A stretch of 64,000 nucleotides of DNA. It comes from Octopus vulgaris (lineage: Eukaryota). The position numbers and the translations under genes are program-made. The notes under the pieces were generated by a model. It ran no database searches. It saw only the letters and a list, made by a program, of their open reading frames with translations, and was not told where the DNA came from. The stretch is taken from assembly GCA_951406725.2 (NCBI GenBank), contig OX597826.1, positions 17,794,001 to 17,858,000 of the forward strand. The letters run 5' to 3'. Positions 1 to 64,000 of this stretch are shown piece after piece; position 1 is the stretch's first letter; each line of letters opens with the position of its first letter.

Positions 1-88
1 AGGGGAATATGTTGAATAAAATCACAATTAACTGATCCTCCTGTATTTTCTTTTAGCTAAAGTCAGGAACTTTTCAACACCCCCTGTA
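1..88 (+). mobile_element. 3' end of a mariner/Tc1 element (truncated by window start)
   Basis: ggggaatatgttgaataa encodes the mariner transposase C-terminus G-E-Y-V-E-stop; followed by TIR-like aacttttcaacaccccctg and TA. Confidence 0.6.
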
Positions 89-321
89 TGGAATTTTACC
101 AGAGGGACTTTTTCTGTTGTTTAGACTTAAATATCATTCAGTTTAGCACCATCATCTCTGATCCTTAGGCATTTTTAGCATTGTACAGACTCATGCAAGC
201 ACATATTGGCAACTCAACAAATCTTTAAAATTAATAACAATCTTTTATCAAATTAAAATCCTCACAACACCTAAAGCCTTTGCTAAATTCCGAAAAACTG
301 CAATTCTTGTGTCCTGTTTAG

Positions 322-483
322 GTCAGGGTGATGTCACATTGAAGATCCTACATGTTTTACCATTTGATTCCTGCCGCAAGAGAATGTCTGTGATAGTGGA
401 ACATCCAATCAGTGGTGAGATTATCTTATACAGTAAGGGAGCTGATTGTTCAATCCTGGAGCGTTTAAATTCTACCTATTATG
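322..483 (+). CDS. P4-ATPase (ATP10-like) exon, N domain
   Basis: AG/GT bounded; GQGDVTLKILHVLPFDSCRKRMSVIVEHPISGEIILYSKGADCSILERL (FDSxRKRMS and KGAD motifs). Confidence 0.95.
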
Positions 484-953
484 GTTAGTTCATTTTACTT
501 TACTTCGTTATTATTTTGTTGTCTTCTGTGTTGGTGTTGTTGTTGTATCTGCGTGTGCATATTATGAACACAAGTCTCTATATTTAATTGCGACCATATG
601 TTTATGCTAGTGCTGTCATTTATATGTTATTCCAAATACTTATAAATATTCACATTGCTAAATATTTATATCTAGAACATCTTCAGTTCTAATCTGCTTA
701 TTGGTAATATCTGTTGGAAATTACATGGGTCCTATGCACAACAGGAATATCTGCAATCTTAAATGTACACAATGGCAATATTTATGGTACAGTTGAATGT
801 TGGTACCCTTAAATATGTATTCAGAATATTTATTTCTTTAAACATGTTCATTCAGTGTTGTTCTAAATATATGTAAAACCCTTTGTGTCTTCATCACATG
901 ATTTAAGCAATACACTGTAAGTTCCTAATGATTAACAAATATCATCATCTCAG

Positions 954-1054
954 CTACAGAGGATTCTGAAGCCGTGAAGATTCTACGGAACACTTCCGAC
1001 CACATCATCCAGTATGCTCTTCAGGGTCTGAGGACATTGTGTATGGCAAAACGG
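954..1054 (+). CDS. P4-ATPase exon
   Basis: TSDHIIQYALQGLRTLCMAKR (GLRTL motif), gtaagt donor; an alternative in-frame acceptor at 960 is possible. Confidence 0.93.
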
Positions 1055-1999
1055 GTAAGTTCTATCTTTTTCTTCAACATATTTTTCAGTCTTTTCTAAT
1101 CCATCCTGCACTGCTTGTATTTGGGAAATAAGTGAGCTAGCCATGCCTGGAATGTCTTTGATGAGAAGTCTGCTGAAGTGGTTAAAATACTTCTATCCTT
1201 CCTTGTACTATAATTGTTCTCATCAGATCAGTACTTTATACTGAGCTATACTGGTTAAAATATTCCTATCCCAGTACTGTATCATAACAGAATTGGTGAA
1301 AATGGCTCCTTCAAAGGACCGCATGATCATTAATACATTATTAAACTGTCAATTGTCTAGTTTTTTTAAGTGTTCCTTGCAACTGGTAAATTATATATTG
1401 CTCCATATTTTCCTCTTAAATGAAGAAGGGCAGTGTCCAAGACTCTTTACAAGAACTCTGAGATTGATGGGTGGAAGTTATCCTCAGGCAGAAGACCTGG
1501 TCAAATGCTGTCAACTGGGTGAACTCTGCTAAGGGCATTCAAGAGCAAGGTGTTGGTGTTTGATTGGGCTGTGAGATAAGTCTATCACCCAAGAATATGA
1601 ACATCTACCAAATTTCTCTCCAAAGCTTTTGTTGATCATTATCTATGCTAGAAGATACTTATCTGGAATGCTGCATATTGAGATAGAGCCCAAACCATGT
1701 GATTGCAGAGCAAACTTCTTAACAACACAGTACACCCATTTCTTTTACTCTGATTTCTTTTACAATGTTTAAACTTCATGATTTCCTGCTAAACAGTTGA
1801 CTTTATCATTATCTTGAAAACTGAACATTAATCCAACTAACTTCACCCAGATGTTTCTGTCCACTTTTTCTAGAACTTCCTTTGAAAGCAGTGGACACTG
1901 CCCCACTTCCTCCTCGGACAGCAATATCAATATTATTTCCATATGTATCCTTATTTTCCTCATGACTTATTCAGTGTCTGTCTTTATACAATGTTCCAG

Positions 2000-2126
2000 G
2001 TTATTGGTAGAGCAGAGTATGAGACATGGCAACAGTCACATAATGTTGCACAGGCAGCTCTTGAAAACAAGGATGAGCTTTTGAAGAACTCAGCAGATGA
2101 TATTGAAAAAGATTTTGAGCTTCTAG
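2000..2126 (+). CDS. P4-ATPase exon
   Basis: VIGRAEYETWQQSHNVAQAALENKDELLKNSADDIEKDFELL; cag/gtatgt boundaries, phases consistent. Confidence 0.93.
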
Positions 2127-3128
2127 GTATGTAGCAATTTATTCAGGTTTGAAAAAGAAGTTGAACCTGGCCTAACTTAAAACATGCAACACAAACATTT
2201 AAAGCAAAGAACTGTTGCTCAGAAGATGACATCACACAAGTATCCAGGACATTTTTCAAAAAGAGACAACCTCTCGCCTAAATACTTTATATCCCTTCTC
2301 TTTATTACTATTACTTTTTAGTTCTGCTTGACCTCATGCCACTTTCACTCAAACACTTCCGATTCATTGTCTCTCTTCTAATTCCATGTATTACATTCAA
2401 CATCTCTTATTTTCAGTCATTTTCATCAGAATGCAAACTCTCTGGATTCCCTTCACTGCACATGTGTTTTTCTTTCTTCTTTTTTCTTTGTGAGTGTCAA
2501 CCTGCAACTGTTTAAAACAAACATTAACTACATCAATCTTACTTGTTCCTTTCTCCAGACCAAACCAATAACAATTTTTCGAAATTTATTATAATTTTTT
2601 TTTTTTTGCTTATAGAACACAAGTTCAGACTAATTCTAAGTCTTTTGATGTGTCTCTTTATTCCATGAGTTTCAGTTTACCTCACTATCAAAATTAGGTA
2701 CCAGTACTTAAGTAAACATTTATTTTTTATTAACTTACAATCTATCCAAAAAATTCTGATGTCTCTGCTTAGGACTCCACAGAAACTAAAAAGATGCAGT
2801 TGTTTAGTGGCTCATGAGGCTCTTGAAAGATTTAGTTTCCCTTTCATGGTCAAATAGCAGAAGAATAATTAGCAAAAATTGAATAATAATGATAAATTCA
2901 GTTTGGAATAAAATATTTTAATAGTAATTTGAGTCTTAGTAATGAAAACATGAGCTCTTAAAGTTCAATGATCGAATCACTGACCATATATATCCTTGAT
3001 GATTTCATCGTTTGAGAAGACACTCTATCAGATTCCTTGTGGGAAAAGAGGTACCAGTTTGATTGAAAGATATTAGCTCACACTTGTAATCAGTCATCTG
3101 TAATGAAACATTTTTTTCAACATTGCAG

Positions 3129-3232
3129 GTGCAACTGGCATTGAAGATACACTGCAAGATGGAGTTCCTGACACAGTTGCCACTCTTCGAAAAGCAGGGA
3201 TCAAAATTTGGGTGCTCACTGGTGATAAACAG
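3129..3232 (+). CDS. P4-ATPase exon, P domain
   Basis: [35 protein letters not shown] (WVLTGDK motif). Confidence 0.96.
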
Positions 3233-3329
3233 GTTTGGTTTGTTTCTACTTAAATTCCCAGTCATGGAACTGAATAAAATCAAATTAGTACTTTTAGAGA
3301 TTGTATTTGTTGTTGCATAACCTCAAATT

Positions 3330-4240
3330 AGCCTTAACATGGTCAATGTTGTTCGATGCTGGACGATGTAAACCTTTGCAGTGATTGAGAGTTATGCCTA
3401 ATTCAGATACCTTAATGTGCTGCATACATAGTCTAAGACTATAATGAAAAGGAAAGGAGCTAAGCTGACCCCTTGGAGAGCTCCTGTGTTGACTGCAAAT
3501 GTGTTAGTGTCTTTCCATCAGGGATGAATACAAACTTTTGTTGCCTGCATAGAGAGAGTAAATAGCATTTACAACTTCATTTGGTATGTCATAGGCAGAG
3601 ATAGTCTAAAACATTCGCTCACAATGAACAAAGTCGAATGTTTCGGTGAAATCTACAAATATGGCACACAAAGACGTATCTTTCTTTGCTAAGATGGTTT
3701 CAATGAGTTGGTGATATGTTCAAATAGGTTTATGGTGGAGCAGCCTTTGTGAAAGCCATTGTAGTTTGCTTCAAGTTGTGTTTTGATTGGGTCTCAGATA
3801 CTATTGAACTTGATATGGTTGAAGAGTTTTGGTTGAGCATAACATCAGGCTAATTGTATGATACAAGCCATGTGCTGACAGATCTCTCTTTTCCAGGTTA
3901 TTTGGCATCATACCTCACTGACCTTGACTTTGCAGATGACATTGCACTCATCTCACACACAATCACAAATGTTCAAACTCTCCTCACAAACTTGGTGTTG
4001 GTTGCCATTGAAGTTGGTCTCTCAATAAATCACTTGAAGACAAAGACCATAATCATTGGGGAAAATGCTTATGTGGGTGATTTTTCATTGGGTCCCCTTA
4101 AATCAGTTGCCTGTTTCTGTTACCTGGGCTCTCATATTCACTCTGCAAGCAGAGATATTAAAATTTGTTAAGTGATGACATGGTCAGCATTTAGCAAGCT
4201 CTGGAAAATTTGGATAACACCACAACAGTCATGTGACCTA
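3330..4240. mobile_element. Decayed non-LTR retrotransposon RT fragment with inverted 5' part; continues about 5445-5670 after the mariner
   Basis: + strand YLTDLDFADDIALISHT...FCYLGS (ORF 3854-4171); - strand 3330-3860 carries upstream RT motifs (FVDFTETFDFV-like, GALQG..LAPFLF-like). Confidence 0.8.
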
Positions 4241-4244
4241 AATC

Positions 4245-5443
4245 TACGAGGTTAACTATGAAGGAGTGATGCTAGAGCTGTGAAATCTTGTATACATTAA
4301 TTTCAACCCTTCTTATTATGTAAACTGACATCTGACTATTCAAAGAAGACAAAGACTTCAAAAGTAACTAGTTGCAACTTCTCTTGAAAATCAACAAGAT
4401 TTGGCATCATGGTGTCATCAAGTATCTCTAGAAAGATGGTCTAGCCTCCAAAGACATTTGTGCTCATGTGGTTGCTACATTAGGGGATGATACTCCAGCT
4501 TTATCAAGGGCATTTGAATTTAGGAGGGGAAGGGAAAGTGTTGAAGATAACCCAAAGTTTGGATATCCTGCAATTGTTACCTCTGAGGAAAACGTTGATT
4601 GTGCTCACCACATGATGATAGATCACAGGCGATTGACTATAAATCAAAGAGCCAATGCTATTAGCATATTCCATGAGAGAGTTGAGAATATTATGCACAA
4701 TGAATGTGGCACGATGAAGGTTTCTGCTCAGTAAATACAATGTCTTCTGACACTTGATCAAAAGTGCACCAGGCTGATCACATCACGGGGAAATCAGCAG
4801 GGGTTTTTTAATGTTACCTAATCATGGAGGAGTGTTGTCTTTATCATTTTGAACCAGAGACAATCCATTGCAGTGGAAACACCACTCTTTACTTACTCCA
4901 AAAATGGTCAAGGCCATTTCATTTATAGAGTAAGTGATGGTCTCAGTCTTTTGGGATGCAAAAGACATTGTGTTTATTGATTATTTTCAAAAGGGCCACA
5001 CCATCAATGGAGAGAATTATGCCAACTTGCTGGGGCAGGTATGAAAAGCTATCAAAATCAAATGCCCAGGAAAACTGATGAAAGGGGTTCTGTTTCATCA
5101 GAACAATACTCCAGCACAATGGTTGCTGTGCAGGACTGGCTTTGAACTGGTTGATAGCTGTCCCTATTCTTCTGATTTGGGCTCCCATCTGACTATCATC
5201 TGTTATTCAACATGTAAAAGCACTTGGCTGGGAACCAGTATCACAGTGATGATGTCATCGTATCTGCTGTTGATGACTTTTTTTGACCAACAGGATGAAA
5301 GCTTCTTCACCAATGGAATCCGAGAACTACAATACCATTGGAAGAAGGGTGTGGACTGCAGCTCACTTCTTCCATTGGTATTGAAAAATAAACCTCATGA
5401 GAATAGTTTGGTCAGTCTATGAAGTTTTCAGCCAACCTTCATA
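4245..5443 (+). mobile_element. Degenerate mariner transposon (about 1.2 kb)
   Basis: Transposase fragments EFRRGRESVED..., HRRLT, GVLFHQNN, PYSSDL, FFTNGIREL; right TIR gaagttttcagccaaccttca+TA; many stops and frameshifts. Confidence 0.9.
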
Positions 5444-5677
5444 CACCTGTGTCATGTATCAGTAGAATCTATTCTGCTCTACAGCCCTGAATGCTCATCT
5501 CTTACAGTAGCCCAACAGTGATCACTAGATGGCACATACACTCAGTCACTATGCAAGGCCTTTCACATCTCTTTTGCCAACCATATATCAAACAAGTCAC
5601 TACATGAATCTTTACTCTCTGTCAGCTAGACAACCAAACAATGACAGCTAAAATTTGCTGGCTACTCTTTACATTAA

Positions 5678-5898
5678 CCCTTTCGTTACCAACCCAGATG
5701 AAACTGGCTCTGACTCTGTAATACAAATGTCTTGTTTTCATAGGTTTTGAATTAGAATCTTCCACCAAACCTTAGTCACAATATATGTTCCTAACACTAG
5801 CTTAATGATAACTAAGTTAGTTTACTAAATTCTTTGTTATATTTATAATAACTGAAGGAAATACAGAGCATCTCAAAATAAATATGGTAATGAAAGGG
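5678..5898. mobile_element. piggyBac-like MITE
   Basis: TTAA|ccctttcgttacca ... tggtaatgaaaggg|TTAA: terminal inverted repeats with TTAA target duplication. Confidence 0.85.
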
Positions 5899-6703
5899 TT
5901 AAATAGATCAACTTTATCACTACACTTTTTTCTATAATTCCAAGGGGATGTTCAAGCTTGGTGATCAGGTGTGTATGACAGGTGTGATCTCCTGCCGGAC
6001 AAAGCACTGTGCACTGTCTCACAGCTGGCATGTGCAATGTCGTCTTATACAGCCTGGAAGGAAATTTGCTCATGAGTCGGAGTCGACATCCACAAATGAT
6101 GTGGTTTAGATCTAAAGAAATCAGCCTTTATTGAGCAGGCTTGTGATCAAAGGTAATCTAACTGTGATTACCCTATCTTATTTTAAAGGTGTACAAGATT
6201 GCATTGTATAATGTGTTCTTTCCTTATCTAAGACAAAAGGGTATGATTTGAGGAGTTTTGACTACTATTTCTAACAAATCAAGTGACTATAGAAGCTCTC
6301 GCTGTGGCATGGAGTTCAGACAGAGTTCTAAAGCAGTGAAGAACACATGACATTAAGTGTACATCTACCAATTATTTTCCCTATTACCATTATGTTCACC
6401 CTCCTCCTTACACTTATATGTGACAGTTCTGTAATTTGTTAAGTAGGCCTGCACAACCCTCTCCGCAATAGCATTAGGATCTGCTAATGACACTACTATC
6501 AGAGATGGTACCATCCTAATCTATACAGTTGATCTACTCCTCCAAAGTAGGGACTGGGTACAGAAAAAAAGTCATCAAGTTCTTTCTGTATAGGCAGCTG
6601 ATCTCTATAGTAGAGGTTATTTCTATACAGGTTACTGATAAACCTTTGATAATCATAATTTTGTTATTTATATTCAACCCAACTTCTTATTCTTTTGCTT
6701 CAG

Positions 6704-6784
6704 GAAACAGCAGTGCAGGTTGCTTATTCTACAAAACTGTTCTCAACCAATCAGGAGGTTCTCTATTTGACTTGTTCTGACACG
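6704..6784 (+). CDS. P4-ATPase exon
   Basis: ETAVQVAYSTKLFSTNQEVLYLTCSDT continues the GDKQ-ETA motif; cag/gtatgt. Confidence 0.93.
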
Positions 6785-7906
6785 GTATGTTGACTAGTCT
6801 TTATGTTGTTATCTTTTATTTGTTTCACTCATTACTCTGTGGCCATGATGGGGCACCGCCTTCAAAAACTTTTGGTCGAATGAATCGACCCTAGCACTTA
6901 CTTTTTGATAACCCTGGTCGTTATTCTATCAGTCTCTTTTGGCTGAAAAACTACATTACAGGAACGTGAACACACGTTGACAAGTGGTGATAGAGAACAA
7001 ACACTGACACACACACACACATACACACATTTATATATATATATATATATCATTGTTTAACATCCTCCTTCCATGCTGGCATGGGTTAGATGGTTTAACA
7101 GGTGCTGGTCCATATATATATATATACACACACACACATATCTGTGTGTGTGTATGTCTTTGTGTCTTAAACTAACCTCATAGACCAGCCATAATTATCG
7201 TTATCTAATTACTGTACTCATTCTATAACTTAGAGTGTGCTTCACTTTCGGATTTATGATTTACTGATGATATATATATGATAGGCTTCTTTCAGTTTCC
7301 TTCTCCCAAATCCACCAACAAAGCTTTGACCCGAGGCTATAGTTGAAGACACTTGCCCAAAGTGCCACACAGTGGGACTGAACTTGGAACCATGCAGTTG
7401 GAAAGCAAGCATCTTACCACACTGCCACACCTCTACCCGTTATTAGATATGTTATTTATGTTGTTGCTTTTCCATTATTCTATGAAGATAGTTCCCTAGA
7501 CTGTATAATGTTTGGCTTTATGTCTTCTGTTAGACTCTTTATAGACACATGGGGTAACACGGAAGACACTACTGTGGGTGTTAGTAATCTCATTTTGTTA
7601 TAAACACACAAAGTACAGAGAAAGGTGACATTGTTTACTTAGGATATTCTGACAGATGGACAAATATATTTTTACAAATGTTAACATTTAAATAAAAAGT
7701 AAATGACAAAATTAATTATCAAATTAAATCTGATTAACATTTTTTAAGAATATATGTGTAAAAGTACGTACACACACACACACACACATGTATCTATGTA
7801 TGTATGTGTACACATGCACATGTGTATGAGTGTATGTATATATGCATGTATGTGTATGTATATATGTATGTATTTACTTATGTATAAATGTATATGTATA
7901 TATAAA

Positions 7907-7937
<31 letters not shown>

Positions 7938-8159
7938 ACAGGCATGGCTGCATGGGAAGAAGCTTACTTCCCAACCACATGGTTCCAGGTTCAGTTCATC
8001 TGCATGGCACCTTGGGCAAGTGTTTTCTACTATATCCTCAGGCTGACCAAAGTCTTGTGAGTGGATTTGGTAGACAGAAACTGAAAGAAGCCCGTTATAT
8101 ATGTGTGTGTGTCTGAAGCATATTTGAAGCATTTCTCATGCAGGAAGTTGTTGAGATGC

Positions 8160-8690
8160 TTGAAAAAATGGTAAGTGGTCGGCACTCCTTTATGCAGCTG
8201 TCCTCATTCATATGCGTCACGTGTCCAAACCAACGCAGTCTTGTCTCTTGCCTGCTACATTAGGTTCCCCTTATGCCCAACTCTTCTCTCAATACATTTT
8301 CACTTTGCCGTACATGTGCACTGATGTTGCTCATCCAATGAGGTATACTGCCTTTGTTTCTCTCCAGTCTACGCATGTCCTCTGCATTTAGAGCCCGTGT
8401 ATCACTACCATCGAGTATAGCCGGTCATACAGAAGCATCTTATAGTCTACCTTTCACTCTGAGAGAGAGTCCTTTTGTTGCCAACTGAGGTTATAGCTCT
8501 CTGAACTTCCTCTTATAGTAGAAACAATACTTTCAGAGCATCCTCCACCATTGCTAATTTGGTCACCTAGGTAACAGAATCTATCTACAACCTTAAGAGA
8601 GCTTCCTGGGCATTTGAGAGAATCTAAGTCCCATGTGGCCTTAGTTATATTGTTTCTGCACATCTGCCACATACAAAGACTACTTTTTCT
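8160..8690 (-). mobile_element. RTE-type LINE 3' fragment
   Basis: LKVVDRFCYLGDQISNGGGCSESI..., homologous to copies at 38-40 kb and 57-59 kb. Confidence 0.85.
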
Positions 8691-9049
8691 ATGATATATA
8701 TATGTGTGTGTGTATACACATACACACTCACACACACACACATATATGTATGTATAAGTAGAGAGTAATGTAAAAACAATACAAAGGATATATTATAAAT
8801 AATTAAGATTATTTATGAATATATCAATGGCCAAACATATTATCATAAAGTAAAAAGAAGAAAAACGTTTATAATTATGAACAAGTCACAATTATAACTA
8901 AGAAGGTTAAAAAAACCCTTACATGTTAAAAATAGCAACCAGAACTGCTATAAAGCCATTATATCACTCATATCATTTCTCTTCATGATAAAAACTGTCT
9001 TCGGGCATAGAATCCAGAACTCGAAAATGACTGGTTAATCCCCTATTGC

Positions 9050-9078
9050 AGATGTATGTATATACATGTGTGTGTGTG

Positions 9079-9111
<33 letters not shown>

Positions 9112-9360
9112 ATATATATATGTGTGTGTATATGTATGTATATATATATGTGTGTGTGTGTGTGTTTGTATGTATATATGTGTGTGTGTGTATATATATA
9201 TGTATATGTGTGTGTGTGTATATATATGTATATGTGTGTGTATATATATGTATGTTTATGTGTGTATATATATATGTGTATATATATATGTATATGTGTG
9301 TGTATATATGTATGTGTATGTGTGTGTATATATATATATATGTATGTGTATGTGTGTATG

Positions 9361-9395
<35 letters not shown>

Positions 9396-9415
9396 ATTTA
9401 TGTATATATGTATCT
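9050..9415. repeat. Compound (TG)n/(TA)n microsatellite
   Basis: About 365 bp of mixed TG/TA dinucleotides; explains the spurious ORFs here. Confidence 0.97.
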
Positions 9416-10337
9416 ATAAATAAGATAGAATGGAATATTGATTTTGTGTGTTTGAAATGACATGAAATAAAAAGTAAATGTTGCCTCAAATCTATTGGTT
9501 TATAATATTCACCTGTCTTGATCCAGTTCAATTGTCTTTTTTAAATGAATATGTTTAAAAGGAGTTATTTATACTTTACTATTATCCATATTAAACAGGA
9601 AACTATTGTTAGTACTATCTATAAGTGTCTCAAATTCAGAAAGTCTATTCAAATTTCATACTATAAGATTAAGTAATCAGCTAAATATTTTTGCACAAGT
9701 TTTTCATATACTTTTATCACAAAGTATTAATAAATTTTTATATATTGGCTCTATCTTGGTTACCATTGCTGTTCCAAATTTTTGTCTGTATACTGTTTGG
9801 TCAAAATTTAAAATGTTTTACTAAATAGATTGAAATTTTGCAATTATAAATTCTTTCCCTATTTTGTCTGATAAATCACGAGGAAATTAATTATACCAAA
9901 AACATATTGCTTCAGTTCCATACTCATGTAGTGTATATGTATTCAAGTTAACCACATCAAATGAAACCATTGAGGCTTCTTCATTTGCTATTGGAATGTA
10001 ATTCAACATCATCTGCCTGGAATAATCATAAGCATAGACAGACATATGGCTATTCAGTCTTGGACTGTGAACATGTTGGAGGAATTGCTTTCAGCTGATT
10101 GCATTGACCTCAGTATTTTCATAATCTACTGTTTTGTTTATTGTTCTCTATTTTGCTTAACTGACAAGTAATGGGACATAAAAGGATACAACATAAAGAA
10201 CACTGGATTTTAAACTTGAGTAAACATGAATACACACACACACATACACACACACTCACATGTACACAATGAGTCTGTAAACAGTTTCCATCCACCAAAT
10301 CTCATTCATAAATGATTGGTCAACAAGAGGGTATAGT

Positions 10338-10634
10338 AAAAGACCTACGTGTTGATTGTAGACATGCTCCTTCACAAATGATCAGCTATTATTTTATAAA
10401 CAATGTTTGGAAACTGTTCATCAATAAACCGATTCCTTATGGGATTTCCCAATCAAATTGTCTGCAAAATTTCAGCCAAAAGTTTACCAATTTCAATGGA
10501 TTTCACACAAATTTGACGTCGACGTTACTTAGTTTGCTTTGAAATAAAGAGCTTGATTAGCTTAATAATCCTAACTTAATCCCAAGCAAAGCCAGGCTAT
10601 ACTGCTAGTCATAGAGTAATATACAATATCACCA
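10338..10634. repeat. Left arm of a ~297-bp near-perfect inverted repeat (partner 11240-11536)
   Basis: The same peptide appears in ORF 10312+ and ORF 11332-; arms are reverse complements. Confidence 0.95.
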
Positions 10635-10788
10635 GGTTTCTCCAGGTGCCATGTAGGAACCATTTGGTTGCAAAGCAAACCTCTTAACTACACAGCCATT
10701 TCTGTTAAAACTGAATTTTTTTTTGTTTTTCTTAATTTCTTTTTGTATGATTTTTTTAAATCTCATTATGTTTGTTTTTTCTTCAAAG

Positions 10789-10977
10789 AAAAGCACCCTA
10801 GAACATATTACCGAATACCTAAAGCAAATACATTGTGACCAGTCCAAGGAAGTTGGTTTAATAATTGATGGCAGCACTTTGTCTTTTGCGCTGGAGAAAT
10901 CATGCCAAGAATGTTTCCTCAAGCTTGTGGTTTGCTGTAACTCTGTAGTTTGTTGTAGAGTGACGCCACTTCAAAAG
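10789..10977 (+). CDS. P4-ATPase exon
   Basis: KSTLEHI...GLIIDGSTLSFAL...SVVCCRVTPLQK; 189 nt, phase 0-0. Confidence 0.94.
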
Positions 10978-11264
10978 GTAAATCATCTTTTAATTATGCC
11001 TTCTGTATTTGTGTGTGTTAATGTTTTCATTTGTCAGTATGAATGAGTGTGTGTGTGTAAAAGTTTATGCCTTTGATTGTGGATCTGTCCAATCAAGGTT
11101 GGTTGAACATAATAATGTCCTGAAAAACTGTAGAATTAAAAATTTAATATATACTGAGATCTGTTGTGTGAAATTCTAGAATTAACACCGGATACTATGA
11201 TATAAATGAATGCAGCCTTCATTTGCTATAGTTTTATAATGGTGATATTGTATATTACTCTATG

Positions 11265-12434
11265 ACTAGCAGTATAGCCTGGCTTTGCTTGGGATTAAGT
11301 TAGGATTATTAAGCTAATCAAGCTCTTTATTTCAAAGCAAACTAAGTAACGTCGACGTCAAATTTGTGTGAAATCCATTGAAATTGGTAAACTTTTGGCT
11401 GAAATTTTGCAGACAATTTGATTGGGAAATCCCATAAGGAATCGGTTTATTGATGAACAGTTTCCAAACATTGTTTATAAAATAATAGCTGATCATTTGT
11501 GAAGGAGCATGTCTACAATCAACACGTAGGTCTTTTGCTCTGGTAACCTCTGCTCTCTCTCTCATGTTCACGCATAACCAGCTATATATCGCTATGAGTA
11601 GAACAACGGATTCAGCTAATTTGGAAATTAGCTGTGGAGAAACAGAGAATATTGTTTATATTGTGTGTGTGTATATATATATATATACTAGCAGAATTGC
11701 CCGGCGTTGCTCGGGGCTGAATTGCTTGAAAGTACTGTTAATGATTGCTCTGAATTATGATGATTATTCAGGCAAATATTGAAATAAGCTTACGGTGTGA
11801 GATAAGGACTTAACGCCAAACGTGTGCCATTGCATTGTTTTGGGGGAACCAAATTTCTGATGAGCATTACCCGGTTTTGGTTAAACTGCATCGCAAAATG
11901 TGGGAGTAGTTAGGAATCTAAATCGGAGTAGACAGACACACAACCTTTCTTTTATATATAAATACATACATACACACACACACGCACACATACATGCATA
12001 CATGCATATACACATAAACCGAGTAAAAAATTTCAGTTATCTCTCTCTTTCACACATTACTCTCTCTGTCTCTTCACACACACTAACAGAAGCACTTCAC
12101 TTAATGCTAGGTAAATTGTAATTGAAGAAATCCTATATTGTAGATTTGTATAACTCCCAAAGGGAGGCAGATAAAATCTGCCTTTTATAATAAGAGATAT
12201 ACGGGCAACACACACACATACACATTGCGGCACTGTCATGCCTTTGGTTGTCAGAAGTGAAAGTAGTCAACTTCGTGTATTTCCGTCAGGTTTATACCTT
12301 CGTTAATTTACGCCGTTTATTTATGTACCACCACGCTCTTAGGTTTATAAAACAATTGAAGTTCAGTTTAAAGTTTATAAATAAATACATTTCATGTGTA
12401 ATGTATACACATGTGTATATATATATATATGTAT

Positions 12435-12482
<48 letters not shown>

Positions 12483-13136
12483 GTGTATATATATATATAT
12501 ACATGTGTATACATATATATATACACATGTGTATACATTACACATGAAATGTATTTATTTATAAACTTTAAACTGAACTTCAATTGTTTTATAAACCTAA
12601 GAGCGTGGTGGTACATAAATAAACGGCGTAAATTAACGAAGGTATAAACCTGACGGAAATACACGAAGTTGACTACTTTCACTTCTGACAACCAAAGGCA
12701 TGACAGTGCCAACGCATACATGCTTGTGTGTGTGTGTGTGACTGAAGCCATTCACACATACATGCATACATACATAACAACACCTGTCTGTTTGTTTTTG
12801 CCTGTCAATCACTCTCTAAAAAGATGAAATTTTAAAAATCTTTTATCTCTCTCTCTTTCTCTCTCCCTCTCCCTCCCTCTCTTTACACCGTCGCTAGAAA
12901 GTAAACAATGGTGGATTTCTCTGCCGTGAAAATTGTTAAGTTATGGTCAAAAATTTATTTTTACCGCTATTTGCTGGTGCCTCGGAGGAAAATAATTTAA
13001 CAAAAATACAGCTAAGGTCATGATGAATGTCCTCCTAAAATTGAAGTGACATGCATGCTAATTTGTGGACATGCATAAATTACATTCACGTATACACACA
13101 CACACTCACACACACGCACACACACTCACACACACG

Positions 13137-13179
<43 letters not shown>

Positions 13180-13205
13180 CCTGCCTTTTATATATATATA
13201 CAGAT
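11265..13205 (-). mobile_element. Cluster of nested non-autonomous Helitron-like elements
   Basis: On - strand, GC hairpin plus CTAG|T 3' ends near 11266 (cccaagcaaagccaggc..ctagt) and 11688 (cccgagcaacgccggg..ctagt); 5'-like ends TCTCTTATTATAAAAGGCAG near 12197 and TATATATAAAAAGGCAG near 13200; Pif1-like helicase remnant at 11564. Confidence 0.7.
12229..12710. repeat. ~480-bp palindrome with (TA)n/(TG)n centre
   Basis: ggcactgtcatgcctttggttgtcag... mirrored by ...ctgacaaccaaaggcatgacagtgcc; mirrored ORFs 12248+ and 12392-. Confidence 0.95.
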
Positions 13206-13819
13206 AATACTTGACTATTATTAAATATTATATTTCAACAACAATGGATATTATTACATTGTGGCATTTTGAATATTACACTAGAATGTCATTGGATACT
13301 ACATTATGATATCACTGAATATAGCATCACATAACACTGGACTATCATTTCCTCACAGCATTTCATTATATGACATCACATGATTGGGTAATACTGTGTC
13401 ACCTCATTAGGTATCTATCTGTGATAGCAATGTTTACCACTCCTCTAGTTGTAACTGGATACATCATGAAATGTTTAATCCTCTTATGACCAAATTTCTA
13501 ATGGCATCATACAGAGCCGATTCTTACTTTGGTCTCACTGCTTTCATGGATTCCCATGACTCTCTGTCGCCATCCAATTCTCTTATGAATTTGAATTGGG
13601 ACCTTGAGCCATAGTGAATCTTTCATTAGCTGATCATGCAACCATGGATGCCACCCTTATGAATGCATTGCAGTTACTCTCTTGATGCAGCTTGGTGATT
13701 CTCCTCACATCCATGTTGGCTCAGTTGAGCTTTTCTGCTACTAATTCACAATCCACCATGCTGCTATCCCCTGGCTTCCCCATATCCCTTGCAGGGTGGC
13801 TTAATAGGTGTATGCTCAC

Positions 13820-14055
13820 AAGGCAGCAAGCTGGCAGAAACGTTAGCACGCCAGGCGAAATGCTTAGCGGGATTTCATCTGCCATTACGTTGTGAGTTCA
13901 AATTCCGCCGAGGTCGACTTTGCCTGTCATCCTTTCGGGGTCGATAAATTAAGTACCAGTTACGCACTGGGGTCGATGTAATCGTCTTAATCCGTTTGTC
14001 TGTCCTTGTTTGTCCACTCTATGTTTAGCCCCTTGTGGGTAGTAAAGAAATAGGT
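13820..14055 (+). mobile_element. tRNA-derived SINE, family B (relatives near 35760, 36790-, 41410, 45432/45732)
   Basis: aggcagcaagctggcagaaacgttagc (A-box-like) ... gagttcaaattcc (B-box-like); multiple related copies in the window. Confidence 0.8.
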
Positions 14056-14372
14056 ATTATGTCTTGCCAAAGAGCATCCCATAACTATGCAGGGCATGGT
14101 TGTCACCCTGTGAAGTATTTTTAAAATGCCCATATACCCTGCACAGTACCTACGTATCTTTTTTCATCCTTGACTTGTTTCAGTCATTTTACTGCAGCTA
14201 TGCTGGGGCACCACCTTCACGGACTTAGTCGAATGAATTGACCCTAGTGCTTATATTTTAAAGCCTAGTACTTATTCTATCAGTCTCTTTTGCTGAACCA
14301 CTAAGTTATGGGGACATAAACACATCAACACTAGTTGTCAAGTGATGGTGGGGGAACAAACACAGACACAAA

Positions 14373-14418
<46 letters not shown>

Positions 14419-14894
14419 CATACACAGTAGGTTTCTTTCAGTTTCTGTCTACCAAATCCACTGACACGGCTTTGGTCAGCTTGAGGCTATAGTAGAAGAC
14501 ACTTACCCACAGTATCACCCAGTGGGACTGAACCCTGATTGAGAAGCATTCTTCTTACCACATAACCACACCTGTGTCTATATATACCACATAACCACAC
14601 CTGTGTCTATATATCCCTACTAATTTTGAAAATAATCACCTGTTTGGAGAATATAAATAAAATAATCCACTTTTTCCCTAGTTAGCTAATGTTTCAAATG
14701 TAATTTAAGAAAAGGTTCTTACATAAAATTATGATGAGAAGTTTTCAATTAAATGTGAACTTTTTTAAAATGGAAGGTTTTTGTGTGATAGAATTAGATG
14801 CAGTTTCAAGAGGGTTAATGTCAAAGCATTAAAGAATGTATTTCATTTTTTCTTTCTTAATTGAATGTTCTGATAATGTATCTAATATGTCTAG

Positions 14895-14949
14895 GGTGCA
14901 GTTGTGCGCGTTGTCAGAGACAACCTCAAGAAATTGACTCTTGCTGTTG
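14895..14949 (+). CDS. P4-ATPase exon
   Basis: GAVVRVVRDNLKKLTLAV(G); tag/gtaagt. Confidence 0.93.
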
Positions 14950-15381
14950 GTAAGTAGTGTTTTTCTCTGATTCCAATTTTCACCTCTCTCTATCTTTCTA
15001 GCTGTCTCTCTGTTTGTCTACCTCTCTCTCTCTCTCTCTCTAACACATCTCCATCCACCCACTTTCACTCATCCAGCCACAAACCTACACCCTCCCTAAT
15101 AACAACCAAAACAAGCCAACATAGGAAACAATACTATACACAGTTGCTCACCCTGCTAAAAATAACAGCTAAATTTCCCTCAAATCACCCTACCACTTAA
15201 AAAAAAATGAGAAACACATTTACTAATGTAATTCTAGAATACTCATCCTGAATACAAGACAAAGTGGTTACTGTTGAAAAACCTTTGATCATAATTCTAG
15301 TCAATCAGGACTGACCTGGAGTTAAACACCAACGACATAACCATGCTAACCAATATTCTATGTACTCTTCCTTCTGCACAG

Positions 15382-15584
15382 GTGATGGTGCCAATGATGT
15401 GAATATGATTCAAACTGCTGACATTGGTATTGGTATTTCTGGTCAAGAAGGCATGCAAGCAGTAATGTCATCAGACTTTTCTATTGCAAGGTTCCGATTT
15501 CTGAAACGTCTCCTCCTTGTCCATGGACATTGGTGCTATCATCGCTTTGCTCATTTCCTTTCTTTTATGTTCTATAAAAATCTG
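15382..15584 (+). CDS. P4-ATPase exon (hinge motif and TM5)
   Basis: [55 protein letters not shown]...FYKNL; GQEGMQAVM and HGHWCY are typical of the ATP10 class. Confidence 0.97.
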
Positions 15585-17269
15585 GTAAATAAATTTTTTT
15601 TTTGTTTTACTCTTAAAATTGTTTTCTTTTGCAAAAGATTAGACAACTTGTCCTTTGGTAAGATTTGTTACCTTTTGGATGATTGACAAAATTGAGATAT
15701 TTATTTAAATAAAAATCTGTCATTCAGCATAATACAGTAGAAATTGTGATAAAATAAATACCTTTTTGCCACTCTGTAAAAATCATGTGACTTTCAAAGT
15801 GAAAATATTCTTTCATTATAAAAAATCTATTACATTGAATATGGAGATTAATACATCTGCATGTTTTATATTTTTGCAGTCAATTATACAGCATATTTGA
15901 TTTAAATGTGTCCAACGCATGTTTCTGTTGCATAGATATATCACAATTGCATTTGAACCCAGTGTCTTTTGACTGTTATTTGTCTATGCAACTTTATTCA
16001 AGGTCTGTGCACTGATGTGGTCTTAATTGAACTAAATGTCTGTAGATTTAGCTAGCATTATATTTGGCCTGTGACTATAGTTTTTGAGTGCAAAGAGTAT
16101 GAGAGGAAGATTTGGAAACTTGATATGACTATAAAAACTGCTATATGGTTGATCCTCTAACGACCCTAGGTTTTTTATTTTTTCAAATAAAGAATACTAA
16201 ACCTTAAATTAGGTCAGAGAATATTTTTTTAAACCACTGGCCTTAGTTGGATTACGAATTCCTTGTGGTTCAAAAAAATATTCTTTTCTCACTGTAAACT
16301 TTCGCCTGCGGTATGTATATTTGCCACACTCTCTCTGACTCTCTGTATATGTATATCACTCATGCTGCATGTATGTGTGTGTGTCAGTGTCTGGGCGCGT
16401 GTGTATAAGGAATTTTATTACGGTAAAAGAGTCCCCATCAGCAAGCTAAGAAAAATTTTTATACTTATGCACCAAATAGTAAAACAAAAACTTAGTTTAT
16501 TGGTTCATTATAAATTGCCCCAAACAATGCAGAAATCTATCCTGATCAAGAGACCTATTTGTTAAAGTAGACATGGTCTCACATGGAACAAAAATCATTG
16601 AAATAAAAGCATTCAGCTATGAAAATTGCCCCCAGCAACAACATGATACTTAGCTACTATATATGTTCCACGTCCTCTCGTTGTTGTGTTTTCATGTTTG
16701 GATTAACTATATATATATATATTTATATATATATATTTATATATATATATTTATATATATATATTTATATATATATATTTATATATATATATTTATATAT
16801 ATATACCCATGCTAGCATGGAAAGCGGACGTTAAACGATGATGATGATGATGATGATGATATATATATATTTATATATATATTTAAATAATGAGGGAGAT
16901 AAATTAATATTAATTTTAATATCAATTTAAAACCAGTAGTCTAGCATACAAAAAATCTGAGAAATCAGAGAAAATTCTAATATATGTGTATATTGGCAGG
17001 GCAATATATATACATACATACACACATACATACATATATATACATACATACATGTATATATATATATGTATGTATGTATGTTCTGGTTTTGGTGTTGGCA
17101 CTGGCCTCTCATTACATCATAACCATTGTCTTTTTTGTTTTCTGTTGTGATGCAAAATCCATTTTTCATTACCTGTAACAATGCACTGTAGAAATGACAG
17201 ATTGTTATTCCTGTTAATAGAAGACTGCTGCAGATGGTGGAACATTGTGTTCAATTCTCAAGAATAAGC

Positions 17270-17719
17270 TCATGTGGAACCCAAATTCCCTCTCTGCATG
17301 CTTTCCCATTTTGCTCTTGAGATGTTCGTAGATAGTTGAATGTGACACAGAAAATGTTTACGCTGAATCTCTGGTATTTTGATGTGGATCCAATACAATA
17401 TTACGGAGATGTACCTGCATAGCAAGTGATTTGATCTGAGATCGTGTGCTGGAACGAAAACAATTGCAGCGTGGAAGGTGTTTGTAAGCCATTTAAGAAA
17501 CACACAAAAGCCGTTTGATTCACTTCAACATTTAAGTTTAATTTGTCAAAATATTTTCGTCACTATAAGGCCGCTACCTGTTCACTGCAGCACGGATTTT
17601 TGTCAGTGAACAGGTCGCGGTCTTACGGCAACGAAAATATTTTGACAAATTAAACTTAAATGTTGAAATGAATCGAACGGCTTTTGTGTGTTTCTTAATT
17701 GGCTTACAAACATCTTCCA
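17270..17719. mobile_element. Penelope-like pLTR remnant with inverted partial copy (arms 17472-17587 / 17604-17719)
   Basis: 116-bp imperfect inverted repeat with 16-bp spacer containing a hammerhead-like motif. Confidence 0.65.
17599..17649 (+). ncRNA. Type I hammerhead ribozyme-like motif, G3-C8 variant
   Basis: tttgtca-GTGAACA-g-gtcgc..gcaac-GAAA-atat-TT-tgacaaa: 7-bp stem I, palindromic stem III (aatatt). Confidence 0.65.
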
Positions 17720-18373
17720 GTACAATAGTTTCATTCAAAGGTTGCCATAGAGAGTGGCTTGTCTTCCAGAGCGAGGCTTGTTAGACATGTCACAATCGCC
17801 ATCTTTAAATCTTTTAAACCACAGCTAATATATACAAGCTTTCGTTGTCTCCAGATACACTTCACAGTAAGTATTGGTAACTATGCTGTTTCATAAAGTT
17901 CATATCCTCCATGGGCTGAATTACTGAAATACCTATGAATGGCACACTGCTGGATAGAAGAGATGATATACCTTTTGTAGACAGTTCCCACCCATTCAAC
18001 CTTGGCTCTGATGTGATTGGTTGATTCATATTTCATAGTGGTGAAAAAACACAATTACTTTCTGAACACCCAAGTATATATATGTACGTATATATATATA
18101 TATATATATATATAAGTTTAACAATTAAGGATAACCTCTTAATAAGGGATCTTAACAAGAAATTATCGGGTAGTTAGCGTGAAAACCTCATAAAAGAAAA
18201 GAATTCGAAAATAATTTTTTTCTCTTGAACAAATTAATTATATCTATATTGTATAGAGGGCATTATTACACATAAATGCCTCACACTAAGAGGGACAAAG
18301 TCATTACTACCAAAATTATACTAATCATACCCAAATGCAGTTTTTCAAAGCAAGACATTTAAAAAATGAATTT

Positions 18374-18431
18374 AGTTCTGTATCACCGTGATTTCACATT
18401 CAACTTACGTCTTATGATCATCAGCAGAACT
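18374..18431 (-). ncRNA. Type I hammerhead ribozyme (mirror copy)
   Basis: Reverse complement of 18458-18515. Confidence 0.75.
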
Positions 18432-18457
18432 GATTCTGAACACATGTGTTCAGAATC

Positions 18458-18515
18458 AGTTCTGCTGATGATCATAAGACGTAAGTTGAATGTGAAATCA
18501 CGGTGATACAGAACT
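18458..18515 (+). ncRNA. Type I hammerhead ribozyme
   Basis: agttctg-CTGATGA-(tcat...atgt, weak stem II)-GAAA-tcacggtga-TA-cagaact; 7-bp stem I, stem III with 1-nt loop. Confidence 0.78.
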
Positions 18516-19395
18516 AAATTCATTTTTTAAATGTCTTGCTTTGAAAAACTGCATTTGGGTATGATTAGTATAATTTTGGTAGTAATGACTTTGTCCCTCT
18601 TAGTGTGAGGCATTTATGTGTAATAATGCCCTCTATACAATATATATATATATATGTATGTATATACAGGTAATATGTGTGTGTGTGTGTGTGAATACAT
18701 ATACATGTGTAGATATGAGTGTGTGTGTATACATTTATGTATATATATTCTTTTATCCTTTTGTTTCAGTCATTTGACTGTAGCCATGCTGGAGCACTCC
18801 CTTGAAGGGTTTTAGTCACAGAAAGCAACCCCAGAACTTATTTTTTTAAGACTTGTACTTATTCCATAGATCTCTTTTGCCAAACCACTAAGTTACAGGA
18901 ACGTAAGCACATCAACACTGGTCTCAAGCAATGGTGAGAGACAACTACAGACACAAAGACACTCACACATAAATATATTCATATGGTTATGCTTAATCAA
19001 ATAATTTAATTTGCTATGAGAAATTAGTCAACTTTTGAATCCACAAATCTACCACTCCTGTCTATCTCCATCAGACTCGGTCTCTTTTATGCCTTTCCTC
19101 TCTCTATATACATTTACCACACTCTTTATCACTCTCTGTTTGTGTATGTATATCTCTCGTGCATGCTGCTCCCCACTTTCTCTCTTGATATGACGTACTT
19201 GCATTCATTTTGTTTAAAACTTCGTTATTGTAATGTTTGCTTTCATTTTATGATGGGCAGCTCTCTCGTAAAACATTCTAGCTTCCAAATCCTGTTTTTT
19301 CGGTTGGGTAAAAATGATCAAACTTTAAACCTTTGTATTGTTTATGAATTTGTTTTGCAAGATTCCTGAGGTGAAATTGTGTTGTGAAATAGACG

Positions 19396-19725
19396 TTGCT
19401 ATATTTTGGGACGGTCATTTTTTTTTTCCTACCAAATAAACACCTGCACTATATATTCACATTTCACTCATTTATTATTGTTATTTTATCTTATGTCCAT
19501 TGTCTGGAAATCTTTATGTCTAGAAAGACAGAATGGATTAAACAGAACGGGAGAACACACATAGGATGGAAGAGTCACTGAAGAGGTCACAGGTGTGTGA
19601 TAAAAGATTTCTAGACAATGCACGTAAGATAAAATAAGAACAATAATAAATGAATGAAGAACAAATATATAGTGTATTTGTTTATTTAGCAAGAAAAATA
19701 ATCGACCATTCCCAAAATATAACAA
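19396..19725. repeat. Diverged inverted repeat (19396-19515 / 19603-19725)
   Basis: Similar peptides in ORF 19396+ and 19486- reflect reverse-complement arms. Confidence 0.85.
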
Positions 19726-19815
19726 AACTTGTTTTTCCTAAGATTTTTCTGAAATACATCACTGAATTGGATTTAGCATATATATATGTGTATACCTATA
19801 TATATATAGGCACAT

Positions 19816-19854
<39 letters not shown>

Positions 19855-20371
19855 CAGAGAGACAGACAGACGCATCACTTATCATTATCTCTTCAGATTT
19901 TCTGTAGCAATTAAAGCCTGCACTAATTTTGTTTATGATGTTTCAAATCTGAGACACTTAATGGACACAACAACGAGATTGAAGAGGAAATATGGGAAAT
20001 GGGCATATATGACATATTTCAGGATCTTTTGCTCCTTCATGAGTGCCACATTTAACCCATTAATCATCCATGAACTCATTGCTTAAACAGCAACTAAATA
20101 TAGAGGTGTAACATCATTGGAAACTGTTGCTCTGTGGTGGGGGTTCAAACTTCTTACCACACAACCATCCCTTTGTATGTATGTGTGTATGTATTTTTTT
20201 TAGTCATTCAAGGAATGCCATAAATATATATTTCTACACTATCTCCACTAGTTTTACTGAATTTTTGGAATTCTATGTTAGAGGTATTACAAGATTATGA
20301 CAATAAATCAAGAAAACATTCATATTTCAAGTGTTTACATTTTGATGTTTTTCTTTTTCTTTCTTTCACAG

Positions 20372-20572
20372 ATTTCCACATTTGTTCTCTTCTGGTTCCA
20401 AATTTTCAGTGGTTATTCTGGCTCCATGCAACTTGGTGATATATTTCTAATGCTAGAACATGTCTTGTTTACATCACTTCCACCACTTCTTAATGGAATT
20501 CTTGACAAGGATCTGTCTGCTGAAACTCTGTCTGAAAATCCTTATCTTTACAAACAGGGGCCAAGTGGGGAA
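20372..20572 (+). CDS. P4-ATPase exon (TM5-TM6)
   Basis: ISTFVLFWFQIFSGYSG...VLFTSLPPLLNGILDKDLSAETLSENPYLYKQG. Confidence 0.95.
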
Positions 20573-20629
20573 GTAAGCAAGAACAAGTTTGCTTTCTATA
20601 TTTCCGGTGCTGAAGATGTAACAAATCTG

Positions 20630-21045
20630 AAAGTGTCTGTTGTTGTTGTTGTGTATGAACTGACAATGTCTGTTGTGACAGTGTGTCTTTCGCAACAGAA
20701 TCTGTGGGACAGTGTCTGGTGTAACAGCATCTGTTGTGAGAGTGTTTTTTTTATGACAGTGTCTGTTGTGTCATTTGTGACAGTATTCATGAGACAGTAT
20801 TTGTTGTGACTGTGTGTGCTACGATAGCATCTGTCATGTCATTTGTAACAGTGTTTGTGTGACAGTGCTTGTTGTGTCAGTATCTCTGAGATGGTATCTG
20901 TTGTGACAGTGCCTGTGTGATAGAATCTGTGTGGCAGCATTTGTTGTGACAATATCTGTTTTGATAGTATATGTTACAACAGTGTCTGTTACAGTATCTG
21001 TGTGACAGTATGTAGTCTGCAAAGTGTCTGTTTTGTCAGTATCAT
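20630..21045. repeat. Degenerate minisatellite, unit about 16-17 bp (gtgtctgttgtgaca)
   Basis: Repeated gtgtctgttgtgacag-like units just downstream of the exon donor. Confidence 0.85.
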
Positions 21046-21738
21046 TATAACAATTGTCTACTAATACAGCATCACTAGTACAACCAATATTACTTTGATT
21101 AAAGTAATTGTGTTACATACTATTTGATTTTCTCCTGACTACCATTAAAAGTGATGTATACAAAAATATGTTAATATATATATATATATAGGTTGAAATG
21201 TTTGACAGGATCTGATGGGTTTAAGGATTGTCTAATTTGGTGTAGGTTCTATGGCTGGATATCCTTCCTAATACCAACCGCTTTATTGTGTGTACTGGGT
21301 GCTTTTTCTGTGCCACCAGCACAAGTGAGGTCACCATACAAGACTATGAACCTCAAGAGAGGTGTCTTTATGTTGTGAGATAAGGCATTGGAGTATGAGA
21401 AAAGGGTCACAGCAGAAGAATTTTGTTGCTGTCGAAGATCTACATGGTTACTCATGTTTTAGAAACGAAGGTTGGTATGATTGAGGTGGAGCTGGGAAGA
21501 GCTAGAAATAGTGGTGATGAGGTGTCTGGGTGAGTAGAGTTGAGTGGGGACAGAAGAATCAGGAGGGTGGGTGTGTATTGGAGAGTGAGAGATGAGCAAT
21601 GGGTGATGGAGTAAATATAATTGATGAACGAGTGTTGAGGGGTGAAAATAGTGAATGGTAGATAAGAAACAGGGGTGACCAATGATATACAGGGGTGAAG
21701 AACAGCAGAGTAGTAATGAAGTTATAGTAGACAGGGAA

Positions 21739-22271
21739 GGGTGAAATACTGATTTAAGCGCCCCCTGTAATCTCCAATAACATTTTTAGGTTTTTTGAAA
21801 TTTCAGAAAATTTTTGTGAATTTGTGTTCTGCATATGAGAATTCATACAATTATGCAAAAAAACTTTATTGAGTGTGTAATTTAAGGGCGATTTTTTAGC
21901 TATTGTTTTTAGCACATCTCATGACCACCTGATACCTTCCTCGGTTCTTTGTCACTCTGACATGTATTGATGTTTTCCAGTATTTTTCTCTCCATAGACA
22001 CACTTTATGGATTGATGATGCACTGAAGGGTGGTCTAAACCATTTGAATTGTCCATATTTTAAACTCTGATTTTAAAAAGAAATTTGAAAACGAGTGGAA
22101 CTTTAAGATTTGGTGGGGGCGGAGTGTTAAAAATTTTTATAAAAATTAATTTTTTCATTATCATATAAATTCCAAATGTGTAGAACACAAATTAGCAAAA
22201 TTTTTCTGGAAATTCCAAACAATAGAAAAGTTTTGAAGGGTTTTATGGGTGCTTAAACCAGAATTCCACTC
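21739..22271. mobile_element. Non-autonomous DNA transposon (MITE) with long imperfect TIRs
   Basis: gggtgaaatactgatttaagcgccc ... gggtgcttaaaccagaattccactc; flanked on both sides by agggaa. Confidence 0.75.
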
Positions 22272-22284
22272 AGGGAAGGATGAC

Positions 22285-22315
<31 letters not shown>

Positions 22316-23478
22316 TGATGTGAGGATGGGTCGGTTACCATAGTGTGGGTGGAAGAGAGACAGGTATAGTGCATGTGGAAGGTGGGAAATGTATGGAGGT
22401 AGAGGAAGGGAAATAATTTGGTGGCTCAGGCAAGACGATTAGCGTAAAATATGGATGGAGAGGACAGTGTAACGATGAAGGATGAATATGTAGTGAAATG
22501 GTTCTGGGCAGTTAATGATATCAAGGAAAACCGCAGTTGATAGGTGTTTGCGGTGAGGGTGAAGGGCCCACTTTTGGATATCATTCTATACCTCCTTGTT
22601 TAGACATGTCAGTCGTACTGTTTAAATAAGTATACATACATCATCATTAGTTAATCAAATTATAATTTGTAAAAACTTTTGATGTAAGCAATCACATCAA
22701 AATGAGAATCATGCTGTACATCATGATGTACTTTTAAGTATCTCAGATTTTGTTCCATTTCTGTGACCTGCTCGCTGACACAATTCCACTAAGTCTATTG
22801 AAAACCAGTTAGTGAGCAGATTTTGAAACCTCACAAATTTTCTGTTTTTTCTTTTATTATTTTGATTCAAAAGCTTCAGTCAGAGTCACTATTACCTGTT
22901 GCCTATCAAAAATAACAGCTTCAAAACAACTTTACTTTAAATAAGAAAATCAAATATCATATCAGCTCTACACATTTTATGACAGGTTACTGAATAGTCT
23001 GTATATAACATTGCAAACCTAATCTTAATGATTAGTCCAAACAGACATGCATTGACTGAGTTTTAAAGAGTCAGGTAGACTGCCTTGCAGTATTTGTTCT
23101 GATGCTCTGCATTATAAGTTCAATTCCCACCAAGGTCACTTTTGCCATTCAACCTTTAAGGATCAATAAAAATGTTCCAACCCAGGAAAGTGGACTGGCA
23201 GAACTGTGAAAATGTGTGACCGATGCCTTGTGGTATTTGTTCCAGTTTTTTTGTCTTCTATGTTTAATTTCTACCATGTTGCTACACACTTAAATTTTAC
23301 CCCAAATTTTGCCCCAAATCCTGATAATAAGGACCTGACTGCTGTTAGAACTTCCAACTGCAACTTGTACATAGACATAACACATGTACAAAACGTCCAG
23401 ACACAAATATATGCACACACACAGATATCAAAATCCCAATTTGAATGACAATCAGTAATTAAAGTCACTCTTTTTCAG

Positions 23479-23559
23479 CTCTACACAAAATGGTCATTTT
23501 TTGGCATCCTGCTTGACGCCCTTTTCCAGAGTATTGCATTATATTTCATTCCACATTTG
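23479..23559 (+). CDS. P4-ATPase exon (TM7)
   Basis: LYTKWSFFGILLDALFQSIALYFIPHL; cag/gtaagt; not in the ORF track. Confidence 0.93.
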
Positions 23560-25326
23560 GTAAGTTAGATCACCATTTTATTCCTCTCTACAATGCTTAA
23601 GAGATTAGGGTCATAAATTAGTAAAAAGGGAGTACGTTTAACTAAAATACCTCACAGAAATTAATCATGACCTCTTGAATTCTGTCCTCAAATTTAATCA
23701 ATGATAGCCTCTCATCTCTACAGTCTCAATAAATTGAGTTATAGTTGTGTGCTTGAGCCAATATCCTTGACAATACTCATCACTTTAATGCTTATCATCA
23801 TCATCATCCTAATCCTCATCATCACCATCATTTAGCATCTGTTTTCCATGCTGGCTTGGCTCAAGATTTCTCAGGAGCTGGCCAGCTGGAGAACTGTTTA
23901 GGCTTCAATTGTCTCTTTTGACAAGGTTTCTATGGCTGGATGCCCTTCCTAATACCAACCACTTTATGTGCTGGGTGCCTTTCACATGCTAGTGGCACAA
24001 GTGCATTTCGTGTGGCATTGGCATGAGTGCATTAGTCAACATTAGTCAACATTAATAAATCTATTCTGAATAAAGTAACTAATGCAATGTAAAAACGAGC
24101 TTGCTCGTTTCTTCACTAATTTATGTCTGAAGTCCTAAAGTAGATGCTTGCATACTTTCACACTGCCACACACCACATTAATTTAGATAGAGGTGGGTAG
24201 TAATGCTATTTGTACCAAGTAGCTCATTATCTCAAGAATAGCAGACAGATAGCTTATCCCCAGTAGAGCCTAACTCTAACTATTAATTAAATATATTTCC
24301 TCTCGTTATTGTGCACCAACACATCTCAATGAACTCTGCTAATTCTTTGTTATACCAACAACTCCTAGTTTTTTTTTTATTTTGTAGTTCTGCACATTGA
24401 GTTCCACTATCATTTGTATGCAGTTGAGTAAAAATAATATCTACCTTCAGATAGAGTGACTGAAATTATCAGAATATTGTGCCTAAGGGCAGGACACAAT
24501 GTCTGTTAAGAGTATTTCACAAATACTTTTATTGCTCCAGCTATTCTCCTCAGGGCAAATTTTACCTCAATTAGCCATGCGCTAAACTGTTGGAGTGGTA
24601 GAGAGCAACATCCTGATATAAAACCTCATACCTTTAGGTAGAGAGGATATATCTCACACTCTACTTTCATTTTCACCCCAGCCTGGGATTGACTACAAAA
24701 ACACACATGCACACACACACACACACACATACAAAGAGAGAGAGAGAGAGAGAGAGAGAGGGGAACAAGGTAAACAATTTTGAGGGAAATAGCTCAATTG
24801 ATTATATGAACTGCAGTATTTTGCTGGTTCTTTATTTTACTGACCCCTTAAAAATGACTGCAAAGTTGATTTCTGCAGGATTTGAACTCAGAATATAAAG
24901 AGCCAGAACAAACACCATAAAGCACTTTGTCTATTGCTTTAGTGATTCAACCAATTCCCATTCTCTAACGTGGACTAATAATCTACAATAATACAGAATA
25001 TTTCAAGGAAGACTATATTAATTCAAACGCTTCTTCAGGTAAACTTTTACTTATAATTCTCTCTAAATTAACTCCTGTTTAAGAACTACTGGCCAATAGC
25101 CAAGCTTATGGCTGTACTTCTTAGGGTAAGCTCCAAACAATCTAACATAGTTATGGTTCCCTGTTAAATCCTGTGTCACTTTATTTATATTACAGATACC
25201 ACTTAGGAAACTACAGGTGTTAGAACTTGCTGTATTTAGGATCTCAAACTTTGAGTTCTACTGTCTATATTTTAAAGTCATTACAAACACCATATCTTAT
25301 TCTTGTTTATTTGTTTTGTTTTTAAG

Positions 25327-25431
25327 GCTTACCTTGACAGCAATACAGGAATTTGGGAGTTTGGTACAACGATGATGGTCATCCTCATTTTAATCATCTA
25401 TCTACATCTTGGCATTGAGACATATTCATGG
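25327..25431 (+). CDS. P4-ATPase exon (TM8)
   Basis: AYLDSNTGIWEFGTTMMVILILIIYLHLGIETYSW. Confidence 0.93.
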
Positions 25432-26439
25432 GTAAGTTTCATTGATTTTACTCTTCACCATAGAATATATTCAATATTTGTTTACCTTATAAACCATTGT
25501 CGATAAGCTTCACAAGATCTGATTTCTTTATCATAGTTGACTGCATATCTATGACTTTTCTAAAACAACATCCTAAAGTCTTAGCATCTTAAGAGCAAGA
25601 AAATATTTCACTTCCAAAACACTATATCTCTATATACTTCTTCTTTATAGACGTCAGCATCTAAAACTTCAAACAGGATCCTAACCAGATCGATGTAAAT
25701 AGTGCAGGGGAACAGCCCTCCACACTTTCCTAGATTATTTTACTCTTTTATTATATTAAAAGAAATCACTAAAGAATTATAATTAATTTATTTGGGGGAC
25801 AAACACACACACACACATATACATGCAGTAGGAGTCTACACAGTGGGACTGGACCTGTAGCTATGTAGCTGCAAAGTGGAGCACACTATCATATCTGTAT
25901 CAATAATGATGATGGTCGCTTCCATCTGTTTCAACATATGAGTGTTTGAAGGAGAGGATTTAAGGTTAAAAAAAAAAAGGTGGGAAAAAGTAAAAAATAT
26001 CTTTTGAAAAGAATAGAAACAAAGAGGTTGCATCTATTTGTGATGGATGCGTGAATGTAATTTGTGTCCAGGGATGGATTTTGCTATGAAGTCACAATGG
26101 AGACACTGATGATTTTGATTTTGCCTAGGATTGGGCAGACGTGTCTATTGATTGCAGGATATTATTCTGTTATTGTTCTTTTCTTCAATTCAAATTGTTT
26201 TGATGCATCATCACACATTCTGCACCATGCAGATTGATCTAGGCAATGACCTTCCCAAGAGGTCATGTGAAGCTGTAGAGGTTTTAGTGATTGCTTCAAA
26301 TTACACGTAAGGACAGGTCTTCTGTTATCATGACATCCCTCCATTTATTGGCCTTACAAAAGAATTTTTAGAATGTGGTCATTTTGCATTCAAATAACAG
26401 CAATATTACCTATAATTATAATAAAACAGGGAAAATATT

Positions 26440-27090
26440 GATAGTATACAAAGCATTCCATCCCAAGAGTGACACTGATAGATTGTACTACTTGTCCAGA
26501 AGAAAGGGTGGGAAAGGTTTGATCAGTTGCTGAGATTGTGTAGAAGCAGTGGAAAACAGAATAGGGTGTTTATGTAAAAGATGCCGTGGAATCATTGTTG
26601 AAATATGTGAAGAAGTCCAGCAATATCAAAATTGATAATTGTGTAAAGAAAGAACAACTTAAAGAGGAAAATAACATGTAAAAAGAAATAGCATGGAAAG
26701 AAAAAAATATGTACAGTCAGTTTGCAAGAGGTACGGATACCAAGACAGATGCAGGAGACCAGTGGTTATGGATGTAGAGGAGTGATTTGAAAATGGAAAC
26801 AGAAGCACTTATATGCACACCACAAGAACAGGCATTAAGGACTAACTATGTGAACAGCAGAATTGACGACACCACTGAGAGTGACAAATGCAGAATGTGT
26901 AGTGAGAGGGGTGAAATGGTATGGCACATTGTTAGTGAATGCCCAAAATTGGTACAACACAAATACAAAAGAGAACATGACGTGGCAAAAATAATCCAAG
27001 GCCTTCAAAGACATGGCATGACCAAAACCCAGGAAGTACTGAGAATAAAGACTGCAAAATCCTGATGCAATGATTCTGTGTGACCATCAG
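26440..27090 (+). mobile_element. R4/Dong-like (RLE) non-LTR retrotransposon fragment
   Basis: LKMETEALICTPQEQALRTNYV...CRMC..GE..WHIVSECPKL..YK.EHD: CCHC knuckle and RHD-like region that precede the RLE domain. Confidence 0.8.
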
Positions 27091-27558
27091 ATCAGAAATT
27101 TAAAGTATTGCTTTGTTACAATGGTAGAACATCTGTCATGTGTACAAGATATGTGGCTTCATGTCTCATGAGCAGCATTTGACCCTTTTTTTTTCTATCT
27201 AAAAGGGTATTTTCAATCCAATATTTGCAAGATATCATTTCATATTCTCTTGAAAGTTTATAAATTCTTCTGGCATCAGCAAAATTAATAAAAAAGCTCC
27301 AAGTGCTAGATATCTATAATCAACCATTTTCAGAAACCTCTGAAACCAGAGTACCACACAATTACAAAGACATTATTGATAAATTCATCAGCATGATTGG
27401 CAAACCCAGGAGATTAATCCCCTTCTCTGTTTATCTGATTTCGAACATCTTGTATATTTGATTGCAATCATTGCTTTATAACTAATTGATCCTAGCATCT
27501 TGATTAATATCTATTGGGAATCACTGAGTGATTTTTTTTTTGTTTTCTTTTTTTCCAG

Positions 27559-27746
27559 ACATGGATCCAATGGTTTCTAATGGTGATAAACTTTCTCTTC
27601 TTTTGGTGCTGTATGATTGTGGTGCATGCTTTCTGTTTAGATTGCGAACACCCTGGTAATCCTTATTGGGTCATGGAAAACACGTTGGCCAAACCAACTC
27701 ATGTCTTAATTGTTGTGATTACCTCAGTTATTGCTTTAATTCCCAG
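27559..27746 (+). CDS. P4-ATPase exon (TM9-TM10)
   Basis: TWIQWFLMVINFLFFW...HPGNPYWVMENTLAKPTHVLIVVITSVIALIPR; NPYW resembles the ATP10 family. Confidence 0.93.
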
Positions 27747-27923
27747 GTAAGCAGTAATGATTCTGCATCACTCTCCTAATTTTGTTGATTTTCCAAAGTT
27801 TTTATTTCCCATTCCTCCTCAGATGGAGGGGATACCAGTAATCTTTTCTATTATTTATATAAACTTAATTTGTTTACTCTGAGACTTGTTTTTCCAGGAT
27901 TACATGGGATAGATGAATATTAA

Positions 27924-28144
27924 CCCTTTAGTGTTCAGATTACTCTGTTAAATGTAAAACTTTTTTCACTCAAATTATTTTAAATTAATCACGCATTATC
28001 TTACAGCTTTGAGGTTTCAATGATGCAATTGTTTACTTTTAGAATGACATTGTAGGTTAGGTGTGAGAGGCTAGATATGGCTAGTTCAAATATAAAACAA
28101 GTAGACTATCTGGGCCAGATGTGGCCGGTTTAAACACTAAAGGG
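27924..28144. mobile_element. piggyBac-like MITE (second copy 62346-62567)
   Basis: TTAA|ccctttagtgtt ... aacactaaaggg|TTAA. Confidence 0.88.
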
Positions 28145-30351
28145 TTAATGTGATTTAGTTTTCACCTATTTGCTTTCCCTGTCACTAACCTTTAACTGTT
28201 TTTCAAATAAGTGATCTCTAATTCCACACACCTTCAAAGGTGCAAAGCCAACAGATCATCTGTTGATAACAGTTCAAATGACAATGTCGTTGCATGTAGT
28301 TTAATGATTTTCACAAAAGCACAAATATAAGTATACCCACGTGCATGTAAACAGATATTTATTTACGACGGGCTTCTCTCATTTTCTGTTGACGGAATCA
28401 CAAGGCTTCATTCAGCTTGGGTCCATATGAGAAACACTTGCTTGAGGTACCTTGCTATGGGACTGAATCTAAAATCATTTGCTTGTGAAGTAAACTTTTG
28501 ATCCATACAGTCATGTCTGCACCTAGCCTTGTGTGTGCGTGTGTGTGTGATGCTAAAAATAATCCAGATCACATGATATGAAGCATCACAGAGATATGCC
28601 ATATATTTCCTGTGAGTGTTGTAAGTCATTTGAAGCCACTTGGATTTGTGAATCTCTTTTGTGTTTGGGTAACCCACTGCTTAACTGACAAAATTTTAAC
28701 GGCCCACATTTCCATTTGCAATTTTTTGCTCAAACATAGAAAAATCACCAAATTTTTGAAAAGAATGATTAAAGAACAGCAGTTATGTAACCACCATCAT
28801 TAGGTTATGGCTGGTTCTGCTATAAAATGCCGTGCACTCTGAGCTGAGTGCTTGTACAACATCCTGTACCTCCTGATGTGTATACTTATGTATGCATGTA
28901 TAGATAGAGAAATGTATGTGTGTAAGTCTTCAGTAAGATTGATGGTTTTCACTTTTCAATGAGATATCCATCCACTCAGAGCAACAGTGCTCTGTGATAA
29001 CAAAACTAGGATAAATGGGTAAACAAAGTATGTTTGTAGAAACAGAATGATTGTGGGGGAAAAGAAAGTAAAACACAATGGCAGAGGTGAGAGAAAGTGA
29101 TGTATGTCAGTAAAGAGTTTTTTTAATTTTATTACATATATAACACGTATGTATATGATACATGTATAATACAAAACCACATTAAAATACAAACCCCCAA
29201 ACCAAAGAAAATGCAAGCATGAGTGAAGAAAGAAAATAATGGAAAACAAAAAGAGGAAGAAAGAAAGTAAAAACATCAATTCAGCACCAAAATTGGTCTC
29301 ACACCACAAGGCTCAATGGAACCTGCTGAAGCAAGCCAGCACACTTGCAGTATTACCACAGGTGATGACTAGGCTAAGGTGTTGGAACAGCCAAGCACCT
29401 TCATAGGTGCTTGGTAAGGCAAGCTGCCAACAATGACAAGAACTTTGCTCTTAGCGGCCCAGCCACTCCAAATGTCTAAAACACTACAGGCTGGAAGAAA
29501 TGGTTCACTGATAAGTCCTGATGCGTAAGGATTTTGTTCCATTTGGCTATGGAGGCAGTGACCCTCATTATCTGAGGGGAGAAGAGGTGATGACTGGCAA
29601 TACAGATCTGATACGATCCTTTACACACAAGCCCCATGATGAGCAAGAGAGGTTGCATGGCAAAAGTAGGAAGGATATAGATAAGGCATAAAACTTGTGT
29701 GATTCCTTGTTGCATAGGAGACATTTTATAGTGAACAGGAAATGGTAAATGATATCACCACCATTGTTCTAACAACCACTTTTCAATGCTCATATACTTT
29801 GAATGGGATTTGTTGAGGCAGATTATCTCCAGCTGGAAACCCTCCCAGTCACCAACACTCACCTGTTTCTGAGTAAGGTAATATTTCCTCGTGATCAAAC
29901 TTGTTTCCACAAAAGATTAGCAGTGAAGCACACCATTTGCATGATGGCGTCATTCATTTACAACTGTCGCACAGTGCCAAGGCAAGAAGACAGTAACACA
30001 CACACACACGATAGGCTTCTTTCAGTTTCTGTCTATCAAATCCACTTACAAAAGTTTGGCAAATCTGGAGCTATAGTAGAAGACACTGGTCCATACTGTG
30101 GGACTGAACCTGGAACCACATGGCTGAAAAGCAAACTTCTTACCACACAGCCATGCCTCTGTGTGTGTGTAAACATTTAAAGGAGAGAAAGAAAAGAAAC
30201 AGCAATTTAGTATTTGCAGTTATTTGTGTATCTTAATGAAATATTTTACTCAGTGAAGAGGAAGTTGAAGAAGTTTAAAGATGAGGAAAATGGAATGAAA
30301 GTATTTTTAAGTCGAATATGTAGATTAGAAAGGATTTAGACATTAAAATAT

Positions 30352-30785
30352 GGCGTAGGAGTGGCTGTGTAGTAAGTAGCTTGTTTACCAACCACATGGT
30401 TCTGGGTTCAGTCCCACTGCGTGGCACCTTGGGCAAGTGTCTTCTACTATAGCCTCGGGCCGACCAAAGCCTTGTGAGTGGATTTGGTAGACGGAAACTG
30501 AAAGAAGCCTGTCGTATATATGTATACATATATATATATATATATATATGCGTGTGTGTATTTGTGTGTCTGTGTTTGTCCCCCTAGCATTGCTTGACAA
30601 CTGATGCTGGTGTGTTTATGTCCCCGTTACTTAGCGGTTCGGCAAAAGGGACCGATAGAATAAGTACTGGGCTTACAAAAGAATAAGTCCCAGGGTCGAG
30701 TTGCTCGACTAAAGGTGGTGCTCCAGCATGGCCGCAGTCAAATGACTGAAACAAGTAAAAGAGTAAAAGAGTAAAGAGTAAAAGA
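30352..30785 (+). mobile_element. Near full-length tRNA-derived SINE, family A (many partial copies across the window)
   Basis: ggcgtaggagtggctgtgtagtaag..ggttcagtccc head, internal TA/TG tract, (gagtaaaa)n tail. Confidence 0.9.
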
Positions 30786-31213
30786 GATATTCTACATAAG
30801 GGTTAAAATCCTTCAGTTTATTGACATTGACATTTGAAGAAATTTCTAAATTGGAATGGTTGTGGCAACTAACAAACTAAAAACATTCTGCAATGACTAT
30901 AGGTTGGCTGGAATCTTGGCAAACCTAAATATTTGTGTAATTCAATCTGATTGGTTAGCTCTTTTAATAAACTTATACCTGAAACATTTTAAAGTGTGTC
31001 AGTCTACATGTGTTCCAGTTATGTAAAGATTATGCTCTTTTAATAATTATTTAATATTTTAGGTATTACAAAACAAATATAACTTTCTTGAAGGGAATGT
31101 GATCTATATTGACCGTAAAAACCAATTCCTGTTAGCTGATATTTTTGTTTGTGTGGTGTATGAGTGTTTTGTTTTTCTTAAATGGTTGATTTTCCTCCTT
31201 TTTCTCATTTTAG

Positions 31214-31457
31214 GTTCTTATACCGAGTCTTTCAGTGGACATTTTGGCCTAATGATGTGATGAGTATGACGAAAAAGATAAAACTTCGAAACCAAGAAAT
31301 GACATCAGAAGATAGTTTAGATATGACAGAAACCACTCCACAGACCGGTTTCAAGCGGAATATCCGGATTTGGACAACAAATACTGCGGAACCACACCAA
31401 GTATATCGGCGTCAGACAAGCAGTGACTACATATCACATAGATCGATTTTTAGCTGA
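31214..31457 (+). CDS. P4-ATPase terminal coding exon
   Basis: (R)FLYRVFQWTFWPNDV...HRSIFS-stop; phase 2 matches the previous exon. Confidence 0.88.
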
Positions 31458-32950
31458 CATCTTCATGTTTATGTTTTCTGTAGAGTTGTTCATTTTTATT
31501 TTTTTATACGTTCATACTCAATGGTTAGGCCGGACGTAAAGAGAAGAGGAGTGAGATTGATTGTGTGTGTGTATATGAATGCTGACCTCTTCTTTTGTAG
31601 AGGCATTCAAATTCTTTTACAACCTTTCATTTCATGAAACTTTTACCTTCAGTATAATTTTTATAAGTCCAATGTCCTGAAGAATCACAGAGAAGTGAAA
31701 GACGATGTAAAAGGTTTTGAAATATACACACAAACACACATAATGGTATAATTATTGCAACAGAAAATGCATGAACAATTTTAAGGGTCAAAATATTGAC
31801 CCCACCCTCAGTAAAATATTTTTACATATCATGACTTGGTTACTGCAATTAATGTCATCTACATCAACAATGCTGTGACAAGAAAAGACAATTTCCTTTT
31901 TCTGTGTTGTTATTACTCAGAGAGTCAATGACAACGCCACTGTCCAAATGTTTTCAATGTTCTGTGTACAATTTTATGAACTTTAAATAAGCTGAGTCTT
32001 TCCTTTAAATGTCATGTCTGCTTTGAAAATTGTCTGGAACCAAATGACATCATGAGGAAATTGTCTTTTTCTTCTTTTTTTTTTTCTGAATGTGAATGGG
32101 TGAGTGGGTGATTATTAGATATACTAAGTGACTGTAAATGTTTTTTGATGTGTTTTATTTTTTTATTTCCAATGTGAATCTTTAAATAAAACAATTATTT
32201 TTGTAACTCATTACATTTTTAAAAGACAAAAAATATTAAAGCATAAAAAAATACAAAAAAAAAACTAACAACGTCCAAAATCTTTCTCTTCTTGAAATTA
32301 GCATCAAACTCATAAGTATATATTAAGCGTGAGATTATAAATCAGGCCTGATTGGGGTACAACTGGAAACCAAGGAAATTTAAACATTTAAATTCAAATA
32401 TATATTCACATGAGTGTATATATATATATATACACACATGTGACAGATCTTCATCTGTGTGATTCTACTCACAAAGCACTGGCTGGAAACTTTGCCCAAG
32501 TGTGTTACAGTAGATTTAATGAATATGGGAGGCAGACCCTACACACCAAAGTTTGATCCCACCATAATCTTGATATGGTACTGTGCCTATACTTGTAACC
32601 CCTGAAGGAAGTACATAGAGTTTGTAAATCTCCACTTTGAAATAGGTAATTATGTTTTGTGGATATCATCCATGTATCCTGTCACACTTTTTAGGTGGTG
32701 GGATTGCTCTGATATTTGCCTGTAAACTGTTGAAGCAAATATTCTATTGTTGGATGGATGCCCTAATCCTAATTACTCAATTCACTGCCATTGATAGGGT
32801 TTCAACTACTTGAGTGGTCAGTCACTGAACTAACTTTTTTTTCATTTTCTCTTTGACCAAGTTAGAAGCAGATGTCATACAGTAAAGAAATCAGTGCATG
32901 TTGAAGCCAATGTACCACATACACATACATGTGTATATATATATATATGT

Positions 32951-33250
32951 GGAGGCGCAATGGCCCAGTGGTTAGGGCAGTGAACTCGCGGTTGTAGAAT
33001 CGCGGTTTCGATTCCCAGACCAGGCGTTGTGAGTGTTTATTGAGCGAAAACACCTAAAGCTCCATGAGGCTCCGGCAGGGGATTGTGGCGATCTCTGCTG
33101 TACTCTTTCACCACAACTTTCTCTCACTCTTTCTTCTGTTGGCCTGCTCGCTTAGCCAGCGGGGTGGCATCATTTGAAGGCTAAAACAATGTGAAGCGCA
33201 TTGTGACCAGCGATGTGTAGCAACATCTGATAGCCTGGTCGGTCACGGTG
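32951..33250 (+). mobile_element. tRNA-derived SINE, family C, inserted in a (TA)n tract
   Basis: ggaggcgcaatggcccagtggttaggg (A box) ... ggtttcgattccc (B box); CpG-rich, so probably young; related fragment near 53135. Confidence 0.85.
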
Positions 33251-36200
33251 ATATATATATATATATATATAAGCATTACTTATGAGGAGGCAGTGCTAAG
33301 CAGTGATGTGTATAAATACAAGCTTATTACCAGTAAAAATATGCTTGGGGCATATTCAAACCTGTAAGAAAGCCAGTCTAAGTAAGTGGTGCTGTGAGCT
33401 GATTTTGGTATATTTAAACCATTTGTCTACAGCAAGAATTTTCTCCATGACAAAATACATTGAATGGCTTTCTTATGGGTTCGAATATCTCCCAAGCATT
33501 TTTGAACTGGAAATAACCTTGTATAAGCATTAATATGTGTTAATTTGTATATGTTTTGATATGATATACGTGAGCATGCTAGTGCCCCGTCCTCAAATCA
33601 TCTGACACCTTCCTTGGATTTAAGTCTAACATGTATCATATTATATGAAGGGACCACTACACACAGTCAAATAAACTCATTATAGACGTTTTGCTCCTGT
33701 TTTATCAAACATATATACACCATCTTTTACTATCCACCAACTACATAGATTCTAAGTTTATAATAGAAGCAACTGATGAGGAAAAAGAATGTTTATTATA
33801 AAACTGCAGCCAAATTTGGTCATGGGGATAATATTCCATTCACACTGAACTATTGAAAATCATCCATCAGGAGTGTGTATGTACACACATACACACACAA
33901 TATTAGCCACAAAAGCAGTAAAAATAGTGAATGGCAATTTTTATATCCTACTTAATGTGAATGTATTGGTGGAACACCCTAATGCTGCAGTATTTGCCCT
34001 GATAAACCTTCTCGTAGAGACATTTAAAGCTTCTTAGCACTAGACATCAGTATGAGATTTCTCAAGATTATGGCATTCTAACTGTACATCCATGTGAAGT
34101 AGGGTCCATACATACACACACAGAAAGACAAATGGATGCTTCCAGGTATCTGTTTACCTTATTTACACCCTTGCTTTCTCATGGAAAATACTATTTTCTT
34201 TTAACCAATGAAACTCTAATATAACTTTGTAAATCTCCACTGCCCCTCCCCTCAGCAGTTTTTTCCTTCTTCAAAATTTTAGAGTTTGTCAGTTCTTCAT
34301 TTCTAACAAGTGACAGAAAATAAATAAATAAATAAAAGAGCATTGGTATGAATTGAACTCAAACCACCTAATTTCTACCACCAATAACAACCACCCGCAC
34401 GTCCTATATGACATTAAATCAAAGAGCTTGGGGTAGATTATGGGAGCAGTTTGCTAGAGATAAAAAAAAAAAATAGTAATACCGGAAACAGAATAGCAGT
34501 GGTGTACACGCAGTAATGGAACAATTCACTTCTGATTAAAATAAGATAATTGGACCATCCTTTCATTACTGATAGCAACCATGCAGGGTTTTTAGTTGAT
34601 TATATTGACCCTAGTAATTTGTTTAGTACTTGTTTTATTGTTCTCGTTAGAAACAAGAGTCAAGTCATTCTTTTCATCAAGGGACTTGTTCACCACATAC
34701 ACTAATATAAACATATATATGCGTGTGTATATATTTACACACACATGATGAGTTTCCATGTACACAGTGATAGTTGAAAACTTTCCCTGAATGCCATTGT
34801 GGAACTGAACATGGAAACATGTGGTTATATCTATACACACAATTTTTTTTTAAGAGTACACTATGTTCATGAATAGTGTCAAAATAAACATACATGCCCA
34901 TAGGCATAGAAACAAAATTATTTAAACATTTTTAAATACTTATAGATTTCTGCTCTAGCTAAGAAATTATTTTTTTATCCTTTTACCAAAGTTATATACA
35001 TTGTGGTTTACAAAATGGACAAGTCTATCTGAGACTTAGCTTTTGTTTGTTCTTCTTACAACCTAGCCATGTTACTGTTTAACACTAGGTCAGCCCTGCT
35101 GGAAACAGTAATTCCAGCTATGATCACTTTATCTTTTACTTGTTTCACTCATTTTACTGTGGCCATGCTGGGACACCATCTTGAAGGATTTTTAGTCAAA
35201 CAAATCGATCCTAGAACTTATTCTATTAGTCCTTTTGTCAAAATGCTAGATTACAAGGACTTTAGCACACATACAAGCGGTGGTGGAGGACAAACAGATG
35301 CAAGGACATGGACACACACACACATATATACCCTCATCCATACCAGGCCTCTTTCAGTTTCTGTCTACCCAATACTCTCACAAGGCTTTGGTCAGTCGGT
35401 CTGGAATCATCTCATTGGGAACCAAGTTTCTTATCCCACAGTCACCCCTGTACTCACATCTTTTTCCTAGATACAGTGTGTCAAAGAACACATCCAGTTA
35501 GTCACTCTTTTGAGATGTTTACTTTTGTTTCTAGCTGGTCAGCCGACCATAAAGAGGCTTCTTCATTGGCTTATTTAACCTAGCGATGTTGAGTGGAGGA
35601 TTTTTTTGCTCATAACTGACCTACTCAAGTACTCGGGAAAAATGGATATTTTAAAATGTTTTAACCCATCGATTAGCTACATTTCTCATACAGAAACTGT
35701 TAAAACATCAATTTCATTGGTCAATGCTATTTCAGTTTTATGATAATATTTGGTTTAAGGCAGCAAGCTGACAGAATTGTTACCATGATGGGCAAAATGC
35801 TTAGCAGCATTTCGTCTGTCTTTACATTCTGAGTTCAAATGCTGCCAAGGTCAACTTTGCCTTTCGTCCTTTTGGTGTCGATAAAATAAGCACCAGTTGA
35901 GCTCTGGGGCTGATGTAATTGACTTAGCCCCACTTTTGAACTTGTTGGCCTTGTGCCAAAATTTGAAATCAATTCACTTAATTTCTTGAGCAAAATAAAT
36001 AAAATATATACAACCCTTTGCATTGTAGATCTAAAAGATATTCTAAGAAATTAACATCAAGCTCACTATGCAACTTCGTTTTAGAAAAGAAAACACATTC
36101 GTATGGAATTGATTTGTTATTGTCTAACATTGTTATACTCAACTGCCATAACTGTATCTTCTGTGTCGATATCATTGTCAGATGATGTGAACAATTTCAA

Positions 36201-36689
36201 TTTCTCATCTTTTTCAACATATTTTTTTTATAAAAATGGTTATTTTTTTTATTTCACAATTTAAAACATTGTATACATATTTTTATTGTAAATGAAATAA
36301 TTTATATAAAGTGAAATTATTAAAAATTGCTATTTAAAGATAAAACATCTGAAAGTTGTTTTTTGTTCTTCATTAAACTTTTCCGAAATAATCGTTGACT
36401 TCTCTTCTTTGCAAAGTTTTTTTCATACATGAGTCAGTAATGCAAAGCATGAACATCATAAACTCTCATAAAACCACTGGGTTGGCAACTAAGTTCCCGC
36501 CGTTTTTTAAATTTTTGGAATCTATTTTTTTTTGAGAATTCTATTTTTGAATCATTTTGGAAGCTATTTTGTTTTTTTTCTAGTTAATTTTAGTTAAATT
36601 TTGTTTATTCTTTTTGCTCGCGACATTTGTGCGGTGTATGGAGAGGGTGCTGTAGCTGAAAGAACCACTCATGATTGGTATGCCATCAG

Positions 36690-38045
36690 ACATCTCAGTC
36701 CATTAGTCTGTGAGGCTCAGCATCCTGAGATCGGTCCTCATTAATTTATCTTGTGTCTTCCTCTGCCACAGGTGCCACCCTCTTCAATATATATTTCTTT
36801 ACTGCCCACAAGGGGCTAAACATAGAGGGGACAAACAAGGACAGACGAAGGGATTGAGTCGATTATATCGCCTCCAGTGCGAAACTGGTACTTTATTTAT
36901 TGACCCCGAAAGGATGAAAGTCAAAGTTGACCTCGGCAGAATTTGAACTCAGAACGTAACGACAGACGAAATACCACTAAGCATTTCACTCGGCGCGCTA
37001 ACGTGTCTGCCAGGTCTTCATTCATACACATTGCATGTCCAAACCAATGCAGTCTTCTCTCTTTGCATGCTGCACAATTTTTCTCTTAGCATATTTGCAT
37101 TTTGTCATACATGTACATTGGTGCAGTATATCTGCTGGAGCATACTAGCTTCATTCCTCTCTAGTCTATGCATGCCTTCTGCAGTCAGAGCGCACATCTT
37201 GCTACCATGGAGTATAGCCATTCCTACACAAGTCCTTTTGTTGCTAACAGAGGTAACAGCTCTTTGAACTGCCTCCATCCTGTTCTTATTCCAGCAACAA
37301 TACTTTCGGAACATCCTCCGCCATTGCTAATTTGGTCACCTAGGTAACAAAAAATAATCTACAAACTCAAGAGAGCCTCCTGCTTATTTAACAGTCTAAT
37401 TCCCATGTGTCCTTAGTGCATATTGTTCCTGCACATCTGCCATATATGAGGACAACTTTTTTTGTTAATCTACCTGTGATTCCACTGCACCTCTGATGTG
37501 TCCTTAGCTTAAATTGGTTGCAGCAAATGGAAATACTTCCAACTCCTTTCCTATGTACTGTGCAGGGCCAGATACCTGACAGAAAGAGAGTCTTATCTAC
37601 TTTCTTGCTAACAGCAACTTTGGTCTTCGCCAAGTTAACTTAAGGCCCTTTGATTCCAGATTTTGCTTCTATACCTGGAATTTCTTCTCCAGTTCTGCAA
37701 CATCAGTGAGGTCATCAGGACTGTGACGAATGAGTGAACTGAGAACTGAGCCTGGTGAACTCATTACTTGTATGCTAAATTTATCACTGACAGCACCACT
37801 GTACATGGCTTGTACAGCTCTAACGAGCCACTCATCTACTCTTAAGTTCCTTAGAGACCATCAGATAACAGAGCAAGGGACTCTATCAAAAGCTTTCTCC
37901 AGATTGACAAAATCCATGTACAATGGCTTGCTTTTGGCCAAATACTTCTGCTGCTGTCTCACTAGGAAGATGGCATTTGCAGTATGCTTCCTGCATCTCA
38001 TCTAATTTAATTCTATTCCTAATCAACTGAGCCATAATTCTTTCT
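36690..38045 (-). mobile_element. Internally deleted RTE LINE, interrupted by a SINE (36790-37015)
   Basis: RIKLDEMQ, LERNEASML and WPC..RKGVG fragments on the - strand. Confidence 0.85.
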
Positions 38046-38074
38046 GTATATATACGTTGGAGGTTTCTATGGGA

Positions 38075-40615
38075 CAACCTGCTGAGAGACACTAACCAGA
38101 TCTGTGGATGATGCAAGGAGAGAAAGAGATGTAGGAGAGAAAGATAACATGGTGGTGGAACAATGTTGTTGACAGGGCTATTAGAGAAAAGAAACAGACT
38201 TGGAAGAATAGTGGTAGCAGGGAATTGTGTCAGACTGCCAGAAGGGAAGCTAGGAGACAGGTTTATTTAGCCAGAGGGGAAGCAGATAAGAAAAAATTTG
38301 CCAATGTTCTGCGCTGTGAGGACCAAAGACTTGAGGTATTTCGTGTTGCAAGACAGTGTGTGAGAGAGAATCGTGATGTAGGAGAGAAATGTGTCCACAT
38401 GGATGATGGTTCACTTGTACTAAACAAGGCTGCAAAGAGAGAAGTTTGGAGACGCCACTGTGAAAGGCTGCTCAATAAAGAGAATGAATGGGAGAAAGAG
38501 AGTCTGCCGAATGTCAACCCAACAGAGGGACCAGCTATCCAAATTGACAGTACCTTGGTAGATAAAGCAATTAAGAGTATGAAGACAGGGAAAGCCCATC
38601 AGGAATCACTGCAGAGATGCTCAAAATATCCAGTGGTGTTGGCTATAGCTTTGTCACCTGTATAGTTAACCAAGTGATACATGAAGAAGTCATACCCAAT
38701 GACTGGTGTAGCAGCACCATAGTCAACTGTTACAAAGGTAAAGGTGATGCTTTAGATAAGAATAATTACAGAGGTATCAAATTGTTGGATCAGGTAATGA
38801 AGGTCATAGCCTAACTAATTAGGGATAGAGTCAGTCTAGATGAGATGCAGTTTGGGTTCGTGCAAGGGAAAAGCACCACTGATGCTACATTTCTGGTAAG
38901 ACAGCTGCAGGAGAAATACCTTGCCAAAGATAAACCTCTGTACCTGGCTTTATTTGACATGGAGAAAGCCTTTGACAGAGTCCCCCAATCCCTTATCTGG
39001 TGGTCAATGAGGAAACTAGGGATAGATGAATGGTTCATGAGAGATGTGCAAGCCATGTACAGGGACGCTGTCAGTAAGGTGAGGGTTGGCAATGGGTACA
39101 GTGAAGAATTCCGGGTAGAGGTAGGGGTCCACCAAGGTTCAGTCCTCAGCCCTTCCTATTTATCATAGACCTCCAGGCAATAACAGAGGAATTCAAGGTA
39201 GGATGCCCCTAGGAGCTCCTCTATGCTGATGACCTTGCTCTAATTGCTGAGTCACTCTCAGAGAAGGATTAGAATTGAAGGGCCTTAGAGTCAAACTAGC
39301 TAAAACCAATGTCCTAATAAGTAGGAAGGTAGACAAACCACAAATCCCTTCAGGTAGATGGCCCTGCTTGATCTGTAGAAAAGGCGTAGGTAGAAACTCT
39401 ATAAGATGTACCCAGTGTAAGCTATGGACACATAAGAGGTACAGCAATATCAAAGGAAGGCTAACTGGGAAGATAGTTTTTGTATGTGGCAGATGCTCAG
39501 GAGCAATAAACACTGAAAATGCGTAGAGAACAACTTCCCCCACATTCCAGGGAGAAAAACTAGAAGTAGTTGATAGCTTCCGTTACCTAGATAACTAAGT
39601 GAGTAGCGGGGGTGGGTGCTCTGAAAGTTTAGCTGCTAGAATAAGAATAGCCTGAGCAAAGTTCAGAGAGCTCCTACCTCTGCTGGTGACAAAGGGCCTC
39701 TCACTCAGAGTAAAAGGTAGACTGTATGACAGATGTACGAACAGCCAAGCTACATGGCAGTGAAACCTGGGCTGTGACTGCTGAGGATATGCATAAGCTT
39801 GCAAGGAATGAAGCCAGTATGCTCCAATGGATGGGTAATGTCAGTGTGCATACTTGACAGAGTGTAAGTGCCTTGAGAGAAAAGTTGGACCTAAGAAGCA
39901 TCAGATGTGGTGTGTAAGAGATGACTGCGCTAGCATGGTCATGTGGTGAGAATGGATGAGGTTAGCTGTGTGAAAAAGTGTCCCACACTAGTGGTTGAGG
40001 GAACCTGTGGTAGAGGTAGACAGAAAAACCTGGGATGAGGTGGTGAAGCATGACCTTCAAACATTAGGCCTCACTGAGGCAATGACTAGTGACCGAGACC
40101 TTTGGAAATATGCTGTGCTTAAGAAGACCCAACAAGCCAAGTGAGACTATAACCCATGGTCTATGCCAGTGGGGTAACCAGCCCACTTATGTGCACCTTT
40201 CCTTCATTGGACACTAAATTCTGCTTGCGAAGACCTGTCGAGGCAAGTGAAATCAAAATCAAATTCGATGACAGCACCGCATGACTGGCATCTGTGCCAG
40301 TGTAGCGCTAAGAGCACCATCCAAGCATGATCGTTGCCAGGGTTGCTGACTGGCTCCCATGCCAGTGGCACATAAAAAGCACCATTCAAGCTTGATCGTT
40401 ACCAGTGTCATGTGAAAAACAATATTCGAGCGAGGTTGTTGCCAGTAAAAGCACCCACTACACTCTCAGAGTGGTTGGCGTTAGGAAGGGCATCCAGGTG
40501 TAGAAATTCTGCCATATCAGATTGGAGTCTGGTGCAGCCATCTGGCTCGCCAATCCTCAGTCAGATCGTCCAACCCATGCCAGCATGGAAAGCGGACGTT
40601 AAACAAATGATATGG
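38075..40615 (+). mobile_element. RTE-clade LINE, 5'-truncated, with frameshifts
   Basis: NYRGIKLL, QFGFVQGKSTTDATF, FDMEKAFDRV, GVHQGSVLSP, LYADD, PHD-like Cys/His insert; 3'UTR ending cccatgccagcatggaaagcggacgttaaac. Confidence 0.93.
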
Positions 40616-43363
40616 ATGAGCAAAAACAAGAAAAAATACAAGAGGGACAAGTTTTCACAAATGTGTTATTAATCTCATACTTGAAAAGAAAAAGGAAATG
40701 AGAAAAACAGAAATGGTTAGCATAAAGATGGGATGAAGGCAGAAAGGATGTGTGTGTCTCCTTATCTTGGCATATCATGTGATAGTTGCAAATGAGTGTC
40801 ACCATAAAACAAGCAGATGAAGTATTACTTATGTTTGAAAACAGTTGACTACTGGCAATAGGAAGGGCATCCAATTGTAGAAAGTTTGCCTGTAACAAGT
40901 GTACATTAAAACGATGATGAAGACGACCATGATAGCTATTAAAAGAATGTTCCATATTTTGGGAACCAGTTATATAGCATTGCATGTTAATTTGGTAATA
41001 TGTAGTAATAGTAACGCAGGTGTGTTTACGTTCCCATAACTTAGTGGTTTGGCAAAAGAGACCGATAGAATAAGTACCAGGCTTACAAAGAATAATTCCT
41101 GGAGTCGATTTGCTCGACTAAAGGCGGTGCTCCAGCATGGCGGCAGTAAAATAACTGAAACAAGTAAAAGAGTTAAAGAGAGCAGGTATTGCAAAGCAAT
41201 GGTTGATGATATAAGGGAGGTAATAAATAATTGTTACCCTATTACAAGTTGTACTTATTTTGAATGTATACTCACAATTATACTTGTGCATAGAAGGATC
41301 TTGAAAGTATATATAATGTATGGGGGGGGGGGGGTTAAAGCCATGCATCAAAACATCTGACATTTCATTTATATCACTATTATTAAAGGAGAATTCTTAG
41401 CACATCAGGCAAAATGCTTAGCAGTATTTCGTCCATCTTTATGTTCTGAGTTCAAATTCCACCAAGGTTGACTTTGCCTTTCATCCTTTTGGGGTCAATA
41501 AAATAAGTACCTGTTGAGTACTGAGGTCAATTCAATTGACTTACCCATTCCCCTGAAGTTGCTGGCCTTGTGCCAAAATTTGAACCCATTATTATTATTA
41601 TTATTCATCACGTATAAGTATGTGTTCATTATCTTATTCAATTTTAGAAAAAATTGAAGCAATAGAGGGTGCTTTTATGTGCCACCGGCACAAGAGCCAA
41701 TCAGGCGGTACTGGCAACGACAACGCTCATTATTTTCTTTCTTTCTTCAAGAGTATTTATGAATTTATGATAAAACATTTTCGCTGCTACTATAGTATGA
41801 CATCTATCAACTGTCGGTAGTATGAAATATGTCAAAAATCATAAAACATTTATTCAAAAGGAGCATAATAAACAGTAAAACTTACTAAAAATCATAAACA
41901 CCTGCTATTGATCTTCTCATTTAAATTGGTGGAGTGGAAAAACTGATTTCCTTCCCGAACTGAGCAATATGCATGGCACCATTGTTTCGGACATCTCAAT
42001 ATTGGCTAGATTTCTCCCATTCTATTCCTCTTTCTTTTTTCTTGCATTTATGACAAGGAGGTAAATTTCCTACCTGGTCAATAAGATTGTGCTCTCCCAA
42101 AAGGGACACCGCTTCATCTTCACTTGAGATTATTTTGTAAAAGTCTCTCGCCAGCATGGTGCTAGTGTGAACAACTAACTAAATGGGCTAGAATTAATTG
42201 AAGGCCATAAGTGGGTTGTTTGGTAGAATGCATTGTCATTTACGGTAGGTTGCAAATAGCATGGTCAATATCATACGATAGTAGCACCACATTTTCTAAC
42301 CTTCAGTGTTAGTAAAGCTGAGTTTTTACACACATCCCTGGTAAACATTCAGCGATAAGCATATCTTTGATATATAATAAAATAAAAACAGAAATTAATA
42401 AATGATCACCAAATATAGGAACAAATAAATTTCTTATATTGGTACAAACTTACAATTTTGTAAGGGAAGACTGCAAGCAACATAATTGCATCACATACCC
42501 CACTCCACCAAAAAAAAACAAAAAAAAAACTGTGATTTTAAGCAATGATAGTCATTCTGGATCACATCAGTACTTTGTGATAAACGTCAGCATAGAATAC
42601 TTAAAGTAAATTGATGGGACAAATGAATAATGAGATCCCCCAACCCATCTAGGAAGACAATTACTCCAAACAAGAACTGATGCAAACTATGACAATCTGT
42701 CCAGTCTATGCAAGTATGAAATGGGATATAAAATAATAATGAAATGAAACCTGATGCTGATTGGTAGGTTCAGAAAAAGATTTAGCCAATAACCAGTTTA
42801 AAGGGATGCTGAGAGATTACAGAGAATATGTATTTTATTTCATAACACTAGTTATATTAACATGACAGGTAAAATCTTGTAAACGCGTACAGTAATTCAA
42901 AATGATTTCAACGCACAATTCAGACGAGCATTATTTTACAATTTATTTCATTTATAGACAGACTTGTTTTAGTACATTTGAACATTTTCATTGTTGGAAC
43001 GATAGCTTCTTTTCAGCCTTTGTAAAGGATTCTTCTTTCTGCAATTGACCACTTAACCATAATTGAGTGCACATCTATAACACTATTATAGCTATAGTAA
43101 ACTTTGATCATCAAAGCTAATATTCAATGCAATTCCTTAAGACATTTCAAACCAAAAAGTGACTGATCAGAATTTTGCATCCATTTCAATTATCAAATGT
43201 AGACACATATAACATCAAAGTACACCTAGTATAAAACTAGAATCCACCAAATAAATAATAATTAGTTGCTGGAATAGTAGCTTTGAGGTCACATTGTTAT
43301 ATATTATGTTGTAACCCTAGATAGGGCACAAAGCGTATTTTGACTCATTCAGCTTGGCTGAGG

Positions 43364-43576
43364 ACAAGTACGAAAACATACTTGAATGATTAGTAATAAG
43401 AAAGGACACAACTATCCTTGTCTGGTTATTAAACACCTTTTTCATGTGATGTCCTGCTAAGGAAGAAACGAAGAAATGAAGAATAAGACATCACATGAAA
43501 AAGGAGTTTAATAATCAGACAATAATAGTTGAGTCCTTTCTTATTGCTAATCATTCAAGTATGGTCTTGTACCTGT
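43364..43576. repeat. Inverted repeat, 90-bp arms, 33-bp spacer
   Basis: 43364-43453 is the imperfect reverse complement of 43487-43576. Confidence 0.88.
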
Positions 43577-44255
43577 TTTCAGCCATATATATATATATGT
43601 ATGTATGTAAGAATATGTATATATATATATATACACACATTTGTATGTATAAAACAGGATAAGTGACATGGTAGAGTGATAAGAACATTGAAACACTGCA
43701 TTAGAAAAAAAAAAAAAATTTGAGTTGAGCCTAGAAATGACTGTCTGAAGAGTGTTGTTGGATGAATAAACTCAAACTCAGTGCAGGACAAAGATACACA
43801 AAATGAAGTTCATAGAACATAAACTTTAAATTACTTCATCAATAAGCCATAAAAGAAAATTGTAACATTCAGCTGTAAAAGTATTTGCTTTAATAATATA
43901 CAATTTCATAAAACGTATCTCACCCCTGCTATCTTGAAATAATAGATACAACCCATTAAAAAAAATATGTCTATCAGTACCAATTAGTTGACTTTTTTTA
44001 AGTAATCAGGTCATTTGAAGACCTGATGAAACTCATAAGAATACTGATAACTTGATGCTATAATGGAATAAAATAGAAATAGAGGTAAATTTGTGAAAGA
44101 AAAAAATAAGGAAACCACCTGCAATGTTTCATGTACAATTAATGTTAAACCCAGCTGAGAGAACAGTCAAATGAATGAGGACAAGATGGAAAGGGATTCT
44201 TGTTCCAGACACACCAAGGAATTACTTCTCTTTCATCAGTTAATTAAAAAATGTT

Positions 44256-44684
44256 TTAATAACGGTATTTAGTAGAATAATCCTTTGGTGAGACAACAAG
44301 ACCACGTCCCTTTCTTGCCCCTCGATACACAGTCTCAACAATATCAATGAATTCCTGACAATCTTCTAAGGCCCAGTTTATCTTATTGTTGTTACCAGTC
44401 CCTAAATCAATCATGATATGCTTATTACGATAGAAAAACATGACCGTGCAGGGGTCGTATAACTCATACATCTTGTTGAAGTCAGGAACTTCAGTAATGT
44501 CTACAAGATAGATTACAACAAAGTTTTTGATTTTTTCAGCACATTTATAAAGTACTTCATCCATAACCATGCAGGTGGGATCCCAGTCATGACCAAACCG
44601 GATGACAACAACACGATCTTCCTCTGAGAGAATGGCCTGGTCCACTTGCCAGCCATTGTGGAGATGAGGTAACATATACGACAT
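44256..44684 (-). CDS. TXNL4A: Thioredoxin-like protein 4A (Dim1, U5 snRNP 15 kDa), 142 aa, single coding exon
   Basis: MSYMLPHLHNGWQVDQAILSEEDRVVVIRFGHDWDPTCM...GRGLVVSPKDYSTKYRY; true start is the ATG at 44684; splice acceptor at 44732-44733. Confidence 0.98.
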   Translation of the reverse strand: MSYMLPHLHNGWQVDQAILSEEDRVVVIRFGHDWDPTCMVMDEVLYKCAEKIKNFVVIYLVDITEVPDFNKMYELYDPCTVMFFYRNKHIMIDLGTGNNNKINWALEDCQEFIDIVETVYRGARKGRGLVVSPKDYSTKYRY

Positions 44685-44790
44685 TCTGGCTGGATTATTT
44701 TGTTTTACTTCTTGAAAGTTGACATAGAACACTGCAAAAAAAGAGGAAAAAAAGGTAATAATAATTATAAATACAGAATCAAAGAACTAT

Positions 44791-45024
44791 TTTGAATTTC
44801 TAAATGTCTCAGAGAGACATGAGCGGTGGAGGAGCGATAGAGTGGTTGTATACTGTCAACTTAACATGACAGTCCCATACAGGGAATTACCCCACTGCTA
44901 TTTAGCCCTAGGAAGCACAGGAAATTGTCAAAGCCGACAAGAAGCGTCGATGCTTCCTGAGGCTAAATAGCGGTGGTGTAATTCCCTTTACAGGACTGTC
45001 ACGTTATGTTGACAGTATACAACC
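44791..45024. mobile_element. Short insertion with 74-bp inverted arms and an 11-bp target-site duplication
   Basis: caaagaactat at 44780-44790 and 45024-45034; arms 44844-44917 / 44951-45024. Confidence 0.75.
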
Positions 45025-45431
45025 AAAGAACTATAGTTGTTATTTTAATGTCCATATGCAGCCATGGTTATGAGTTGTTAGGGAAATTGTTGGACCGAAA
45101 TGAATGCTACAGTGCTTGAAGTTCATAAAACCAGGAGATGAGTTTTTTGTATGTTAAAATAGGTTGGATGTGTTCCTCTTTCTTATAAATTACTGGTTTT
45201 AAACACAATCCTATGCCGACAATGCCAGATAACAATAAAACATAACATCAACTTACATTTGCAGGGTTAAAAATAAAAGCAATTCTTTGCGATTGTTACA
45301 GTGGAACAAGATTTTTGTTCTTGGATAGCAACTGTCGTTTCCTATTTGCTTACCTTCAGAAAGTATGAAAAATAGCTAAGATTTTCTTCAAACTTTGCTT
45401 TTGCTACATATTTTGACTATATTTTAACTTC

Positions 45432-45892
45432 ATCTGCCTCGAATTGGCTGACGGAACCGTTAGCTTGACGGACGAAATACTTTGGGGTATTTCATCCGTC
45501 TTTTCGCTGTGACCTACAATTCTGCCTTTTTCTTTTGGGGTTGATAGCATAAGTACCAGACAATCGACTTCCCCTCAAAAAACTACTGACCCCTTGCCAA
45601 AGTAAAGCAAAAAATATCTGAAAGTGGAAGATCATACATTGTTTTTTTTTTCTTCTTCTGCTGGTTGTGAGAAACTGGCAGATAGAACTGAGACTGCATC
45701 AAAGCAGATAATGGTTTCAAATTTTGGCACCGGGTCAGTAGTTTTTTGAGGGGAAGTCGATTGTCTGGTACTTATGCTATCAACCCCAAAAGAAAAAGGC
45801 AGAATTGTAGGTCACAGCGAAAAGACGGATGAAATACCCCAAAGCATTTCGTCCGTCAAGCTAACGGTTCCGTCAGCCAATTCGAGGCAGAT
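45432..45892. repeat. Near-identical inverted pair of a diverged SINE segment (45432-45592 / 45732-45892)
   Basis: 161-bp arms with about one mismatch; both share the same departures from other family-B SINE copies. Confidence 0.9.
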
Positions 45893-47182
45893 AAAGATTT
45901 CTAACTTCAGTATTTATCTTATCATACACTGCACAAAGGATGTTTACCAACACATTTATGGATCCCACCAACAAAGCCAACAGGGGAACTTCTAAAATTT
46001 AGAGTCTAAATCAGGGGTTCTTAACTGGAGTCCAGATAAGATGGGGGGGGGGGGGGGTCAACAGTCATATTTTAGCAGCCTGTGAAAAAATTTTACTTTA
46101 GAGGTATTTATTGCAAGAAACAACTACATTTAGGTTTCTTTCTATAATGCCTTACATACTTCAACATGTTCACTTTGAGGGTGCTACTGCAAATCTACAC
46201 AAGCGAACGTGAGAAAAAACAAAACAGGAATTGAGAAAGAAGTCTATAATTAGCTTTTAAACGTGGAATGGTTATGGGAGTCCACCAGAATAAAATAGTA
46301 ATCATTTTCCCCTTTTCCGACAATTTTTATTCATTTATTTGCGAAATACGTAGAAAAATATGAAGATTACGATTCTGAAAAAATTAAATTTAAATTTGTT
46401 TATTTTTTTCCATATTCTTAATGTCCGTATTTTCCCACGTAGATTGATGAAAAAAATTCGAAAAAAAGTTTTAAAACAACTACAAAAATAAACCCACTTT
46501 AATTTCACATGAATTATTTTGTCATATTACAACGGGAAATTACTCTGAAAGAAATCTTTGCAGAACGGTTAGTAGATTGATTACATTATGTTATCGCAGT
46601 TTTGTGAGATTTGGCTGTTATTTCTAGCATGTGGATAACCTGCTTGAAGGCCTGAGGGTATATATTCTTTTGTTTTTTTTTCTGTTGAAAAATTGAAATT
46701 TTACAAACAAATTTTTTTCAGAATCGTAATCTTCGTATTTTGCAAAAAACCCCAAATAAACAATATATATATCCATTTTACCGGAAGTTATGACGGAAAA
46801 ATCGGATCTTGTGAATTTTCCGAAAGTCCCCTCCCCACCCCCAGGGTCATTAGCGCGCATTTTTTTTCTTGTTCCCGGGTGAAGATCTTTATGGCGAAGT
46901 TTACCGAAACTATGCCGATCTTTATATATTGATCAATATTTATACTTTCACCCCACGATTTTCACTAAGGAAAAAAAAACCCTCGGACTGTTTGCGTGGA
47001 ATCAAGTACCATATCTTCCTATCGCACGGGTGAAAGCATCAAAGTTTACCGGTAAAAGATGGTTGACAACCACAAGTCTAAAGAGCTATCCGGTTTGCTA
47101 GAAACAGCAGTCAAATCTCCCTCAAACCTGAGTCGGATAATCTGCTACGACTAGACGCACTCAAATGATAATAATAATAATA

Positions 47183-47486
47183 AGGTACTACTAGCGAACA
47201 GTAGTCCCGGAGCGCGCACTCGCGCAAGCTAGTCGTAAGTAGTCGATCCTACAACGACTTGCGCGTATGTTTGTATTTCAAGGCTGAATACATATCAAAG
47301 AAAATTAAAGAATATTTTTCGAACAAAGTAAATAAAACGCAAAGTAAATAATTTTTTAAACTAAGTAAATAAATTATTTTTATAAACAAAGGTTAGGGTT
47401 AAAAAGTCGTAGGATCGACTACTTACGACTAGCTAGCGCGGATACGCGAGTGCGCGCACCGGGACCACTGTTCGCTAGTAGTACCT
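47183..47486. mobile_element. CpG-rich MITE with ~75-85-bp TIRs, TA-flanked
   Basis: aggtactactagcgaacagt... / ...actgttcgctagtagtacct; internal ggttagggtt; inserted in a (TAA)n tract. Confidence 0.85.
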
Positions 47487-48160
47487 TATAATAATAATAA
47501 TGAAATTATTGTATACAGTGCTCAGGTGCAGCACAACTTGTCAAAAGTGTGTATAAAGCATATGCAGTAATGTACAAATGTCTGGGAAGTGAACAGTGTA
47601 TGAGTCAGATACCTGCTTGCGTATGTATGGAGGGGAAGAAATCAGGAAGCCTGGAAGTTTGGAAGGATCCTAGGGGCAACAAACAAGTAGATTTTAAGTG
47701 GGGGAAGAGATGAGAAATAGTGACAACCATTCCTTTTTCAAGAGCACTTGTAAGACTAAACAAGACGAAATCAAACTGACAATCAAAATCAGAATCGAGA
47801 GGAAACTGAGCCCCACGTATGACTTCGCTGCCAGAATAGTTTCAACATATACCGTATAGAACCCCTAATACCTTGTATATTATTTTAACTGTTATACTAT
47901 TATTTTGCTTCGAGGCAACCCTGAACCTACAGGGCTCCTAATGAGAAATATACTTCAACCGTGACCATCACGTTTACATTATCCAATGGGTCTTGTTATT
48001 TCTAGCAGGTCCAGCGGTGGCCTTTGGTTTGAAAATTGCCCCAATGGTTATTTAATTATACGTATATATGTTTATGTAAAGAGAAATATTGGTTCAAAAG
48101 GTTTATGGCAATAAAACGTAAACATTATTGAGGAAGCCCAAACAAAGCGAAATTCCTTAC

Positions 48161-48413
48161 CTTTTCAATCAAGAACATGACACTACAACCGGAAGTCGCT
48201 ATAATGGTTACTAATACCGACGCAAATAAATTCACAATGTTAAAAGATTATATTTTATTGCACATATATATGTATTACTTTTCAGTCGACACAATAAAAT
48301 ATATCAAAATCAATTTTAGTGTTTATTTTTTTCTACTTTTAATTTAAATATTTTTCGGTTTCCTTTTAATATATATTTCTTTCCATTTCTGCATTCACTT
48401 CTGACTCGACAAC
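48161..48413. promoter_or_regulatory. Probable bidirectional promoter for TXNL4A and NDUFA9, including the TXNL4A non-coding first exon
   Basis: - strand donor AAG|GTAAGG at 48161/48160; ETS/GABP motif CCGGAAGT at 48189-48196; YY1-like AACATGGC over the NDUFA9 ATG; local CpG enrichment. Confidence 0.65.
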
Positions 48414-48459
48414 ATGGCAGCCATCTCGAGGGCAACTGTTGTCCAGCTCGGACAAATCG
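48414..48459 (+). CDS. NDUFA9: NDUFA9 exon 1 (mitochondrial presequence)
   Basis: MAAISRATVVQLGQI(G); good Kozak context; phase-1 donor gtcagt matches the exon 2 phase. Confidence 0.8.
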
Positions 48460-49958
48460 GTCAGTAATTTTGCTCTATATACATATATATTTATTTTAAT
48501 GTGTTCTGAATGTTTATAGAATATCTACTATTCTCTCTTGCTATATCCCATTCAACTACGATCAATGACGAGGGCAATCTACACCGTCTTCATCGCAGCT
48601 CGTCCTCCAATAACTTTGTTATTACTCTTGTCCTTTTCACTCGCCGATTATCATTCAACTATTTTCGGCAACTTACTTCTTTTATCTTCCAGTTGTAAAC
48701 ACCTCCCTGGCTCTAAAATGAATATGTCTAAATAGAAACCTCATTATTAGCGAATATATTTAATTCTAATTTATTTTTGCTCTATTTCAACCGAGAATCT
48801 TCCCAAATTTGAAGGTCATTCCAGGTGTACAGAGAGCAGGGTTTACACATATTCCATATTTATTCTTTTATATTCCTCAGTCCTCAGCTCATATTTCTTT
48901 TCAGTCCGTATGTCACAAACCTATCTTTTCGTATTGAATTTTTGATCATACTTAACACAATTGACAGCTAATATCTTCTAACTAATCGGTCGAGACAATC
49001 AGTTTTTCCACCACTCTATTTATCTCTGACGTGATTCATTCATTGGACTGCGATTATACTGAAGGGTTTAGTCGACCAAATCAACCCAAGTACTTGCTTT
49101 TAAGCTTGGTCCTCATTCTATTGATCTAGTTACGGGGACGTAGACAAACACCAGTTGTTCGGCGTTGGTGGGTCACAAACACACACAAGTGTGTATATGT
49201 ATGCATGTATGGGCAAGTGTCTTTTACTATAGCCTCGAGCCGACCAAAGCCTCATGAGTGGATTTGGTAGACGGAAACTGAAGGAAGCGTGTCATATATA
49301 TATATATACATACATACATATATGTGTGTGTAGTTGTGTGTCTGCGATGCCAGTACCATCTGACTGGCACCCATGCTGGTGGCACGTAAAAAGCACCATT
49401 TGAGTGTGACTGATGCCAGTGCCCCTTGACTGGCTCCTGTGCCGGTGGCGCATAAAAAGCACCATTCAAGCATGGTTGACGCCAGTGCTGCCTGACTGAC
49501 TCCCATGCCAGCGGCATGTAAAAAGTATCCACTACTCTCTCAGAGTGTTTGACATTAGGAAGGGCATCCAGTGGTAGAAATCTTACTAAATCAGATTGGA
49601 GCCTGGTGCAGCCTTCTGGCTTGCCAGTTCTCAGTCAAACTGTGTCTAACCCATGCCAGCATGGAAAGTGGGCGTTAAACGATGATGATCATGATATATT
49701 ATGACTAGCTTCCATGTTTCTCTCTTCCAAATTGGAACTGAATCTGAAACCAAGTCAATTAAAAAAAAAAATATGTATTATAAATAATAAAAAGCAAAAA
49801 ATAAACATTTATGTTCCAGCTGAAAATATTTCCACACCAATCTACTACACATTATTGGAGAATCAGTTATTGCAAACCAATATCACAATCTATTAAATTG
49901 TCCCAAAATATTTCATTATCAATTTTTAAAATTGTTTTCCTTCTTTTTTCAATTCCAG

Positions 49959-50132
49959 GGCAACACATTCCGCCAGTATTTGGCTGTGTGTATGTTAATA
50001 AGAGAAATGCTGGCAGTGGTACAATGGCTGCAATGAAAAGAGGGCGTGGTGGACGTTCCTCATTTAGTGGAATTGTCGCAACAGTGTTTGGAGCGACTGG
50101 CTCTTTAGGGACACATGTTGTGAATAAACTTG
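49959..50132 (+). CDS. NDUFA9: NDUFA9 exon 2
   Basis: [33 protein letters not shown] (Rossmann-fold NADPH motif). Confidence 0.95.
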
Positions 50133-52402
50133 GTAAGTGTTGATCTCCATTTAAAAGGCAACTTTCTAATCTGTGTTTGTCTTGGAACTAGCTTCTCTAT
50201 ACTTTCTTACATTTTATTTTACCTCACCACTTTTTATTTATCTAATCAGAATCTAATTAAATTTCATTTATGAAATTAAATATTTGGTTAAAATAATCAG
50301 AGCTGAGTATGACTTGATAAATAAAACCAACGAAGACTTAAGAGACATTGTTAATAGAACAGCTTCTACTCTGAAATAAGAAACATTTTATATAGTAATT
50401 CCATTATTTTAGTAAAAACCATAAAGTGTAGAAACTTAACTGGCATTGTGTGTATAAGTATTTACTGTATTTGCTTTGCTTTAGATGCAAAGTATATGGT
50501 TACATCCATCAGAAAAACATTTACACTTATTTAGTTATAATGATGAGATTAACTATTCTGTTAGAAAAATACCTCCTTCACAGCACCTAACCCTTTTGGT
50601 CTCATCAATAGAATCTCTACTAACTCTGAGGAAGTGTCCTTTCCTCCATTTCTTAGCAATGATGATTTTGTGAACAGTGCTATCACAGAGAAAGCCTTAA
50701 TTTTTGCTACTTGCATCCAACTCTTCACAGCATATACTTAATAAATCTGTTGTAAAACTATCTCATTCCACTCTACCAAGCTCACCACTGTGTACACATA
50801 TGCACTAAAAGTGACAGTACCTCAAGTTACTTCAAATCAACATCACCAGCCCAAATAATGTCCTTTCCACTATTCTCTAACAATATACCCCAGAGCTAGT
50901 CCCCATATTTGCCAATGTCTTTAATCTTTGTCTATAAGGATATATCCATGTTTGGAAACAAGTGTCCCATTCTTATGAAGGTCAACTTCACCTTCTCTGT
51001 CAACTACTTACTGCACTCACTTTCAGAATCTCTGACATGGTGACAGTTATGTTATTACCCTCAACATCAGCAAAATTTTCAACTGTGCCTGGCACACAAA
51101 TCCCCTGTCAAAACTGCACACCTATGGACTCCAGAGTTCTGTGATGCAAATGACCTTACCATTTGCAATATTAACTTCAGGAAAACTGATCAATCTTGTT
51201 ATCACACATCACTCATGTCAGGTGATCATGCTGGCCAGATAGATTTCAAATTCACTAGCAATGGACTAGACAGATTGTTGTGTCTTTCGCTGGTGTAAAA
51301 TGTACACGGCAAGCAATTGATGACATCAAAGTAAGAGCTAGATGGAGCTTGAGGCAATCTGGAGAAGGAACATATGGCAGCTAAAAGATCCTTCAAGATC
51401 AAAACTTCCAGGTTAATTATAAGAGGAGATAGAGACTTACCACACAGATGACAACTTTGAGAGTCTATAAGATACTCTACTGTGAGACACAGACTAGATC
51501 TGTGGATGGAGCTCGATTCTAGTTAAGTAGGAGGTGACACAGGAATGAAATAGGATGGTAGGTTGAGCCAGTAAAGCTAAGTGATAAGCTTAGAAAGAAA
51601 AAGAGGGGTTAGAAATATCTGGAAGCAAGGAGTGCAGCAGAACATAAGAAACTGATCAATGTTCTGTGATGTGAGGATGAGGATCAGATGTGTGAGATGT
51701 TCTGGACATCGTCATCAAAGTGTGTGCTTGTAATGGTAGTGGTCTACTTAGCCTACATTGTCGCTGAGAAGAACGGGACAGTAATATTACTATCGCTGAA
51801 TGAGAAGGAAAACAGAAAAAGATAACTGAATAAATCCAACAGTGGGACCAGCTGTTGACAGTGACAGCTCTGTGACTGAAAAAGCTGTAAAAAGGATCTG
51901 AAAAATAAGGGAAGTAACTGGGTCATGGAGAATAATCATAGAGACGAGACTTGTACTCGTCATGTACTACAAAAAGAAGTGATTCTCAGAGGAGATGACT
52001 GGTGCACCAAGTGGCTCTTGCTTTGCTAGAGAAGACTTGATCAATTAATATCAAGTATGAAAAATGAATGATGATAAAAAGAAGAATAACATTGTCTTTA
52101 GTCAATGGATCAGAAAATTGTTATGAATAAAACTGAGTGTTAATGTGTAGTTTGAAAAATTCAGAGATCAGGAAATTGTTGGAACACAATGATGAGGAAA
52201 CATACTGGAAAATTAAAGTAAAGTCATAGATGTGTGGTAAAAAGCTTGCTTCCCAATCACATGGTTCTGGGTTCAGTTACACTGCTAGGCACCCTGGGCA
52301 AAATGTTCTGGTTAATGATAGTGCAGCTTATGATTGTATTGTTTCTGATTATGGAAGATGGAAATTTTCTGTACTGCTAACAGTGGATATAATATTTTGT
52401 AG

Positions 52403-52500
52403 GTAAGATTGGCTCTCAAGTCATTGTGCCATACAGGTGCGAGGCTTCTGAAGTGTTGCGACTCAAACTATGTGGTGACCTTGGACAGATTCTCTTCTTT
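52403..52500 (+). CDS. NDUFA9: NDUFA9 exon 3
   Basis: GKIGSQVIVPYRCEASEVLRLKLCGDLGQILFF. Confidence 0.95.
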
Positions 52501-52863
52501 GTATGTATCTTTTATGTCTTTATAAAATTCTATTGTTTCATAATTGTCAGATCTGAATATTTATATTTAAATAGTTTGAGTTAGATTTTGTTTTTTCTTT
52601 AATATTTCTTTGTGTTTTTATTCAGTTTTATTTTATTTTTACCGTAACATCTTAATTCAAAAATAAAATTCTTAACTACATTTTTTACTGAAGTGTGACA
52701 AAATTCTCTTGGAGTTTTACCACATCACTACTGTTTCAATCACATGTAACCTAGTCAAAAATATATTTTATTATTGTTGTATAAGTTTTATGATAGATAT
52801 ACAATAGTTCTAACTTCTTTCTGAATCTAGTATAACTCTTGTGATTTCTCTCATGCTTGGTAG

Positions 52864-52955
52864 CCATACAACTTGAGGGATGATGAGTCTATCCAAAAAG
52901 TCATGAAGTATTCTAATGTTGTCATCAATATGGTCGGTCGTGACTGGGAGACAAG
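52864..52955 (+). CDS. NDUFA9: NDUFA9 exon 4
   Basis: PYNLRDDESIQKVMKYSNVVINMVGRDWET(R). Confidence 0.95.
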
Positions 52956-54623
52956 GTATGTATCTAAACTAATGTTTCTAATATAATTTGTGTTCTGTAA
53001 GGGCATAAGCTTCTACACTTCAGCTGTTTTAGTGTTGTCTGTCATCTTTCTCAATATCCGTTTCTATCATTTATACTTTCAACTTCCCTGCTTTCTTTTC
53101 GTCGTCCTGTTAAAAAATAGCCATTGTCTACAGTATAATGGCTGGGTGGTTAGAACATCAGGTTTACCATCATGAGGTTGTGAGTTTGATTCCCGGACCT
53201 GGAAGTATGTTGTGTTCTTGAGCAAGACACTTTATTTCATGTTCCAGTTCAACATTACTGGTGCCAAGTTGTATCACCTTTGCCTTTTCCTTGGACAATA
53301 TCAGTGGATGACCAAAGGGGGTCTTTTTACTATACAATGCTGTGTTTTAGTCATCTTGAAACAGGGGCTAAAGATAGTAGGGTGGGGATAATATAATTAA
53401 TGTTTACTTTATACTGTTGCTAATTAGTTTTTGGACAAAAATGTAGGAATTTTGTAAATGAGATTGTTCGAAAATCATTGATACCTGTCTTGTAGGCACT
53501 TGTGATATTGTCTTTTACATGTTTCAGTTATTAGAGTGCTGCCATGCTGGGGCATGAGGTTTTCAGGGAAATAAATCAACCCCAGGACTCATTTTTTGTT
53601 AAGCCTGGTACCTATTCTATTGGCTCTTTTTGCTGAACCACTAAGTTACGGTGACATAAACACACCAACACCAATTCTCAAGTCGTACTGGGGGACAAAC
53701 ACACACACACACACTCATACACAACAAGCTTCTTTCAGTTTCCATCTACCAAATACTCTCACAAGGCTTTGGTCAGCCTGAGGCTGTAGTTGAAAACTCT
53801 TGCCCAAGGTGCCTTGCAGTGTAACTGAACCCAGAACCATGTGATTGGGAAGCAAGCTTTTTACCACACAGCCACATCTGTGACTTTACTTTAATTTTCC
53901 AGTATGTTTTCTCATCATTGTTGCCTGTATCAATTCCAGGTGGATATATTTTCTTACATTTGATAAAATAAGAAAGATGAGAGGTTTTCTTGACTGAGGA
54001 GTTATAAGAAAATGACGAGCCAAGTGCAGATCTGTAGAGTAACTGTATTGCCATTATGCTGGGTCTTATAATGGTTCAATCTTTGAACCATTTTAAAATT
54101 CAGCATATACTATGATTCTGTTACCAATGCAAAATACTGAAATGCTTACAACTGGCTGGTACCAACTATAAGTGATATTAAGTTAAGAGAAATATTTGTT
54201 GGGATGTGAGGAGACCAAAATAAAACAATTGACAACACAAAGCCAACTTTAAACAGAGATATTGTGTAATGTCATGTGTGTAGGAAGCTATGTTGTTGCT
54301 TCTAGTAATAACCATGAGGTACTTGTTAGATTACCAAGGCCTGTAGTAAACATCAGTGAAACAAAGTAGTGGTAACCTTGACCATGAAATACACTGTAAT
54401 GGTAATCAGAGTGGTGAAAAACATGTAGGCAAAAACAGAGATAATAGTAGTAACCATGCCAATGAACATCTCCGTTCATAATAGTACCCACGACCATAAT
54501 AGTGTTAATCATGATTGTTACCGCAGCAGTGAATGTTATAACAGTTGTAGCCATTGCAATCAAAAATATAAGATATAACGATGCCATTGTCTCACTGGCT
54601 GTTATTCACCTTTGTGTTTTCAG

Positions 54624-54786
54624 GAACTTTAAATTCAATGATGTCCATGTTGATGGTGCTCGCAGAATTGCTCGTCTTGCCAGGGAGTGTGGTGTAGAAA
54701 GACTCATCCATTTCTCCTCTCTTAATGCTAGCCCAGATCCTCAAAAAATTTTTATGAAGACAGGATCCGAGTTCTTAAAATCCAAG
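54624..54786 (+). CDS. NDUFA9: NDUFA9 exon 5
   Basis: NFKFNDVHVDGARRIARLARECGVERLIHFSSLNA...SEFLKSK. Confidence 0.95.
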
Positions 54787-55391
54787 GTTAGTATTTCTGA
54801 CTTGCTGTATACTGTTTATGACAATTGCTTTATCCATTTTCCATTATTTGCTTCAGTCAAGGAATTCAGCAAAATCAGATAATTCCATGAACTCTTGTGT
54901 AAGAAAAGAGTTCGATATTGACATGGTCCACCACTGACCTACTCATCACTGGTCACTTTGGACTCTGCTCTATTGTGATAGTGTTTTTGCTTACTGATGA
55001 AGGAGACAAGCATCATATTGATCTCAATGGAAGATGTCCTTGGAATCTTTGTTCAAGGAGTCGATACAGATTTGGCTTCATGATGTCTAGGTTGTATGTA
55101 GATAACACTCTAGTGAGACAGGTTAGCCAAATATGGGAGGTGCTACCATCTGTACCGAAGTGTACCTTTGTTGGAGGTAACAGCATGTGGATCATTGAGG
55201 AAGAGTGTGAGGGACAAAGCCCAACCCAGGAGCACACCAGAGTTAACATTGTGTAGGTCAGAGAGTGCTCCATGAGTACACATTGTCATAACAGGGACTG
55301 AACACGTGTCTTTATTTACTTAATCCTTCGGTTACCTCTTCAGGGTTACTGCAAGTTTTTATTTGGTCTCTTTTTACCTAATGGTTTAGAA

Positions 55392-55541
55392 CAGTGGTTC
55401 CCAACCTTTTCAATACCAAGGACCCCTTTTAATGGGCTTATCCTTTTGTGTGTGTGTTTGTGTATATATATGTATAAAATTTTGACTTTAGTTCATGGAC
55501 CACCAGTACTACTTTTGTGGACCACAGGTGGGGAACCACTG
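55392..55541. mobile_element. hAT-type MITE
   Basis: cagtggttccc ... gggaaccactg TIRs with 8-bp TSD gtttagaa. Confidence 0.9.
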
Positions 55542-55695
55542 GTTTAGAAGATGTTTATTACCCAAGTAAGATACTGAATTCTAGGTGTTTGGATGTTATC
55601 ACCTTTATCCTGCAAAACAATTATAATTTGCTTCAAATACCACTCTTGTAGCAATTCTTCACAGTCTTCATGATTGATTCTTATTTTTCATTCAG

Positions 55696-55804
55696 CATGA
55701 AGGGGAGTTAGCAGTACGTGAAGAATTTCCTGATGCAACCATCTTCCGTCCTTCGGATATATATGGCTCTGAAGATCGATTCTTACGTTATTACGCTAGT
55801 GGGT
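55696..55804 (+). CDS. NDUFA9: NDUFA9 exon 6
   Basis: [36 protein letters not shown]. Confidence 0.95.
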
Positions 55805-56023
55805 GTAAGTAAGATGTTTTATTTTGATTCAGAAATAATGTTTCTTTATACCTGATGACACTGTTTTTACACCTTCTGTATGTCTTCTCCTTTGTTCCTT
55901 AATATTATTTACTAAATCTCAAGTACTTTGCTCCCCTCCTCACACTTATTGTTACTTTGTCGTCTTCTAATTTTATGATTACTATCAATGAAGTAATGCT
56001 ATGTTTTTTGTTTGTTCATGTAG

Positions 56024-56091
56024 GGCGTCGTGGTAGGGGGCATCTCCCGTTATGGAAGAAAGGCACTGAAACAATCAAAGCACCAGTGTTT
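56024..56091 (+). CDS. NDUFA9: NDUFA9 exon 7
   Basis: (W)RRGRGHLPLWKKGTETIKAPVF. Confidence 0.93.
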
Positions 56092-57354
56092 GTAAGTTTT
56101 GCATTCACTTTGATGATGTTGGAAATATTTTACACAATATCTGTATTTAATAATATTTTGAAGAGTTTTGGAATCTTTTTTTTGTGTGTGCAACAGATCT
56201 ATACTACAATATTTGTTGTTACACAACAGTACAGAATAGGTCTACACAGTATCTCCCATAAATTTTTACTGTTATTTGCTTTGTGCAGAAAACCTAAAAC
56301 CTCTTAATTCAAAATTAAAATTCTTAAATTCATTGCCCTTGATCAATGTAAGATATAGGTATTTGATTCTGCGCAAAGACCACAAATACATTTTGCTTCT
56401 GTCATACATTCAGGTGTAATGCTGCCACTTAAATTTTAATTATATATACATACACACACACACACACATAGATTGTACTGTGATATCTTGTAGAAACCTT
56501 TTATATAGATTTACTTCTGCACGATATTAATCTTTTGAGACCTGATGTGGTTTTCCAAATATTGCATGCAATATAAATAATATAATGCTGTTACATTTCA
56601 TGTCTACATACAAAATGATCTTGTATATAAGTATATGAATTTATTACTAAATACACTTGCATACATGTCTTGTTTTACATAGCAACCAGTTTCATATCTG
56701 TTATAAACAGTCTGTCTAATAGTGATGTATCTATTGCATGGCATCTGATAGAAACCATTGTCCATACAGTACACATGTTTATTCTCATGAAATATGATTT
56801 TTTTAGTTTTTGTAAAGAATAGCTTATCTGGAGTTACGAACACATTTGATAACTGTAAATGGTAAGCGGATGAAGATGCAGAGAATTTGGATATAGGGTC
56901 CACAATAAACAAAGAAAGATTCAAGACCAAAAGATATTTCATTGAGTATAAAAAGTCTGGCTACAAAGTGTAACTGGAAGGCAAATGCATATTTTGTTTC
57001 AGAAATATACATTTACCGTCCAGTATATCTGAGCATTCTGCATGGTTGGGAAATATGATGACAGTAACAGATGAAAGATTGCTAATTCCATCCAGAACTA
57101 GAATGTCAGGAATGTCTTGAGGATAAGTTGTATCAAAAGTAGTAGATGATGCCCCTTATATCAATGGAATAAGGACACAAACCCAAAAGGTTAAGTCTTA
57201 TGGTTTTGTGTTGACAAGAAGTCTGAAGACAGCCTAGTGACATAGTTGAGGAGGAAGGACCAGTTTCTGATGGAACCAAGTAATTCAGAACAGAGCCAGA
57301 TATGAAATTCTTATGGCTCTCTTTGTGACTTGTTGTTCAGAGTGAATTAAGTCT

Positions 57355-59575
57355 AAACTAGGAGACAGGTATATCTAGCCAAAGGAGAAGCAGAAAAAAA
57401 GTTTTCCCATGTTCAGTGACTTGAGGACTAAAGATTTGAAGTGTTTCGGATTGCAAGAAACTGTGTGAGAGAAAATTGTAATGTCATAGGAGAGAAATGT
57501 GTCCACATGGATGATGGTGCACTTGCATTTAATGATTCTGCAAAGAAAGAGGCTTGGAGAAGCCATTATGAAAGACTGTTGAATGTGGAGAATGAATGGG
57601 AGAGAAGAGTCTACTAAATGGTAACCCAACTGAGGGACCAGCTATCCAAATTAACAGTAACTTGGTAGATAAAGCAATTAAGGATAAGAAGACAAGGAAA
57701 ATCCCCAGCCCATCAGGAATCACCACTGAAATGCTTAAAATATCTGGCAGTGTGTGTTATGGTCTAGTCATCTGTTTTGTAAATCAGATGGTTCACGAAG
57801 GAGTCATACCCATAGTCAACTGCTACAAAGATAAAGGTGATACCTTAGAAATAATTACAGAGGTATCAAATTGTTGGATCAGGTGATGAAAGTTATGGAG
57901 AGGGTCATAGCCCAACTAATCAAGGAGAGAGTTAGCCTAGATGAGATGCAGTTTGGTTTTGTGCCAGGGAGAAGCACCACTGATGCTATATTTCTGGTAA
58001 TTCAGCTGCATGAGAAATACATAGCCAAAGATAAACCTCTGTACTTGGCTTTTATTGACTTGGAGAAAGCCCTTGACAGAGTTACCTGATCCCTTATTTA
58101 GTAGTCAATGTAGAAACTACTAATAGACAAGTGGTTGGTGAGAGCTGTACAAGCCATTGTACAGGGATGCTACCAGTAAGGTGAGGGCTGGCAACAAGTA
58201 TAGCAAAGAATTCAGGGTACAAGTAGGGCTTCATCAAGGATTGATCCTCAGCCCCGACTTGTTCATCATAGTCCTTCAGGCAATAACAGAGAAATTTAAG
58301 ACAGGTTGCCCCTGGGAGCTCCTCTGTACTGATAACATTGTTCTTATAGCTGGATCATTACCAAAACTAAAGAAGTTCCAGGTATGGAAGCAAGGTCTAG
58401 AATCGAAGGGCCTTATTGTTAACCTAGCAAAAACCAAAGTCTTTGTAAGTAGGAAGGCAGACAAATTACAAATCCTTTCAGGCAGATGGCTCTGCTCGAT
58501 CTGTAGAAAAGGCGTAGTTAGAAACTCCATAAGATGTACCTGCTGTAAGCTTTGGACACATAAGAGGTGCAGCAATATCAGAGGAAGGTTAACAGGGAAA
58601 ATAGCTTTTGAGTTTGGCAGATACACAGGTACAATAAACACAGAAAATGTACAGAAAATAGACTCCATCAACTGCCAGGGGTTTAAGCTAGCGGTAGTAG
58701 ATTGCTTCTGTTATCTAGGTGACCAAATTAGTAGTGGAGGTGAATGCTCAGAGAGCATAGCTGTAAGAATAAGAATAGGCTGGGCAAAGTTCAGAGAGCT
58801 CCTAGCTCTGCTGGCAGCTAAAGGCCTCTCGCTCAAAGTGAAAAATTGTATGATGTCTGTGTGCTAACAGCTATGCTACACAGCAGTGAAACATAGTCTA
58901 TGACAGCTGAGGATGTGTGTAGGCTTGAAAGAAACGAAGCCAGTATGCTTTGCTGGATGTACAGTATCAGTGTGTCTGTTCAATAGAGTGTAAGCATCTT
59001 GAGAGAGAAAAGTTGGGCATAAGAGGCATCAGGTGTGGTGTGCAAGACAGATGACTGCTGCTATGGTCATGTGATGCATATGGACAAGGATAGCTGTGTA
59101 AAGATCTCTAACTGTGGGGGGAACTTGTGTCTGATGCTGGTGTCATATAACTGGCACCCGTGCTAGTGGCACACAAAGAGCACTTTTCAAGCATTGGGCC
59201 TCAAGGAGTCAAAATGGCTAATGCCGGTGGCATGTGAAAAGTTCCTTTCGAGTGTTGGGCCCTACGGAGGCAATGACAAATGACCAAGACCTTTGGCATT
59301 ATGTCCTGCTTGAGAAGACCCATCAAGCCAAGTCGAATTGCAGTCGTGGCAGATACTGATTTCATGCAAATGAAATTTGCTAGTGGCATGTGCTAGTGGC
59401 ATGTAAAAACACCCATTACTCTTTTGGAGTGGTTGGCATTAGGAAGGGCATCCAGCTGTAGAAGCCATGCCAAATCAGACACTTGGGTCTGCTACAGCTT
59501 TCCAGCTTGCTAGCACTGGTCAAACCGTCCAACTCATGCTAAGATGTGCAATGGACATTAAATGATGATGATGAT
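57355..59575 (+). mobile_element. RTE-clade LINE copy in NDUFA9 intron 7
   Basis: Same family as 38075-40615; QFGFVPGRSTTDAIF, PHD-like insert, (GAT)n tail. Confidence 0.92.
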
Positions 59576-60239
59576 TCATTGCCTAAATATACATTTGATT
59601 CATATTTGTTGGTTTGTTAAAGCAGAAACTGATGGATAAAGAGTATATTCCAAGATGATGAAGCAAAATTTTTTAAATGACTGTAGAATGAATGAATTTT
59701 AAAGATAGGAATAAGAATAATTTATTACGTTGGGCTGGATAGTTCTAAAATTTCAGACATTTCATTTACCTTTTACTTTTTTTAGTCATTTGATTGTGGC
59801 CATGCTGGGGTCACTGCCTTGAAGGGTTTTAGTTGAATGATCAACCCCAGAACTTCCTTTTTTTTTAAGCCTAGTACTTATTCTATTGGCCTCTTTTGCT
59901 GAACTGCTAAGTTATGGGGACATAAACACAAACACATACACACACACACACACACACACAAATACATATATATGAGCTTCTTTCAGTTTCCATCTACCAT
60001 ATCCACTCACAAGGCTTTGGTCAGCCTGAGGCTTTAGTAGAAGACACTTGCCCAAGGTGCCAAGTAGTGGAATTGAACCTGAACCATGTGTTTGAGAAGC
60101 AAGCTTCTTACCACAGCCACACCTGCACCTTTGCATAAATTCTTGATTCAGATCTTTGTATATAACTAAATGTGCCTTTCCTATTTGTATAAATATTGTC
60201 CTAATTATTTTCCTACATGTTTTGTCTCTCTCTTTACAG

Positions 60240-60316
60240 GTATCTGATGTAGCTGAAGGTATCATGAATGCCATAAAAGATCCAGCTTCAATTGGACAGA
60301 CCTATGAAGCCATTGG
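60240..60316 (+). CDS. NDUFA9: NDUFA9 exon 8
   Basis: VSDVAEGIMNAIKDPASIGQTYEAIG. Confidence 0.94.
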
Positions 60317-61254
60317 GTGTGTTGCTCACACTTTACATTATTATTCAAATTATTTGCCTCCTTTCTCTGCTCAGATTCTTTGTATTATATTTTGTAAATT
60401 TACCTGTAACCAGTTAGACAAATATTTTACCTTTCTGCTAAGCACTTGACTGAAGTGCAGACTAAAGCAAGCCAACAATGTCTTAACTAGGAACACACCT
60501 CAATGGTTATGGCTGAATTTTTGATCCCTTGTCCAGTATTTTAACTATCTCCCCACTTCATCATGTTTGAAATTTCTGTCTTTGACAGAAGAAAGAAATA
60601 TTCATAATTTTTTATCACAATTCCAGTATATGAACTCCGTAACATTTTCTGCACTATTGTATCACATTCTCCTCATCTTGTACATCATATCTTCTCCACT
60701 GCTATACTTCTTCCCACCACTCCTACTCCTACTACATCACATCTTCCTACCACCAATTCTGTCCTGCATCACTGAGGTGTTGTGTTCTGTTTATGTAGTT
60801 TATACTTCTAGATAAGCAAATTCTATAATATATTATAAGGACATGCAAAAGGCACCTGTACCAGTGACACAAAAAAGGGCTCCCATGCCAGTGTCATGTA
60901 AAAGACACCCAGTGCACTTTGTAAGGTGGCTGGCATTAGAAAAGGCATCCAGCCATAGAAACCAAGGGAAAACAGATGACTGGAGCCTGGTGCAGCTCTC
61001 CAGCTTACCAGCCTTGGTTAAGCTGGCTAACCCATGCCTGTATGGAAAACAGGCATTAAATGATAATGATGTTGATAAAATCTTTTTCGCAATAACCTTC
61101 AAGTCCTAAACAGATTATAAATTGAATTTCATCTTTCTTCAGGAATCATAAACCATTGCTAGATTTTGTTAAAAGATATCTTTTGGCATTCTCACTCATC
61201 AGATACTGTATCTATTTATTAATAAATTCTATTTTCACATTTTTTTCTTTTCAG

Positions 61255-61350
61255 TCCCAATCGTTATTATCTTTCTGATTTAATGGATTATTTTTATAAT
61301 ATCCTACGATGGAGAGGATACAAGAGAATTCCAATAAGTCCAGTCTTCTT
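61255..61350 (+). CDS. NDUFA9: NDUFA9 exon 9 (gene continues beyond window)
   Basis: PNRYYLSDLMDYFYNILRWRGYKRIPISPVF; cag/gtaagt. Confidence 0.9.
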
Positions 61351-62345
61351 GTAAGTTGTATTCCTCTTTCTCTGTCTAATATGAGTGCACAGTTTTTACA
61401 GCCTTAATGTTCTGCCGTCCAATATAAGCCATTCCACACCCGCAAATTCTTGAGACCACAGATAGTTGCAAGCTGTCACATTGTTGCTAAGCCTACAGTG
61501 GATTGCAAGTGTAAGTTAGGGCACCCTCAGTAAGTGGGAAAAAGAGTTGATGATAATGTAGATGACAATAACAGCCAAGATGCTGGTGAAAATGATGATG
61601 TCACATTTTATTTTAGAAAAGTTGACCAAACTGGAATGTTAGCATTTTTGTTTCTGGTTTAAAAGCCAACTTTGTTTAATTAGAAAGTTCATCTGTTGTC
61701 TGTCAACTATCTGAGAGTCTTTGAATATCGTAGCTACTGTTTTTTTATATGAATAAGGGATTTGAATTGCCCACCTCTTTAACTGAGCAGCTTTGGGTTA
61801 TATGTAAGTCAATTACGAGCCCCTGGCGACTGAGGCTTATTCACTGTAACTTTCCTACAGGTGTAGCTAAGTTCGCTTCTTAACCATGTGATGGTACCTT
61901 GGGCAAATGTCTTCTACTATAGCCCAAAGATGACCATAGCCTTGTGAATGGATTCAGTAGATGAAAACTGAAGGAGCTCATGTGTGTGAATTTGTGTAAG
62001 TGAGCTTGTATTTCCCTCATGTTCACTGGTATGTAAATAATGTCATTGTCTTGCAGACTACTGCAAAAGGATGTAAACAAAAGGCTCCTTAAACAATATT
62101 ACTTCCAGTTTCCTCCATAAATATGCTTGGGATTTTGTTAGACTGTGAGATTATTACCTCTCTTGGAAATCGGTGGGCTTTTAGCAACAGGATGAGTATC
62201 TGGGCACAGAAAACCACTGCCTCAATGTTCTCTTGATCCATGCAAGCATGGAAAAGTGTACATTAAAGCAATGATGATGATGCTGAAAATTTTCTAAATC
62301 AAAGGCTTAGTCTTGTCTGTAATGATTGAGCAGAAAATACCTTAA

Positions 62346-62567
62346 CCCTTTAGTGTTCACATTATTCTGCCAAAATTAATGCTTTTTTATCCACATTGTT
62401 TTGAACTAATCATGCATTATCTTGTAGCTAGGTGATTTTGATGAGGTCGCTGTTAATTTTTAAGATGATATTGTAGGGTTGGTGTGAGAGACCAGATATG
62501 GCTAGTTTGAACATAAAACAGGTAGAATATTTTGGGCCGGATATGGCTGGTTTAAATGCTAAAGGGG
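62346..62567. mobile_element. piggyBac-like MITE
   Basis: TTAA-flanked, homologous to 27924-28144. Confidence 0.85.
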
Positions 62568-63309
62568 TTAAAATGTATTTGTTTATTCAGTTGCTTATAG
62601 TGCTTTATTTGTGGTCAGATTCTTGTGAAAATTAGTGATAGTGTGGGAGAAAAACTTTTGATGTAAGCTATCATTTGTGTTAAAAATAAGATGCATGTGT
62701 GATTGTTCATTAATCTCATAATAATTAAAAATATTCACTAAAAATGATGATGGTGATTAATGCATTTAGTAATAGACATGGAAATACAAACAGCACAAAC
62801 AAAATTTGTTTTTTCCTGAGGTTTAGTAGATTATTCATTATTGCACCTAAAGGTAAGCTGTAACTCTTATTGAAAGCAACATACCCAGGTATGCATGGAT
62901 TTTATCATTTGTAGGAACAAAGTTGTTGGCTTCTGTTTATTCCACATATATAAATCACTTTTGTTGGGTGATAGTACTGTTGAAAACTCAATGGAAAGTC
63001 TAGAAAAAATATTCTACAAACTGTTTTATTTCTAGATCATCAGCACCTGTAAGGTGTTCAGGTAATATTTCATTGAAGTGCACTTGATATAAAAAAACAA
63101 AAAAATCAAACAAGTGAAGCATGACCATGCATGGGAAAAAAAAAAAATATATTGCTCTTGTCTGTCATTAATTCATTGATTAAACCATTGTCTAAGTTGT
63201 CTCTTGAAAATGATTAGAAGCTATTTTTTGAAAGCAAGTTTTGATTTAAAAAAAAGAAAAATGAAAAAGAACCCTTCCCCCCAATATGGTAAAATTTCAG
63301 TAATACTGA

Positions 63310-64000
63310 ATTGATGTTCATAACTTACATTTGACGGATATTAGTCCTCATCTTGTTAACACAATGTTTCGGCTGATATACCCTCCAAGCCTTCATCAGG
63401 TGTCTTGGAGAAATTTCAAACCTGGGTTCTCATTCCTAAGGTATTTTTCGATGTTGTTATTGCTGGAATTGAACTTGGAATCTTGGGGTTAGTAGCTCTT
63501 AACCACTACGCCATATGCCCATGGGCAATTATGGAGTGAATTTTAGGGCTTATAAATCTAACATTTTCCTGTCCTTCCTTAATACCAATTCCCATATGCT
63601 ACTAGTGTTCTCTATTATTTTAACTTCATCCCACAGGGGAAGTTGGTCTCCATTTTCCCATACATGATCAGCTATACCCGATTTTTCAATATCTCGTTGT
63701 GTCACAGCTTTGCAATGTTCCTCTACCCTTCTTTTGAGGGGGTGGCATGTTTCGCCTTTGTATAACCTACCACAACTGCATGGGATGGAGTATACGCAGT
63801 GTTTGATCATGTTCTCTTCTATTGGTGGTTTTACTTGAAGGCGATATTTGCGAAGAGTTGTATTACTCTTGAACACTGTCCTGATGTCCTATGGGCCACG
63901 TATCTTTTATATCTTTCCAGAGAGGCCTTTCACATAGAGTAGGCAGACTATGGACAGTTTATTGGTTTCATCCCCTCTTTTCTTCATAATTGGAGTGGAG
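63310..64000 (-). mobile_element. Penelope-like element 3' end (GIY-YIG endonuclease and pLTR)
   Basis: ORF 63550-63876: CVYSIPCSCGRLYKGETCHPLKRRVEEH...SGIADH. Confidence 0.9.
63358..63403 (-). ncRNA. Minimal type I hammerhead ribozyme in the Penelope pLTR
   Basis: acac-CTGATGA-a-ggct...agcc-GAAAC-att-gtgt on the - strand. Confidence 0.75.

Follow-up and report, generated by a model that had tools for sequence, protein, structure and literature searches.

An intron of a P4-type phospholipid-translocating ATPase gene in Octopus vulgaris contains the insert described below. The window analysed here, a 64,000-nucleotide stretch of contig OX597826.1 (positions 17,794,001 to 17,858,000, assembly GCA_951406725.2), carries exons of a P4-type ATPase gene and, within one intron of that gene, a head-to-head insert whose parts are listed in Table 1. 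The exons on either side of the intron match PF16212 at positions 1-44 and 32-151 and join in frame, which bears out the intronic location given in the initial annotation. The two arms of the insert are complementary at 200 of 200 bp in a repeat search of the window, with no mismatches and a spacer of 0 nt, and a second repeat-finding method extends them to 206 nt. The exact palindrome first reported, centred on 18444/18445, is thus real at the level of the assembled letters. The same annotation had placed (TA)n on both sides of the palindrome. This holds on the right; on the left, the tail intervenes before the TA tract is reached. With the tail included, the insert measures 531 bp (18114-18644), larger than the 400 bp first given. 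Both of its ends lie inside (TA)n, so that a target-site duplication cannot be read. The inner 11 nt of the tail (18234-18244) are TA-like. As had been noted for the palindrome, no long ORF occurs in the six frames of 18114-18445, and a Hydra-like N-terminal motif is also absent from this segment. No second copy of the palindrome repeat was found within the 64-kb window.

Table 1. Parts of the insert and of its host intron (positions within the window)
Feature	Position	Strand	Description
Host intron	15585..20371	+	4,787 nt, GT..AG, phase 0; P4-type phospholipid-translocating ATPase gene; splice sites from sequence
Left (TA)n tract	18075..18113		True left boundary of the insertion; inferred target; from sequence
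One-sided extension (tail)	18114..18244	-	131 bp; long 3' end of the repeat; left arm only
Left arm	18245..18444	-	Copy of the repeat's 3' end with 5' truncation, running into the tail
Type I hammerhead motif	18374..18431	-	Antisense in host pre-mRNA; descriptor match at 18424
Apex	18444..18445		Self-complementary AT dinucleotide; common 5'-truncation point of both arms
Right arm	18445..18644	+	Inverted 5'-truncated copy with short 3' end, without tail
Type I hammerhead motif	18458..18515	+	Sense in host pre-mRNA; predicted cut after 18508
Right (TA)n tract	18641..18656		From sequence

Other features of the window are described here in their own right. In the same ATPase gene, two 300-bp inverted copies that are 99.7% identical (10335-10634 and 11240-11539) lie around an exon-bearing stretch of ~600 bp; they could pair around the exon in the pre-mRNA, or they could reflect a recent inversion or an assembly duplication. 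A palindrome of ~530 bp (12208-12739; 94% arm identity) has a TA/CA microsatellite at its centre, and a tail-to-tail joining of its arms through this repeat is possible. An older, MITE-like palindrome (17472-17719) shares the intron with the insert and lies 500 bp upstream of it; it has 116-nt arms that are 91% complementary and a 16-nt spacer, and contains no hammerhead core. Directly after an ATPase exon lies a degenerate tandem array with a GT-rich unit of 15-29 nt (20662-20990). Four diverged palindromes (33316-33524, 43355-43585, 44843-45025 and 45428-45896) have arm identities of 72-83%, and the one at 43355-43585 has a hammerhead-like core at its start (43358) and a TA tract at its end. 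The minus strand at 44256-44786 encodes an unbroken DIM1 (TXNL4A-like) frame that matches the Pfam model over its full length (E=1.5e-69). Also on the minus strand, a decayed Penelope-like end lies at 63340-63888, with a minimal hammerhead core at 63399 after a frame that carries a candidate GIY-YIG-like motif; for this frame, Pfam gives nothing up to E=1.

A palindrome of this kind, or its spacerless apex, might be an assembly, chimeric-read or polishing artefact. Fold-back chimeras or cross-arm polishing would produce arms like these, identical at 200 of 200 positions and separated by nothing, and inverted structures of Penelope-like elements (PLEs) are reported to be troublesome in assemblies (PMC8557442). 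The surroundings of the insert argue against such an origin: the right arm ends in (TA)n exactly where many other copies of the repeat end, the left flank is not mirrored, and the host exons continue in order on both sides. Older palindromes with diverged arms (72-94% arm identity) also occur several times in the window, so that such structures are normal here. An artefact is accordingly rated as very improbable.

The initial annotation had placed a hammerhead ribozyme on each strand of the palindrome, and the parts of the motif are found at both positions as predicted structures. On the plus strand, stem I is formed by 18458-18464 and 18509-18515 (7 bp), the core consists of CUGAUGA (18465-18471) and GAAA (18494-18497) with an AUA triplet, and stem III has 5 bp and a 1-nt loop (G18502). 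The stem II region (18472-18493, 22 nt) is weak and interrupted; the canonical G10.1-C11.1 pair that closes stem II is absent, and a U.U is found at the base instead. The features that mark a hammerhead, namely the CUGANGA core, GAAA, an NUH triplet and the type I order with open stem I, are all present. A descriptor search of both strands found only 2 sites in the window, one per strand, and the same descriptor gave 1 match in 60 dinucleotide-shuffled 64-kb windows searched on both strands. Rfam returned 0 matches at gathering scores, and no hammerhead was among its 41 matches up to E=10. The microRNA-precursor matches in Rfam were set aside, as all fall below the gathering score and reflect hairpin shape only.

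The insert belongs to an abundant repeat family. Twenty of 24 listed public sequencing runs (9 studies, 5 organism labels) contain at least half of its sampled words, and no RNA run is among the listed holders of these words. When contigs from four runs were placed on 18114-18462 as the reference, 2,321, 811, 1,130 and 776 contigs matched, at 85-100% identity and in 28 of 30 bins per run; summed depth was not taken as copy number. The multi-copy nature proposed for the element is borne out by these 776-2,321 contigs per run. Exact 20- and 22-base patterns, used to look for longer copies, matched no locus in three collections of contigs (metagenome, prokaryote and viral).

This family has two recurrent ends, a short one (18245) and a long one (18114), and the insert carries one of each. 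The ends are recognized because (TA)n replaces the repeat at 18239 in at least 41, 19 and 19 contigs of three runs, a mirror of the right-arm end, while 18114-18244 is continuously covered, as heavily as the arm in all four runs. One contig record (X12 record 11) spans 18238/18239, matching 42 letters on one side and 34 on the other with 8 differences; the arm-tail join is therefore present in a diverged copy too. It is the 1 of 32 listed pieces that crosses this point with at least 31 letters on each side; five others cross it with fewer. At the opposite limit of the arm, 3 contigs of run X5 match up to 18445 and then continue into a common unrelated sequence of ~22 letters, a continuation seen in one of the four runs among the 24 loose-end observations listed out of 237. 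Other copies thus run past 18445, which makes the apex a point of truncation in a parent element that is longer upstream. The palindrome had been taken for a complete ORF-less element, and this part of the initial annotation is not supported, given the X5 contigs among the observations listed. Subfamilies that differ in stem II and have a loop III of 2 nt are represented among the loose ends within the ribozyme; stems I and III are otherwise kept. No contig of the four runs lies over 18450-18462; contigs drop rare forms, so this gap is uninformative on the apex. A MITE reading of the insert was rejected on account of the unequal ends, the (TA)n stops at two fixed points and the continuation beyond the apex.

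Within this family the insert is probably a young copy, as had been proposed. Only one of its 331 independent bases is near-private: at 18224, in the tail, its base differs from more than 99% of the depth in all four runs. Four variable sites listed for the arm reflect polymorphism within the family, and the insert has the minority letter at one of them in run X12. The identity of the arms together with the single near-private base suggests youth; gene conversion or polishing could also be a source of identical arms.

The architecture of the insert is known from EN+ PLEs. Craig et al. (2021) describe an inverted 5'-truncated copy beside the 5' end and a tail of 30-40 bp, often at one end only (PMC8557442). 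Arkhipova et al. report palindromes at the junction of head-to-head repeats, for which self-priming was proposed (PMC3846280), and Cervera and de la Pena report opposite-strand ribozyme pairs, 100-700 bp apart, that most likely come from truncated elements (PMC4209133). In the in vitro work of Frangieh et al., a PLE protein nicked each of the two strands and extended them, and initiation at two sites delimited the tail (PMC11167929). An inverted 5'-truncated copy and a tail on one end only are both present in the insert, which shares with these elements its head-to-head arms, palindromic junction, one-end extension and AT-rich target (PMC3846280; PMC8557442; PMC11167929). It differs in the length of its tail (131 bp versus 30-40 bp) and in that its arms share one end point exactly, neither separated by a spacer nor offset by an overlap. 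The Penelope-type inverted structure and the TA-repeat targeting suggested at the outset both gain support, the former from the head-to-head arms and one-sided tail, the latter from the (TA)n in which the insert and other copies end.

A more specific likeness is to the Hydra clade of C-terminal EN+ PLEs, with which the insert shares a (TA)n target, a type I ribozyme near the 3' end, a 1-nt loop III and the core layout CUGAUGA-U...U-GAA. By our own count from the supplement of PMC8557442, (TA)n is the target in 26 of 27 Hydra families. Among the 25 families with a ribozyme row there, U.U stands at the stem II base in 14, stem III consists of 4 bp and a 1-nt loop in 16 (File S2), and 23 place the ribozyme at a distance of 87-210 nt to the 3' end. 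The corresponding distance in the insert is 207 nt to the short end and 338 nt to the long end. Penelope-13_HM likewise has an inverted 5' copy and a ribozyme on both strands (PMC8557442). The insert departs from the clade in its stem III of 5 bp, where 3-4 bp characterise the clade, one pair above any of the 25 families listed in that supplement, in its long interrupted stem II, and in the lack of an ORF in this copy. Hydra-1_Obim of Octopus bimaculoides has the same loop III layout but a different ribozyme and flank sequence. Identity with this element was rejected, as 4 of 5 short motifs were absent from the PMC8557442 supplement and the fifth was an unrelated match. Proteins of the Hydra clade are defined by a reverse transcriptase (RT) with RWK and DKT motifs, a CxCX5C linker and, at the C-terminus, GIY-YIG without CCHH. 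No RT or endonuclease sequence is linked to the repeat family here, and its putative placement in this clade follows from ribozyme layout, spacing and target; the insert likely works like a Hydra-type PLE end.

The preferred reading, to which we assign a probability of about 0.7, is that two head-to-head copies of the end of the abundant repeat make up the insert and were laid down in one insertion, their source being most likely a Hydra-like Penelope retroelement whose 3' end they represent in 5'-truncated form. A Penelope-type endonuclease would nick both strands of the (TA)n tract, and reverse transcription would start at two sites of the element RNA, one with the 131-nt tail and one without. 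Both cDNAs would stop 13 bases upstream of stem I and join by annealing at the self-complementary AT. A zero-length loop is hard to obtain via direct fold-back, so two cDNAs are slightly favoured; a single cDNA that folded back and lost its loop later would give a similar product. In an anole element, initiation is reported at sites without homology to the target (PMC11167929), and the TA-like stretch at the inner end of the tail may therefore be a coincidence.

A different parent would leave the insertion mechanism unchanged. The repeat may be a non-coding, retrozyme-type sequence copied in trans by Penelope enzymes, with the insert as a truncated two-armed copy. None of the frames of the 331-nt unit holds an ORF, a Hydra-like N-terminal motif is likewise missing from it, its copies are very numerous, and retrozymes reportedly derive from pLTRs and often occur as solo copies (bioRxiv 10.64898/2026.07.22.740005). 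Metazoan non-LTR retrozymes are described as non-coding, AT-rich, about 300 nt long, equipped with a type I ribozyme and present in many copies (PMC7229834; bioRxiv 10.64898/2026.07.22.740005), all of which resembles the insert. The U.U at the base of stem II also occurs in the axolotl retrozyme HHR_Amex2 (PMC7229834), so this feature does not separate the two readings. However, head-to-tail tandems and circular RNAs are the defining traits of these retrozymes, whereas the insert is head-to-head. The window has no same-strand tandem and one ribozyme per strand, and no head-to-tail joint was found in the four runs within 18114-18462, a reference that leaves the upstream part outside. The ribozyme layout and spacing are, moreover, close to those of the Hydra families in the supplement. 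A retrozyme parent is thus considered unlikely.

Predicted folding bears on how the ribozyme would act in each setting. For the lone motif, the hammerhead fold (-8.7 kcal/mol) lies 4.6 kcal/mol above the best fold (-13.3 kcal/mol), which corresponds to a probability of about 1e-4. For two copies, the double hammerhead is at -30.9 kcal/mol, the best dimer at -32.9 and two monomers at -26.6; the best dimer shares intermolecular stems I and III with the double hammerhead and has a slipped stem II. These models favour a ribozyme of the dimer type, as expected for tandem PLE transcripts, and in such transcripts of the parent it would work as a dimer. The single minimal motif of metazoan PLEs is reported to have no in vitro activity (PMC4209133), and a PLE ribozyme was found to cut only when its protein was present (PMC11167929).

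In the host pre-mRNA the situation is predicted to be different. The full hairpin of the palindrome is calculated at -344.7 kcal/mol, and all 7 core bases are paired with their mirror at a probability of at least 0.999 at four transcript lengths. The core would be paired from the moment of its synthesis, so that no cutting is expected in the host pre-mRNA; the ribozyme would sit locked and uncut in a 200-bp hairpin as a by-product of geometry. The proposal in the initial annotation that the antisense arm pairs with the ribozyme is therefore supported as a predicted fold. The annotation's view of this pairing as a protective switch is unnecessary, since a hammerhead fold of the lone motif is predicted to be very rare and the masking comes from geometry.

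The strength of this hairpin and the near-complete pairing of the core once made could also be read as a sign that selection has kept the head-to-head form, either as it switches the ribozyme off in introns or as a 200-bp dsRNA useful to the host; Xenopus introns are reported to be depleted in retrozymes (bioRxiv 10.64898/2026.07.22.740005). Masking is automatic, however, on either strand and in any head-to-head copy, so selection is not needed as an explanation. A hammerhead fold of the lone motif is predicted at about 1e-4, metazoan PLE ribozymes are reported to be inactive as monomers or dependent on their protein (PMC4209133; PMC11167929), and the copy looks young and bears no sign of conservation. 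Selection has only a very slight chance of being the cause. A broader and rather improbable proposal is that palindromic copies silence themselves on both strands and are tolerated in introns, whereas sense copies that stand singly or in tandem are eliminated there. Perfect 200-bp hairpins, produced across the genome by twin priming at two fixed start sites 131 nt apart, would then feed RNA editing or small-RNA pathways.

No description of this repeat family was found in the literature or the supplement searched; supplements of the retrozyme preprint may list relatives. All structural features of the insert are already described for its class, the longer tail and the 5-bp stem III being small departures. 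The insert is thus a clean, young example of a known Penelope-like insertion footprint and a useful test case. For the origin of inverted copies in PLEs, self-priming has been proposed (PMC3846280) and two-strand extension has been shown in vitro (PMC11167929). Two cDNAs primed from opposite strands would leave an apex without a spacer, together with a short end on one side and a long end on the other, and the abundance of the family lets the short-end/long-end pattern be counted. The finding would carry more weight only if palindromic copies prove to be enriched in introns, or if their hairpins prove to be edited or diced.

Follow-up and report, generated by a model that had tools for sequence, protein, structure and literature searches.

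The end of the window, as we call the whole 64,000-nucleotide stretch of Octopus vulgaris DNA analyzed here, carries on its minus strand what is best explained as the degraded 3' terminus of a Penelope-like retrotransposon present in many copies, with a pLTR that holds a family-wide tRNA-derived head, captured once and spread as a passenger, a reading to which we assign a probability of roughly 0.55. The head is a shared feature of the family, present in many copies, and not a one-off insertion, and the parts of the element follow each other in the order endonuclease end, head, tail, spacer, hammerhead, and element end. An earlier note on this DNA had described a GIY-YIG region, an A/B-box cassette and a hammerhead in that order on the minus strand, and all three parts lie where it had placed them. 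The features are as follows:

63550..64000, minus strand: decayed C-terminal part of a Penelope-like ORF (linker and GIY-YIG-type endonuclease region), reaching the window end; in-frame stops at 63909-63907 and 63891-63889, 28-codon deletion near 63610, stop codon at 63552-63550
63511..63534, minus strand: short hairpin whose 3' arm is the head's first ten bases (self-match; fold z -1.6)
63463..63520, minus strand: tRNA-derived head; A box 63513-63503, anticodon-loop-like CTACTAA 63495-63489, B box 63474-63466
63453..63462, minus strand: (AAT)n tail remnant (loose ends at 63460-63464 in all four runs; isoleucine run in the antisense match P0101)
63405..63452, minus strand: spacer with a hairpin just 5' of helix I, the deepest-covered part of the repeat (fold, depth, P0101)
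63358..63404, minus strand: minimal type I hammerhead; helix I 63404-63400 with 63362-63358 (5 bp), core CUGAUGA 63399-63393, extra A 63392, stem II 63391-63371 (4 bp), GAAA 63370-63367, predicted cut after 63363
63325..63357, minus strand: pLTR 3' extension and element end at about 63325, with A/T-rich heterogeneous flanks beyond (depth, loose ends)

The evidence that the head belongs to the family comes from four runs mapped on positions 63101-64000 at 80% likeness, namely the DNA runs X1, X13, and X16 (organisms A, C, and E) and run X2, which is labelled "RNA?" and whose type is a guess. From the DNA runs of the three organisms, 24,082, 14,455, and 18,132 contigs were placed, and the summed depth is 4.6e4 to 5e6 inside the element vs. 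less than 200 in the flank. Over the head it amounts to 0.42-0.97 million in the three DNA runs, more than a thousandfold above the flank, and the ratio of this depth to that of the upstream segment 63521-63580, which includes the last 28 coding bases, is 0.95, 1.36, and 1.12. The corresponding ratio in X2 is 4.5, from contigs that cannot rank the parts of the element. Summed contig depth does not equal copy number, and the deletions of the window copy depress the depth over the head, so that an excess of copies starting at the head could be hidden. Coverage of the spacer and hammerhead exceeds that of the head by a factor of 2-6, so that many copies may lack the head; this excess fits 5' truncation or mapping bias.

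Contiguity across the head's 5' border is seen in individual contigs. Each DNA run contains 112-127 contigs with variant letters at 63521 and 63562, at distances from the contig end that reach 42-57 letters. Record 25 of X2 represents a different copy (14 changes, 14 gaps) that aligns over its whole length at 63435-63576; it bridges the 5' end of the head by the 31-letter rule and reaches 26 letters past the stop codon. The linkage from endonuclease to hammerhead is built from overlapping short contigs, no complete second locus having been read. Independent testimony is provided by a search of the antisense frame against 1.84 billion proteins, which returned a single match, the Octopus bimaculoides gene model P0101, while a second antisense-frame search gave no match. 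The last 50 residues of P0101, read antisense, run through the first half of the hammerhead, the spacer, a poly-isoleucine stretch, the 3' end of the tRNA, the B box, and the anticodon arm, with an 83% amino acid match over window positions 63390-63461. The isoleucine run, together with the loose ends at the tail position, shows that an (AAT)n tail lies behind the head. P0101 is named NUP42, and its repeat-derived 50-residue end is probably a mis-predicted last exon. Thus, the supposition that the cassette is part of the element, on which the earlier note had built its proposal, is borne out by the equal depth of head and upstream segment in three DNA runs and by P0101.

The head itself is marked by an A box, TGGCGTAGTGG, at 63513 and a B box, GTTCAATTC, at 63474 of the minus strand, which form the sole A+B pair on either strand of the window; shuffled windows (n = 100) hold on average 0.45 loose and 0.0 strict pairs each, and the A- and B-box-like character described in the earlier note is confirmed. 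The two boxes lie at tRNA spacing, 39 nt apart in the window copy and about 45 nt apart if the 6 nt present in other copies are counted. The window head is without some 6 nt near 63494 and without the 3' acceptor half, both of which occur in other copies: contigs mapped on the window copy show an insertion and loose ends at 63494, and loose ends again at 63461-63464. In the window head ARAGORN calls no tRNA gene, and Rfam gives chance-level matches only, with no tRNA or hammerhead family among them. A degenerate motif built from the head has one match in the window; among contigs of viral and metagenome origin it picks out 84 loci, and ARAGORN identifies 82 of them as tRNA genes. The head is therefore tRNA-derived. 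The isotypes of these 82 genes, a microbial set picked by the head's own motif, are mainly Arg (59) and Asn (13), and the best pairwise score is with the Asn(GTT) group. One of the two motif matches without an ARAGORN call (L024, 41-91, minus strand) resembles another tRNA-derived head with the same A box.

The acceptor halves of the head are unpaired, in the family form as well, and the T stem contains mismatches. Given that pairing is lacking between the acceptor halves of the family form too, the head is not a tRNA gene, and judging by its sequence it likely no longer folds as a tRNA; for the same reason it is more probably the remnant of a promoter than a signal for processing. The majority letter at 63470 gives a consensus-type B box, and most copies are closer to the box consensus than the window copy is. 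The (AAT)n tail follows the tRNA-like 3' end in other copies and is mostly lost from this one, and no target-site duplication was found around head and tail in the window copy. On the 5' side, the short hairpin reported earlier is present at 63534-63511, but it is not significant by itself, as 13 of 200 shuffles fold equally well; it may possibly be an inverted duplication formed at insertion. At 63520-63527, a few contigs in each of the three DNA runs connect the hairpin region with parts further downstream on the other strand, and these joints are possibly the inverted ends typical of PLE insertions.

The hammerhead descriptor has one match in the window vs. 0.01 expected. Minimal hammerheads of metazoans have been characterized by a short helix I, an extra base after A9, a G10.1-C11.1 pair, and palindromic positions 15.2-16.2 (PMC4209133), and their occurrence in pLTRs is established (PMC4209133). 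The window sequence has the CUGAnGA and GAAA boxes, the extra base after A9, the G10.1-C11.1 pair, and a helix I of 5 bp, within the 4-5 bp of the minimal type. The minimal hammerhead of the earlier note is thus recognizable, but its stem III is broken in the window copy, which fails the strict test with C-A instead of C-G and non-palindromic positions 15.2-16.2. Position 16.2 (63365) is A in the window copy and G in most copies, with 83, 71, and 75% of the depth in X1, X13, and X16 and 34% in X2, and the majority letter renders stem III palindromic in all three DNA runs. The family form of the hammerhead accordingly displays the features described in PMC4209133, and most copies have both better boxes and an intact stem III. 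An exact hammerhead 21-mer has no match in metagenome, viral, or prokaryote contigs. Downstream of the hammerhead, the depth exceeds 3e5 in bin 63311-63340 and, in the DNA runs, drops below 200 in the bins of the flank, and loose ends accumulate at 63325 in all four runs with an agreement of 0.58-0.62.

Two observations concern the surroundings of the hammerhead. The hairpin adjoining helix I (63432-63410, minus strand) gains in pairing when the majority letters at 63418 and 63409 are used, and it may serve the ribozyme as a loop-1 or tertiary partner. In addition, the core CUGAUGA contains an ATG, and the short frame pieces that follow it (63399-63330, minus strand) resemble the sister-family read-through P0059 with weak E values of 0.1-0.3, as though the hammerhead contained the start of the following ORF in a tandem array. 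Neither a second hammerhead nor a second copy of the element was found in the 64-kb window, and no tandem hammerhead units were seen there.

The endonuclease region consists of a stop-to-stop frame at 63888-63550 of the minus strand (112 aa) that continues to the window end across two stops, and the alignment shows that 28 residues of P0025 and P0006 are absent from it. The GIY-YIG ORF of the earlier note is therefore present as a region and is a relic, not an intact reading frame. Homologues of the relic are numerous (62 of 63 candidates of similar length, and 38 of 58 longer ones), and the best long one is P0063, named Octopus sinensis (75%). In P0086, an RVT_1 match (E 1.7e-6, under the curated cut-off) is N-terminal to a domain 61% identical to that of the window; a reverse transcriptase and a C-terminal endonuclease are thus combined in one ORF at the family level, the reverse transcriptase of the window element itself lying beyond the window end; the element's 5' end is likewise outside the window. 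The window frame has no GIY-YIG match in Pfam, nor was one obtained in the Pfam and PDB sequence searches, and the AlphaFold model of the domain, with a pLDDT of 47, is too poor to confirm the fold. Of the CCHH motif, alignment A2 shows Y-x-I-x-C-S-C and one His as invariant. The GIY-YIG label is based on the VYSIPCSCG..YKGET motif, its position, and the link to a reverse transcriptase provided by P0086. No CX2-5CxxC linker finger, a feature of Neptune and Nematis (PMC8557442), is visible in alignment A1, and by domain and linker criteria the element would be an EN+ Penelope-like element of the Penelope/Poseidon clade. With P0025 as the query, no related locus was found in viral contigs.

Three other features of the window may be mentioned. 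An exon-like peptide at 60237-60320 (plus strand), 3 kb from the relic, matches the complex I subunit NDUFA9 (best E 1.7e-4, PDB sequences), and because of this match the Penelope relic may sit antisense in an NDUFA9 intron. At 57841-58867 (plus strand) there are decayed LINE-type reverse transcriptase frames (RVT_1 E 2.7e-6) with a Cys-rich stretch. A separate SINE-like repeat at 60120-59950 (minus strand), which ends in (TG)n and contains a B-box-like stretch, is unrelated to the cassette, short B-box matches, also found elsewhere in the window, being its sole likeness to it.

Whether the head is ancestral can be approached through a sister family 60-70% identical to this one, in which 6 of 100 homologous proteins read through the pLTR. 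In the 200 nt that precede the hammerhead, none of the six read-throughs can encode a strict A box or an extended B box; they span at most about 115 nt of the pLTR, and loose motifs are codon-compatible in five of the six. The codons of P0059 would permit a loose B box, again at a distance of 75 nt. On these coding sequences, the head was probably gained in this Penelope lineage, the lack of a head in the sister family being tentative.

The scenario that we favor, the passenger captured once, would begin with the capture of a tRNA retrocopy into the 3' region or pLTR of a founder element. That this happened through retroposition is suggested by the tail that directly follows the tRNA 3' end. 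The head would then have been amplified along with ordinary Penelope retrotransposition. Intact copies may recruit Pol III and yield an RNA of about 200 nt, from head to hammerhead, ending in flanking T runs. Since the sense strand has no run of four T from the head to the element end, Pol III could transcribe as far as the hammerhead; the absence of such runs is not beyond what composition predicts (P 0.25-0.66). We also considered that the whole element avoids Pol III terminators and rejected this idea, since the lack of T4 in 676 nt has a P of 0.25-0.42 under shuffles. Minimal PLE hammerheads were cleaved only as dimers (PMC4209133), and the hammerhead of the anole Poseidon was cleaved only with protein, cleavage being dispensable for insertion and reverse transcription starting downstream of the hammerhead (PMC11167929). 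Because a dimer or a protein is needed, a short Pol III RNA would be no simple self-cleaver of the kind that the earlier note had put forward as a possibility. In the window copy, moreover, stem III is broken and the head shortened. For its cleavage, the head-to-hammerhead RNA would require dimerization or the protein of the element, and the region in which PLE reverse transcription begins would lie within it. A dominant stand-alone SINE family does not seem to have arisen from such RNAs, and the window copy is likely dead in all three parts. A bolder version, in which a Penelope lineage captured a working Pol III promoter and its pLTR-only head-hammerhead RNA was copied back by its own enzyme, giving a SINE beside its parent and a model for the origin of Sm-alpha, is rather doubtful as things stand.

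Other explanations of the head differ in what they make of its function. The idea that it is an active Pol III promoter whose short RNA founded a stand-alone, Penelope-dependent SINE/retrozyme hybrid, the source of many copies as in Sm-alpha, draws on the near-consensus boxes of most copies, on the T4-free path to the element end, and on precedents such as Sm-alpha (PMC6765202) and the retrozymes proposed to derive from pLTRs (bioRxiv 10.64898/2026.07.22.740005). A true start at the head would also suit the step in X2 (4.5 vs. about 1 in DNA) better than a passenger does, a weak hint given that the type of this run is guessed. Against these points, none of the three DNA runs has a depth step at 63520, and among the best six positions per run there is no pile of loose ends at 63520, in contrast with the pile at 63325 in all four runs; moreover, the T4-free path is expected from composition. 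As the DNA depth has no step at the 5' end of the head, by a measure biased by the window copy's deletions, stand-alone copies of head plus hammerhead, which the earlier note had proposed to look for, are not supported as the main form, and we consider this explanation unlikely. That the head is inert, carried within the copied 3' region and not transcribed by Pol III in any copy, agrees with its unpaired acceptor halves and T-stem mismatches, with the silence of ARAGORN and Rfam on the window head, and with the sister family, whose similar hammerhead is preceded by neither a strict A box nor an extended B box in the six read-throughs, so that the head is probably dispensable. Majority letters nearer to the box consensus than those of the window copy speak against complete inertness, and so does the weak RNA hint from X2; a young capture could also explain the majority letters, and we hold this reading to be quite improbable.

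It has also to be considered that the autonomous element itself makes use of the head, which in tandem arrays would lie 115-130 nt upstream of the next ORF start and could act there as a promoter, a TFIIIC-binding insulator, or an RNase P/Z site. The broken acceptor stem speaks against cleavage by RNase P/Z, an uncapped Pol III transcript would need a T4-free passage across an ORF measured in kilobases, and the shuffle tests did not reveal T-run avoidance. This proposal finds some encouragement in the anole Poseidon, whose ORF begins in stem II of the hammerhead (PMC11167929), and in the ATG of the CUGAUGA core with its weakly similar frame pieces; on balance it is very improbable. Finally, the tail-like structure and the lack of a second copy in the window would be in keeping with a SINE fragment inserted in the window copy only, the outcome that the earlier note had named as a refutation; it is contradicted by the depth, the bridging contigs, and P0101, and is hardly tenable.

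A passenger head of this kind would bear on several questions. There is no agreed role in vivo for PLE hammerheads, and the pLTR origin of retrozymes and Sm-alpha-like elements is a proposal based on their kinship in sequence. A family of high copy number in which a tRNA-derived promoter sits between endonuclease and hammerhead offers a direct test of Pol III pLTR RNAs, of their cleavage, and of their mobilization by PLEs. If such RNAs are made by Pol III, cleave, and are mobilized by PLEs, SINE-like parasites can rely on Penelope elements as well as on LINEs. Some octopus repeats filed as tRNA SINEs or tRNA pseudogenes may be Penelope ends.

The arrangement of a tRNA head and a hammerhead in a Penelope pLTR is apparently undescribed. 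In a search that covered mainly openly accessible papers, no description of a PLE pLTR with a tRNA-derived head was found; the family may already be filed in Repbase or Dfam. The accessible portions of PMC8967140, PMC4758252, and PMC6962438 contain nothing on a link between a tRNA head and a PLE hammerhead, and the 2026 repeat annotation of O. vulgaris lists 190 Penelope-like families, the word "hammerhead" being absent from its available text (PMC13282606). With canonical EN+ Penelope/Poseidon elements (PMC4209133; PMC8557442; PMC11167929), the window family shares a reverse transcriptase followed by a C-terminal endonuclease, two core cysteines, the absence of a CX2-5CxxC linker finger, and a minimal palindromic-stem hammerhead near the 3' end. 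It differs from them by the tRNA head and (AAT)n tail between stop codon and hammerhead, of which there is no mention in the available parts of the same three sources. The tRNA-derived SINEs of molluscs (PMC4758252) resemble it in that their head, in many cases derived from tRNA-Arg, contains A and B boxes and their tail is a simple repeat, whereas the window head is embedded in a PLE and has no separate body, LINE-derived tail, or target-site duplication.

Animal non-LTR retrozymes are likewise short, pLTR-related hammerhead units thought to use PLE enzymes (PMC7229834; bioRxiv 10.64898/2026.07.22.740005). Their derivation from pLTRs is a proposal of the preprint, in the available text of which the term "tRNA" does not occur (bioRxiv 10.64898/2026.07.22.740005), and their transcription has been treated as read-through (PMC7761336; PMC7229834). 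They form tandem repeats that give rise to circular RNAs and are believed to be read through from outside promoters (PMC7761336), in contrast with the window, which has no tandem unit. The closest parallel in layout is found in schistosomes, where the high-copy repeats Sm-alpha and Sj-alpha combine a tRNA-related Pol III promoter with a type I hammerhead downstream, as is established (PMC6765202; PMC2770079). The route to SINE/retrozyme hybrids suggested in the earlier note keeps its premise, a cassette that belongs to the family, but it is less new than implied, because this layout already exists in Sm-alpha (PMC6765202). Sm-alpha has been described as a SINE-like unit that codes for no protein, is often arranged in tandem, and has canonical hammerheads, whereas the unit in the window is continuous with a Penelope endonuclease end and carries the minimal hammerhead of PLEs.
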